A stretch of 36,128 nucleotides of DNA from a virus (taxonomy: Duplodnaviria > Heunggongvirae > Uroviricota > Caudoviricetes). Positions 1 through 36,128 of the stretch are shown here, one piece after another. Where the stretch lies: positions 1 to 36,128 of the IMG/VR virus record IMGVR_UViG_2778261667_000013; one strand, 5' to 3'. The translations under genes and the position numbers were made by a program. The notes beneath the pieces are model-generated. The model ran no database searches. It saw only the letters and a program-made list of their open reading frames with translations, and had not been told where the DNA came from. Numbering within the stretch: the first letter of the stretch is position 1; every line of letters starts with the position of its first letter.

Positions 1-579
1 CTAATTACTACTGGTCGCCATCGCTCGGATTGAGCGTAAATCATCCAGGTTGCTCAACCTCTCTTTCATCTCCCGCTGACGTTGATAAATCTCGTCGTTG
101 CGATCGACCTGCGCCTGCGCCATTGCTGCTGCCAGTTCTTCCAGTTCCGGCATCGACAGTTTCACCTGTTGATTATCGGCGTCACCCCACGCCATAACGT
201 CCCGCGCCGTGTCAGATTTCGCAGCCATTACCACAGGATAAAGACGGGCCATTGAGTCGGGGCCAGCATTCCAGGTACGACCGTTCCATTCGAACGTGAA
301 CGGCAGTGCTTCCTGTTTTGTTCGCCACGCCTCGATTTCCCGCTTTTTGGCATCTTTTGCCGCTGCGATAAGTTCAGGTGTGACTGTAAACGGGGCGATT
401 TCACCCCATTTGCCGCTCTGTAACTCTTCCCAGATGCGCTGGCCTGTCGGCGCAGTATCATCCTGCATGGCGGTATACGGGACGAATTCCGTTTCACCTT
501 CAAATAACACCTCGCAGTCAACCGCGCCATTTTCAAGATAATGCGCGTTTCTGATGCCTTTTACTGCTCTGATTTTCAT
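1..579 (-). CDS. tail fibre assembly protein (Tfa-like chaperone) of second fibre module
   Basis: 192 aa ORF directly downstream of the long fibre gene; size and position typical of Tfa chaperones; stop codon at window positions 1-3. Confidence 0.55.
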   Translation of the reverse strand: MKIRAVKGIRNAHYLENGAVDCEVLFEGETEFVPYTAMQDDTAPTGQRIWEELQSGKWGEIAPFTVTPELIAAAKDAKKREIEAWRTKQEALPFTFEWNGRTWNAGPDSMARLYPVVMAAKSDTARDVMAWGDADNQQVKLSMPELEELAAAMAQAQVDRNDEIYQRQREMKERLSNLDDLRSIRAMATSSN

Positions 580-593
580 GTTTTATTTCCTCG

Positions 594-2876
594 TTACTCG
601 ATGCGCACAAACAGGCAAATACGGGCTTCATTACCGTAAGAATCTCTTGCACCGGATAACGCCATATAACGCCCAGGAAATGTGTACCCGGTAGCCCCAA
701 CCTGTGGCGTTGAGCCGTACGACCCTATCCCCGTAGGTGCTGCGCACTTAATATTTACGGCCCCCAGACGCGAACCCGTCACCACATCACCAAGACCAAT
801 TTTGATTTCTTTATCCCCGGAAGTTGTTCCGCGATAAACGGCAAGCACCGGAACGCCAATACCCGGGTACTGAAAATAAGTTCCCGCCCCTGCCGTGGAC
901 GACAGATACTCGCTTAACATCTTTGGCGTCAGAGACAGATTTCTGACTGATGTCAGCCCCCATGTCACCACCCCGTCAACATATGCAGAGCTGTACTGTG
1001 CGTAAAAAACAGCCTGTTCAGAATTTGATTGATATCTGCTGTAAAAAAACAATCCCTTGTTGGTTTCTGCCGGATTACTGCTACTGCCCCCGGTCGGAAA
1101 AAGCACCACGTCAACAATCCCCATAAAAGAATCGCTGTCCGGAAATAAATTTGAATTGTACGAATAAACCAAATAACGCCCGTCAGTGGCGCTCGTTACC
1201 CACTCCAGGAATTTTTCATCGGAATTAAAATCAAGACGTTCGGACTGGCTGAACGCATAACCAAAACCAAAGGCACCAGGCAGTGCCAGCCTGCCCGGCG
1301 TGCGGTCGCGGATATCGCTCTGGGGTTCCATTGTCGCAGCCGCTTTCAGCTCAAGCTCCGTGCGCATGGCTTCTGTTGTGTCCAGTGCCAGTAATGCGCG
1401 GGCTTTTTCTGACAACTCTGCCAGTAAAATCCGGCCCCCTGCACTGAAATAAGGCAGCGTGTTTTCTTCCGGTGTTATCTGGCTGACAGCCGTTAACACG
1501 TCATTAAGCGGCTGTTTACCTGCCAGTGCATTAGTGACCGTTGTCGCAAAGTTCGGGTCATTACCCAGCGCCGCTGCCAGCTCGTTCAGCGTGTCGAGGG
1601 CTTCCGGTGACGAGCCAACCAGCGCAGCGAGCAGTTTGCGGACAAAAGCAGCATTCGCTGTTTCCAGACCGGCAGCATCATCCGGTGGTGTTGGTGTGGT
1701 TGGCGTACCTGTGAACGCCGGGCTGTCCAGTGGCGCTTTTGTTTTCGTCTCGTCCATGACGGTTTTGACGGCTTTTGCCGTGGCTGCCAGCTCTTCGCTG
1801 GCGTTGTCAGTGTCACTACAGAGCTGTACCAGGCCTTTTTCTGTCGTGGTGGCATTGGTTCCCTTCAGGTCATCAACTATCCGTTGCGCCTCGTCCCTGT
1901 GCTGTTTCGCTTCCTGCGCATTGCCTGCGCTCGCATCCTGGCTGACCTTCGCCTGCCGGGCATATTCGGCAGCGTTATTTTCATGGCCCAGCGCAACATT
2001 TGCCGCATTTTCTGCACTGGTCGCAGCCGAAGACGCAGCTTCCTTATACTGGCTGGCGCGTTCGGCTGCATCAACCGATTCATCCCGCGCCACCCCTGAT
2101 GTCTGTGCACTGTTTTCTGCCTCATTCGCAAAACGTTCCGCATCATCACGGGCTGTTGTGGTGGCTTCTGCGTCCTGTGCGGTTTGCTGTGCGATTTCTG
2201 CTGCACTATCCGCGTGGCTTTTTGCATCCTGCTCGCTCAGGGCGGCGTTATCTGCATTGTTTTTTGATTCCTCTGCGCTGGATGCAGAATCATCTGCTGC
2301 CTGTTTAGCCTGCTTTACTGCATCTGTAACACTCTGCACCCCCTCCTGTACCTGCCCGGCGTTCAGCTCAACTTCTGAGGCCAGCTGTTCAACGCGCTGT
2401 TTGCTGGCTGCTACAGTTTCTGCATTCTGCTGAACATTATCTGCCAGCGTCTGGCAGTCGCTCTTAATTTGTTGCACATCAGCGACATGTTGCCCGGCCT
2501 GTCGTTCGCTTTCCGCTGCCGCTTCCGCGCTCTGCTGCGCCTGCGCCACCATTTCCTCGAAGCGTTTCACCACGTCGGGTTTGAGGTCGCCTTCATCGGG
2601 GGCGGTCAGAAAATCATTCAGTGTGCCGGGCTTTGAGTCATCGTATACAGCGATATCACCCACGCAGCACTTGGGGCCGTTCTTTTGCTTGATGTGTACG
2701 GTGTATTTGCCTTTTTGCGCTTCAAATGCATACTGTCCCGCCGCATCGGTTTCAATAATCGCGAATGATTCAGTGACCACCTCACTGGTATTAACCAGTG
2801 CATCTAAATAAATTTTGCATTCCGCCATCGGAACGCCAGCGCCATTAATAAGCGCGCCTGAGATTAATACAGACAT
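594..2876 (-). CDS. long tail fibre protein, lambda Stf-like N-terminal and central regions with a distinct C-terminal domain
   Basis: 760 aa; N-terminus resembles prophage side-tail-fibre N-terminal domain; long Ala/Gln/Glu-rich coiled-coil segment; conserved block ...KGLVQLCSDTDNASEELAATAKAVK...LNELAAALGNDPNFATTVTNALAGKQP...; own RBS (GAGG) after a terminator. Confidence 0.75.
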   Translation of the reverse strand: MSVLISGALINGAGVPMAECKIYLDALVNTSEVVTESFAIIETDAAGQYAFEAQKGKYTVHIKQKNGPKCCVGDIAVYDDSKPGTLNDFLTAPDEGDLKPDVVKRFEEMVAQAQQSAEAAAESERQAGQHVADVQQIKSDCQTLADNVQQNAETVAASKQRVEQLASEVELNAGQVQEGVQSVTDAVKQAKQAADDSASSAEESKNNADNAALSEQDAKSHADSAAEIAQQTAQDAEATTTARDDAERFANEAENSAQTSGVARDESVDAAERASQYKEAASSAATSAENAANVALGHENNAAEYARQAKVSQDASAGNAQEAKQHRDEAQRIVDDLKGTNATTTEKGLVQLCSDTDNASEELAATAKAVKTVMDETKTKAPLDSPAFTGTPTTPTPPDDAAGLETANAAFVRKLLAALVGSSPEALDTLNELAAALGNDPNFATTVTNALAGKQPLNDVLTAVSQITPEENTLPYFSAGGRILLAELSEKARALLALDTTEAMRTELELKAAATMEPQSDIRDRTPGRLALPGAFGFGYAFSQSERLDFNSDEKFLEWVTSATDGRYLVYSYNSNLFPDSDSFMGIVDVVLFPTGGSSSNPAETNKGLFFYSRYQSNSEQAVFYAQYSSAYVDGVVTWGLTSVRNLSLTPKMLSEYLSSTAGAGTYFQYPGIGVPVLAVYRGTTSGDKEIKIGLGDVVTGSRLGAVNIKCAAPTGIGSYGSTPQVGATGYTFPGRYMALSGARDSYGNEARICLFVRIE

Positions 2877-2888
2877 AAAACCTCTGAA

Positions 2889-2914
2889 TGATAAAAAGCC
2901 GCCTGCGGGCGGCT
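2889..2914 (-). terminator. rho-independent terminator between the two tail-fibre modules
   Basis: Minus-strand hairpin AGCCGCCCGCAGGCGGCT (7 bp GC stem) followed by TTTTTAT, just after the Tfa stop at 2922; coordinates approximate. Confidence 0.6.
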
Positions 2915-2921
2915 GTCTGAT

Positions 2922-3497
2922 TTATTCAAAGTCTGACCAGTCAATATCTGGCGCGTTTTCCGGTTGAATGCGATTTAACTTTATTCGTAATTTCCTGAGG
3001 GCTGTCAGCTGTTCCTGTTCTTCTGGCGTCGCTTCACCAAAATCAACGGCATCCTGTAAAACGGCGATTTGCTCTCCCATCTGTTTAAGCAGACCCGCTT
3101 TCTTCTCTGCCGCCTGATTTATCAGCGCATTACGCCTGGCTTCTTCATCTGTCACCCACTGACTGCCATTCCAGCGTTGGTATTCGCCATCAGGAGAAAC
3201 AGAAGTCACATTTTCAGGAAGGCTTCCCAGTTCAGACACTGTTACAGCTACTCCGGTTTCTGTTGAATAAACCGTTTTCCCTCGGTGGTCTTCCATCAGA
3301 TGCCATTTCATTTCATCAGCATTAAACACGGCAGCAAAACCCGCCGGAATATCAGGAGGCGCAATATCTGTTGAATTAGCTGGCAGACCTGTATGAGGTG
3401 GAATATATGCGTCGCTTTCGCCAATAAATTCATTTGTGCCATCGAGATAATTAAATACACGAATGGTTTGTGCTTCTGCACTCATTTTGAAAGTCAT
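2922..3497 (-). CDS. tail fibre assembly protein (Mu U-like / TfaE-like)
   Basis: 191 aa; N-terminal block [40 protein letters not shown] and ...QRWNGSQWV... typical of Tfa chaperones; start overlaps fibre stop (ATGA at 3497). Confidence 0.8.
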
Positions 3498-4483
3498 TAT
3501 GCCAGCCTCACAATATAGTTATATGCAATGTTTTTTACGGTGTTTTCCGCATTACCAGTAGCGTTAACCGTGATGGTATGTCCGTGCGCACCCAATGCCA
3601 CAGTGTGTGCATGGGCACCAATACCTACGGTGTGGTTATGTGCCCCAATGTCGACTGTATGTGCATGATTGCCTGATGCACTTGTAGTCGTAGCACCTTT
3701 ATCACTTCGGGGAACACCATAATCTGCACCGCCTGATTGCACGCTCACAGCAAAGCCAACGGTATGTGTATGATTTCCCGTATTGTTCGTTGATTTTGTG
3801 CCGTGGTTAAACGTGCTGACTGTCTTCGTGCCGTAATCAAATGAGCTGGTCGTTTTAGTACCGAGGTCAGTATTTGATGCGCTGGCACTGTGGGTGTGCG
3901 ACTTGATGCCATCCTGTTCCTGAGACAATACGGCACGCCCACTGGCAGGCTTACCCTTAATTGTCCAGCCGCGCATATCAGGAATAACCCCGGACGGATA
4001 GGCAGCCGCAAGTTTAGGGTAAGAGCCTTTATCAAAACTTTGCCCCTGCATTAAGGCATAACCGGATGGCACAGAATCAGATGGCCACGGGATTGGTGTC
4101 CCGACCGGTAAAGCAGTGCTCTGTAACTCTGTAATTTTTTCTGCTAACGCCTTTATTGCCTTTGGCGTGGCTGCCAGCTCTTCTGAGTCACTGTCTGTTG
4201 CGCTACTGAGCTGAACGATGCCTTTCTTCGTTAATGATGCGTCAGGAACTTTTTTCCCGACATATAAAGCCAGCGCCTCAACCAGTTGATTCTGTTTTTT
4301 CGGGTCCGGGTTTACACCGGCCTCTTTAAGGACGTTAATCACCTCCTGCTGCAAATCGCGCGTTGCTGCCTGATGATTATTCATATATTCAGCGTAAACG
4401 ATGGTTCCCTCAATTCCCTGAGTCGGGTCACCATCATGAAACAATTGATCCGGCGTATTCACCGGAGGCATTAAATTCTGCAT
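3497..4483 (-). CDS. short tail fibre protein (Mu S-like) with His-rich C-terminal tip
   Basis: 328 aa; conserved fibre motif [26 protein letters not shown]; C-terminus ...[72 protein letters not shown]... with repeated GAHxHTV units, as in lambda Stf-type fibre tips. Confidence 0.8.
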
Positions 4484-5055
4484 TACTGCTTATCCTCATA
4501 CGTGAAATAACAGTCTGTAAAAGCCGGTTTAAGGTCTTTAAATGTGTTTTCTAAAATGGATTCACCAAAGGCCGTCAGCGGCTCGCCGGTTGCCGATGCC
4601 CCCGTTCTGAAACGGTAGACCGGCGTTTTTGTTCCGATAACATTGACCTGCCATGCCCAGCGGATTTCCGGTATCAGCAGACGGTCGCCGCAGCGGTTTA
4701 TCCCCACCCGGAATGGTCGCGGCTCCGTAATGGTGATGGTATAGCCCAGGCTGGCGGCAAGGCTCTTAAAGTAAGGGATTGACAGCCCGCCTGTGGCTGC
4801 CATTTTTACCAGGATATTCTGCCGCCGCTCCTGTTGTGTGGCACCTTCACGGGGGACAACACCGTACACGCGCTCCCAGTCGGACAGCGTCATCGATGCC
4901 TGCAACGGGGTGATTTGTGCCAGAACGCTCGCCGCTGATGCCTTCACGGCCTCCATGACGTCAGCCTCGGCTGCCAGCTCTGCAGAAATATAATTCCCGT
5001 TCGGGTCATAACTGACAGGCGGCAGCATGGCGCGAAATAAATCGACCATATTCAT
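4483..5055 (-). CDS. tail/baseplate protein (Mu R / gp48-like)
   Basis: 190 aa ORF between baseplate J-like gene and tail fibre, matching Mu gp48 position; assignment by synteny and general resemblance. Confidence 0.55.
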
Positions 5056-5058
5056 GAA

Positions 5059-6138
5059 TCACCCCTCACGCGGAAAAGACTGAATATCAATATTTCCCGG
5101 GCGCAGCCATTCCCACGTTGACGCGTTAATAATGGCTTTTACGTTGTCTGCAGGCGTAACGATTCGCCGGTCACTCACGCCGGAAATGAGTGAAATCTGG
5201 GTTTCCAGTTGTGAAATAATTAATTCTTGCCCCGGCTCCAGTCGGTTCATAAAATCCGTGATAACGTCAGTTATCTGCGGTTTTATCTGCTCAACGGTCA
5301 GGCCGCTGGTTTTTACCCGGACAACGAAATCAACGGCTTTTTTCGTCGGGGCCAGTACCATCGTGTCCTTCGCTGTAACCGGGCGGACTTCCTCAATATG
5401 TGCCAGCACGGCATTAATCAGTTCCTGAGAGGGAAGATCATTAGCTGACGTAATGGCCACATCAACCGTCCCCAGTCCACGACGCAACGGCTCCACATAC
5501 GCAGACGTAACGCCATCCACTTCCAGCGCCCAGCGTTTGTAATCATATTTGTTACCGCCAGCGGGCGGCCTGCGCAGAATATCCAGATAACGCGCCAGCA
5601 GGTCGGCGTCGCTTTCCCTGTCCGTTCCGCCGGTCAGGGATTTAATCGTCACCGTGCTGTTGATGCCTTCCGGCGGGCTGACCAGCGTTGCCGTCTGCGT
5701 CGTGGATGCATTCGTCTGTGCCCCCGTGGCGGTGCTTTTTACCGTCACCTCCGCGCTGCCTTCATCACCGATGGTGCAGTCTGCTGTGGTGGCCACGCTG
5801 ACACCTTCACCACGAATTTCCGCACCGGCTGGCAGCGTCTTACCGGGTGTGCCGGTAATCACTACCGGACCGGATGAGGCTGTTGCTTTTTTACGAAAAA
5901 CATTGCGCGTGCGACAGTGCAGCTCCAGATATTCAGGGTCTGCCGTGTCAGGAAACACCTGACGGAGTATCCACCCCTGATGCATATAAAGCCCGTCAGC
6001 CACGCCGGATACGGCATTTGCACGAATGCGGTAATCGCTGTCAGCGCCGGTGTCTATGGTTTCTCCCGGCAGGGCGTTAGCGATATCACGTAGCTGGCGT
6101 TCTGTGTTTTCAGCAACGCCCGGAACAGGAAACGGCAT
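5059..6138 (-). CDS. baseplate J-like protein (Mu W / gp47-like)
   Basis: 359 aa; size, position and sequence character of baseplate J family; precedes gp48-like and fibre genes. Confidence 0.7.
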   Translation of the reverse strand: MPFPVPGVAENTERQLRDIANALPGETIDTGADSDYRIRANAVSGVADGLYMHQGWILRQVFPDTADPEYLELHCRTRNVFRKKATASSGPVVITGTPGKTLPAGAEIRGEGVSVATTADCTIGDEGSAEVTVKSTATGAQTNASTTQTATLVSPPEGINSTVTIKSLTGGTDRESDADLLARYLDILRRPPAGGNKYDYKRWALEVDGVTSAYVEPLRRGLGTVDVAITSANDLPSQELINAVLAHIEEVRPVTAKDTMVLAPTKKAVDFVVRVKTSGLTVEQIKPQITDVITDFMNRLEPGQELIISQLETQISLISGVSDRRIVTPADNVKAIINASTWEWLRPGNIDIQSFPREG

Positions 6139-6488
6139 TACATAATCCTCACAGGGTGTTCAAACGTCTGCGGTGTGCCCGCGTTATCCGTGACGGTGAT
6201 TAACAGCAACAGCCAGCCGCGCTGGCCCGCTTTCGTGTCAACGGTAATGGATTTTGCCCGCCCGTCATTGAGCAGTGGCTGAAGTGCCTGGCTGGCATAC
6301 TGCGCCGCCAGTCTGTGAACACGGGGAACGTCTTTTTCCCGCTTCAGCTCGTGCAGGCGTGACCCCAGCGACGCATCCGCCCAGTAACTGCCAAGCGGTG
6401 TCGCCAGTCGCAGATAAACCGCGTTATGGAGTGTGTAAATCCGGCGGCGTTCGTAGTCGCCGGTTGCAGGTGAAATCGTCTGGTCCAT
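6138..6488 (-). CDS. baseplate protein (Mu V / gp46-like)
   Basis: 116 aa, ATGA overlap with downstream J-like gene; synteny with Mu gp46. Confidence 0.55.
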   Translation of the reverse strand: MDQTISPATGDYERRRIYTLHNAVYLRLATPLGSYWADASLGSRLHELKREKDVPRVHRLAAQYASQALQPLLNDGRAKSITVDTKAGQRGWLLLLITVTDNAGTPQTFEHPVRIM

Positions 6489-6526
6489 GCCGCCAGTCTG
6501 GCAGCATGGACAGGTCAGAATCAGGT

Positions 6527-6541
6527 GAGGGTGTTCAGCAC
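6527..6541 (-). promoter_or_regulatory. conserved motif GGGTGTTCAGCACCC-like, site 1 (between gp45-like and gp46-like genes)
   Basis: gagggtgttcagcac on the plus strand, ~40 nt upstream of the gp46-like start; coordinates approximate. Confidence 0.4.
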
Positions 6542-7195
6542 TTAATTAACCGGCGTGTCAGACATGCCGTGTGGGGTTGGGTGTTTGTGTGTTCCGATTT
6601 TAACGCCATTAATGGTGACGTCAACGGAGGTAAGCACACCACCTACATGGTTGATGTTGCCTTCAAAAGTGGCGGCGTATTCCTTGCCCCCACTGATGGC
6701 CATGCCACCGTTGCCGGTGATTTTACCTTCCACCGTCAGCTTATCGCTGGCCGTCAGTAACGGTGTCGTGAATGCGGCGTTCTCCTCTGCCTCAACCTCA
6801 TAGCGTTTGCATTTCACCCGGTAAACGTCACATTCTGTTTCAATAATCCGCCCGCGCTTCAGTACGATTTTTGCGCCTTCGTCGGTATACAGGGCCACCT
6901 CGCCGGGTTTCAGTTCCGTCAGGCGATATGCGCCGTGCTCTGTGGCCACGACGACGGTATGGGAGGTATTGCCGTTCAGCGGAACGGCAATACCCATTGA
7001 GCCGGGCGGCGGGGATGTGGTGAGGCCGTAATGCTGAAAATACTCCGCACCGTCCAGCTGTTCGCCTGCCAGCCCGTTCAACTGAAGCAACTGTACTTTG
7101 GTCGAACTGTCCACCGTACCGGTCACCACCCTGAATGCCTGGCGAACGGCGGACAGCGCCTGCTGTATGCGCTGATTAATCTTGTCCCACATCAT
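6542..7195 (-). CDS. baseplate assembly/spike protein (Mu Q / gp45-like, V-family)
   Basis: 217 aa; position between P-like and gp46-like genes; 4-nt overlap with upstream gene. Confidence 0.65.
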   Translation of the reverse strand: MMWDKINQRIQQALSAVRQAFRVVTGTVDSSTKVQLLQLNGLAGEQLDGAEYFQHYGLTTSPPPGSMGIAVPLNGNTSHTVVVATEHGAYRLTELKPGEVALYTDEGAKIVLKRGRIIETECDVYRVKCKRYEVEAEENAAFTTPLLTASDKLTVEGKITGNGGMAISGGKEYAATFEGNINHVGGVLTSVDVTINGVKIGTHKHPTPHGMSDTPVN

Positions 7196-8403
7196 TTCTC
7201 CCAGACCTTAACAATGGCGACCTCTTTTTTCTTTTTGCCCCTGCGGTGATGGCGTTTCTTCTCGCGCGGGAAGGCGTCAGGTATCCACACGCCGTCCTCC
7301 TTAAAGCGGAGCCGGGTTGTCTTCCCGTTACGGCCTCCGCTGAACTCACGCCCCATCAGGAAAAAGATGGCGTCGATGCCGTGGGGTTCGCTGACAATCC
7401 GCACACGCTGGCCGGGCTGCCACAGGACACCGTCCGCCGTGCGATGACCTGCAACCAGTGCGACGATATCCAGCCCCGACAGACGGGCATCACTCATCAT
7501 TTTTTTGGCGCGCCAGTTCACCTGCTCCAGGTTGCTGGTGTCACCCTGAGTGATAATCTGCGGGCGGTAATAATCCACGGTGGGGTCGGTGGCCACAGCT
7601 TTCATGTTATGAATGCCTGTCTGGCCATTGTCCGTATTACCGCCGTCCCGCCCGGATAATGTGCGCACGCTGCCGTCCTCGTTCCAGATATCCAGTGGCA
7701 CTGTGGCCAGCTGCTTTTTGCTGTCTGCGCGGCGGGCGTGGCTCTGTGCCAGCACTGTAAGTTCGGAGAAGCAGCCGTTAATGGACCGGGTATCATCCAG
7801 CTCCATCACGTTGTTCCCGGTGCCGTCCAGCTTCAGAATCAGCGTATCCACCGGCGTGGTGGTGTAGTCAGGGCCACCCACAACCAGCGTCCCGTCAGGC
7901 TCAAACCACGGCCATAAGCCGCGACCGGCGGCAGCTTTAGCCAGTGCATCCCACGCACGCATCCCCGGCTCTATAACGACCTTGTCATTACGTGACACAC
8001 CGGACGCCTGAATACGAATGCGCTGTATCCCCAGCGGTCTGACTATCCTGTCGATGACCTCGTCCAGTGTCAGCTGGTTGGCGCTGAACACCGGCGCGGC
8101 ACAGTCCACCAGAATGGCGGCATCATCACGCCCGGACAGCGTCAGCGTGCAGCTCTGACGGGATACACTGCGGCGCACGCTGTCCACGCGACCACTGAGC
8201 ACCGTTTCGTCTCCCACCTGCAACCGGACTGGCGCACCCCGGACGATATCCGCCGGGAACACCTTTTCAGGCAGTCCCAACTGAAGCTGCCAGCCGTCGG
8301 CAGCTTTCAGGAAATCACTGTCAATACGGTAACTGCTCCAGTCAGAATGCGACCTTCCGGCAATGACCAGACTGATTTTGTCGTCGTTATTTTGCGTAGG
8401 CAT
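7192..8403 (-). CDS. tail protein (Mu P / gp44-like)
   Basis: 403 aa; follows N-like gene with 17-nt overlap; synteny with Mu P. Confidence 0.6.
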   Translation of the reverse strand: MPTQNNDDKISLVIAGRSHSDWSSYRIDSDFLKAADGWQLQLGLPEKVFPADIVRGAPVRLQVGDETVLSGRVDSVRRSVSRQSCTLTLSGRDDAAILVDCAAPVFSANQLTLDEVIDRIVRPLGIQRIRIQASGVSRNDKVVIEPGMRAWDALAKAAAGRGLWPWFEPDGTLVVGGPDYTTTPVDTLILKLDGTGNNVMELDDTRSINGCFSELTVLAQSHARRADSKKQLATVPLDIWNEDGSVRTLSGRDGGNTDNGQTGIHNMKAVATDPTVDYYRPQIITQGDTSNLEQVNWRAKKMMSDARLSGLDIVALVAGHRTADGVLWQPGQRVRIVSEPHGIDAIFFLMGREFSGGRNGKTTRLRFKEDGVWIPDAFPREKKRHHRRGKKKKEVAIVKVWEK

Positions 8404-9736
8404 TAATCATCATCCCGGCGGTTATGTTGTTCGGGTCGCGCAGCTGCGGGTTCAGACGTTGCAGCTCTGCCGCACGGCTGTAATCGCCGTACCACTGCCA
8501 CGCCAGCAACAGCAGACAGCTGTCCGCCTGTACCTGTTTCTGCGTCAGCGGTGGGCGGCGTGAAAGCACCAGCAGGCCGACATCCTGCACGGATGCCGCC
8601 ACGTTCTTCATGCTCTGAATGATTTCCGGGTACATCAGCCCCAGCGGTGATGCGGTTTCGGTTATCCGTTCGCGTTCGCCTTCATAGCGTTCACGGAACA
8701 GCGTGATGGCGGCCTGTAAGCGGGTGCGCACATCCCCGACCAGTCGCCCGATATCCGCCGGTATAAGCTGTTCTGACTGGGCTTCATCGGACAGTATCGC
8801 CGTCGCCACGCTGGCCAGCTCTGAGGCCGCCAGAACCGCATAAGCCGCTTTCACGTCCTGTACGTCTTCCACGGACGCATCCGGCGGAAGTGCCACAGAC
8901 GGCGTTTTATCACCGCTGACCAGTGCGACCGGCAGCGCGACCAGCTCATCCATATCTGCCATCACCTCATTCCAGCAGGTCATCACTGTCGCAGAACTGG
9001 CGACGCTGTCTTCTCCGGTCAGTCCGGTCGTGGTGGCGGAATCAGTACGTTCCAGCACCGGCACCGCGTGCCCGACATCTGACGTGTGGATTTCCAGCAC
9101 CTCTGCCAGCCCGCCAATAAATTTCCCGGGTTCGCTGGCCAGCGACATCATATTGTCGATGGATGAGAGAAAATCGCTTTTGAACGTCAGCAGGGTATTT
9201 ACCAGTGTGGCGCGCACTGTCTGGATTTTTTTAATCACGCTGTTAATGGTCTTTAAAGGGGCTGTAACAGCGTCAAATAATTCGCTTAACTGTGCCAGTA
9301 ACTTATCCAGTTCTTCAAATAACTGCTGTGCAAACAACTCCGGTAACGGGGTGCTGAACAACGCGCTGCCGGTGCGGTTCTCCAGAAAACTCATGTCGAT
9401 GGTGCAGCTGTCCGGGCTTTCTGCGTCATGGCGGATGCTGTAGCCGGTCACAATCACCGACGGTACGGAGCCGTAAACCGGGTGAATCAGCTCACCATCG
9501 CCGCCTTCGTCCAGGGCGGCGATCAGCTTTTCAAGTTTATATTCGTAATACTCCCCCCACAGGAACGCCGTCATGCGGAACGGTCGCGCCTTGCGTCCGA
9601 GGTCGTGCAAATCCGCCCCGTCAACAAACGGGTATTCATAGACCGCATGGTCGCGGCTGATTTGTTCGTCCGTGTTCAGTACATCAAACTGCACGCCACG
9701 AAAGGAGGCGTTTTGCAGGTTTTCAGCCCAGCCCAT
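8387..9736 (-). CDS. DNA circularisation protein N-like tail protein (Mu gp43-like)
   Basis: 449 aa immediately downstream of tape measure (ATGA overlap at 9736); N-terminus MGWAENLQNASFRGVQFDVLNTDEQISRDHAVYEYPFVDGADLHDLGRKARPF typical of this family. Confidence 0.7.
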   Translation of the reverse strand: MGWAENLQNASFRGVQFDVLNTDEQISRDHAVYEYPFVDGADLHDLGRKARPFRMTAFLWGEYYEYKLEKLIAALDEGGDGELIHPVYGSVPSVIVTGYSIRHDAESPDSCTIDMSFLENRTGSALFSTPLPELFAQQLFEELDKLLAQLSELFDAVTAPLKTINSVIKKIQTVRATLVNTLLTFKSDFLSSIDNMMSLASEPGKFIGGLAEVLEIHTSDVGHAVPVLERTDSATTTGLTGEDSVASSATVMTCWNEVMADMDELVALPVALVSGDKTPSVALPPDASVEDVQDVKAAYAVLAASELASVATAILSDEAQSEQLIPADIGRLVGDVRTRLQAAITLFRERYEGERERITETASPLGLMYPEIIQSMKNVAASVQDVGLLVLSRRPPLTQKQVQADSCLLLLAWQWYGDYSRAAELQRLNPQLRDPNNITAGMMINAYAK

Positions 9737-12018
9737 CAGTAAGTTCCTCCCGTGCCTCTGTTGCCGTCCTGAAGGTTGTATTTGTTCACTGCCTCCGCCA
9801 CGACCTGACCATCGAGCACCAGTTGTGTGGTGAAATTAATGGGGCTGGCAGGTGGTCCCCAGTGCGTGAGGTATTCCGGCTGGGTGATGCGTCCGGGTTG
9901 CTTTGATGCTGTTTCAGACGCTGCCATTCCGGCTTGCTGTCGGACTTGTTCTGGTGTTGGCAGAGAATCACCGGCGATAACCCCGGTTTTTTTCAGTTCG
10001 TCAAGATACTGCTGGATCCATTTCTCGTTTTCTGTTGAGTAACCTTCGCCAAACTGCCACCACGGCTGATATTTTTCACGGGCAGCATCAATCAGCCACT
10101 GAGGATATTTAGTCCGTATATTTTTCCAGCGCTCCTCGCTTCCTTCGACGGCGGCGTCTTCTTCCGGGCTGGTTGCAGTGGCCAGTGCCGTAACGGTGCC
10201 ACCGAAAGAAAGCAGGCTACCGGCAATGCCGGGGAATTTAAATCCTTTGCCTTTTTTGACCGTGTTTTCAATTACATCACCGACAACCTCGCCAGCCTTG
10301 CCACCGGGTTTACCCCCGGTCAGGATTTTGATCCCGGCCCATGTCAGAGCCGCTGCGGTCATCGCTTCAATGGCTGTCGTGGCACCCACCACTGCTGTGG
10401 TCAGCCCCGGAAATTTTTCACCCGCCCAGCTTATGGCATCGGCCACAGTACCGGACGCATCAGCCAGCTTTTTCATGCTGTCCATTTGTGAAAATTCAAG
10501 CGTGTTTTTAGCCTGTTCGGTTTTAAAATCATTCGTGCCTGACATGAATTTAAAATCCAGATCTCCGGCGCGCTGACCTTCTGGCAGGGTGCGTTGCTGA
10601 CTGATTTCAGCTTCGACCTGCTTTCGGTATTCCGGGTTATTCCTGTAAGCCAGGATTGCCTTCAGTGCCTGCATATCACCGACAAGCTCACCAACACCGA
10701 ACCCCTCAAGAATTTTCGCCATAGACTCCAGAATTTTGTCCTGCTGGCCTTTGTCTTTTGTTGCTGCCAGGCGCTTCTGAAGCTCCTGATATTGTTTGTT
10801 GTTCGCGGCGACTTTATCAGCAAGGCGTGAAAATGCCTCTATCGGATCAATGCCGTTTTCCATAGCTCGGGTCAATGTACCGGGTAAATCAATACCCTTG
10901 CCATCAATCGTGATGCTTTTCGCCCTTGTTGCTGATTCACTACTGAAAAGTTTGGCCAACAGGTTTACAACGTTATTACCTGCCTCACTGCTGCTGCCTG
11001 CGGCAATACCTGCGACCTCATTAAATGCCAGTAATTTCTGGAATCCATCCAGTCCTTTCATTCCGGCGTTACCAGCTAACGCCATCTGAGGTCCAAGATG
11101 CTCCGCCATATCCCGTAGCTCAAAATTACCGGCTTTACCGGCTGCAATAGCCATATTAAACATGGCCGGAAGATCGTTGTCTGTCAGTCCAAATGTTTGC
11201 TTAGCTTTGGCCGCCATAGTGACCAGATCGCGTGGGGATGCACCGGATGCAGTAGCAAATTTCATAATCTGCGGTAAGAGATTATTCGCGGTATCCCAGG
11301 AAAAAGCGCCGCTGGCCAACATCTCATTCATTGCTTCAGCTGCATCCTCTTTCGTTCCGCCACCATACGTTACCGCCGCGCGGATACTGTTTTTCAGCTT
11401 TTCACGCCCAAACTGCCTGCCTTCCAGACCACCATCACTGAACGCCGTGTTCGCCATCATGCTGAGCTGACGTTCATAACTCATTTGATTTCTGACTGGT
11501 TGCGTCATAATGGCGGCCCCTGCCATAATTCCGCCGCCTATTGTCACGGCATTCCCGCCAAATGCAGCCGCACGGGCAAAACGCCCCCGTTCAGGGATAA
11601 CAGGCGTTTTCGCCATCTTCATCTGAGCCTGAGTGACGCCATCCAGTTCACGCTTGAGTGCCCGGGCTTTTTCCCGGGTGGCCTGCATGGCGCGCTCCTG
11701 CTCCTGCGCAGATTCAAAACCGGCGCGGGCCAGACGGTTATAGCTGGCAACCGTCTGATAAATTTCACGCCGGATTTCACGTTCTGCACGAATACCGAGC
11801 GTTTCCCGGGCACGGGCGGCACGCTGTATCTCTTTTGCCGCCTTTTTCGTGCTGTTAACGCTTTCCTGCTCGGTACGCTTCTGCTCTGCGCCTGCCTTCC
11901 GTGTCGCCTTTGTTACACCTTCGGTGGCTTTGATAACCTGTTTTTGTCCCTTTTCCAGAACCTGCGAGGCTTCGTCCTTCGCAGTCAGGGTCATGCCAAC
12001 TTTGAAATTACCGGCCAT
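9736..12018 (-). CDS. tail tape measure protein
   Basis: 760 aa, Ala/Gly-rich with predicted long helical regions and hydrophobic Gly-rich central segments; located between tail chaperone and N-like gene. Confidence 0.8.
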   Translation of the reverse strand: MAGNFKVGMTLTAKDEASQVLEKGQKQVIKATEGVTKATRKAGAEQKRTEQESVNSTKKAAKEIQRAARARETLGIRAEREIRREIYQTVASYNRLARAGFESAQEQERAMQATREKARALKRELDGVTQAQMKMAKTPVIPERGRFARAAAFGGNAVTIGGGIMAGAAIMTQPVRNQMSYERQLSMMANTAFSDGGLEGRQFGREKLKNSIRAAVTYGGGTKEDAAEAMNEMLASGAFSWDTANNLLPQIMKFATASGASPRDLVTMAAKAKQTFGLTDNDLPAMFNMAIAAGKAGNFELRDMAEHLGPQMALAGNAGMKGLDGFQKLLAFNEVAGIAAGSSSEAGNNVVNLLAKLFSSESATRAKSITIDGKGIDLPGTLTRAMENGIDPIEAFSRLADKVAANNKQYQELQKRLAATKDKGQQDKILESMAKILEGFGVGELVGDMQALKAILAYRNNPEYRKQVEAEISQQRTLPEGQRAGDLDFKFMSGTNDFKTEQAKNTLEFSQMDSMKKLADASGTVADAISWAGEKFPGLTTAVVGATTAIEAMTAAALTWAGIKILTGGKPGGKAGEVVGDVIENTVKKGKGFKFPGIAGSLLSFGGTVTALATATSPEEDAAVEGSEERWKNIRTKYPQWLIDAAREKYQPWWQFGEGYSTENEKWIQQYLDELKKTGVIAGDSLPTPEQVRQQAGMAASETASKQPGRITQPEYLTHWGPPASPINFTTQLVLDGQVVAEAVNKYNLQDGNRGTGGTY

Positions 12019-12177
12019 TTTTCTGCTTACCTTTTCTGCGTTTCTTTCTGAGGGATTTAAATGACTGGCGGGTGGTCTGTGAGGTGTCCTTCCTTCCTGA
12101 GCCGCCGTTCAGCCTGTCAACGGCGGCAAGCCAGCCGTCCAGCTCGGGACGGCTCATGGTCATGATTTGCTCTTCGG

Positions 12178-12561
12178 TTATTCCGTAGCGCCCGAGGATG
12201 AGGACTGCGAGCCGGAGTCCGGCGAGCCGGGATTCCCGCCGTTCCGCTTTACCTTCAGGACGTTGCGTGATGCCAGCAGAATATTAAAATCGTCCGGCGT
12301 CATGTTGTCGTGTAACAGCTCCGCCGTCAGTTCTTCCTGCGGAATATCCCCCAGACGGACCAGCGTTGCCGCCATCACCGCACAGCGGAAGTAATAATCC
12401 GCCGCGAAGCCATCCACCGTCTGAAAGCGTTCTTCAGTTTCTTCCAGTGCCTGCCCGTTATCACGCATGACCGGCAGACGCAGCTCAAAGTTTTTATGAA
12501 CGGTGCCGTTAAACACCACGCCATCAGACAGTTCGCCAGTCTGTGTATTAATCAAAGTCAT
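12178..12561 (-). CDS. tail assembly chaperone (Mu gp41-like)
   Basis: 127 aa acidic ORF between tail tube and tape measure genes, the canonical chaperone position; Ser/Gly-rich C-terminus; overlapping -1 frame is open (see findings). Confidence 0.5.
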   Translation of the reverse strand: MTLINTQTGELSDGVVFNGTVHKNFELRLPVMRDNGQALEETEERFQTVDGFAADYYFRCAVMAATLVRLGDIPQEELTAELLHDNMTPDDFNILLASRNVLKVKRNGGNPGSPDSGSQSSSSGATE

Positions 12562-12932
12562 CCTGTCACCTTCCTGAGTGCAGCCAGTTTGATATCAATT
12601 TTCGCTTCATTATCGACGGTGTATTTCTCACCCACTTCGGTTGTGAAGCAGTCCAGATAGGAGGTGCGTTTGCCGCTTTTACTGAGCGGATACAACGAGA
12701 TTTTCACACCTTCAAGGTTTTCCCAGTCCGGCTCGTTGGTATCAGGGATCACCGCCGAAACGGACAGTTCGTAGGTGCCAATGCCCCGGGCAAAGCCTTT
12801 GGCCCTGCCGGTTTTGTTCATGGTCTTGACCAGTTTTCGCCCGGTGTTGATCTGAACATCAAGGTCGGTGATCTCGATTTCCTGGCTGTCCACCTCCAGC
12901 ACAATCGAGCCAATGTATTCATGCAGAGACAT
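12558..12932 (-). CDS. tail tube protein (Mu M / gp40-like)
   Basis: 124 aa ORF immediately downstream of sheath gene; synteny. Confidence 0.6.
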   Translation of the reverse strand: MSLHEYIGSIVLEVDSQEIEITDLDVQINTGRKLVKTMNKTGRAKGFARGIGTYELSVSAVIPDTNEPDWENLEGVKISLYPLSKSGKRTSYLDCFTTEVGEKYTVDNEAKIDIKLAALRKVTG

Positions 12933-12944
12933 TTACCGCGCTCC

Positions 12945-14366
12945 TTACAAAATCATGTCGATGCGACCGGCAAACACATGCAGGCCGTTAACCACATCCG
13001 CCGGAACCACGCAGTCGAGACGGTTTGCATCTTTCCCGTTTCGCTGAACGCGCAGCTTTGCCTTGTTCGCTTCCACGTTCTCCAGAATCTCCGCTTCCTC
13101 CAGCTTGATCAGCACGTCATACAGTTCGCTTTCCACTTTGGCGATAGTGCGGGTGCTGAGTTTTTCGCGCGGGAAGCGAAGGCTGATGCGTTCGCGGCAC
13201 GCCTTGCGGGTGTAGTCCAGCGTTCTGATGGACGTGATATCCAGTAACGAGACGTCAGTCACGCCCTGTGCGTTAACCGTGTACGTACTGACCGCACGCA
13301 CAATCTGCACCGTGTTACCCGGGCCAACCTCAACCGGCGTCAGGCCGTTATGCAGGGCGTTTTCCTGCTCGTTACGGCTTTCACGCTGTGACATGGCGAC
13401 CACATCCAGCCCGGGCAGCGCCAGCGAGTTCAGCGGACGCGCCGGGTCTTCCTCGCCCGCCATCACAGCGCCGTAGATAGCGGCCAGCACCGCTGGCAGC
13501 TTCACGGAGCCGCGATACCAGGGGACGGACACGCGCCCGCTGTTCACACCGGCTGCCAGGGTGATCCCGTTTCCGAGACTGCCCGTCCAGCCCGCACAGC
13601 CAATCGCGCCGCGCTGTTCCATCGCGTTCCCGGTTTTCTCCAGATGCTGCTTCAGGGCCGCAAGGGCTGGCGCGGTACTGAACGGACAAATCAGAATGTT
13701 GTGACCGGCAGCAAAGACCGCATCCAGTGCAGGCTGAATATCCGGGTCCATTTCGCCGTTCGCCATCGGCGTGGTGCTCACGGTCAGACCGCCTGCCGTG
13801 GTGGACGCTGACAGGGTGATATCATTCCCCCAGGCCCCTTTGGTCCGGGTGGTCACCGTCAGCTGAGAGGCTTCCGATTTGTATTCCCCCGTGACCAGAA
13901 GCGATGGCGTCTGCGTCATTGCTTCCACCAGTGCCGGAATGATTTTCGACGGTTCATCACCGGTTTCCACATCCACCGTGACCTGCTCACCGGCAACCCA
14001 TACCGACAGCGTGCCGCTGCTGGTTGCCGTGCCACTGACGGTAACTGCGCCGGTTGCCGCCTTTCCTGCGCCACTGTCTGCAATACCGATAACATCCAGT
14101 TGCAGATAGCTGTTGGCATTAATGGCCGCGCGCGCCATTGCAGCGGCCAGCGAACCGGCCCCGAAATACAAATCCGCTTCGTCTTCGGAATACACGGAGA
14201 CGGCATTCAGGGGCGTGGCGGTGCCGCCTGACAGCATCGGACCAATCACCAGAACACGCTGTTCATTACCCGGCAGCGTGTTAACGGCCAGTCGGGTATT
14301 AAACTCAAAATGCACACCGGGCTTACGGATGCCGCCCGAAATGGTGTCAAACTGAATTTCACTCAT
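12945..14366 (-). CDS. contractile tail sheath protein (Mu L-like)
   Basis: 473 aa; size and sequence character of myovirus sheath proteins; followed by tube and chaperone genes. Confidence 0.85.
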   Translation of the reverse strand: MSEIQFDTISGGIRKPGVHFEFNTRLAVNTLPGNEQRVLVIGPMLSGGTATPLNAVSVYSEDEADLYFGAGSLAAAMARAAINANSYLQLDVIGIADSGAGKAATGAVTVSGTATSSGTLSVWVAGEQVTVDVETGDEPSKIIPALVEAMTQTPSLLVTGEYKSEASQLTVTTRTKGAWGNDITLSASTTAGGLTVSTTPMANGEMDPDIQPALDAVFAAGHNILICPFSTAPALAALKQHLEKTGNAMEQRGAIGCAGWTGSLGNGITLAAGVNSGRVSVPWYRGSVKLPAVLAAIYGAVMAGEEDPARPLNSLALPGLDVVAMSQRESRNEQENALHNGLTPVEVGPGNTVQIVRAVSTYTVNAQGVTDVSLLDITSIRTLDYTRKACRERISLRFPREKLSTRTIAKVESELYDVLIKLEEAEILENVEANKAKLRVQRNGKDANRLDCVVPADVVNGLHVFAGRIDMIL

Positions 14367-14601
14367 CGGAATCCACCTGTTTCTCTCTCTTCGCCTTCGC
14401 TTTTACCTGCACGGCGTCCTGTTCAGCCGTCACGGTGGTTTCAGGCTCATCCTTCACCAGAATCAGGTCACCGTCCTGAACGGCGCGCCGGTAATAAGCG
14501 GTGTTCTCAACGGTCACCGCTTCCGTGGTGATGTATTTCCGGGCGTTATCCTCCATCGGGAACTTCATCCCGGGAGCCGCCTTAACCTTCATTTTGTTCA
14601 T
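14359..14601 (-). CDS. small phage protein (Mu gp38-like)
   Basis: 80 aa ORF between gp37-like and sheath genes; overlaps both neighbours; synteny only. Confidence 0.45.
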   Translation of the reverse strand: MNKMKVKAAPGMKFPMEDNARKYITTEAVTVENTAYYRRAVQDGDLILVKDEPETTVTAEQDAVQVKAKAKREKQVDSDE

Positions 14602-15163
14602 GCTGTTGCTCTCTTAATTCATCCAGACCACAGATATCTGCGCCGTATTGCGTACCAATTCGCAGTAAATCCGGGTCAGGGTCTGACAGCCTGCCGTGGT
14701 AGCGGTTGAAGAGACGGTCCGCTTCTGCGCCGCGCTCCGGCCATTTGCCGTTCTCCAGCGCGTGCTCCACCCAGCGGGTATCGAACTCACAGGCAAACAC
14801 GGACATTGCCCGCTCTGCCACGCCGGTGTTAAACAGCGTCCTGACCCGCCCGGGTTCGAAATAATCAATCTCCAGCCCCAAATCCTGACCGGTCAGCAGG
14901 CGACGGACGGATTCAACCAGCAGGTTTGTACCGACCTCATCCCGGACGGTGCCTCCCTGTCTGGCGCTCTGTTCGCTGCGGGTGTTGTAATCACCCACCA
15001 CAACCACAAAGCGTCCGGTGGCAATGTATTTCCGGCGTGACGTGGAATAACGTTCGGTTTTCACGATGCCGCCGAACGTCACCCAGGCTGCCGGAAGGCT
15101 GCGAACAATCCGGCCCGGATCTTCATCCAGTTCACCGGCATAGGTGCGGACTTCCCGCACCAT
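14582..15163 (-). CDS. head-tail joining / neck protein candidate (Mu K / gp37-like)
   Basis: 193 aa; position after gp36-like gene as in Mu. Confidence 0.5.
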   Translation of the reverse strand: MVREVRTYAGELDEDPGRIVRSLPAAWVTFGGIVKTERYSTSRRKYIATGRFVVVVGDYNTRSEQSARQGGTVRDEVGTNLLVESVRRLLTGQDLGLEIDYFEPGRVRTLFNTGVAERAMSVFACEFDTRWVEHALENGKWPERGAEADRLFNRYHGRLSDPDPDLLRIGTQYGADICGLDELREQQHEQNEG

Positions 15164-15216
15164 TTCACCCAGACCACAACGCAGACGCTCAACCAGCGCC
15201 CGTTCAATTTCAGTAA

Positions 15217-15648
15217 TCAGAATGCACCTCCCCGCGTGGACTCACGCCCGAACTGACGGGACCCGGAGCGGATACGCACCTGTGACGATGACTGGATCAC
15301 ACTGCCGGACGTATCCCGTCCAAGGTTGATTAGTCCTGCTGCGACTTTCTCCAGAAAGCGGATGGCGTCCCGGTAGCGCATCTGAATTTCTTCTGAGCTG
15401 ATACGGTAATCGGTCGCCAGGTGATAGCGGGAGATATCGCAGCAGTAACCCACCAGAATCCCCGGGCTGTCAGGCCACGGGGTCCGGTAACGCCCCACCA
15501 GATAGCCATCAATCTGGGCACTGGCGCGCGCAAGCGCGGAGACCAGCTTTTCTTCGTCGATGAATCCCGTCATGTCTTCATCCGTCAGTGTGCGCGCCTC
15601 GCGTTCACTGAACGCCCTGATGAACTGTTCCGGTGTGGCGTAAGACAT
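15217..15648 (-). CDS. head completion protein candidate (Mu J / gp36-like)
   Basis: 143 aa; synteny downstream of major head gene. Confidence 0.5.
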   Translation of the reverse strand: MSYATPEQFIRAFSEREARTLTDEDMTGFIDEEKLVSALARASAQIDGYLVGRYRTPWPDSPGILVGYCCDISRYHLATDYRISSEEIQMRYRDAIRFLEKVAAGLINLGRDTSGSVIQSSSQVRIRSGSRQFGRESTRGGAF

Positions 15649-15651
15649 GGG

Positions 15652-15993
15652 TTACTTCTCCTTTTTGTCCGCTTTTTGTGTTTTCTGTGCGGCGTTCAGC
15701 TGTGCAGTCAGCTCACTGACTTTCTGGCGTTCTTCTTCCAGTTGCGCCGTCAGTTCGCTGACTTTCTGACGCTCGGCATCCAGCTGTGCGGCCAGTTCAT
15801 CCCCCCGGGCCGCGTCGTTCTGGCCGGATGCTTTATCGCGCTCCACCACAATCAGCATGGGGTCAGCCTTCAGCACCGCCAGCTGTTCCGGGGTGAACGC
15901 ATCCGCAGGCCATTCCTTCGTGGTTGCGCTGTGTGCCACACCGCAGCGGCGAAAACCCTCACGGCGGGCGGTAATTTCAATCACCTTTTCCAT
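15652..15993 (-). CDS. small head-associated protein (Mu gp35-like) with tandem peptide repeat
   Basis: 113 aa directly downstream of major head gene; internal tandem repeat ERQKVSELTAQL x2 encoded by a ~39 bp direct repeat. Confidence 0.5.
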   Translation of the reverse strand: MEKVIEITARREGFRRCGVAHSATTKEWPADAFTPEQLAVLKADPMLIVVERDKASGQNDAARGDELAAQLDAERQKVSELTAQLEEERQKVSELTAQLNAAQKTQKADKKEK

Positions 15994-15996
15994 GCA

Positions 15997-16905
15997 TTAC
16001 TCCGTCGTACCATCAGAACCAAATGCCATCTGCCAGAAGCCGTAACCGCCGTTACAGCGCGCTTCGGCACCAAACCGAAACTTCTTACGCATGAATACGT
16101 TGTCGCTGTTGTAGTCCGTCTGCTCCACAAAAACCGGTTTCTTACGCTGCTGGAAGATCAGCGGCTTGACCGAGCGGGAGGTGTCGAACAGGAACCACGC
16201 AGAATCCGATGTCAGCTCCGGCATCACCAGTACTTCGGCGGTATTGCGGTACGGGTTCGGTGTGCCGTCCGGGAACTTCTCGGCGGTCATCAGGTAGTTC
16301 GCGTCATCCTCCAGCGCCGGTGGCACAACCAGCAGATTCGGGCGGATTCTGAGAGACGCGCCTTCGTCATCTTTCAGACTGCGCATGGCCGTACGGGCAG
16401 CACCGTAGGAGGCTTTCGCTTCAGCAAGCGACCCCACTTTGAGTTTTTTAGTGCCTTTGTTGGACACCGATTTACCGGCGACCAGGTGGTCGGTATCAAA
16501 GAACATCTGGCCGTCGTAACAGGGACTGGTAAAACCGTTATTGATAAGGGACGCCACAATATCTGCCGGGAGTTCTGCCGCTGACTGGCCCGCGTCTCTG
16601 GCCTGAAGGGCATAGCCCATAATCTGGTCGTCCTCGATGTCGTTACGATCGACTTCAACCGTGGCTTCCCAGTCCTTGTTGCGGATGGTGTAGTTGAAGG
16701 CTTCCAGAGATTTAACGTTTTTATCACCGACCCACTCGCGCATTTTCGGGAAACGACTCAACCAGCTGTAGTCGTTCTCCTTGCTGCCTGATGGCACTTC
16801 CATTGCCACTTTTTGCCAGTCAGTGGGGGTCTGGTCGAAGGCTTTCTGATAGGTGGTCTTCAGATTGATAAAAATCTGGTTGAGGTTTTTAGCGTTAACT
16901 AACAC
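15997..16905 (-). CDS. major head (capsid) subunit, Mu T-like
   Basis: ORF 15997..16947; start trimmed to GTG at 16905 (VLVNAKNLNQ...) which has a GGAG RBS 6 nt upstream and removes overlap with the upstream gene; Mu-type major head protein by size and synteny. Confidence 0.8.
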   Translation of the reverse strand: MLVNAKNLNQIFINLKTTYQKAFDQTPTDWQKVAMEVPSGSKENDYSWLSRFPKMREWVGDKNVKSLEAFNYTIRNKDWEATVEVDRNDIEDDQIMGYALQARDAGQSAAELPADIVASLINNGFTSPCYDGQMFFDTDHLVAGKSVSNKGTKKLKVGSLAEAKASYGAARTAMRSLKDDEGASLRIRPNLLVVPPALEDDANYLMTAEKFPDGTPNPYRNTAEVLVMPELTSDSAWFLFDTSRSVKPLIFQQRKKPVFVEQTDYNSDNVFMRKKFRFGAEARCNGGYGFWQMAFGSDGTTE

Positions 16906-16915
16906 GTTTCGCTCC

Positions 16916-17311
16916 TTAACTGAAATGAACCCAGACGCCATCGTCACCGATGCCGATTACTTTCCCGGCGACAGGGCGGGCGCTGCTGTTGTCGGTTTTT
17001 GCCACGGTCACGCTGTCTTCCACGTAGCACAGCTTGCCGACCTGCGATTGCGTGACCGGATCTGAGGTGCTGTTCGCCATCAGAAAGGCTTTGCCGCAAC
17101 GCACCAGAACGGTGGCGTCGCCATCGCTGCCCTTGCTGTTATCCACCCAGCCATCAGACACGCCCAGCGTAATCTGTGAGGCCGTGGCACTGGCCGGAAC
17201 GGCATAACCGGAGGCGTTAACGGCCACCATATGACCGCCAAAAATTTCGGTCGCAGCGGCAACCGGCACCGGGTTCAGTTCGCCGTCACGGTAGGGGGTA
17301 TTGCGATCCAT
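16916..17311 (-). CDS. hypothetical head protein between protease/scaffold and major head genes
   Basis: 131 aa ORF (MDRNTPYRDGELNPVPVAAATEIF...), adjacent to I stop and T start; no confident family assignment. Confidence 0.45.
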   Translation of the reverse strand: MDRNTPYRDGELNPVPVAAATEIFGGHMVAVNASGYAVPASATASQITLGVSDGWVDNSKGSDGDATVLVRCGKAFLMANSTSDPVTQSQVGKLCYVEDSVTVAKTDNSSARPVAGKVIGIGDDGVWVHFS

Positions 17312-18436
17312 TTACTTGTCTCCTGCGTAACGGGCGACATCCTCTGGATCAACGCCCATCATTGAACAAATGGCGATATCGACATCGACGTCATCGCCGG
17401 TTTTAATCTGCGCCGGGGCCGGTGACGGCGTTTTGGGTGGTTTGCCGCCGGTCTGGGTGCTGCTGAGTGCGGCAAGCGGGGTGGTTTTATCCAGCCAGGT
17501 TTTAAAACCGTTGATATCGCGACGGGCGTAATCTTTCGCCCAGTCTTCCAGCGTCGGAAGCAGTCGCCCGTCAGACAGCGCCGCCTGAATCAGTGCCCCG
17601 GCTTCGGCTTCACCGGACTGTTGCGCCAGTACGGCATAACGTCCCTGAAGTTCTTCATATGCCGTCAGAGGGATATGCTTCGTCGGGTCATAGGCATTTG
17701 CTGACAGGCTGGCGATTTGCTCGTCTTTCTGATTCAGCAGGGCCAGCAGGCTGACGGATGCCGCCGCCGTTCCCTGACCGTTCGAAATCATGTCAACGAC
17801 CTTTTGCAGCTCGTTTTTGATATCTTCCGCCGTTGAGGTAACCGGGAGGTTAAGCATCCAGCGCAGGTCGGAAAGCAAATTGTTTAACAGTTCTTCATCC
17901 ACCGTTGTGGTCTCCGTTTCAGTTGACAGACTCGCCAGACGACTGGCCGCAGCCAGCATGACCGCGTCCATACCGTCCAGCGCCGGGGTATTGGTCAGCG
18001 CAGCATGTAACAGCTCCAGCACTTCGCCGCGCTTGTTGTAGGCAAAAACAGGGGAAATAAATTTGTACTCACCGGCGGCAATCATGGCCGCCGCGTTCTC
18101 CGTCCACTCCACACCGGTGGCATACAGGCCCACACCTTCACGCCATTCCACCTGGCTGAACCAGCCCGCCGCCGGGGCGGGCTTGCCGTTGTTTACGGCG
18201 CGCAGCGTCTGATGTTCGTAATCAATGACAAAAGGCGTGGTACGGGCTGCCACCTGTGCGACAAGCTGCGCGGCCAGTTCGGCAGTCAGCACCCATTTAC
18301 CGCTTTCGACTTCATCGGTATGTGGGCGACCATCCACCGCACTGAACTCGCCTGCCGGAAACAGCTGGATTTCGCTGTGGGTTGCTTTGGTGATTTCGAG
18401 GCTTAATGCCGCAATGTTCATCTTCATACGCGGCAT
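17312..18436 (-). CDS. head maturation protease / scaffold protein (Mu I-like)
   Basis: ORF 17312..18481 begins at a GTG inside a conserved intergenic motif; likely start is one of the ATGs at MPRMKM (18436/18427/18421); start uncertain. Confidence 0.75.
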   Translation of the reverse strand: MPRMKMNIAALSLEITKATHSEIQLFPAGEFSAVDGRPHTDEVESGKWVLTAELAAQLVAQVAARTTPFVIDYEHQTLRAVNNGKPAPAAGWFSQVEWREGVGLYATGVEWTENAAAMIAAGEYKFISPVFAYNKRGEVLELLHAALTNTPALDGMDAVMLAAASRLASLSTETETTTVDEELLNNLLSDLRWMLNLPVTSTAEDIKNELQKVVDMISNGQGTAAASVSLLALLNQKDEQIASLSANAYDPTKHIPLTAYEELQGRYAVLAQQSGEAEAGALIQAALSDGRLLPTLEDWAKDYARRDINGFKTWLDKTTPLAALSSTQTGGKPPKTPSPAPAQIKTGDDVDVDIAICSMMGVDPEDVARYAGDK

Positions 18437-18465
18437 GATGACGGAAGGGGAGCACGGGGTACTGT

Positions 18466-18483
18466 GGAGGGTGTTCAGCACCC
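18466..18483 (-). promoter_or_regulatory. conserved motif site 2 (G-I intergenic region, upstream of protease/scaffold gene)
   Basis: gggtactgtggagggtgttcagcaccct; shares ~27 of 30 positions with site 3. Confidence 0.45.
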
Positions 18484-18636
18484 TGCCATAACGCGAAAGG
18501 ATAAAAGGGGAAATAAAACCGTTTTTAAAACCCTTTTAAAAACGATTCTGACAGCATTTACGGGGTGCAGTGCTGTAATGCCTCATCCGTGAGGCGTTTA
18601 TGTTGTCACAGGCGATTACAGCGCGTTTGTGGCCAT

Positions 18637-19188
18637 TCAGTCAATCACCCGCGCAAAATAGCGGTTTGCGGTGTTCTCCAGCTCGTCGATGTCGTCCTGC
18701 ACAAGCTGAAGGAAGGGACGCGCGGGCATGTTGACTGTATACGCTCCGACCGTTGCGCTCTGCACAAAATTACTGTTGCGCTTTTTCACAAAACGGCTGC
18801 TGACGCTGCCGTTTTTGTACTGTTTAAAATACAGGTTCTGCGTCCGTGCCTGATGGCGTATTTCGCCGCCTTCGTTGTGGATACGGGCATAACGAACGTT
18901 TGTCCCGACCGTGGCCTCGTTATTGTTAACCGCAGAGCGGATACTGGCAGCCAGTCGCCCGGACTTCTGAAGGATTTGCCCGGGGCCGCGTCGCTTCGCA
19001 TAAGCCGGACTCCAGCCCATCCATTTCGGGCGCCCCTGTTGTTCAAAGTTAGTTTCAACCGCATCCAGCATGGAACCCGCAAGCGCCGTCATCAGGTCGC
19101 GCCGGTCCTTCACGGAACGAATCAGGTTACCCAGCGTGGTGTTATACGCGCTTAAATCAATCTTAATATCCAGTTTACCGTTGCTCAT
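18637..19188 (-). CDS. virion morphogenesis protein (Mu G-like)
   Basis: 183 aa; synteny between F and I; 4-nt overlap with F. Confidence 0.75.
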   Translation of the reverse strand: MSNGKLDIKIDLSAYNTTLGNLIRSVKDRRDLMTALAGSMLDAVETNFEQQGRPKWMGWSPAYAKRRGPGQILQKSGRLAASIRSAVNNNEATVGTNVRYARIHNEGGEIRHQARTQNLYFKQYKNGSVSSRFVKKRNSNFVQSATVGAYTVNMPARPFLQLVQDDIDELENTANRYFARVID

Positions 19189-20351
19189 GATGCCTCCGGG
19201 GTGTCCTGCATAACCCAGTCTGTCAGCGCGTCATCCTCAACCGTCGCCACTGACCAGCGGTCGCCCGACTGTAACGCATACCGCCACGCGTTGCCGTCCT
19301 GCGTGACATGCTCCGCCCGTTCGATGGTCTGCTGCATCAGCACATAGTCGGCGGCGGTCGGGGGCGTGTCTGCTGCACTGAGGCGCTTCATGACGTCAGC
19401 CGTAAGGTTTACCGTCTGCCGTGCAGCGCCCGTGGCAGCGACCTGTTCCGGTGACCGGATGGCCAGCGGATATCGCTGGCGTGCATCCAGTTCGCTGACG
19501 TTTGCCAGTCCCCGGGCAAAATCCGGCCCGGTCAGAGTGCCGGTGACATACTGGCGGGCACTGCGGTAATCATATTTTTCCAGTTCCGGCTGCCATGCCA
19601 CCCGACCGGGATTAAATCCGAAGCCCGGGTCGGCGGTATACACGGAACCGTCCGGCATCTTCAGCCCCATTGTTCTGATGGTCTGGCCCGGCTGGCCATA
19701 TTCCTGCTCAACCTCAGCCAGTCGCCCCTCGCTGCTCTGTACCGTCAGGCCATATTTCTCCACATCCGACGCCGAACGCGCCCGGATACGGCAGCGGCAT
19801 CCGTATCCGTCCGGCGCGTAGAAATACTCCCAGACCGGATCATCCGCCCGGGCGGTAAAACCGTTCAGGGCGGCGTGTTTCGGGCGTGTGTGAAGGTCCA
19901 TCACCGCCACGCGCTCAAAATAAGGCCGGTCAGCCACGTTCGCCATCTGCTGCTGATAACGTCCGGCGTTGTATGACGACTGAATATTGGTATCAAATAT
20001 CGTGCGCAACCGGCGCGGCGTCAGCTGTCTGCCGTGCAGTTCGCCGGTATCCTCGTCCACAATCAGTTTTTTACCCAGCCAGCCTTTTGATTCCAGCAGT
20101 GGTTCCAGTTGTGCAGCAAACTCCCGGAACGTCCCGCCGTCAGCCAGTGCAGCCGTCAGGCCATCACGGACATCCTTCAGAACATCCAGTTTCAGCACGC
20201 CCGCCACCGTGAACGCCCGGGCGTTGGCGATGTCCTTCACATCGTGCCAGCGGAAGCCAATAACGTACCCCTTGCTTTCGAAATACTTAATCGCTTCTTC
20301 CGGTTTCAGGGTGTACGCATAACCCAGGTCAACATCGTCAGTTGTCGGCAT
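19185..20351 (-). CDS. head morphogenesis / minor head protein (Mu F-like)
   Basis: 388 aa immediately downstream of portal gene with overlap; Mu F-like by size and order. Confidence 0.8.
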   Translation of the reverse strand: MPTTDDVDLGYAYTLKPEEAIKYFESKGYVIGFRWHDVKDIANARAFTVAGVLKLDVLKDVRDGLTAALADGGTFREFAAQLEPLLESKGWLGKKLIVDEDTGELHGRQLTPRRLRTIFDTNIQSSYNAGRYQQQMANVADRPYFERVAVMDLHTRPKHAALNGFTARADDPVWEYFYAPDGYGCRCRIRARSASDVEKYGLTVQSSEGRLAEVEQEYGQPGQTIRTMGLKMPDGSVYTADPGFGFNPGRVAWQPELEKYDYRSARQYVTGTLTGPDFARGLANVSELDARQRYPLAIRSPEQVAATGAARQTVNLTADVMKRLSAADTPPTAADYVLMQQTIERAEHVTQDGNAWRYALQSGDRWSVATVEDDALTDWVMQDTPEAS

Positions 20352-21933
20352 TCAGTCGCCCCCAGATATCCGCCACAAAGAATGCCTGTGTCAGCAACTG
20401 CCGCAGCGTGTCATCCGGCAGCTCCGGCCATGCTTCCGCCAGTACGTTCATGGCCTCGTCTGCATCCCGGCCTTCCTGTATGGCCTGCACCAGTGGGGCC
20501 ACCAGTTCGTTCATCCCCTGCGCGATGGCCTCTGCCGGAAGTTCTGCACGGTCGATGGCGCGCTGTGCCGGGTCGTCCTCCCCGTTGTCTTGCTGACTGA
20601 GCGCGGCAACATTCAGCCGCTCACGCAGCTGGCTGAGGCCCGCCTGCACAGGGAGACGCTGTGCCACCGGCACCAGTACCTCTTCGCCGTCTTTCGGGGT
20701 GGGGATGCCGGTTTTTTTGCGCACCCACGACGCCGGGATATCCTTCATTCCCACACTGTTGAGCAACACGTTGACGGCTTCTGCCACACCCTTAATGTCG
20801 GCTTCCTGCTGCACATCAAACACCAGTCGCGGAAGACGGCGTGGCGGGACATCCTGCCAGCCGTTCAGGCTGGCCATCATCTGTATCAGGCTGCTGAACA
20901 TGCCGGACAGCTGGCGCGCATCGGCAGCCAGAATGTCGTGCCGGACCTCGTTATGCACATTGCCCAGCGCGTTGGTGGAGGTTTTACCGTCGGCCTGGCT
21001 GGTCAGCGTACTGCCCAGAATCACTTTTGAGGTGGTACGCTCTGCCCATTCCACCATCGACATGAACGCCTCCGGCCCGCCGGACGCGGCCTCCTTGAAT
21101 TCAATCTCGTTACCCTGCGGCAGGGCTGCCACCGCTTCATGGCCCAGATTGACCAGGGCGTCAAGAATCCTGTCACGGTCCGCGTCACTGGTGCCCTGTG
21201 CATAGTAGGCAATGCGCGCCGGAAGGCCGTAAATCTCCAGAAACTCCGCCATATCACGCAGCGCAAAGTTTTTGAACAGATACGGCCAGACCAGTACGCG
21301 GAACAGACCGGATGACCCCAGGAACCCCGACCGGGCGTTGTAACGGTGAACCAGCCAGCCGAACGGCCACAGCGCGGAACCGTCTTTACCATCTTCCCCA
21401 CGATTGCCGTCATCCAGCCGGAGTTCGTCATTGTGTTCCGGCAGGGTAATGAACCAGTTATGCGGACGCAGCGTCACCGCATCCGGTAGCCACGTTTTAT
21501 CCACGAACGCCCAGCTGATTTCCTGACAGCTGAAGCCGTAACCGACACTGCTCATCCCGTTGAGGATGATGTCCTCCATGTCCGGGATACCGTGCAGCCA
21601 TTCATCCACGGCGGCGGCCAGCTCCTTTTCTGCCTTCGAGGCATTGCGGGGCGGCTCCACCGACCAGTCCAGCGTCAGCAACGCTTTTTTGCGCTTTTCC
21701 ATCTCGGCGAACAGATGGCCATCACGTTCTTCCATATCCGCAAACAGCATCGCCTGCGCCGGAAGATAACCGCGTTCGGCAGCTTCCAGAATGCGCGGCA
21801 GTTTTCTGATGTTCAGACCACGGGACGGGTGGTCGGGATAAATGCGCAGCCGTTCCGCCACTCTGACCGACTGCGTGGTTTTGAGTGCCTCACGTTTCAG
21901 CGGGCGTCCGTAAATATCAACAAGCTGTGCCAT
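20338..21933 (-). CDS. portal protein (Mu H-like)
   Basis: 531 aa directly downstream of terminase large subunit; Mu-type portal by size and synteny. Confidence 0.85.
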   Translation of the reverse strand: MAQLVDIYGRPLKREALKTTQSVRVAERLRIYPDHPSRGLNIRKLPRILEAAERGYLPAQAMLFADMEERDGHLFAEMEKRKKALLTLDWSVEPPRNASKAEKELAAAVDEWLHGIPDMEDIILNGMSSVGYGFSCQEISWAFVDKTWLPDAVTLRPHNWFITLPEHNDELRLDDGNRGEDGKDGSALWPFGWLVHRYNARSGFLGSSGLFRVLVWPYLFKNFALRDMAEFLEIYGLPARIAYYAQGTSDADRDRILDALVNLGHEAVAALPQGNEIEFKEAASGGPEAFMSMVEWAERTTSKVILGSTLTSQADGKTSTNALGNVHNEVRHDILAADARQLSGMFSSLIQMMASLNGWQDVPPRRLPRLVFDVQQEADIKGVAEAVNVLLNSVGMKDIPASWVRKKTGIPTPKDGEEVLVPVAQRLPVQAGLSQLRERLNVAALSQQDNGEDDPAQRAIDRAELPAEAIAQGMNELVAPLVQAIQEGRDADEAMNVLAEAWPELPDDTLRQLLTQAFFVADIWGRLNADN

Positions 21934-21936
21934 TAA

Positions 21937-23577
21937 TTACCATCCTCCTGAACCAAAACGCCCGCCACGGTCACGCCCGCTGCTGCGTGGGGTGTGAATC
22001 TGAAATTTTGCGCTGCGCGATACCGCCAGCGTCCACAGCATGTGCAGACAGTCCGGGCCATCATCGTGGTCGGCTTTGGGGTAGTGGCGCAGCTGGTCAA
22101 TCAGCGTCTGATGTGCCGGACTGATGCGGATCAGGCCGTTGGCCATATGCGGCTGAAGGGACTCAATACGCAGCGCCTTATCCTCCAGCGGGATGACCGG
22201 CAGCGCCGGAACCGGCACGCCCAGCGCCGCCGAACGCTCAACCAGCACGGTACGCAGAAACTCCTGAAACTGGACGGACTCAAACGACCAGCACAGGCAG
22301 TGGTATTCCCGCTGATACTTAATCACGTCTTCGATAAGTTTATTTGGCAGACGTCGGCGGATATCGGCTTCAACCACATCCAGAATGCCGGTAAAACGGT
22401 TAAAGCCCCCCACGAGAATGGCCGACGGGTCGCGGTTTTTATTCTTCTTCCCGAGGCTGGGGTCAACAGCGCCGTAGAACACCCATTCATCAAGACGGTT
22501 AACCCAGAACTTAATGCAGCCCGCAAACAGCGCGTCTTCACCGCTGACCGGGTCGTTCTGGTATTCAGAATCAAAGGTGTCGTGACCGTCACGGACACGG
22601 ATTTTCATCAGCGCCAGCAGGGGACGCGCCGCCCATGACACCACCGACCCGGCGAGCATGTCGGCTTCGTTCTGTCGGTAAAGTGCCTCCGCCGCTTCCG
22701 GCTGTTTGTTGCGGATGAGTTCTTCCCACTCGTCCCACAGTTTCATATTGGCAGGCCACTGAATGACGGCCTTAAAGCGGGCCGTTTTCCACATCGGGTT
22801 ATTGAGCGTGCGCGAGAGTACGGAGTCGTAATGCAGGATGGTCCCGATATAAATAATATCGGTTTTACCGCCAGCCTCGCCCAGCGGCATCACGGTTTTG
22901 GTGAGCCAGTCGTGCAGCTTGTCGCGCTGCTCCGGGTTACGCACCATCTCGTCGTTCTCGATGTCGTCGAGGATGACCAGGTCAGGACGGTACGGACCGT
23001 GGCGCAGACCACGCAGTTTTTTACCACTACCGGCAACGGTCACCTTGATATTGTTGGCCGTGACGATGGTCCCCATACGCCAGACGCGCCCCTGTCCGCA
23101 CACCTCCGGGAAATCGTTTTTTAAACGGGGGTTAAATTCCAGTTCAGCCTTGATGGCTTCCAGCATCGGATAAGCCTGGTCGATACTGTCCATAATGATG
23201 ACCGGATAATGCTTAATACCCCGGATAATGGTCCACAGGGTAAACAGCTGAGTCACCAGCGTGGATTTTGCTTCACCACGGGGCGCGGCGATGGCGTCGT
23301 TCTCCGGGTCCGGGCTTGCCACAACCTGTGGCAGACGGCTGAACAGGTATTTATGCAGCTCACTTTTTGCCGGGTTGCGGACGTAGTGCGGGAAATAGTT
23401 TTCGACAAAATAATCGTAGCCCGTCACCGGGTCGCAGACTGCCGCCCGGCGGGCCTGTGTGGCCTGCGGGTTAACATCGAACCCCAGACATTCAGCCTCA
23501 ATGGTCTGGCGGAGGTTGGCGATGTACTCCTGTAAGCTTTTCTGAAACTCTTTAATGGAAAGTTTACGTTTTGCCAC
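21937..23577 (-). CDS. terminase large subunit
   Basis: ORF 21937..23595; likely start GTG at 23577 with AGGTG RBS (MAKRKLSIKEFQ...); ~550 aa followed by portal is the canonical terminase position. Confidence 0.85.
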   Translation of the reverse strand: MAKRKLSIKEFQKSLQEYIANLRQTIEAECLGFDVNPQATQARRAAVCDPVTGYDYFVENYFPHYVRNPAKSELHKYLFSRLPQVVASPDPENDAIAAPRGEAKSTLVTQLFTLWTIIRGIKHYPVIIMDSIDQAYPMLEAIKAELEFNPRLKNDFPEVCGQGRVWRMGTIVTANNIKVTVAGSGKKLRGLRHGPYRPDLVILDDIENDEMVRNPEQRDKLHDWLTKTVMPLGEAGGKTDIIYIGTILHYDSVLSRTLNNPMWKTARFKAVIQWPANMKLWDEWEELIRNKQPEAAEALYRQNEADMLAGSVVSWAARPLLALMKIRVRDGHDTFDSEYQNDPVSGEDALFAGCIKFWVNRLDEWVFYGAVDPSLGKKNKNRDPSAILVGGFNRFTGILDVVEADIRRRLPNKLIEDVIKYQREYHCLCWSFESVQFQEFLRTVLVERSAALGVPVPALPVIPLEDKALRIESLQPHMANGLIRISPAHQTLIDQLRHYPKADHDDGPDCLHMLWTLAVSRSAKFQIHTPRSSGRDRGGRFGSGGW

Positions 23578-23629
23578 GTCACACCTGGTATACAAATATC
23601 AGACGGCCCGGAAAACCGGGCCGCTGTGG

Positions 23630-24130
23630 TTAACTGAAATTATCCTCAAGCTCTTTAGCGAAGCCTTCGAGCACCTCAAGAAACGGGGCATACTGTGCCG
23701 GGTGACGCTCCTTGATGAACGCGCCGAGCCGCTGCACCACTTCCAGTGCCGTGGCGAGCCGGTCGGTTTCCGGCAGGATTTTTTTACTGCTGGCCACCGC
23801 CTTACTGAGACTGTCAGACAGACTCGCCAGCAGTTCGACGGACTCCTGCGGCGGGATGTCCGGGTTCTGGTTCAGCCGTTCAAGCGTCGTCTGACACTTC
23901 ACCACCAGACTGATAAGCACGGTGCGGGCGACACTTTCCAGCCCGTCACCGGCGAGCGCGTGCGCGGCCCGCAGCTTGTCCCAGTCGTCGCCGTTCTTCA
24001 TCGCCTGCGTTTTCCAGCGCCGCGCTGTGTCGTGCGGCACGGCGTACTTCATGGCGACGATATCCAGCGGAAGCTGGTCAAAGATGTACCCGTTACGGAC
24101 TTTGTCCCTGATATCCTGTGACCACGCCAT
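23630..24130 (-). CDS. terminase small subunit candidate (Mu gp27-like)
   Basis: 166 aa immediately upstream of terminase large subunit; synteny. Confidence 0.6.
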   Translation of the reverse strand: MAWSQDIRDKVRNGYIFDQLPLDIVAMKYAVPHDTARRWKTQAMKNGDDWDKLRAAHALAGDGLESVARTVLISLVVKCQTTLERLNQNPDIPPQESVELLASLSDSLSKAVASSKKILPETDRLATALEVVQRLGAFIKERHPAQYAPFLEVLEGFAKELEDNFS

Positions 24131-24336
24131 TAAGTGTCCTTCTGAGCCTGTTCAATCAGGCATTTAACTTCGTCGGGATTTTCAAGAACATACACGTTTT
24201 TCCCGGTATCCAGCTCAATGATCGTGCCACCATATGCACCACACTGACGGTAAAAATGGGTGATGCGTTCAGCGACTACCATGACAGCGCTGGTGCTCCC
24301 TGAGCCTGCGCATTCTGTAAATCTGATAATGCTCAC
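24130..24336 (-). CDS. hypothetical protein (Mu gp26 position)
   Basis: 68 aa ORF, ATGA overlap with terminase small subunit start. Confidence 0.4.
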   Translation of the reverse strand: MSIIRFTECAGSGSTSAVMVVAERITHFYRQCGAYGGTIIELDTGKNVYVLENPDEVKCLIEQAQKDT

Positions 24337-24356
24337 TGTGTCAGACCTTCAAAAAA

Positions 24357-24542
24357 TCAGTTCTGTGATGAACACTGCCGGATGCCGTCAATAATCCGGC
24401 AGACCTGTGCCGCCGCGTCAAACAGCTGGCCCGCTCTGTTAATGTCCGTGCATCCCACCGGAAGCAACATCACCAGAAACAGGGCCAGAACACAGCGCGC
24501 GGCTTTACGTGGCGTTCTGTGTGTCCAGTGCTGACGCGTCAT
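24357..24542 (-). CDS. small lipoprotein, outer-membrane spanin (Rz1-like) candidate
   Basis: 61 aa; hydrophobic signal VLALFLVMLLPVGC with lipobox-like LPVG-C, ~30 aa mature part with 3 Cys; overlaps endolysin stop by 4 nt. Confidence 0.5.
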   Translation of the reverse strand: MTRQHWTHRTPRKAARCVLALFLVMLLPVGCTDINRAGQLFDAAAQVCRIIDGIRQCSSQN

Positions 24543-25084
24543 ACCGCCACGCGCTCCTTCAGCCAGCCATAAACAAACGATTCGTTAGCCTCGCGTTTCT
24601 CTGCCAGTTCCAGATAGCGGTCACCCTGCGTGCAGTTCAGGGCTGTCAGCATCACCCGTTCACCGTCCTGACCGCGATTATTCAGGAAGGCACGCAATGC
24701 ACTGATGGTACGAGGCCCGATGCGTCCGTCTGCGTCCATATCCGGGTACAGCCTGCCGCGCAGATTGAACACATTCAGCCAGCGCTGAAGCATTCTGGAC
24801 GCCACGGTTGGCCCCATATTCACACCGGTATCACACAACTCTGCGGCAATATCAGGGGATAATGCGGCGACCTGGTCAAATCGCGGGCCATACCAGTAAT
24901 CGGCTTCAAGGATGTCCAGCGCCTGTTCGCGGGTTAAATCGCGCATATCGCCACGGTATCCGTGGGCACGGGCGACTTTTTCCGTAATGCCCCATTTGGT
25001 CGGACCACCCTTATCATCCGGGTGATTGACGTAACCGCCTTCTTTGCCCAGGACTTCATCAAAAATTTTATCTTTTGATTTCAT
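24539..25084 (-). CDS. endolysin, GH108-type lysozyme with C-terminal peptidoglycan-binding domain
   Basis: 181 aa; N-terminal motif FDEVLGKEGGYVNHPDDKGGPTKWGIT characteristic of glycoside hydrolase family 108; no N-terminal transmembrane segment. Confidence 0.85.
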   Translation of the reverse strand: MKSKDKIFDEVLGKEGGYVNHPDDKGGPTKWGITEKVARAHGYRGDMRDLTREQALDILEADYWYGPRFDQVAALSPDIAAELCDTGVNMGPTVASRMLQRWLNVFNLRGRLYPDMDADGRIGPRTISALRAFLNNRGQDGERVMLTALNCTQGDRYLELAEKREANESFVYGWLKERVAV

Positions 25085-25370
25085 GTGGATGCCTCAGTAA
25101 CGAAAGGATTTTTGACAAATTCCCGTGCGCCCACACGATAAGCGCACAGAAAACCAGATTCAGCGCCACAACCAGCCAGCTGGAGTGCGTGTATGTACCG
25201 GACAGCCAGCGGAACGGGATGATGATGTAACCGAGCATCAGCCAGTACGCCAGCCAGGTAATCATCGGTTTATGCGCCGCACCGTGGCGGCGATACACAA
25301 ACAACCCCAGCACAATGGCGAGGCACAGCCAGACGTTCACGATACCGGCAAGGCTACTTTCCATTTCCAC
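25068..25370 (-). CDS. small membrane protein (holin/antiholin candidate)
   Basis: 100 aa with 2-3 predicted transmembrane helices; sits between holin-like gene and endolysin. Confidence 0.45.
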   Translation of the reverse strand: MEMESSLAGIVNVWLCLAIVLGLFVYRRHGAAHKPMITWLAYWLMLGYIIIPFRWLSGTYTHSSWLVVALNLVFCALIVWAHGNLSKILSLLRHPHEIKR

Positions 25371-25746
25371 CCCCTCCGCCGCGCAGTCTGGAAAACAGGC
25401 CGAACAGCGATGAAATTTCCTGTTGATAAAGAAAGGTCAGTATCTTGATGGATAACGCCGAGACACCGACCGCACACAATGCATCGAGCGGCTTGTCGTT
25501 GTAGTGGGTCAACCACTGCATCAGTGACGCAGCCACGCCAGCCCCCAGAACGCCAACCACAAACGCGACGAGCAGGTGAATAGCCATTCGCCATACCGGG
25601 ATTTCTTTCTGCTGCGTGACAACAAAAAGCGCCCCGGCAAACGCGCCCACCACGACCCCGAAATCGGTATTGGTGAGAAGGCCAAACACACTGGCACCAC
25701 CGATGGTGACTGCCACAGCTCCGCCGCCTGATAAGGGTTCAGACAT
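25354..25746 (-). CDS. holin-like membrane protein
   Basis: ORF 25354..25806 trimmed to ATG at 25746 (MSEPLSGGG...) with strong RBS CAGGAGAAACTC; 3-4 predicted TM helices; first gene of the lysis cassette. Confidence 0.55.
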   Translation of the reverse strand: MSEPLSGGGAVAVTIGGASVFGLLTNTDFGVVVGAFAGALFVVTQQKEIPVWRMAIHLLVAFVVGVLGAGVAASLMQWLTHYNDKPLDALCAVGVSALSIKILTFLYQQEISSLFGLFSRLRGGGGGNGK

Positions 25747-25885
25747 GAGTTTCTCCTGTAAATCTGAGCCACTGACGGCCCGTAAATAACACCCTGTCAA
25801 AGGCACAAAAGCCTTTTGCAGGGCGCTATCCCTTAAGGTGCCTTGTGGTCTGAGTGGACAGGGTAAACGGTCTGGTGTGGTGGGT

Positions 25886-25914
25886 ACTGCTGGGGGTGTT
25901 CAGCACCCCCAGCA
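25886..25914 (-). promoter_or_regulatory. conserved motif site 3 (upstream of lysis cassette), 12 bp perfect inverted repeat
   Basis: ctgctgggggtg-ttcag-cacccccagcag; ~140 nt upstream of the holin start. Confidence 0.45.
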
Positions 25915-25933
25915 GGTTGATTAGCTGGATGGG

Positions 25934-26221
25934 TTAAAGGGAAGCGAGTTTTAATGGTGGCTTATAACACGCCTGCGCAAGCAGGTTAGCTCTTTCCACG
26001 GCTTTACGCATTTCCCGTTCTGCGTCCAGCATCCTGTTTACGGCTGACAGCACTTCATTATGATTCGTTTCTGACTCCGGGCTTTGGGCCTGTCTCGCCA
26101 GATAACTGGATAAATTACACATCTCAGCATGTCGGCGACGGGCTGCATCCCGGGCCTTGTCTGAAAATGCGGTATATTCACCGAGTGCTGCGTAGTCGAT
26201 ATTGGTGTCAGAACTCATCAT
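25934..26221 (-). CDS. hypothetical protein between activator gene and lysis cassette
   Basis: 95 aa ORF, Arg/Glu-rich, no recognisable motif. Confidence 0.4.
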   Translation of the reverse strand: MMSSDTNIDYAALGEYTAFSDKARDAARRRHAEMCNLSSYLARQAQSPESETNHNEVLSAVNRMLDAEREMRKAVERANLLAQACYKPPLKLASL

Positions 26222-26248
26222 TTCGTGTCTCCTTTTTTCTGAGTCTCA

Positions 26249-26280
26249 TTAATCAAAAAGCCCCACCTGGGTGGGGCTTT
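26249..26280 (-). terminator. rho-independent terminator overlapping the 3' end of the Mor/C gene
   Basis: Minus-strand hairpin GCCCCACC-CA-GGTGGGGC followed by TTTTTGAT and the stop codon; coordinates approximate. Confidence 0.6.
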
Positions 26281-26716
26281 TCAGCGAAGTCTGTTTTTGT
26301 CGTCGGTGTATCAGCTGCCATGCGTACCGGTCTGAAATGCCGTAACGGGGACAGAGCAGTGCCAGCGCCTGCCGGTGTGAGCATCCGTCTTTTACATGCT
26401 GCTGTAAATCAGCCATAAAACGGGTGTTACGCAGGGCACGTAACGCATGATCGCAACGGGGAATGTAAAACGGCGCACCGCCAAGAAAGCGGATCAGTTT
26501 GTTGATTTCGTCTTCGGTCAGCACATCATGTAACAGGGCATGGACACCGCCGGTTCGTTCGGCGTGTGCGCCGGTTTTACCGCTTAACGTCACGCCACCA
26601 AAAGAACGGATTAACCGGGTCAGGGCGGGGAAGCCAATCACGCTAATCAGTTGCTGCACGGAATCAGGCAACAGTGCCTGCGCATCGCGAAGATCTGTTT
26701 CACTGAAGGTCTGCAT
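26249..26716 (-). CDS. Mor/C-family transcriptional activator (middle/late gene activator)
   Basis: 155 aa; C-terminal region ...FLGGAPFYIPRCDHALRALRN...RYGISDRYAWQLIHRR matches the Mor/C signature (GG..YIPR plus C-terminal HTH). Confidence 0.8.
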   Translation of the reverse strand: MQTFSETDLRDAQALLPDSVQQLISVIGFPALTRLIRSFGGVTLSGKTGAHAERTGGVHALLHDVLTEDEINKLIRFLGGAPFYIPRCDHALRALRNTRFMADLQQHVKDGCSHRQALALLCPRYGISDRYAWQLIHRRQKQTSLKSPTQVGLFD

Positions 26717-26778
26717 GATGGCGTCTCCGGTAGTAACTTACTGTTATTATAGCCATACATGATCGCCTGTACAGACCA

Positions 26779-26806
26779 CAAAAAAAGCCCCTGCAAGGCA
26801 GAGGCT
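26779..26806 (-). terminator. rho-independent terminator downstream of GemA-like gene
   Basis: Minus-strand hairpin AGCCTCTGC-CTTG-CAGGGGCT followed by TTTTTTT; 7 nt after the stop at 26813; coordinates approximate. Confidence 0.7.
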
Positions 26807-26812
26807 GATTCT

Positions 26813-27226
26813 TTATTGTTTACGTGCTGCTCTGGCTCGTTTTCTGGCGTCTTTTGTCAGCGCCACCATCACCCCGAACAGTTGATCATCTGTCAGCCAT
26901 TCGATCACATGTTGCTTATACATGTGAGATGCCAGTCCTTCCGCATACGCCCAGGAACGACCGGCATCAGCCAGCAACGCTTCAATTTTGGATAATACTG
27001 ATTTTCTGCTCATTGCAACACGGGGGCGGCGACCTTTACCGGCGGGTGCCTTGCGCGGAAATCCCTGTTCGTGCATGTATTCCCGGATGATGCGCAGTTC
27101 ATCAAGATTGCAACGTGTGGTGCTGGTTTTACCTGTCAGGCGGGCCAGTGTCTGGCGATAAAGGGCATCATCCCACCCCAGATACGCCTGACCGGCTTTA
27201 ATGGCCCCGATCATCTTTTTCAGCAT
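26813..27226 (-). CDS. GemA-like protein (Mu gp16 / DUF1018-like)
   Basis: ORF 26813..27325; start placed at MLKKMIGAIKAGQAYLGWDD... (27226); position immediately before the activator gene as in Mu. Confidence 0.55.
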   Translation of the reverse strand: MLKKMIGAIKAGQAYLGWDDALYRQTLARLTGKTSTTRCNLDELRIIREYMHEQGFPRKAPAGKGRRPRVAMSRKSVLSKIEALLADAGRSWAYAEGLASHMYKQHVIEWLTDDQLFGVMVALTKDARKRARAARKQ

Positions 27227-27476
27227 GTTTGTTATCCTCAAAACGCACGGTAAAACGTGAAACGCCAATTCCTGACAGGAACGTGGCGGCACGATCAAGA
27301 GACAGCCACGTCTTGTAATCGCCACGGCGTTCCTGTAGAAAATAGGACACCCCGGCGCGACGATTCACAGCAAAGAGGTGATACACACCACCGAACCGCT
27401 GCACGACGAACTCATCCACGCCACCGCTTTCAGCCTGCTGCCTGAAGGCAGCTATTCCGATTTGTTCAATCTTCAT
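27198..27476 (-). CDS. hypothetical early protein
   Basis: ORF 27198..27512; ORF-track start ATG lies in the centre of a 26 bp palindrome, so downstream ATG (MKIEQIG..., 27476) is preferred; no clear RBS for either. Confidence 0.35.
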   Translation of the reverse strand: MKIEQIGIAAFRQQAESGGVDEFVVQRFGGVYHLFAVNRRAGVSYFLQERRGDYKTWLSLDRAATFLSGIGVSRFTVRFEDNKHAEKDDRGH

Positions 27477-27499
27477 AATGACCAAAACACTACTTTTGG

Positions 27500-27525
27500 C
27501 AGACCAAAACATATGTTTTGGTCTG
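27500..27525. promoter_or_regulatory. 26 bp perfect palindrome CAGACCAAAACATATGTTTTGGTCTG (operator-like site)
   Basis: Perfect dyad centred on CATATG, preceded by a second CCAAAAC...TTTTGG inverted repeat at ~27482-27499; intergenic between two early ORFs; coordinates approximate. Confidence 0.5.
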
Positions 27526-27556
27526 CGCTTAATTGTTATTTGCTCAATGCGGTGAA

Positions 27557-27808
27557 TTATTTATCACCATCACCGAGCGTCACTTCATGACAGGATGGCG
27601 TGCCATTTTTCCCCGCAGAGCAATAAATAAACTTATCTCCGTCGGTCATGGTGGCACTTCCATCATCACAATGCGTAATGGTTTTGATGAAATTTCTCTT
27701 TACCACGCAATGCCCATTTTTCGCATCATCAGAAGCCTTGTTAGTTGTCACACAAAGCGCAATACCCGTAGCAATCAGAGCGATAATAAAAATGTCAACC
27801 CATCTCAT
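27557..27808 (-). CDS. small Cys-rich protein with N-terminal signal/TM segment
   Basis: ORF 27557..27976 trimmed to MRWVDIFIIALIATGIALCV... (83 aa); hydrophobic N-terminus then soluble part with 4 Cys. Confidence 0.4.
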   Translation of the reverse strand: MRWVDIFIIALIATGIALCVTTNKASDDAKNGHCVVKRNFIKTITHCDDGSATMTDGDKFIYCSAGKNGTPSCHEVTLGDGDK

Positions 27809-27812
27809 CTTT

Positions 27813-28031
27813 TCACCCCGCGTAATCAGGTCCATGTTCCCATCTGGCATCGAGTATTTCCGTTCCCTCCGTCCGGCATGGGTTATCAAGTGCCATTTTT
27901 CCGCACTCCCCATACTCGACATCGACAAAATCAGCAATATCATTGTCCGTTGCGTTATCAGGAACGTCGATTTCAAGCGTTACAGTGATAGTTTTCATCA
28001 GGTTGTTACTCCGAGATTCAGAAAATTTCAT
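27813..28031 (-). CDS. small acidic hypothetical protein
   Basis: 72 aa ORF (possible internal start MKTITV...); Asp/Glu-rich. Confidence 0.35.
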   Translation of the reverse strand: MKFSESRSNNLMKTITVTLEIDVPDNATDNDIADFVDVEYGECGKMALDNPCRTEGTEILDARWEHGPDYAG

Positions 28032-28039
28032 GCCGGGAC

Positions 28040-28450
28040 TCAGTATGTGAAATAGACAGTTGCCACACCGTTATAGTGGTCAAACGACACGGCGTTTACC
28101 TCATAACTGGCCGGGAGCTTCGAGCCAAGAACGTATCCGGGCCACGTTTTCCATGGAATTTCTCTGCTCTCACTATCGCCATATACCGTACATCCCAGTG
28201 AGCCTACAGCTTCATAAGAACGCTTACCGCACGTTATGAACCCCAGATTTTGCTTACTGCCCTTAACAGAAATCGGGAGAGCACTGGCTGATGCGTTAGC
28301 AGCGCCCCGCTCCTGTTGGCTTGCGATATTCGCAGAGTTCGCAGCAGCTACAGCAGCCGTTGTCGCGGCGGTAGATGCCACAATAACTGCTGAAGCCTGT
28401 GCCTGTTGGGTAACGGTCAGCAATGCCGCCACAAAAATCATCTTCTTCAC
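28040..28450 (-). CDS. secreted protein with cleavable signal peptide
   Basis: 136 aa; N-terminus MKKMIFVAALLTVTQQAQA is a classic Sec signal peptide; Ala-rich linker then a domain with two Cys; ~190 bp non-coding region upstream. Confidence 0.55.
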   Translation of the reverse strand: MKKMIFVAALLTVTQQAQASAVIVASTAATTAAVAAANSANIASQQERGAANASASALPISVKGSKQNLGFITCGKRSYEAVGSLGCTVYGDSESREIPWKTWPGYVLGSKLPASYEVNAVSFDHYNGVATVYFTY

Positions 28451-28643
28451 CTGGTATCTCCTTTACATGCTGTGATTTTTCCAGCGGTTTTGCGCCGCAC
28501 TTCTGCTCCGCCAGACACCGTAAAAACGAATAGAGGAGCACCCCCTAAAACCCAGATATCTATAGTAAATAACAAGCCTGTTTGAGATACGGATACGCTG
28601 CCCTGGCTTTGCTATCAGCAGTCTTGCCTTACGGTTTTTCATC

Positions 28644-28835
28644 TCATCCTTCCTCGCTTTTTGCAGTTTCAAACCACGCATCCTGCCCCACAACATCATC
28701 ACCACATGGTGGTTCAGATTCTGAATAGCGACCGGCCCACCAGTATTTACCATTACGATGCTTTGCTGTGCCGCAACGCTGGCATATGAAAATTGACCCA
28801 TCACGCTGATAATGATGGATGTGCTCGTTACTCAT
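28644..28835 (-). CDS. small Cys/His-containing protein (zinc-ribbon-like candidate)
   Basis: 63 aa; HIHHY...ICQRCG...PPCGDD; ATGA overlap with upstream ORF. Confidence 0.4.
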   Translation of the reverse strand: MSNEHIHHYQRDGSIFICQRCGTAKHRNGKYWWAGRYSESEPPCGDDVVGQDAWFETAKSEEG

Positions 28836-29056
28836 TGTGCAGCCTCCTGTTTTGCCACTTTAAACGCCCGTAACATCGGGACCGTTTTACCGGTGATGAC
28901 GGTTCTCATTAAAAGACCGCCACCGCTCTCATGGCGCACTTCAGGAGCAACAAACAGCGCCGCATCCACAACCCGGCAATAGCGACGGAACTCCCAGAAC
29001 CAGCAGGTAACAATGATTTTTGCGGTGACTCCGTAGTCATAAAATTCAATATTCAT
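28832..29056 (-). CDS. hypothetical early protein
   Basis: 74 aa; ATGA overlaps on both sides (translationally coupled cluster). Confidence 0.4.
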   Translation of the reverse strand: MNIEFYDYGVTAKIIVTCWFWEFRRYCRVVDAALFVAPEVRHESGGGLLMRTVITGKTVPMLRAFKVAKQEAAQ

Positions 29057-29280
29057 TTGCAGTTAAACCTTCTTTTGTGACGTTCTACAGCGGCTTTCAT
29101 GGCGTTGTGCACGGTTCTTTTAATAATCCGGCGTCCCGCACTGTCATAGAACCGCCACCGGGAAGCCTCCGGATATTTAGGGAACTCAACCGCCGCGCTG
29201 TCGTCATTCATCCTGTATTCGTGGCGTTCTCCGGGCGGCTGGTATATTGCTTCGGTAACACTGAGAAGTTTAAAAGCCAT
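29053..29280 (-). CDS. hypothetical early protein
   Basis: 75 aa basic protein; start 3 nt after the DUF2786-like gene stop. Confidence 0.4.
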   Translation of the reverse strand: MAFKLLSVTEAIYQPPGERHEYRMNDDSAAVEFPKYPEASRWRFYDSAGRRIIKRTVHNAMKAAVERHKRRFNCK

Positions 29281-29282
29281 CG

Positions 29283-29993
29283 TTATCCCCTCCCCAGTGC
29301 CAGCGGCCTGTTGTTCTGACCATTAACTCCCTGATGCAGTCTGGCGTTTTTCCCGGCGATAAAACCGGCTGTAGCAGCAAACTCTGCACCCCTGCACGCT
29401 TTAGCTGTGCGCATATCCCCGTCGCGCAGCCCTTTAGTGCTGTGCAGGTTCTTTCTGTAAAGCTCAAGGCGGCTTTTTTCTTCCGGGGAGACGTCATACA
29501 CCGCAATGACATCACGGGCACCAAAGACCCAGCCTTCGCAGAACTGGTCGCCACGGGCCACCCGCGTGGACGGACCGCAACGTTTGCAGTGTTTATCCTG
29601 ATATTTCTTGCGCTCTGCCATCATCTGACGGGAAAGCACATCAAACGCGTAGGCCGCAATTTCCGGGCGGCTGTCAGGGCCATAAAAACGAACGTAACGT
29701 TTGAGTGAACCAGAAGCCCGGTACTCACCGGAGATGTAACACTCGACACCGAAGGCTTTACATACCAGGTCACACAGGATGTGCATATAACGCGGCGGCG
29801 TACTGGCATCGCTCGGCGCACCCGCGCTGGCAGCTTCCTGAATGTCGAACAATTCCGCGTCGTTTTCGCTGATACCATGCTGGCGCATATAAGCCTGGGC
29901 TTTTGCAATAGCGTTAGCGGCTTCTTCCGGGCTTGATGTTCCTCTGGCAAGGCGTAACAGTTTTTTGATTTTGGCAATGTATTTATCTTTCAT
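29283..29993 (-). CDS. DUF2786-like protein
   Basis: 236 aa; N-terminus MKDKYIAKIKKLLRLARGTSSPEEAANAIAKAQAYMRQHGI resembles the DUF2786 N-terminal helical domain; C-terminal part has CxxC (HCKRCG) and further Cys. Confidence 0.5.
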   Translation of the reverse strand: MKDKYIAKIKKLLRLARGTSSPEEAANAIAKAQAYMRQHGISENDAELFDIQEAASAGAPSDASTPPRYMHILCDLVCKAFGVECYISGEYRASGSLKRYVRFYGPDSRPEIAAYAFDVLSRQMMAERKKYQDKHCKRCGPSTRVARGDQFCEGWVFGARDVIAVYDVSPEEKSRLELYRKNLHSTKGLRDGDMRTAKACRGAEFAATAGFIAGKNARLHQGVNGQNNRPLALGRG

Positions 29994-30006
29994 GGTCGCC
30001 TGAACC

Positions 30007-30189
30007 TCAGCGCCCTGGATTCTGAATTACGCAACTTCCAGCACGGCCTTCAGGAACGTGGGGAGTTCGTTCTGGCTGCGGCGCTGGATGAACATCTGCT
30101 GTCGATTGAAAACTGGTCGCAAGACGATTAAAACAAACGATTGTCAGATTAATTTCGCGGGCGAATTTTTTTTGCTTGGCGATATTCAT
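30007..30189 (-). CDS. short ORF downstream of repeat copy A (possibly a gene remnant)
   Basis: 60 aa; good RBS (GAGGA) supplied by the repeat, but protein is low-complexity and Pro-rich in its second half. Confidence 0.25.
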   Translation of the reverse strand: MNIAKQKKFAREINLTIVCFNRLATSFQSTADVHPAPQPERTPHVPEGRAGSCVIQNPGR

Positions 30190-30202
30190 AAATAAACTTC
30201 CT

Positions 30203-30273
30203 CAGATTCAGGCGTAAGCCAGCCCTGGCGGGTTTACGCCATATACAAATAAAATTAAAAACAGACTTATTAA
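30203..30273. repeat. intergenic direct repeat copy A (hairpin + RBS cassette)
   Basis: cagattcaggcgtaagccagccctggcgggtttacgcc + AT-rich tail; ~38 bp core identical to copy B except 1 nt; coordinates approximate. Confidence 0.7.
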
Positions 30274-30821
30274 CTACGACGTTCAGCTTTCCGGTAATGA
30301 CGGTCAACAGACTTTACGAACGCCTTCACATCACGGGCAATCGAATCCAGCGGATAATATTCATCCAGCAGTTCCATCCCGCTGAATCGAATCTGAAAAA
30401 AATCAGGCTTATCTTTATATGACTCCATCAGGTCAATAAACCGCAGCTGACGCGGGAGGGATTCCTGCACGCCTGAAATAGTGAGCAAATCATCTTCAAG
30501 GATGTATGCAAGGTCTACCATATCCTTACAGTCAGACATCATGGATATTCTTGTCAGTATGTTCCGTGTGGCGATATACAGCGCGGCTGTGTCATTCGCC
30601 ATCATGGCGAACAAATCCCCCTGAATATAAGCCCCCTTACTGGCCATAGCATTCCCGGCAATCTGCGCATCAAGTACCACATACATAAAATCGCCAGGTG
30701 CACCCAGATGGCCCAGCAATGATGACGCCCATAACGTTACATTGGTTAACTTCCCAGATGAACGGACAGCAAAACCTTCAGGAGTAACAATAAATTCCCA
30801 GACTTTATCTTTCATATACAA
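30270..30821 (-). CDS. hypothetical protein (accessory module gene 2)
   Basis: 183 aa; no recognisable motif; lies between the two repeat copies. Confidence 0.5.
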   Translation of the reverse strand: MYMKDKVWEFIVTPEGFAVRSSGKLTNVTLWASSLLGHLGAPGDFMYVVLDAQIAGNAMASKGAYIQGDLFAMMANDTAALYIATRNILTRISMMSDCKDMVDLAYILEDDLLTISGVQESLPRQLRFIDLMESYKDKPDFFQIRFSGMELLDEYYPLDSIARDVKAFVKSVDRHYRKAERRS

Positions 30822-30879
30822 ATCCCCTTAATTCAGGCGCAGACCTGTTTACCTGCGCCATAAAAAAACGAAGTCAGAG

Positions 30880-31272
30880 TTAAAAATCGAAGACGTCAGT
30901 TAATTCCCGCTTCAGTGAAACGCACTCAGAATAAAAGCCCTCGCTCTCACCGCACCATCTGACGACTACACAGCCTTTTGATGTGCCGAACTTAAAGAAA
31001 CTCCATGTCTGATGACCTTCCCCGACATCACATTCTTCGGTAACCACTTCAGCCTCTGTCAGCGGTTCATCTTTCAGGTCGTCAAGGTCTCCGACGATGT
31101 CCTCAATCCAGACTTTTTCGCAGCCTTCCTGAAAGTGGAAAAATGTAAACACGGTTCCCCATACTCCCCGGGAATAATCACCACGAAAAACAAGTTCATC
31201 GTTTTCATTCTTAACTACTTCTTTAAATGTACGCCCAAGCATTTCATTGATAACGGTAACACTCATTTTCAT
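30880..31272 (-). CDS. hypothetical acidic protein (accessory module gene 1)
   Basis: 130 aa, acidic with 6 Cys; RBS GGAG supplied by repeat copy B. Confidence 0.5.
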   Translation of the reverse strand: MKMSVTVINEMLGRTFKEVVKNENDELVFRGDYSRGVWGTVFTFFHFQEGCEKVWIEDIVGDLDDLKDEPLTEAEVVTEECDVGEGHQTWSFFKFGTSKGCVVVRWCGESEGFYSECVSLKRELTDVFDF

Positions 31273-31277
31273 TTCTC

Positions 31278-31350
31278 CAGATTCAGGCGTAAGCCAGCCC
31301 CGGCGGGTTTACGCCTGTTTTAAATAACAATTAAAAACAAATTAAATTAA
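31278..31350. repeat. intergenic direct repeat copy B (hairpin + RBS cassette)
   Basis: cagattcaggcgtaagccagccccggcgggtttacgcc + AT-rich tail; ends at the stop of the upstream ORF; coordinates approximate. Confidence 0.7.
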
Positions 31351-31538
31351 TGCGGTGCTTTCAGTGTTTCGACTTTTACGAAATAAGGCTCGACATTAAT
31401 TTCAACCACACAACCACATTTAAAATCTCTGACAGGTGAAACGGTTTTCACCACACGACCGCCACGCAACGCCGGATGTGCAGTGTGCATGAAGCGAGTC
31501 CCTACCGGATACTGCTTATTAAAGTTCTTCGCATTCAT
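31347..31538 (-). CDS. hypothetical early protein
   Basis: 63 aa ORF; no motif recognised. Confidence 0.35.
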   Translation of the reverse strand: MNAKNFNKQYPVGTRFMHTAHPALRGGRVVKTVSPVRDFKCGCVVEINVEPYFVKVETLKAPH

Positions 31539-31752
31539 GGCGTGGCCTCCAGCCCTTCAGGTGAGCGTTAGCGCAGAACTCCGCACGATGTTCAGCCCAG
31601 ATGCGGCGCAGGGTGCTACACGGGCTTTGCGCTGCCTTACGCCACAGCTTTTCAGCCTCGGCATAATCGCCGCGTTGTTCTGCTCTGGACGCGCCCAGCG
31701 AATACGCCGCGCAACTATTTCCGGCTCTGTACTCTTTGATATCCTGATGCAT
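31519..31752 (-). CDS. small hypothetical protein (possible small regulator)
   Basis: ORF 31519..31863 trimmed to MHQDIKEY... (31752) so that it abuts the upstream gene stop at 31754; weak resemblance to small helical regulators. Confidence 0.3.
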   Translation of the reverse strand: MHQDIKEYRAGNSCAAYSLGASRAEQRGDYAEAEKLWRKAAQSPCSTLRRIWAEHRAEFCANAHLKGWRPRHECEEL

Positions 31753-31753
31753 G

Positions 31754-32398
31754 TTAAACCCCTGCAATATCAAGCGGGATTGCGCGGTATTCAGCAGAAT
31801 CACCGACGCGCTCATACACGCGGATATAGCTTCTGCTGCCAACCACCTGGACGGCTTCACCAATCAGTTTCATGGCGTTATCCCAGCGTTCCTCCGTAAT
31901 ATCGAGACGACGCAGAGCCAGAACGCGCCCGGTGTTAATGTTGCCTTCCTTGTCCGTGCTGAATGCCTCACTGATGATGGCTTTAATTTCAGGGCGCGCT
32001 CCTTCCGTCCAGTCAGCCAGGCAGTCATCAATCAGTGCCTTCGCGGTCTGAATGCGTTCATCAAGCGCGATACGGTCCTGCATGGCGCGCTGAATCTTGT
32101 AACGCCCGTCAAAGCTGTAAAGCGTGATATTGCCTTTTTTGCCGCCTTTCACAGCGCCGTATTTCTCCGCTGACAGGTCAATAAATGCCTGAATATCACC
32201 AAACGCACGCAGTTTCAGTTCACGCAGTGAGGCGGAGGCAGCAATCACCATCTCCACAAGCTCACCGACCAACTGCTCACGGTCTCGGTCAATATCTTTG
32301 ATAAGACTTTCAGGCGTCATCACACCACGGGCATCAACCCAGTAGCCTTCCTGCACTTTATTTTTTGTATATTGCTTAACTTTATTTTCAGTCGTCAT
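31754..32398 (-). CDS. DUF3164-like phage protein
   Basis: 214 aa; sequence character and position downstream of B match the DUF3164 family common in Mu-like prophages; from recall, not searched. Confidence 0.5.
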   Translation of the reverse strand: MTTENKVKQYTKNKVQEGYWVDARGVMTPESLIKDIDRDREQLVGELVEMVIAASASLRELKLRAFGDIQAFIDLSAEKYGAVKGGKKGNITLYSFDGRYKIQRAMQDRIALDERIQTAKALIDDCLADWTEGARPEIKAIISEAFSTDKEGNINTGRVLALRRLDITEERWDNAMKLIGEAVQVVGSRSYIRVYERVGDSAEYRAIPLDIAGV

Positions 32399-32427
32399 AA
32401 TTAAATTACCTCAGTGATATTTACAGA

Positions 32428-32643
32428 TTAATTTGTGTTATGTGCGCGAGGCGCAACGTTTTCAGAAAAAAGATTCACGCCGTTATAGTCATTTCTGAGC
32501 GTTTCCTTGATAACATCATGTAATCTTGTTGCCACCTGAAACTCCTTTTCGGAAGCTCCGTCCTCCGAATAACTCCCCGTGGTCTGGGTTAAAACACAGC
32601 CTTTTTCATCGGTATAGATAATTACTTCTAACTTAACCGCCAT
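32428..32643 (-). CDS. hypothetical early protein
   Basis: 71 aa ORF. Confidence 0.35.
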   Translation of the reverse strand: MAVKLEVIIYTDEKGCVLTQTTGSYSEDGASEKEFQVATRLHDVIKETLRNDYNGVNLFSENVAPRAHNTN

Positions 32644-32655
32644 TCTGATTTCCTC

Positions 32656-32895
32656 TCATTGCCATACGACGGTGCAGCCGTCGATACAGGACGTTTTCAC
32701 CACGCGGCGCAGGCCGCTGAATGTCTGGATGATTTCCGTTACCGGCCATACAGGACCACCCACGGGCGGGCAGGCATAAACCACAGGTAAACGGTGATGC
32801 TGTCCCGTTACACGACCGCCAGTGGTGTGGATGGCCACACGGGCACGGGAACGGACGGCGTTAATGGTCTGCTTGTCCATCGTCTTGTTCTCCAT
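32656..32895 (-). CDS. hypothetical early protein immediately downstream of B (Mu kil position)
   Basis: 79 aa; stop/start overlap with B; synteny only. Confidence 0.35.
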   Translation of the reverse strand: MENKTMDKQTINAVRSRARVAIHTTGGRVTGQHHRLPVVYACPPVGGPVWPVTEIIQTFSGLRRVVKTSCIDGCTVVWQ

Positions 32896-33788
32896 CAGTG
32901 AATTAACATTTCTGCGAATTTATCAATGGCCTGCACACTGACCGGTGCATCGCTGATATCACAAATCCGGTACACACCGCGCGCCAGTTTGAAGAGGCGG
33001 CGGGCATTACCCAGCGAGCGTGCGTAAAGCGCCTCGCTGATTTCCGGTTCTGCTGCTTCCGGCATCAACCCGGTAGCTATCTGGTTAAAATCTTCCTGCG
33101 ACAACGTATCGCCCAGGTTAAGCGCCAGCGCCACACGGCTGTATAACTGGGCGAACTCACCACGACGCCCCTTAAGGTTAATCAGAAGACGAGGCATACC
33201 CGCCAGGACAACCCCGATACCCGCTTTGTCATGCAGACGACGCAGAACCTCCAGTGCGCGATAGGGGAGCAGTTCAGCCTCGTCCACCATCAGCAGGCGA
33301 CCGGAATCACGCAGTTCGCGCACACAGGCATCTATCAGTTCGTGAATGTTGCCGCGAACCTTTACCCCCAGCTGGCGGCACAACTCCTCAAGCAGTGTTC
33401 TGGCTGTATAGCCCGGGTCAGCCTCAATCAGGACCGCATCCCGGTTTCTGGCGGCGTATTCACGCAGAATCATTGTTTTGCCAAGACCTGCCGCGCCATA
33501 CAGTACGCAGATTTCACATTCCAGGTGAGCATAGGCCAACACCTCCAGTCCTTTGGCAGCCATACCGGTGGCAACAAATTTCGCTTTAATACGGCGGCTG
33601 TTTTCCTTTTCCCGCTCACGGGTCACAAAGGCAGAAATGCGTTCTTCAATATCAGCCATATCGCCCTGATATTTACCCTGTAAATACTGGTTGATAACGG
33701 CGCTGCTACGACCAATAGCACGGGCGACGTGGGTTTGCGTATAGCCGCGACGGGCCATTACGTCATTTAATTGCGTAATTAAACTCAT
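32895..33788 (-). CDS. MuB-like transposition ATPase (AAA+)
   Basis: 297 aa; N-terminal HTH-like segment (YTQTHVARAIGRSSAVINQYLQGK), Walker A GAAGLGKT, Walker B LLMVDEAE; immediately downstream of transposase. Confidence 0.85.
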   Translation of the reverse strand: MSLITQLNDVMARRGYTQTHVARAIGRSSAVINQYLQGKYQGDMADIEERISAFVTREREKENSRRIKAKFVATGMAAKGLEVLAYAHLECEICVLYGAAGLGKTMILREYAARNRDAVLIEADPGYTARTLLEELCRQLGVKVRGNIHELIDACVRELRDSGRLLMVDEAELLPYRALEVLRRLHDKAGIGVVLAGMPRLLINLKGRRGEFAQLYSRVALALNLGDTLSQEDFNQIATGLMPEAAEPEISEALYARSLGNARRLFKLARGVYRICDISDAPVSVQAIDKFAEMLIH

Positions 33789-33806
33789 AATTAAATACCT
33801 TTTAAA

Positions 33807-35849
33807 TTAACGGTTGTTTGTGCCGTTTTTCTTTAAATTGCGCTCGCGTTCAGATGCGAATAAATAAAGTTCTTCTTTTTCCTTTTTCTCCTGGCGTTCC
33901 AGTCCATATCCCAGATTAAACTCAGGCTTCTGCGTAATAGCCGGGGTAAGCTCGCGTTTAGCCTCTTCGATTTTCTGCGCGGCCCGTGCAATGCGGCCTC
34001 TGACGCGTTTCTCCAGTTTTTGCTCGATAACTGGTTTAGCGAAGGCATCAACCTTGTTACCGTTCCAGATGGCATCGCAGATATAAGAGCCATCAGCCCG
34101 CCGGACAATGACACTGTTTGCATCATGAATATCGTAACTGACCCTGACTTCATTCCCGTGCTCTGCGGCCAGCTCATACGAGTAATAAATATTGTTGAAT
34201 AACTGAATTTCCCCGCGAAATGTTTTGCGCGTCACTTCCGGTCTGAACATTTCATGCAGTTCTTCCGGCGACAGGAAATCAATTTCAACATTCTGCTCTT
34301 TTATCAGTTTCCGGCGATACGCTGCCGGGCTGTAATATTCGCCATCCTCTTTGCGGGGAAGGCTGCTGTGTGGCCGGTTGTTATAGCGTCTGACCTCCAG
34401 TTCTATGGCTGCCATCAGTTGCTCAAAGGTGGGGATTTCATCCCTCGCCTTAACCTGCCGTTTTGTCAGTTCTTTCCCTTTGTGGGTGGCCTTAATGGCT
34501 GACTGCATAATCCGTTGCTGCATCATTACGGTTTCCTTGTCTGCTCCCTTTGAGCAGTACGTCTGGAAACTCAGGGCCACATCCCGGGGAATTTCCTTGT
34601 TAAGCCTTTCAATCACCCCGCGCCCCTGCGGGTTACCTGGTATCCCCGTGTGATGTTCCACACCCAGCCGGGGGAGAATCCCGGTAATATCGGCATCAAG
34701 AACCCGGTTTTTTTCGCCGCCCCCGTTATCGGAGTAATAAATCAGCGGTATCCCGTGCTGTGCCATGCCGTAACGCAACGCATCAGCAACGGCTATCACG
34801 TTCTCCGACAGGGACAGCGACCAGCCCACAACAAAGCGTTGCCCCGCATCCATAACCAGCGTCACTTCTGGCCGGAAAATATTGCCGGTCAGTGGGTTAA
34901 ACGCGGTCATCTTCATACAGTGACCATCCCCGACCCATACCGCATTAACCGGTAGCGATGTCCAGTCGCGCCGCACAAAGGGATTGAGCGAACGCCAGGC
35001 TGAACCGGTGGAGCGGAAACGCTCCTTAACAATCACCGGGACGTTGCTTAACACCCGTCTTACTGCGTGAACGGAAGGCAGTGCTGCCAGCATTCCCGCA
35101 TCATTCGCGTGTTTTTCATGCCACCAGGCTGAAAACTCGCGATAAGCGTATTCAACGGTCGGGCGCTTCCATGAGCGATAGAACATAAAGAAATCGCTCA
35201 ACCACCAGACCTGCTCCCACGGTGTTCCCTTATGATGACCGGGAGCCAGTAACGCCAGTAACTGATTGGCATCACCGCGCGCCATCAGCCAGGCGGAATA
35301 CCATTCCTGTAAACATCCCCAGCTGACGCCAGTTCGCTTACCCTGTCTGGCGTTGGCAGTACCTGCGGCCTCAATAATGCGGTCAGGCAATGCCCTCTGA
35401 CGAATACCATCAACGATGTGTTTTACTGCTGCCGTCCTGGACATTCCTGCGTATTCACGCAGTTTATGCACTTCGGTAGCCAGCAATATCCGCGCATCAG
35501 CGATGGCCTTTTGCTTGTCGGTCAGTGCCTGGACTTCGCGTAATGCCAGTTCCGGGCATTTGACCATCACTTCCAGTTCATCGCGAACGGTAACGTTTTT
35601 AACTGCCTTCTGCTCAACCACGGCAGGCAGTTGTGCATCTTCCAGAACCTGATGGGTCAGGCGTTTACGTAAAACTTTCTGCGCTTCAGCAGGCAGGCAG
35701 TCGATGTGATACTCGAATGCTTTGGTGCCTTCACGCTTGCGCTTCCATTCCGGGTTATTTTCAGCAAGACGATCCAGACGTGCCCGGATGTTTTTTTCTG
35801 CTGATGGAAAACCGGATAATCCCAGGCAATCCCGCACTACAAACCACAC
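33807..35849 (-). CDS. MuA-like DDE transposase
   Basis: 680 aa; catalytic-core-like motifs WVGDGH and YYSDNGGGE; located between ner-like and B-like genes as in Mu. Confidence 0.9.
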   Translation of the reverse strand: MWFVVRDCLGLSGFPSAEKNIRARLDRLAENNPEWKRKREGTKAFEYHIDCLPAEAQKVLRKRLTHQVLEDAQLPAVVEQKAVKNVTVRDELEVMVKCPELALREVQALTDKQKAIADARILLATEVHKLREYAGMSRTAAVKHIVDGIRQRALPDRIIEAAGTANARQGKRTGVSWGCLQEWYSAWLMARGDANQLLALLAPGHHKGTPWEQVWWLSDFFMFYRSWKRPTVEYAYREFSAWWHEKHANDAGMLAALPSVHAVRRVLSNVPVIVKERFRSTGSAWRSLNPFVRRDWTSLPVNAVWVGDGHCMKMTAFNPLTGNIFRPEVTLVMDAGQRFVVGWSLSLSENVIAVADALRYGMAQHGIPLIYYSDNGGGEKNRVLDADITGILPRLGVEHHTGIPGNPQGRGVIERLNKEIPRDVALSFQTYCSKGADKETVMMQQRIMQSAIKATHKGKELTKRQVKARDEIPTFEQLMAAIELEVRRYNNRPHSSLPRKEDGEYYSPAAYRRKLIKEQNVEIDFLSPEELHEMFRPEVTRKTFRGEIQLFNNIYYSYELAAEHGNEVRVSYDIHDANSVIVRRADGSYICDAIWNGNKVDAFAKPVIEQKLEKRVRGRIARAAQKIEEAKRELTPAITQKPEFNLGYGLERQEKKEKEELYLFASERERNLKKNGTNNR

Positions 35850-35858
35850 GATTCCACC

Positions 35859-36128
35859 TTACACCGCTATTTGCGATGTCTCATGCAAATAGCGACTTGG
35901 CCAAATCACATCAGGCGTTACGCCAACAGCCTGGGCAATTACCTGTTCGTATTTGGAGCACGGTCGATAAAACACATTCCGCATGGAACCGGGTTTCAAT
36001 CCCTGTGCTTTTTCCAGCGAGGGTAAATCAATCCCTTTATTTTTTAACGCCGTTTGAATCGCCATTGCTGACCAGTCATGACCGCGACGAACAAACAGGT
36101 CGGTTAGATCTTGTCTCAACAACTGCAT
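35859..36128 (-). CDS. ner: Ner-like DNA-binding regulator (start at window edge)
   Basis: C-terminal region ...AQAVGVTPDVIWPSRY... matches the Ner/Nlp family motif (EVIWPSRY); ORF reaches the last base of the window so the true start may lie outside. Confidence 0.75.
   Translation of the reverse strand: MQLLRQDLTDLFVRRGHDWSAMAIQTALKNKGIDLPSLEKAQGLKPGSMRNVFYRPCSKYEQVIAQAVGVTPDVIWPSRYLHETSQIAV

What the first reader, a model, noticed from the sequence alone, without database searches (positions are those of the whole stretch)
27480..27530. 26 bp perfect palindrome with flanking CCAAAAC repeats
CAGACCAAAACAT|ATGTTTTGGTCTG is a perfect 26 bp dyad (~27500-27525), preceded by a second inverted repeat CCAAAAC-actac-TTTTGG (~27482-27499). 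That gives four CCAAAAC/GTTTTGG half-sites in alternating orientation within ~45 bp. The ORF-track start of the downstream gene falls on the palindrome centre (CATATG). The stem is AT-rich with no U-tract, so it looks more like a dimeric protein-binding operator or recombination site than a terminator.
Basis: seen in the sequence. Interest (0 to 1): 0.5.

Follow-up and report, generated by a model that had tools for sequence, protein, structure and literature searches.

The report
Conserved four-arm hairpin leader in Mu-like prophage
The palindrome is real and under selection: it is half of a four-armed repeat that sits just before a small phage gene of unknown function and most likely folds in the messenger RNA to control how well that gene is translated, an ordinary kind of regulation in a previously undescribed example.

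Summary
The dyad is real. It is a perfect 28-bp palindrome (27499-27526), the longest in the window. It is flanked by a second 6+6 inverted repeat, which gives four CCAAAA/TTTTGG arms. The window is a Mu-like prophage with its genes on the minus strand.

The element fills the 80-nt gap before a 92-aa gene (phrog_7844, 27198-27476) that overlaps gemA. That gene starts at ATG 27476. The ATG at the palindrome centre is not conserved.

Across 31 related haplotypes the arms are almost invariant (3/32 sites vary). The loops vary at or above the rate of third codon positions. Fifteen homologous lineages (55-86% protein identity) keep an ungapped CCA-N12-TGG / N4 / CCA-N12-TGG register, three of them apparently not beside gemA. 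Inner pairs of arm1:arm2 covary (C-G, A-U, U-A, G-C). Arm 4 overlaps the best Shine-Dalgarno-like stretch in 12 of 15 lineages.

No conserved promoter, U-tract on the coding strand, Rfam match or extra copy was found.

Best reading (about 0.5): an mRNA leader with alternative pairings that masks the ribosome-binding site. A DNA operator (about 0.2) is not excluded.

It is a new member of a known kind and of moderate interest.

The parts
27515..27525 (-). Arm 1 (5' arm of hairpin 1 on the coding strand, CAGACCAAAAC). It pairs with arm 2, and alternatively with arm 4.
   Evidence: The only variable stem sites in close relatives lie in arms 1 and 3 (C1>U, A4>G, C11>U in arm 1), and all give G.U on the coding strand.
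27511..27514 (-). Loop of hairpin 1, the centre of the palindrome (AUAU within CAUAUG).
   Evidence: The six central positions (C11-G16, 27510-27515) have 5/6 sites variable and pi 0.16, at least as high as third codon positions (0.117).
27500..27510 (-). Arm 2 (3' arm of hairpin 1, GUUUUGGUCUG). It resembles a Shine-Dalgarno sequence and can alternatively pair with arm 3.
   Evidence: The ten outer positions (27500-27509) are invariant in 31 haplotypes; G16 (27510), the loop-closing partner of C11, varies. The arm2:arm3 helix is 88% paired across 20 diverse leaders, with U-A to A-U changes.
27494..27499 (-). Arm 3 (5' arm of hairpin 2, CCAAAA), complementary to the Shine-Dalgarno-like arm 4.
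   Evidence: One variant, C27>U (L062), gives a U.G pair.
27488..27493 (-). Loop of hairpin 2 (GUAGUG).
   Evidence: 4/6 sites are variable, pi 0.20.
27482..27487 (-). Arm 4 (3' arm of hairpin 2, UUUUGG), which overlaps the best Shine-Dalgarno-like stretch before the AUG.
   Evidence: Invariant in 31 haplotypes. The best anti-SD match in the last 22 nt overlaps this arm in 12 of 15 lineages and is very weak here, -2.2 kcal/mol. Unpaired probability is 0.18-0.46.
27198..27476 (-). The 92-aa gene served by the leader (phrog_7844, function unknown). Its true start is ATG 27476-27474, and its 3' end overlaps the gemA start.
27527..27548 (-). Semi-conserved A/U-rich 5' flank (AAAYARTAAYCAA-like). 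The mosaic joint with the variable accessory genes lies here.
   Evidence: Diversity steps from pi 0.26-0.30 (-70..-51) to 0.06 (-50..-41) at the base of hairpin 1.
27557..27808 (-). Upstream 83-aa accessory ORF (phrog_8391). Other prophages carry different genes at this place.
26813..27226 (-). gemA (PF06252), overlapping the end of the 92-aa gene and probably co-expressed with it.

Best explanation
The palindrome is arms 1 and 2 of a four-arm cis-regulatory leader, about 49 nt long, that ends 5 nt before the AUG of the 92-aa gene (phrog_7844) and acts in the minus-strand (coding-strand) mRNA.

What is shown. The arms alternate CCAAAA / UUUUGG / CCAAAA / UUUUGG, so each forward arm can pair with either reverse arm.
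- In the tandem fold, arm1:arm2 forms hairpin 1 (11 counted pairs, plus the flanking G27526:C27499 pair of the 28-bp palindrome; about -15 kcal/mol) and arm3:arm4 forms hairpin 2 (6 bp, -3.8 kcal/mol).
- In the nested fold, arm1:arm4 and arm2:arm3 pair. This fold is computed to be iso-energetic with the tandem fold.
- Arm 4 overlaps the best, though very weak, Shine-Dalgarno-like stretch before the AUG here and in 12 of 15 lineages.
- The arms are under purifying selection, the inner pairs covary, and the register is conserved.

What is inferred. The leader keeps the ribosome-binding region base-paired and so sets or switches the translation of the 92-aa gene, and through the overlap probably of gemA. 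Arm 3 acts as an anti-SD, arm 2 as an SD mimic that can release arm 4, and arm 1 as the mask of arm 2. This is the logic of four-segment translational attenuators and of the alternative lambda cIII mRNA structures. In the E. coli-type lineage hairpin 1 has been lengthened into the perfect palindrome. That would lock arm 2 away and would also insulate the initiation region from whichever accessory gene lies upstream.

What is not known. That the function is at the RNA level and concerns translation is inference. The trigger is unknown; candidates are a terminating upstream ribosome, RNase III or a binding protein.
For: 1. Selection on the arms. In 31 haplotypes, 3/32 arm sites vary (pi 0.000-0.025). 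By comparison 9/12 loop sites vary (pi 0.16-0.20) and 73/93 third codon positions vary (pi 0.117).

2. Complementarity kept while sequence changes.
- In EPEC E2348/69 the loop-closing pair C11-G16 has become A-U.
- Across 20 diverse leaders the same pair is UA:5, CG:4, UG:2, AU:1, GC:1, and neighbouring pairs switch between AU and UA.
- The covariation score is 0.159, against 0.113 for shuffles (4/500 reach it).

3. In close relatives all four non-terminal stem changes lie in the C/A-rich forward arms and give G.U on the coding strand. They would be C.A on the + strand.

4. The register CCA-N12-TGG / N4 / CCA-N12-TGG is ungapped in 15/15 lineages at 55-86% protein identity. These include three (L071-L073) in which no gemA was called in the locus held and the next called gene is a terminase small subunit. 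The leader therefore belongs to the gene and not to the Mu early operon.

5. Arm 4 overlaps the best anti-SD match in 12/15 lineages. It lies 2-11 nt before the AUG and is mostly paired in the ensemble.

6. The tandem fold (-21.0 kcal/mol) and the nested fold (-21.1) are iso-energetic. The fold z-score is -4.75.

7. In some relatives the upstream ORF ends 6 nt before arm 1 (L020) or runs through arms 1-3 and stops in the unit-2 loop (L017, and L041/L042 by my reading of the sequence). This would give a natural trigger by a terminating ribosome.
Against: - The four CCA/TGG triplets never covary (CG:20, CG:20, AU:20). That fits sequence-specific protein recognition as well as it fits multi-partner pairing.
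- In most distant lineages arm3:arm4 keeps only 3 bp, and the whole leader is not significantly structured (z -1.0 to +1.8).
- In the broad set, coding-strand G.U pairs outnumber A.C pairs only 12:7.
- The tandem and nested folds cannot be told apart by covariation (both score 0.159).
- In the E. coli-type lineage the upstream stop codon is 18-105 nt from hairpin 1, so the ribosome-relay trigger cannot work there and no other trigger has been identified.
- There are no expression data.
Confidence: 0.5

Rival explanations
1. The element is a DNA operator. Two dyads (CCA-N12-TGG), 22 bp apart and so about two helical turns, would bind a dimer-of-dimers regulator. The regulator could be the 92-aa protein itself, GemA or a host factor. 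It would repress or block transcription into the 92-aa gene and gemA.
For: - Dyad symmetry with conserved half-sites and freely varying spacers.
- Strict invariance of the CCA/TGG triplets and of the 22-bp phasing across 15 lineages, even where the RNA pairing of unit 2 is reduced to 3 bp.
- The element always accompanies the same gene, as an autoregulatory site would.
Against: - No conserved -35/-10 overlaps or precedes the dyads. Promoter-like hits are absent or lie in non-homologous upstream modules.
- Complementarity of the inner 'spacer' positions is maintained through compensatory changes, which duplex recognition does not require.
- Stem changes in close relatives break the DNA symmetry but keep the RNA pairing.
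- There is no second copy in the window or in the repressor/Ner region of a relative.
- The adjacent protein matched no Pfam family (so no DNA-binding domain was recognised) and resembles eL38 and the FtsH periplasmic domain in fold.
Confidence: 0.2
2. The palindrome is an intrinsic terminator for antisense (+ strand) transcription, protecting the accessory region from read-in.
For: The consensus scan calls the palindrome terminator-like on the + strand in the window, L004 and L006. The stem is GC-rich at its base and is followed by a T-rich, partly conserved tail (TTRRTTAYKRTTT). A second early-region gap (31284-31339) has a GC hairpin followed by TTTT on the + strand.
Against: - The T tail is interrupted and starts 2-3 nt after the stem.
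- No + strand promoter or gene lies upstream of it.
- Variants (A4>G, C1>U, C11>U on the coding strand) would give A.C or C.A mismatches in a + strand hairpin.
- The scan does not call it in L001.
- This reading does not explain arms 3 and 4 or the fixed distance to the AUG.
Confidence: 0.07
3. The element is a recombination joint or linker. A conserved palindrome at the border between the conserved gene block and the swappable accessory genes would serve as the homology patch, or as a structure-prone site, where modules are exchanged. It would have no regulatory role.
For: Diversity steps sharply at the 5' base of hairpin 1 (pi 0.30 to 0.06). At least four unrelated upstream modules abut the same element.
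Against: - The loops inside the element evolve at neutral rates while the arms are frozen, and pairs covary. That indicates selection on pairing, not only on homology.
- The same register exists in lineages where it lies inside the upstream ORF or in other genomic contexts.
- No recombinase or target-site features were found.
Confidence: 0.08

Closest known systems
Four-segment translational attenuation leaders (ermC, cat and cmlA type)
   Same: There are four consecutive complementary segments. Pairing can be 1:2 plus 3:4, or 2:3. Segment 4 carries the Shine-Dalgarno region of the regulated gene. The tandem state masks the ribosome-binding site.
   Different: No conserved leader peptide or stalling site overlaps arm 1. 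In some relatives the end of the upstream gene could play that part, but not in this window. The AUG itself is unpaired. All four arms share one core sequence, so a nested 1:4 plus 2:3 fold is also possible.
Alternative mRNA structures of the phage lambda cIII gene, and RNase III-dependent activation of lambda N (from my own knowledge of the literature)
   Same: It is a phage early-gene leader with two conformations of nearly equal energy. One of them occludes the initiation region more strongly: tandem -21.0 against nested -21.1 kcal/mol.
   Different: There is no sequence similarity. No RNase III dependence has been shown. The nested fold is broken in some natural variants (L058, L040).
Phage Mu com-mom translational control (from my own knowledge)
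   Same: A Mu-type phage has tandem stem-loops directly upstream of a start codon, the second of which sequesters the initiation region.
   Different: The gene, the sequence and the place in the genome are all different. No Com homologue has been identified as a partner. Mu itself lacks both the 92-aa gene and the palindrome.
Tandem dyad operators of phage repressors (for example two sites about two helical turns apart, bound cooperatively)
   Same: There are two dyad-symmetric units in phase (22 bp), with invariant outer triplets and variable centres.
   Different: There is no associated promoter, no recognisable DNA-binding protein next to it, no other copies, and the centre positions show compensatory changes.

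Membership tests
Intrinsic (Rho-independent) terminator | A stable GC-containing hairpin followed directly by a U-tract on the transcribed strand. | tested here: not met
   On the coding (minus) strand hairpin 1 is followed by CCAAAAGUAG and hairpin 2 by UCAUUAUG, so there is no U-tract. Only the + strand gives a weak consensus hit, and it is absent in L001.
Four-segment translational attenuator (ermC type) | Four segments able to pair 1:2 plus 3:4, or 2:3. | tested here: met
   Arm1:arm2 core is 91-100% paired. Arm2:arm3 is 88% paired with U-A to A-U changes. Arm3:arm4 is kept in the window's lineage.
Four-segment translational attenuator (ermC type) | The Shine-Dalgarno sequence or start codon of the regulated gene lies in segment 4. 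| tested here: met
   The best anti-SD match overlaps the arm 4 UGG in 12/15 lineages, 2-11 nt before the AUG. The AUG itself lies outside the helix.
Four-segment translational attenuator (ermC type) | A short leader ORF whose ribosome occupies segment 1. | tested here: not met
   The loop AUG is not conserved and has no SD. The upstream gene stops 18-105 nt before arm 1 in the window's lineage. Only distant relatives have a stop within 6 nt of arm 1 or inside the element.
Dimeric repressor operator | Dyad-symmetric half-sites conserved in sequence. | tested here: met
   The CCA/TGG triplets are invariant in 20 leaders, and the arms are nearly invariant in 31 haplotypes.
Dimeric repressor operator | The site overlaps or adjoins a promoter that it controls. 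| tested here: not met
   No conserved sigma-70-like promoter was found. Hits are absent (L004) or lie in non-homologous upstream genes. Manual inspection of -10-like hexamers found no common register and no -35.
Dimeric repressor operator | A cognate DNA-binding protein. | tested here: inconclusive
Main prophage repressor / Ner operators | The same motif occurs in the c-ner control region. | tested here: not met
   The control region of relative STEC313 (L066) has other repeats (AAGTACGA, TCGATAATCGAA) and no GACCAAAAC at up to 1 mismatch.
Dispersed palindromic repeats (REP/BIME, MITE) | Many copies per genome in unrelated contexts. | tested here: not met
   58 of 5426 E. coli genomes carry it, at 1-2 places each. 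In the 18 relatives fetched it sits in the same position before the 92-aa gene. 11 of 12 IMG/VR hits are in the same context.
Any Rfam family | A covariance-model match. | tested here: not met
   The only hit in 26500-28500 at E<=1 was an unrelated weak isrG match at 28332-28402.

The most novel reading that the evidence does not exclude
The four arms are a bistable RNA switch, or a double binding site, recognised by the product of the gene it precedes. That product is a small protein with an eL38/KH-like fold. Together they would form a portable, self-regulating gene-plus-leader module that moves between Mu-like phages and other phage contexts. This would be a new phage RNA-protein autoregulatory pair.
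Probability: 0.12. Interest if true: 0.55.

Novelty: new member of a known kind. Interest (0 to 1): 0.35.

Why it matters
- It gives a concrete cis-regulatory element, testable with a handful of compensatory mutants, for an uncharacterised gene (phrog_7844) that is co-expressed with gemA.
- It corrects an annotation inconsistency in RefSeq, where the gene is called at 92 aa in some genomes and 104 aa in others.
- It marks the exact border between the conserved and swappable parts of the early region in a family of Mu-like prophages found in pathogenic E. coli, including EPEC E2348/69 and several STEC strains.
- It is not expected to change any general concept.

Tried and rejected
1. Start codon at the palindrome centre: rejected. 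The ATG is shifted or absent in variants, and the N-terminus is conserved from ATG 27476.

2. Site for the prophage repressor or Ner: rejected. The motif is absent from the control region of a relative.

3. Extra copies that would indicate a regulon (Mor-type or other): none found in the window.

4. Internal promoter with the hairpin at +1 (a 'Pgem-like' idea, prompted by the title of Paolozzi & Ghelardini 1992 as cited in PMC3820752). -10-like hexamers exist 8-11 nt upstream, but without a common register or a -35, and the scans are negative or non-homologous. Not supported.

5. Homology with phage Mu. Mu has neither the gene nor the palindrome. It has an unrelated GC hairpin before gemA.

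7. Literature search for the sequence, and for Mu-like, GemA and stem-loop together: nothing relevant.

8. Host transcription-factor consensus resemblances (UxuR/ExuR- or FadR-like TGGT-NN-ACCA at the arm2/arm3 junction). These rest on memory only, were not tested and carry no weight.

9. The metagenome scan and the genome scan added few relatives, so the family is narrow.

Full report
**Context**

The window is a Mu-like prophage with essentially all genes on the minus strand.
- Transposase A lies at 33807-35849 and B at 32895-33788.
- A DUF3164 gene, a DUF7448 gene and a DUF2786/DUF7168 gene follow.
- GemA lies at 26813-27226 and a Mor-family activator at 26249-26716. The late genes come after these.
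- The high-coordinate end of the window stops inside a Ner-like gene.

The finding lies in an 80-nt gap between an 83-aa ORF (27557-27808, phrog_8391) and a 92-aa ORF (27198-27476, phrog_7844). Neither has a known function. The 92-aa ORF overlaps the start of gemA by 29 nt.

**The observation**

The sequence is as described. With the flanking G27499/C27526 the perfect palindrome is 28 bp. It is the longest perfect inverted repeat in the window: the arm is 14 nt, against a maximum of 8-12 in 30 block shuffles.

A second inverted repeat, CCAAAA-N6-TTTTGG (27482-27499), adjoins it. The two units are direct repeats 22 nt apart. GACCAAAAC occurs exactly three times in 36 kb, all of them here.

The 'gene start on the palindrome centre' is an artefact of longest-ORF calling.
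- Relatives have CATGTG, CATGTT, CATACG or AGTATT at the centre.
- All homologues begin MK(I/T/N)E..G at the ATG that corresponds to 27476.
- RefSeq annotates either the 92-aa or the 104-aa form.

**Conservation in close relatives**

The region occurs in 58 of 5426 complete E. coli genomes, at one or two places each. It also occurs in IMG/VR and metagenome contigs. Every context inspected is in front of the same gene, apart from one chance palindrome in an unrelated place (L013).

I compared 31 distinct haplotypes of leader plus gene:

| Region | Variable sites | pi |
|---|---|---|
| Four arms | 3 of 32 | 0.000-0.025 |
| Two loops | 9 of 12 | 0.16-0.20 |
| Third codon positions of the gene | 73 of 93 | 0.117 |

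The arms are therefore under purifying selection, and the loops evolve at or above the third-codon-position rate.

Diversity rises abruptly at the 5' base of hairpin 1, from pi 0.06 at -50..-41 to 0.26-0.30 at -70..-51. At least four unrelated accessory modules abut the element. This fits the 'plasticity region' of accessory genes described for the early operon of transposable phages (PMC9936078).

**RNA or DNA?**

In close relatives the stem changes, read on the coding strand, are these:
- C1>U, A4>G and C11>U in arm 1, and C27>U in arm 3. All lie in forward arms and all give G.U on the coding strand.
- A double change, C11-G16 to A-U, in EPEC E2348/69.
- G16>U and G16>A, which open only the loop-closing pair.

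Apart from G16, the loop-closing partner, the reverse arms, where transitions would break pairing, are invariant.

I then recovered 14 more distant homologues of the gene at 54-86% identity. Several records are titled Erwinia psidii, Leminorella grimontii, Intestinirhabdus alba or an unclassified Enterobacteriaceae bacterium; the rest are IMG/VR contigs and SRA assemblies. In three of them (L071-L073) no gemA was called in the locus held and the next called gene is a small terminase subunit.

All lineages but one align without gaps to a single register: CCA-N12-TGG, N4, CCA-N12-TGG, then 2-11 nt, then AUG. The exception is L023, which lacks arm 1. The four triplets are the only invariant columns.

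Within that frame:
- The inner pairs of arm1:arm2 change sequence but stay complementary. One position shows U-A, C-G, A-U, G-C and U.G, and its neighbours switch between A-U and U-A.
- Hairpin 1 is 6 bp long in L020, 7 bp in L041 and L069, 9 bp in L074 with a different inner sequence, and 11 or more in the window's lineage.
- The arm2:arm3 helix is 88% paired, with U-A to A-U changes in L071-L073.
- The covariation score is 0.159, against about 0.11 in shuffles (reached in 4/500 and 0/500), and it exceeds all slid registers.

Maintained complementarity with changing sequence argues for a folded nucleic acid and against duplex-DNA half-sites.

Several weaknesses remain.
- The CCA/UGG triplets never covary.
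- Unit 2 keeps only 3 bp in many lineages.
- The distant leaders are not significantly structured overall.
- G.U exceeds A.C only 12:7 in the broad set.
- The tandem and nested folds cannot be told apart.

**Link to translation**

Arm 4 ends 5 nt before the AUG. It overlaps the best anti-SD match in the last 22 nt in 12 of 15 lineages. In the window's lineage that match is very weak, -2.2 kcal/mol.

In the window the tandem fold (arm1:arm2 plus arm3:arm4, -21.0 kcal/mol) and the nested fold (arm1:arm4 plus arm2:arm3, -21.1) are iso-energetic. In both, arm 4 is paired while the AUG is free.

Arm 3 thus behaves as an anti-SD, arm 2 as an SD mimic and arm 1 as the mask of arm 2. This is the layout of four-segment translational attenuators and of the alternative lambda cIII mRNA structures; that comparison rests on my own knowledge.

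In some relatives the upstream ORF stops 6 nt before arm 1 (L020), or runs through arms 1-3 and stops in the unit-2 loop (L017, and L041/L042 by my reading of the sequence). A terminating ribosome could therefore flip the relay there. In the window's lineage the stop is 18-105 nt away, so this trigger cannot apply. There hairpin 1 has instead been lengthened into the perfect palindrome, which would lock the leader in the tandem state and insulate it from the changing upstream sequence. This last step is inference.

**Alternatives**

- Antisense + strand terminator. The consensus scan suggests it, but natural variants would mismatch that hairpin, and there is no + strand promoter.
- Pure recombination linker. 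It fits the sharp mosaic joint, but it does not explain frozen arms next to neutral loops or the covariation.
- Known families. Rfam has no match. Phage Mu has neither the gene nor the element. The literature searches found nothing.

**Verdict**

It is most likely (about 0.5) an mRNA leader of paired and alternative stem-loops that masks the ribosome-binding region of the phrog_7844 gene, and indirectly affects gemA. A DNA operator (about 0.2) is the main rival. It is a new, uncatalogued example of a familiar kind of regulation and is of moderate interest.

Noticed in passing
window 26786-26806 (minus strand) and 26746-26773: A strong terminator-like hairpin with a T7 run (AGCCTCTGCCTTGCAGGGGCT TTTTTTT) lies directly after gemA. 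It is followed by a promoter-like TGTACA-16-TATAAT just before the Mor-family gene. In this phage mor may therefore be separated from the early transcript and have its own promoter.
   Followed up: no
window 31284-31339: Another early-region intergenic gap holds two adjacent inverted repeats: a GC-rich one (CAGGCGTAA...TTACGCCTG) and an AT-rich one (TGTTTTAAAT/ATTAAAAACA). They lie just upstream of the SD of the DUF7448 gene. On the + strand the GC hairpin is followed by TTTT. A similar GC hairpin (CAGGCGTAAAT...GCGCCTG) lies immediately upstream of the four-arm leader in the distant relative L070.
   Followed up: partly
window 26256-26281; 25887-25915; 18520-18544; 6965-6994; 35865-35894: Other long perfect inverted repeats are present. 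AAAAGCCCCACC-TG-GGTGGGGCTTTT lies at the 3' end of mor and looks like a bidirectional terminator. CTGCTGGGGGTG-N5-CACCCCCAGCAG lies before the lysis genes. CGTTTTTAAAA-CCC-TTTTAAAAACG is a third. A repeat with 13-nt arms lies inside a tail gene. A repeat with 10-nt arms lies at the 3' end of the Ner-like gene.
   Followed up: no
L051-L064 (E. coli RefSeq relatives): PGAP annotates the same gene as 92 aa (start MKIEQ) in some genomes and as 104 aa (start at the palindrome-centre ATG) in others. The 104-aa form is not supported by conservation.
   Followed up: yes
L071, L072, L073: In these loci no gemA was called and the next called gene is a small terminase subunit (Terminase_2), yet each carries the same CCA-N12-TGG x2 leader. 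In L072 and L073 the gene caller placed the start 21 nt too far downstream.
   Followed up: partly
L017 and L018 (Leminorella grimontii CP146357.1): Two places about 3.5 Mb apart in one chromosome hold near-identical copies of this early region over the 6.2 kb fetched (gene calls differ slightly), as expected for an active transposable phage. In this lineage an HNH endonuclease gene sits between the homologue and gemA.
   Followed up: no
L066 1550-2360 (STEC313 relative, repressor-ner region): The control region carries repeated AAGTACGA / TCGTACTT motifs and a TCGATAATCGAA-type repeat. These are probably the repressor and Ner sites of this prophage type and are unrelated to the palindrome.
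   Followed up: no
window 28644-28835 (minus strand): A 63-aa ORF has a CxxC pair and a weak, sub-threshold Prok-RING hit. It could be a small zinc-finger protein. It was considered as a possible Com-like partner for the leader, but this was not tested.
   Followed up: no

Follow-up and report, generated by a model that had tools for sequence, protein, structure and literature searches.

A conserved hairpin linker that probably delimits a slot for single-gene cassettes in the early operon of Mu-like phages

Two small genes in the early region of a Mu-like prophage of Escherichia coli are bracketed by near-identical direct repeats. An earlier note on this DNA had taken them for a linked pair, and the locus raises the questions of what the repeats are and whether the genes between them belong together. 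The window (the whole stretch analysed, 36 kb) is a Mu-like prophage of E. coli. All genes at the locus were on the minus strand, and the early operon ran from right to left in window coordinates (Table 1). Apart from the genes adjoining the repeats, the remaining early genes in the window abutted or overlapped each other. The DUF2786/DUF7168 gene was syntenic in all E. coli-type loci.

Among 5,426 complete E. coli genomes, 58 carried prophages that matched the region at 95-96% identity. A megablast search of the region against 50,697 phage records gave no match, and among isolated phages matches came only from the short element described below and from the 63-aa protein. The GC content of the locus was 44.6%, against 50% in the early region and 56% in the late region; the lower GC content reported in the earlier note was therefore a real dip, but a modest one beside the rest of the early region.

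Table 1. Features of the locus, in window coordinates and in the order of the early operon
Feature	Position	Strand	Basis or remark
Mu transposase, 680 aa	33807-35849	minus	
MuB-like AAA ATPase	32895-33788	minus	
DUF3164 gene	31754-32398	minus	
ANR-family small regulator	31519-31758	minus	
63-aa ORF, basic (pI 9.8), phrog_5591	31347-31538	minus	constant left anchor of the variable slot
Linker element copy 2, type A	31272-31329	minus	D1 repeat, core match, fold, covariance model 71.8 bits, E 4e-17
DUF7448 protein, cargo cassette 1	30880-31266	minus	Pfam DUF7448
Linker element type B	30822-30873	minus	ATTCAGGCG motif, fold, covariance model 44.4 bits, E 2e-9
181-aa ORFan, cargo cassette 2	30270-30815	minus	phrog_7741, E 4e-119
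Linker element copy 1, type A	30197-30254	minus	D1 repeat, core match, covariance model 70.8 bits
Segment between element copy 1 and DUF2786 gene	29994-30196	unstranded	
Doubtful 60-aa ORF within that segment	30007-30189	minus	
C-terminal 44 codons, without a start, of a reverse-oriented 72-aa gene	30000-30131	plus	intact in L017
DUF2786/DUF7168 gene	29283-29993	minus	Pfam; constant right anchor of the variable slot

The repeats and the linker elements

The direct repeat D1 extended over 64 nt (30198-30261 and 31273-31336) with 83% identity and no gaps, and contained a 38-nt core (30203-30240 and 31278-31315) with a single difference (T/C). The core match was found in 0 of 100 shuffles, which ruled out a chance repeat. 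By global alignment the two copies remained similar along their AT-rich tails as far as 30273 and 31350, so that both the near-identical repeats and the AT-rich tail of the earlier note were recovered. Each repeat copy held a 30-nt imperfect palindrome (30211-30240 and 31286-31315).

On the coding strand, each copy had the same order of parts, namely the stop of the upstream gene, an AU-rich spacer of about 30 nt, the hairpin GGCGUAAACCCGCC(G/A)GGGCUGGCUUACGCC, UGAAU, a Shine-Dalgarno sequence and a start. The layout of a copy that begins at the upstream stop and supplies a hairpin and a ribosome-binding site had been recognised before, but the strand had been missed; with the genes on the minus strand, the gene upstream of the copy at 31273-31350 is the 63-aa ORF and the gene downstream of it is that of the DUF7448 protein. 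Copy 2 lay directly 3' of the 63-aa gene (the interval 31278-31350 first described comprised copy 2 and the remaining AT-rich tail), and consisted of an AU-rich spacer, the hairpin GGCGUAAACCCGCCGGGGCUGGCUUACGCC at 31286-31315, UGAAU and the Shine-Dalgarno sequence GGAG serving the DUF7448 gene. Copy 1 lay directly 3' of the 181-aa gene, with its hairpin at 30211-30240 in the loop variant CCAGGG, followed by UGAAU and the Shine-Dalgarno-like GAGGAAG.

A third, related element (type B), overlooked when the two type A copies were noted, was located between the DUF7448 gene and the 181-aa gene. Its parts were a spacer rich in U, the hairpin GGCGCAGGUAAACAGGUCUGCGCC at 30836-30859, then UGAAU and the Shine-Dalgarno sequence that serves the 181-aa gene. 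The type B hairpin (GGCGCAGGTAAACAGGTCTGCGCC) was unlike that of type A, with a different stem (GGCGCAGG...UCUGCGCC), whereas its 3' end (CGCCTGAAT / CGCCUGAAU), followed by the ribosome-binding site, was as in type A. A type B element also followed DUF7448 in L001, L006 and L042, and a compensated variant of it in L016/L044. Run with filters off, a covariance model built from 19 variants located exactly three sites across the 36 kb of the window, each of them in the slot and in sense orientation.

The cargo genes and the content of the slot in related prophages

The DUF7448 ORF opened at 31272 (130 aa), and its second ATG at 31266 gave 128 aa; the latter is most likely the start, as in RefSeq and the homologues. 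The protein was acidic and Cys-containing as previously described (pI 4.3, 5 Cys), and matched Pfam DUF7448 (E 2e-15), scoring 57.4 bits where the cut-off is 27 and covering positions 2-103 of the 104 in the profile. Its predicted model was confident (pLDDT 84) and had BFVD structural matches to DUF7448 proteins (E 2e-9, TM 0.76). A sequence-profile search against the PDB returned nothing, and the top solved-structure match by fold was a toxin-immunity protein (PIM7-like); a cognate toxin was absent beside DUF7448 in the window, in Klebsiella L111 and in the lytic-type phage contig L112. In L112, DUF7448 stood beside thymidylate synthase and DNA methylases, without the element. Relatives of DUF7448 occurred in Bacillus phage BigBertha, Enterococcus phage phiEF24C, Providencia phage PR1, Pseudomonas phage Noxifer and giant viruses.

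The 183-aa ORF gave 181 aa from the ATG at 30815. Relatives of the 181-aa protein among 5.8e9 proteins were all at least 83% identical to it, and among 1.84e9 representatives only its own cluster was recovered. Because all family members were at least 83% identical, the AF2 model was unusable (pLDDT 45), and a structure-based function was discarded. The 181-aa protein was confined to E. coli Mu-like prophages, in contrast with the pan-viral DUF7448. The earlier note could assign neither protein to a family; the 130-aa protein has one, DUF7448. Searches of the slot cargo proteins against PADLOC, Pfam, NCBIfam and PHROGs gave no functional assignment, with no toxin or antitoxin matches for the two cargo genes in PADLOC and Pfam, and the literature search returned no prior description of the element or of DUF7448 function.

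The slot, from the 63-aa gene to the DUF2786 gene, was compared in six E. coli prophages across coverage classes and in 22 viral contigs carrying the element, and had at least ten architectures. It was empty in L024, L027 and L028 and in the more distant L010, L014, L015 and L022, and contained the 60-aa segment only in L009, L011, L013, L019 and L025. The 181-aa gene was accompanied by the 60-aa segment in L002, L003, L007, L008 and L020 and stood alone in L004; a 177-aa variant was found with an unrelated 121-aa gene in L005 and L018. DUF7448 was alone in L006 and L016, and a 66%-identical DUF7448 was found with other small genes in L012 and L023. A 125-aa gene occupied the slot in L026. DUF7448, the 181-aa gene and the segment occurred together in the window, L001 and L021, and the triple arrangement recurred in L001 and L021/L042; E. 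coli C5 (NZ_CP010122) is an example of a lysogen with the three elements. DUF7448 without the 181-aa gene was also found in Klebsiella L111.

Every junction read ...CGCCTGAAT and then the ribosome-binding site of the next gene, whichever gene that was. The AU-rich spacer remained with the upstream gene and the breakpoints were at the 3' edge of the element; the cassette is therefore composed of Shine-Dalgarno sequence, ORF, spacer, hairpin and UGAAU. Filled L004 and empty L027 differed by exactly one cassette, between two 35-nt type A copies. The single element of L013 combined the copy 2 spacer with the copy 1 loop variant (CCAGGG) and the copy 1 3' flank, and matches what a crossover between copies 1 and 2 of the window would be expected to produce. 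The loop polymorphisms CCAGGG and GTCGGGG tended to follow the downstream flank (few cases, with counter-examples). The last cargo gene before DUF2786 was at times without an element of its own (L005, L012, L026), the hairpin after DUF7448 varied by lineage (B, B', C), and more distant clades had a single element copy though the downstream content differed.

The comparison of alleles showed that slot content changes by single genes and that the breakpoints coincide with the element; cassette turnover is inferred from this comparison, leaving its direction (insertion or deletion) aside. Many of the compared loci were closely related, and the independent events are therefore few. The proposal that the repeats bound exchangeable cargo agreed with these data, the region being a presence/absence hotspot with repeats at the edges of the cargo, and the clean deletion expected from repeats in the same orientation exists in L009, L011, L013, L019 and L025 (spacer of the 63-aa gene, one element, copy 1 flank). 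The linkage of the two genes did not hold. The 181-aa gene was present without DUF7448 in L002, L003, L004, L007 and L008, and DUF7448 without the 181-aa gene in L006, L016 and Klebsiella L111; each gene forms its own cassette because the third element separates them. That the two genes occur separately speaks against an obligate pair, whether of toxin/immunity or another type, and both are better read from their distribution as unrelated, independently mobile accessory genes.

Conservation, signals and distribution of the element

The hairpin was 23/29 to 30/30 identical (77-100%) to that of the window in loci whose DUF3164 and 63-aa genes had a nucleotide identity of only 56-70%. There was almost no variation in UGAAU and the outer arms, with conserved arms GGCGUAA/UUACGCC in a GC hairpin of 12-13 bp. 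The inner stem varied by clade yet stayed complementary (CCGCC/GCUGG, CGC/GCG and GCGUC/GAUGC), two outer pairs were replaced compensatorily in types B and B', and the hairpin persisted across differing sequences (types A, B, B' and C and the L073 type). In the model-fitted alignment, in which the fitting itself favours structure, 97.8% of cells were paired (slid controls 23-42%) and 3 of 9 pairs had double changes. The fold energy of type A was -18.2 kcal/mol antisense and -13.9 kcal/mol sense. The strand preference was inconsistent among types, since type A and the L055 type favoured the antisense strand and the L073 and C types the sense strand (G-U versus A-C asymmetry); a role as RNA, on whichever strand, is therefore only putative. 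Otherwise unlike stems had a loop motif rich in G in common, C[A/G]GGG when read on the coding strand, which hints at sequence-specific recognition. A CsrA site in the G-rich loop (CAGGGGAU in some variants) was considered and dropped, as the window's variants had no GGA in the loop.

A sigma-70 promoter scan of positions 29000-32500 gave no site in any of the three elements; the scanned region as a whole had a single one, at 32461, where 4.3 would be expected. By the criteria of the scan for intrinsic terminators, neither strand had a T-run after the stem, and the sequence that came next in the sense direction was UGAAUCUGGAG. A promoter or terminator role was rejected on these consensus scans, according to which the element is neither a promoter nor an intrinsic terminator. 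Rfam returned no family for the element; its sole match, Lnt RNA (26 bits, E 0.95, where the gathering score is 55), was far under threshold and on the antisense strand, and a known RNA family was rejected accordingly.

The distribution of the element was examined in a DUF3164-anchored sample of 80 viral loci chosen independently of element presence. Across 94 sources (745 kb), the covariance model gave 80 sense-strand matches, 1-3 per locus and none elsewhere, all of them following the 63-aa gene or cargo genes, and about 30 Mu-like loci without the 63-aa gene had no element match. Each locus with a 63-aa homologue, down to 31-37% protein identity, had a GC hairpin 25-45 nt past the stop. Among distinct downstream regions of 63-aa homologues, a GC hairpin was present in 33/33 and was of the GGCGTAA...TTACGCC type in 31/33. 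Two isolated phages, Pseudomonas VW-6B and Klebsiella ST405-OXA48phi1.1, likewise had the element, in the one sizeable gap of their early operons, and it was found on a Klebsiella chromosome with DUF7448 directly after it.

In 100,044 species genomes (one per species) only two matches were obtained, in Morganella and Cedecea, both in a Mu-like context. In E. coli the element occurred 1-4 times per genome in 53 of 5,426 genomes, 81 places in all, none of them annotated. A host repeat of the REP kind was ruled out because the genomes with the element were essentially those carrying the prophage (58 genomes), and because both species-genome matches were Mu-like. A generic intergenic element, which the earlier note had named as the outcome that would count against a cargo boundary, was encountered in part: the element was constant after the 63-aa gene whatever the cargo, even with none. 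It did not precede most early genes, however, and is not a generic spacer before every early gene, because only three sites were found in the window.

Explanations for the repeats and known systems

The repeats are probably copies of a conserved hairpin linker that delimits a slot for the turnover of single-gene cassettes in the Mu-like early operon. The linker, of about 58 nt, would be intercistronic and made up of an AU-rich spacer, a GC hairpin of 12-13 bp, UGAAU and a Shine-Dalgarno sequence. In the Mu-like phages of Enterobacterales, and in one Pseudomonas phage at least, the start of the slot would be marked by one copy directly 3' of the 63-aa gene, and in the E. coli lineage most sense-oriented cargo genes appear to carry a copy or variant of their own at the 3' end, from which the direct-repeat brackets would arise. 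Cassettes may be gained, lost and shuffled via short-homology recombination between elements, within a genome or between co-resident phages, for which an identity of 30-35 nt is plausibly sufficient for host or phage recombination functions. Types A and B have in common only GGCG and CGCCTGAAT (9 nt). This is too short for ordinary RecA recombination, and the turnover of DUF7448 in the E. coli clade would therefore need microhomology, a third partner or differently flanked donor, or illegitimate recombination followed by selection of functional junctions. With lower confidence, the hairpin may be kept for a role in the sense-strand early mRNA, as a 3' stabiliser, as a processing barrier by the AU-rich stretch, or as an insulator that uncouples the translation of promoterless cargo.

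The PeSLs (promoter-early stem-loops) of T4-type phages are repeated intergenic motifs with a stop in an AT-rich stretch, a stem-loop, a Shine-Dalgarno sequence and a start. They are concentrated in a hyperplastic region of non-essential ORFans, and it is at the motifs that close relatives differ by insertions, deletions and replacements; neighbouring copies were proposed to recombine and mini-circles were shown, and PeSLs contain a strong sigma-70 early promoter and a stem-loop that acts as a terminator (Arbiol et al. 2010, PMC2839356; Comeau et al. 2014, PMC4122927). The element resembled PeSLs in the layout of stop, AT-rich stretch, stem-loop and Shine-Dalgarno sequence, in the association with ORFans and in the presence of the motif at indel edges between close relatives. 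It differed in having no promoter- or terminator-like site by the consensus scan and no sequence similarity to PeSLs, in that promoterless cassettes lie inside one long operon of a temperate transposable phage, and in the number of copies (1-3 per genome at one slot, against dozens for PeSLs). By this comparison, PeSLs are the closest analogue of the element, and lambdoid boundary sequences are also among the nearest. In lambdoid phages, short conserved non-coding boundary sequences at module junctions were proposed to permit homologous recombination, leading to mosaicism, and were rare and not structured as described (PMC3029335). The linker differed from them in being a defined hairpin with covariation, conserved across genera and restricted to one slot.

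The cassettes resembled those of integrons in being promoterless and of one ORF each, in a single orientation, with an imperfect palindrome at the end, a shared upstream promoter and a variable number. An integron attC site is an imperfect palindrome of 57-141 nt with R''/R' cores (RYYYAAC ... GTTRRRY), whereas the palindrome of the element had 30 nt. There was no integron integrase and no attI, no attC core sites were visible in the element alignment, no IntI tyrosine recombinase was found in the early region (MuA, MuB, DUF3164, ANR, DUF2786 and similar), and the crossover position was apparently not fixed; the resemblance is architectural only. The REP in the malE-malF spacer is an intercistronic stabilising hairpin, and REP/BIME sequences have hundreds of dispersed intergenic copies in the host. 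Like them, the element was a stem-loop rich in GC that lies between cistrons of a polycistronic mRNA and is followed by no U-tract, which is compatible with shielding of the upstream mRNA from 3' exonucleases, but it was prophage-only and had no REP consensus. Classical morons have a promoter and a terminator of their own. The slot cassettes resembled them as lower-GC accessory genes (44.6% versus 50-56%) variably present between conserved genes, and differed from them in having neither signal; the reverse-oriented remnant at 30000-30131 was nearer to a classical moron.

Three other explanations were weighed against that of a linker that delimits single-gene cassettes. A single functional module of toxin/immunity, exclusion or anti-defence type, formed by both ORFs and moving as a unit between the repeats, is hardly credible. 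Both genes are bracketed by two type A repeats, the triple arrangement recurs and the top solved-structure match of DUF7448 is a toxin-immunity protein, but each gene was found without the other in several lineages and the third element stands between them; likewise, unrelated lytic phages and giant viruses have DUF7448 by itself, the 181-aa gene is limited to E. coli, and PADLOC and Pfam gave no toxin or antitoxin match. That the element acts only as a cis-acting expression signal (a stabilising or processing hairpin, or the site of a regulator such as the 63-aa protein) that accompanies genes as their 3' UTR, with repeats as a by-product and turnover by illegitimate recombination and selection for junctions that preserve expression, is unlikely. 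Such a signal would agree with the retention of the element where cargo is absent or the copy single, with a hairpin sequence better conserved than the adjoining genes, with compensatory changes, and with a post-DUF7448 hairpin that differs by lineage as if co-evolving with the gene. It would not account for the 181-aa cassette between near-identical 35-nt type A copies, with L027 and L004 differing by one cassette plus repeat, nor for the recombinant-type element of L013, which fits a crossover between copies, and illegitimate events are unlikely to land repeatedly at the same few nucleotides.

It is very improbable that the hairpin is a dedicated site-specific recombination site, attC-like, at which a specific protein captures and excises promoterless cassettes next to UGAAU. 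Cassettes of ORF plus imperfect palindrome in one orientation and driven by one upstream promoter would suit such a site, as would junctions placed exactly at CGCCTGAAT even when the hairpins concerned are as different as A and B, the strong conservation of the arms and the G-rich loop, and the small basic protein always encoded beside the first copy. The early region, however, has no tyrosine or serine recombinase, only MuA and MuB; the loop polymorphisms tend to go with the downstream flank and so locate those crossovers within the 5' arm, away from any fixed 3' point (few cases, with counter-examples), most distant clades have a single copy, and there is no resemblance to attC core sites. 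It would be a long shot, too, that the 63-aa or another early protein binds the hairpin as RNA or ssDNA and directs precise, integron-like insertion and excision of cassettes at the UGAAU edge; if true, transposable phages would possess a programmable accessory-gene slot.

As a linker that probably delimits a slot for single-gene cassettes, the element offers a testable case of accessory-gene exchange in temperate transposable phages, in which ORFans would be swapped singly at one slot of the early operon. Its hairpin was the most conserved local sequence, above the adjoining proteins, and is in no RNA family database. The two cargo genes are better examined singly than as a pair. For prophage annotation, the covariance model locates the slot in Mu-like phages of Escherichia, Klebsiella, Morganella, Cedecea and Pseudomonas, and may thus serve as a means of harvesting candidate host-takeover or anti-defence genes.

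Hairpin loops, a predicted second hairpin and a repeated 9-mer

The G-rich motif C(A/G)GGG(G), on the coding strand, was common to hairpin loops of otherwise different stems, and the loop motif of some clades was CAGGGGAU. At the element/DUF2786 junction of three related loci whose alleles had no 60-aa segment (L004, L024 and L027), UGAAUC and GAUUCA were predicted to pair into a second small hairpin directly after the main one, with GAGGG, the Shine-Dalgarno of DUF2786, in its predicted loop. This second hairpin may exert translational control specific to the element/DUF2786 junction without the 60-aa segment. The 9-mer ATTCAGGCG occurred five times in the window (0.38 expected), with 3/5 copies within the elements. 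The covariance model gave no match at the two late-region copies, which were probably coincidental.

Features of the window and of related loci
Feature	Positions	Strand	Remarks
9-mer, first late-region copy	8005-8013	(-)	late region, opposite strand
9-mer, second late-region copy	17582-17590	(-)	late region, opposite strand
DUF2786 N-terminus	29982-29993		MKDK
Start-less coding stretch	30000-30131	+	final 44 residues of 72-aa gene
60-aa ORF	30007-30189	-	'hypothetical' in some RefSeq annotations; within 29994-30200
Hairpin + T8	about 30150-30178		after 72-aa gene remnant
181-aa protein N-terminus	30800-30815		MKDKVWEFIVTPEGFA
Loop motif, example	31298-31303		C(A/G)GGG(G)
63-aa gene	31347-31538	-	pI 9.8
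ANR-family small protein	31519-31758	-	AraC negative regulator; NCBIfam NF033650, E 1e-15; early operon
181-aa gene copy	L020/L034 5263-5804		two tblastn segments
125-aa Cedecea protein	L113 170-547		N-terminus MKTDKVWQAITPPDGYS
DUF7448	L112 4001-4369		JGI metagenome contig

Probable gene remnants and possible exchange joints

The 60-aa ORF beside DUF2786 looked spurious. The plus strand of the window kept a start-less stretch, LNLSALDSELRNFQHGLQERGEFVLAAALDEHLLSIENWSQDD*, corresponding to the C-terminus of a 72-aa reverse-oriented gene. In the related locus L017 this gene was intact and had an AGGAG ribosome-binding site of its own, so the stretch in the window is an antisense moron remnant, truncated at its 5' end. 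The hairpin and T8 that followed it were below the criteria of the terminator scan. In the related prophage L020/L034, the two tblastn segments matching the 181-aa gene overlapped in different frames, which suggests that its copy there is a frameshifted pseudogene.

An N-terminal leader was common to different cargo proteins, occurring in the 181-aa protein, in the 125-aa Cedecea protein and, as MKDKVWSPVEW, in the second cargo protein of the related locus L005 (121 aa, unrelated to the 181-aa protein). The DUF2786 N-terminus was MKDK in the window and MENKS in relatives with an empty slot. Some exchange joints may therefore fall inside the first codons, resulting in in-frame N-terminal swaps.

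Small basic protein, ANR-family protein and DUF7448

The 63-aa protein was strongly basic, and the hairpin directly 3' of its gene co-occurred with it near-perfectly in the sample, in phages of Escherichia, Klebsiella, Morganella and Pseudomonas. One possibility is that the protein binds nucleic acid and has the hairpin as its partner; the association of gene and hairpin could also be mere synteny. The start of the 63-aa gene was overlapped by the ANR-family ORF, for whose product a host-regulation function of the prophage is possible.

Lytic phages infecting Gram-positive and Gram-negative hosts carried DUF7448 (L112, BFVD matches), as did giant viruses of eukaryotes (Hokovirus, mimivirus, Tupanvirus and Pithovirus; BFVD matches). 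This distribution argues for a role of DUF7448 on the virus side that is very general, rather than E. coli-specific.
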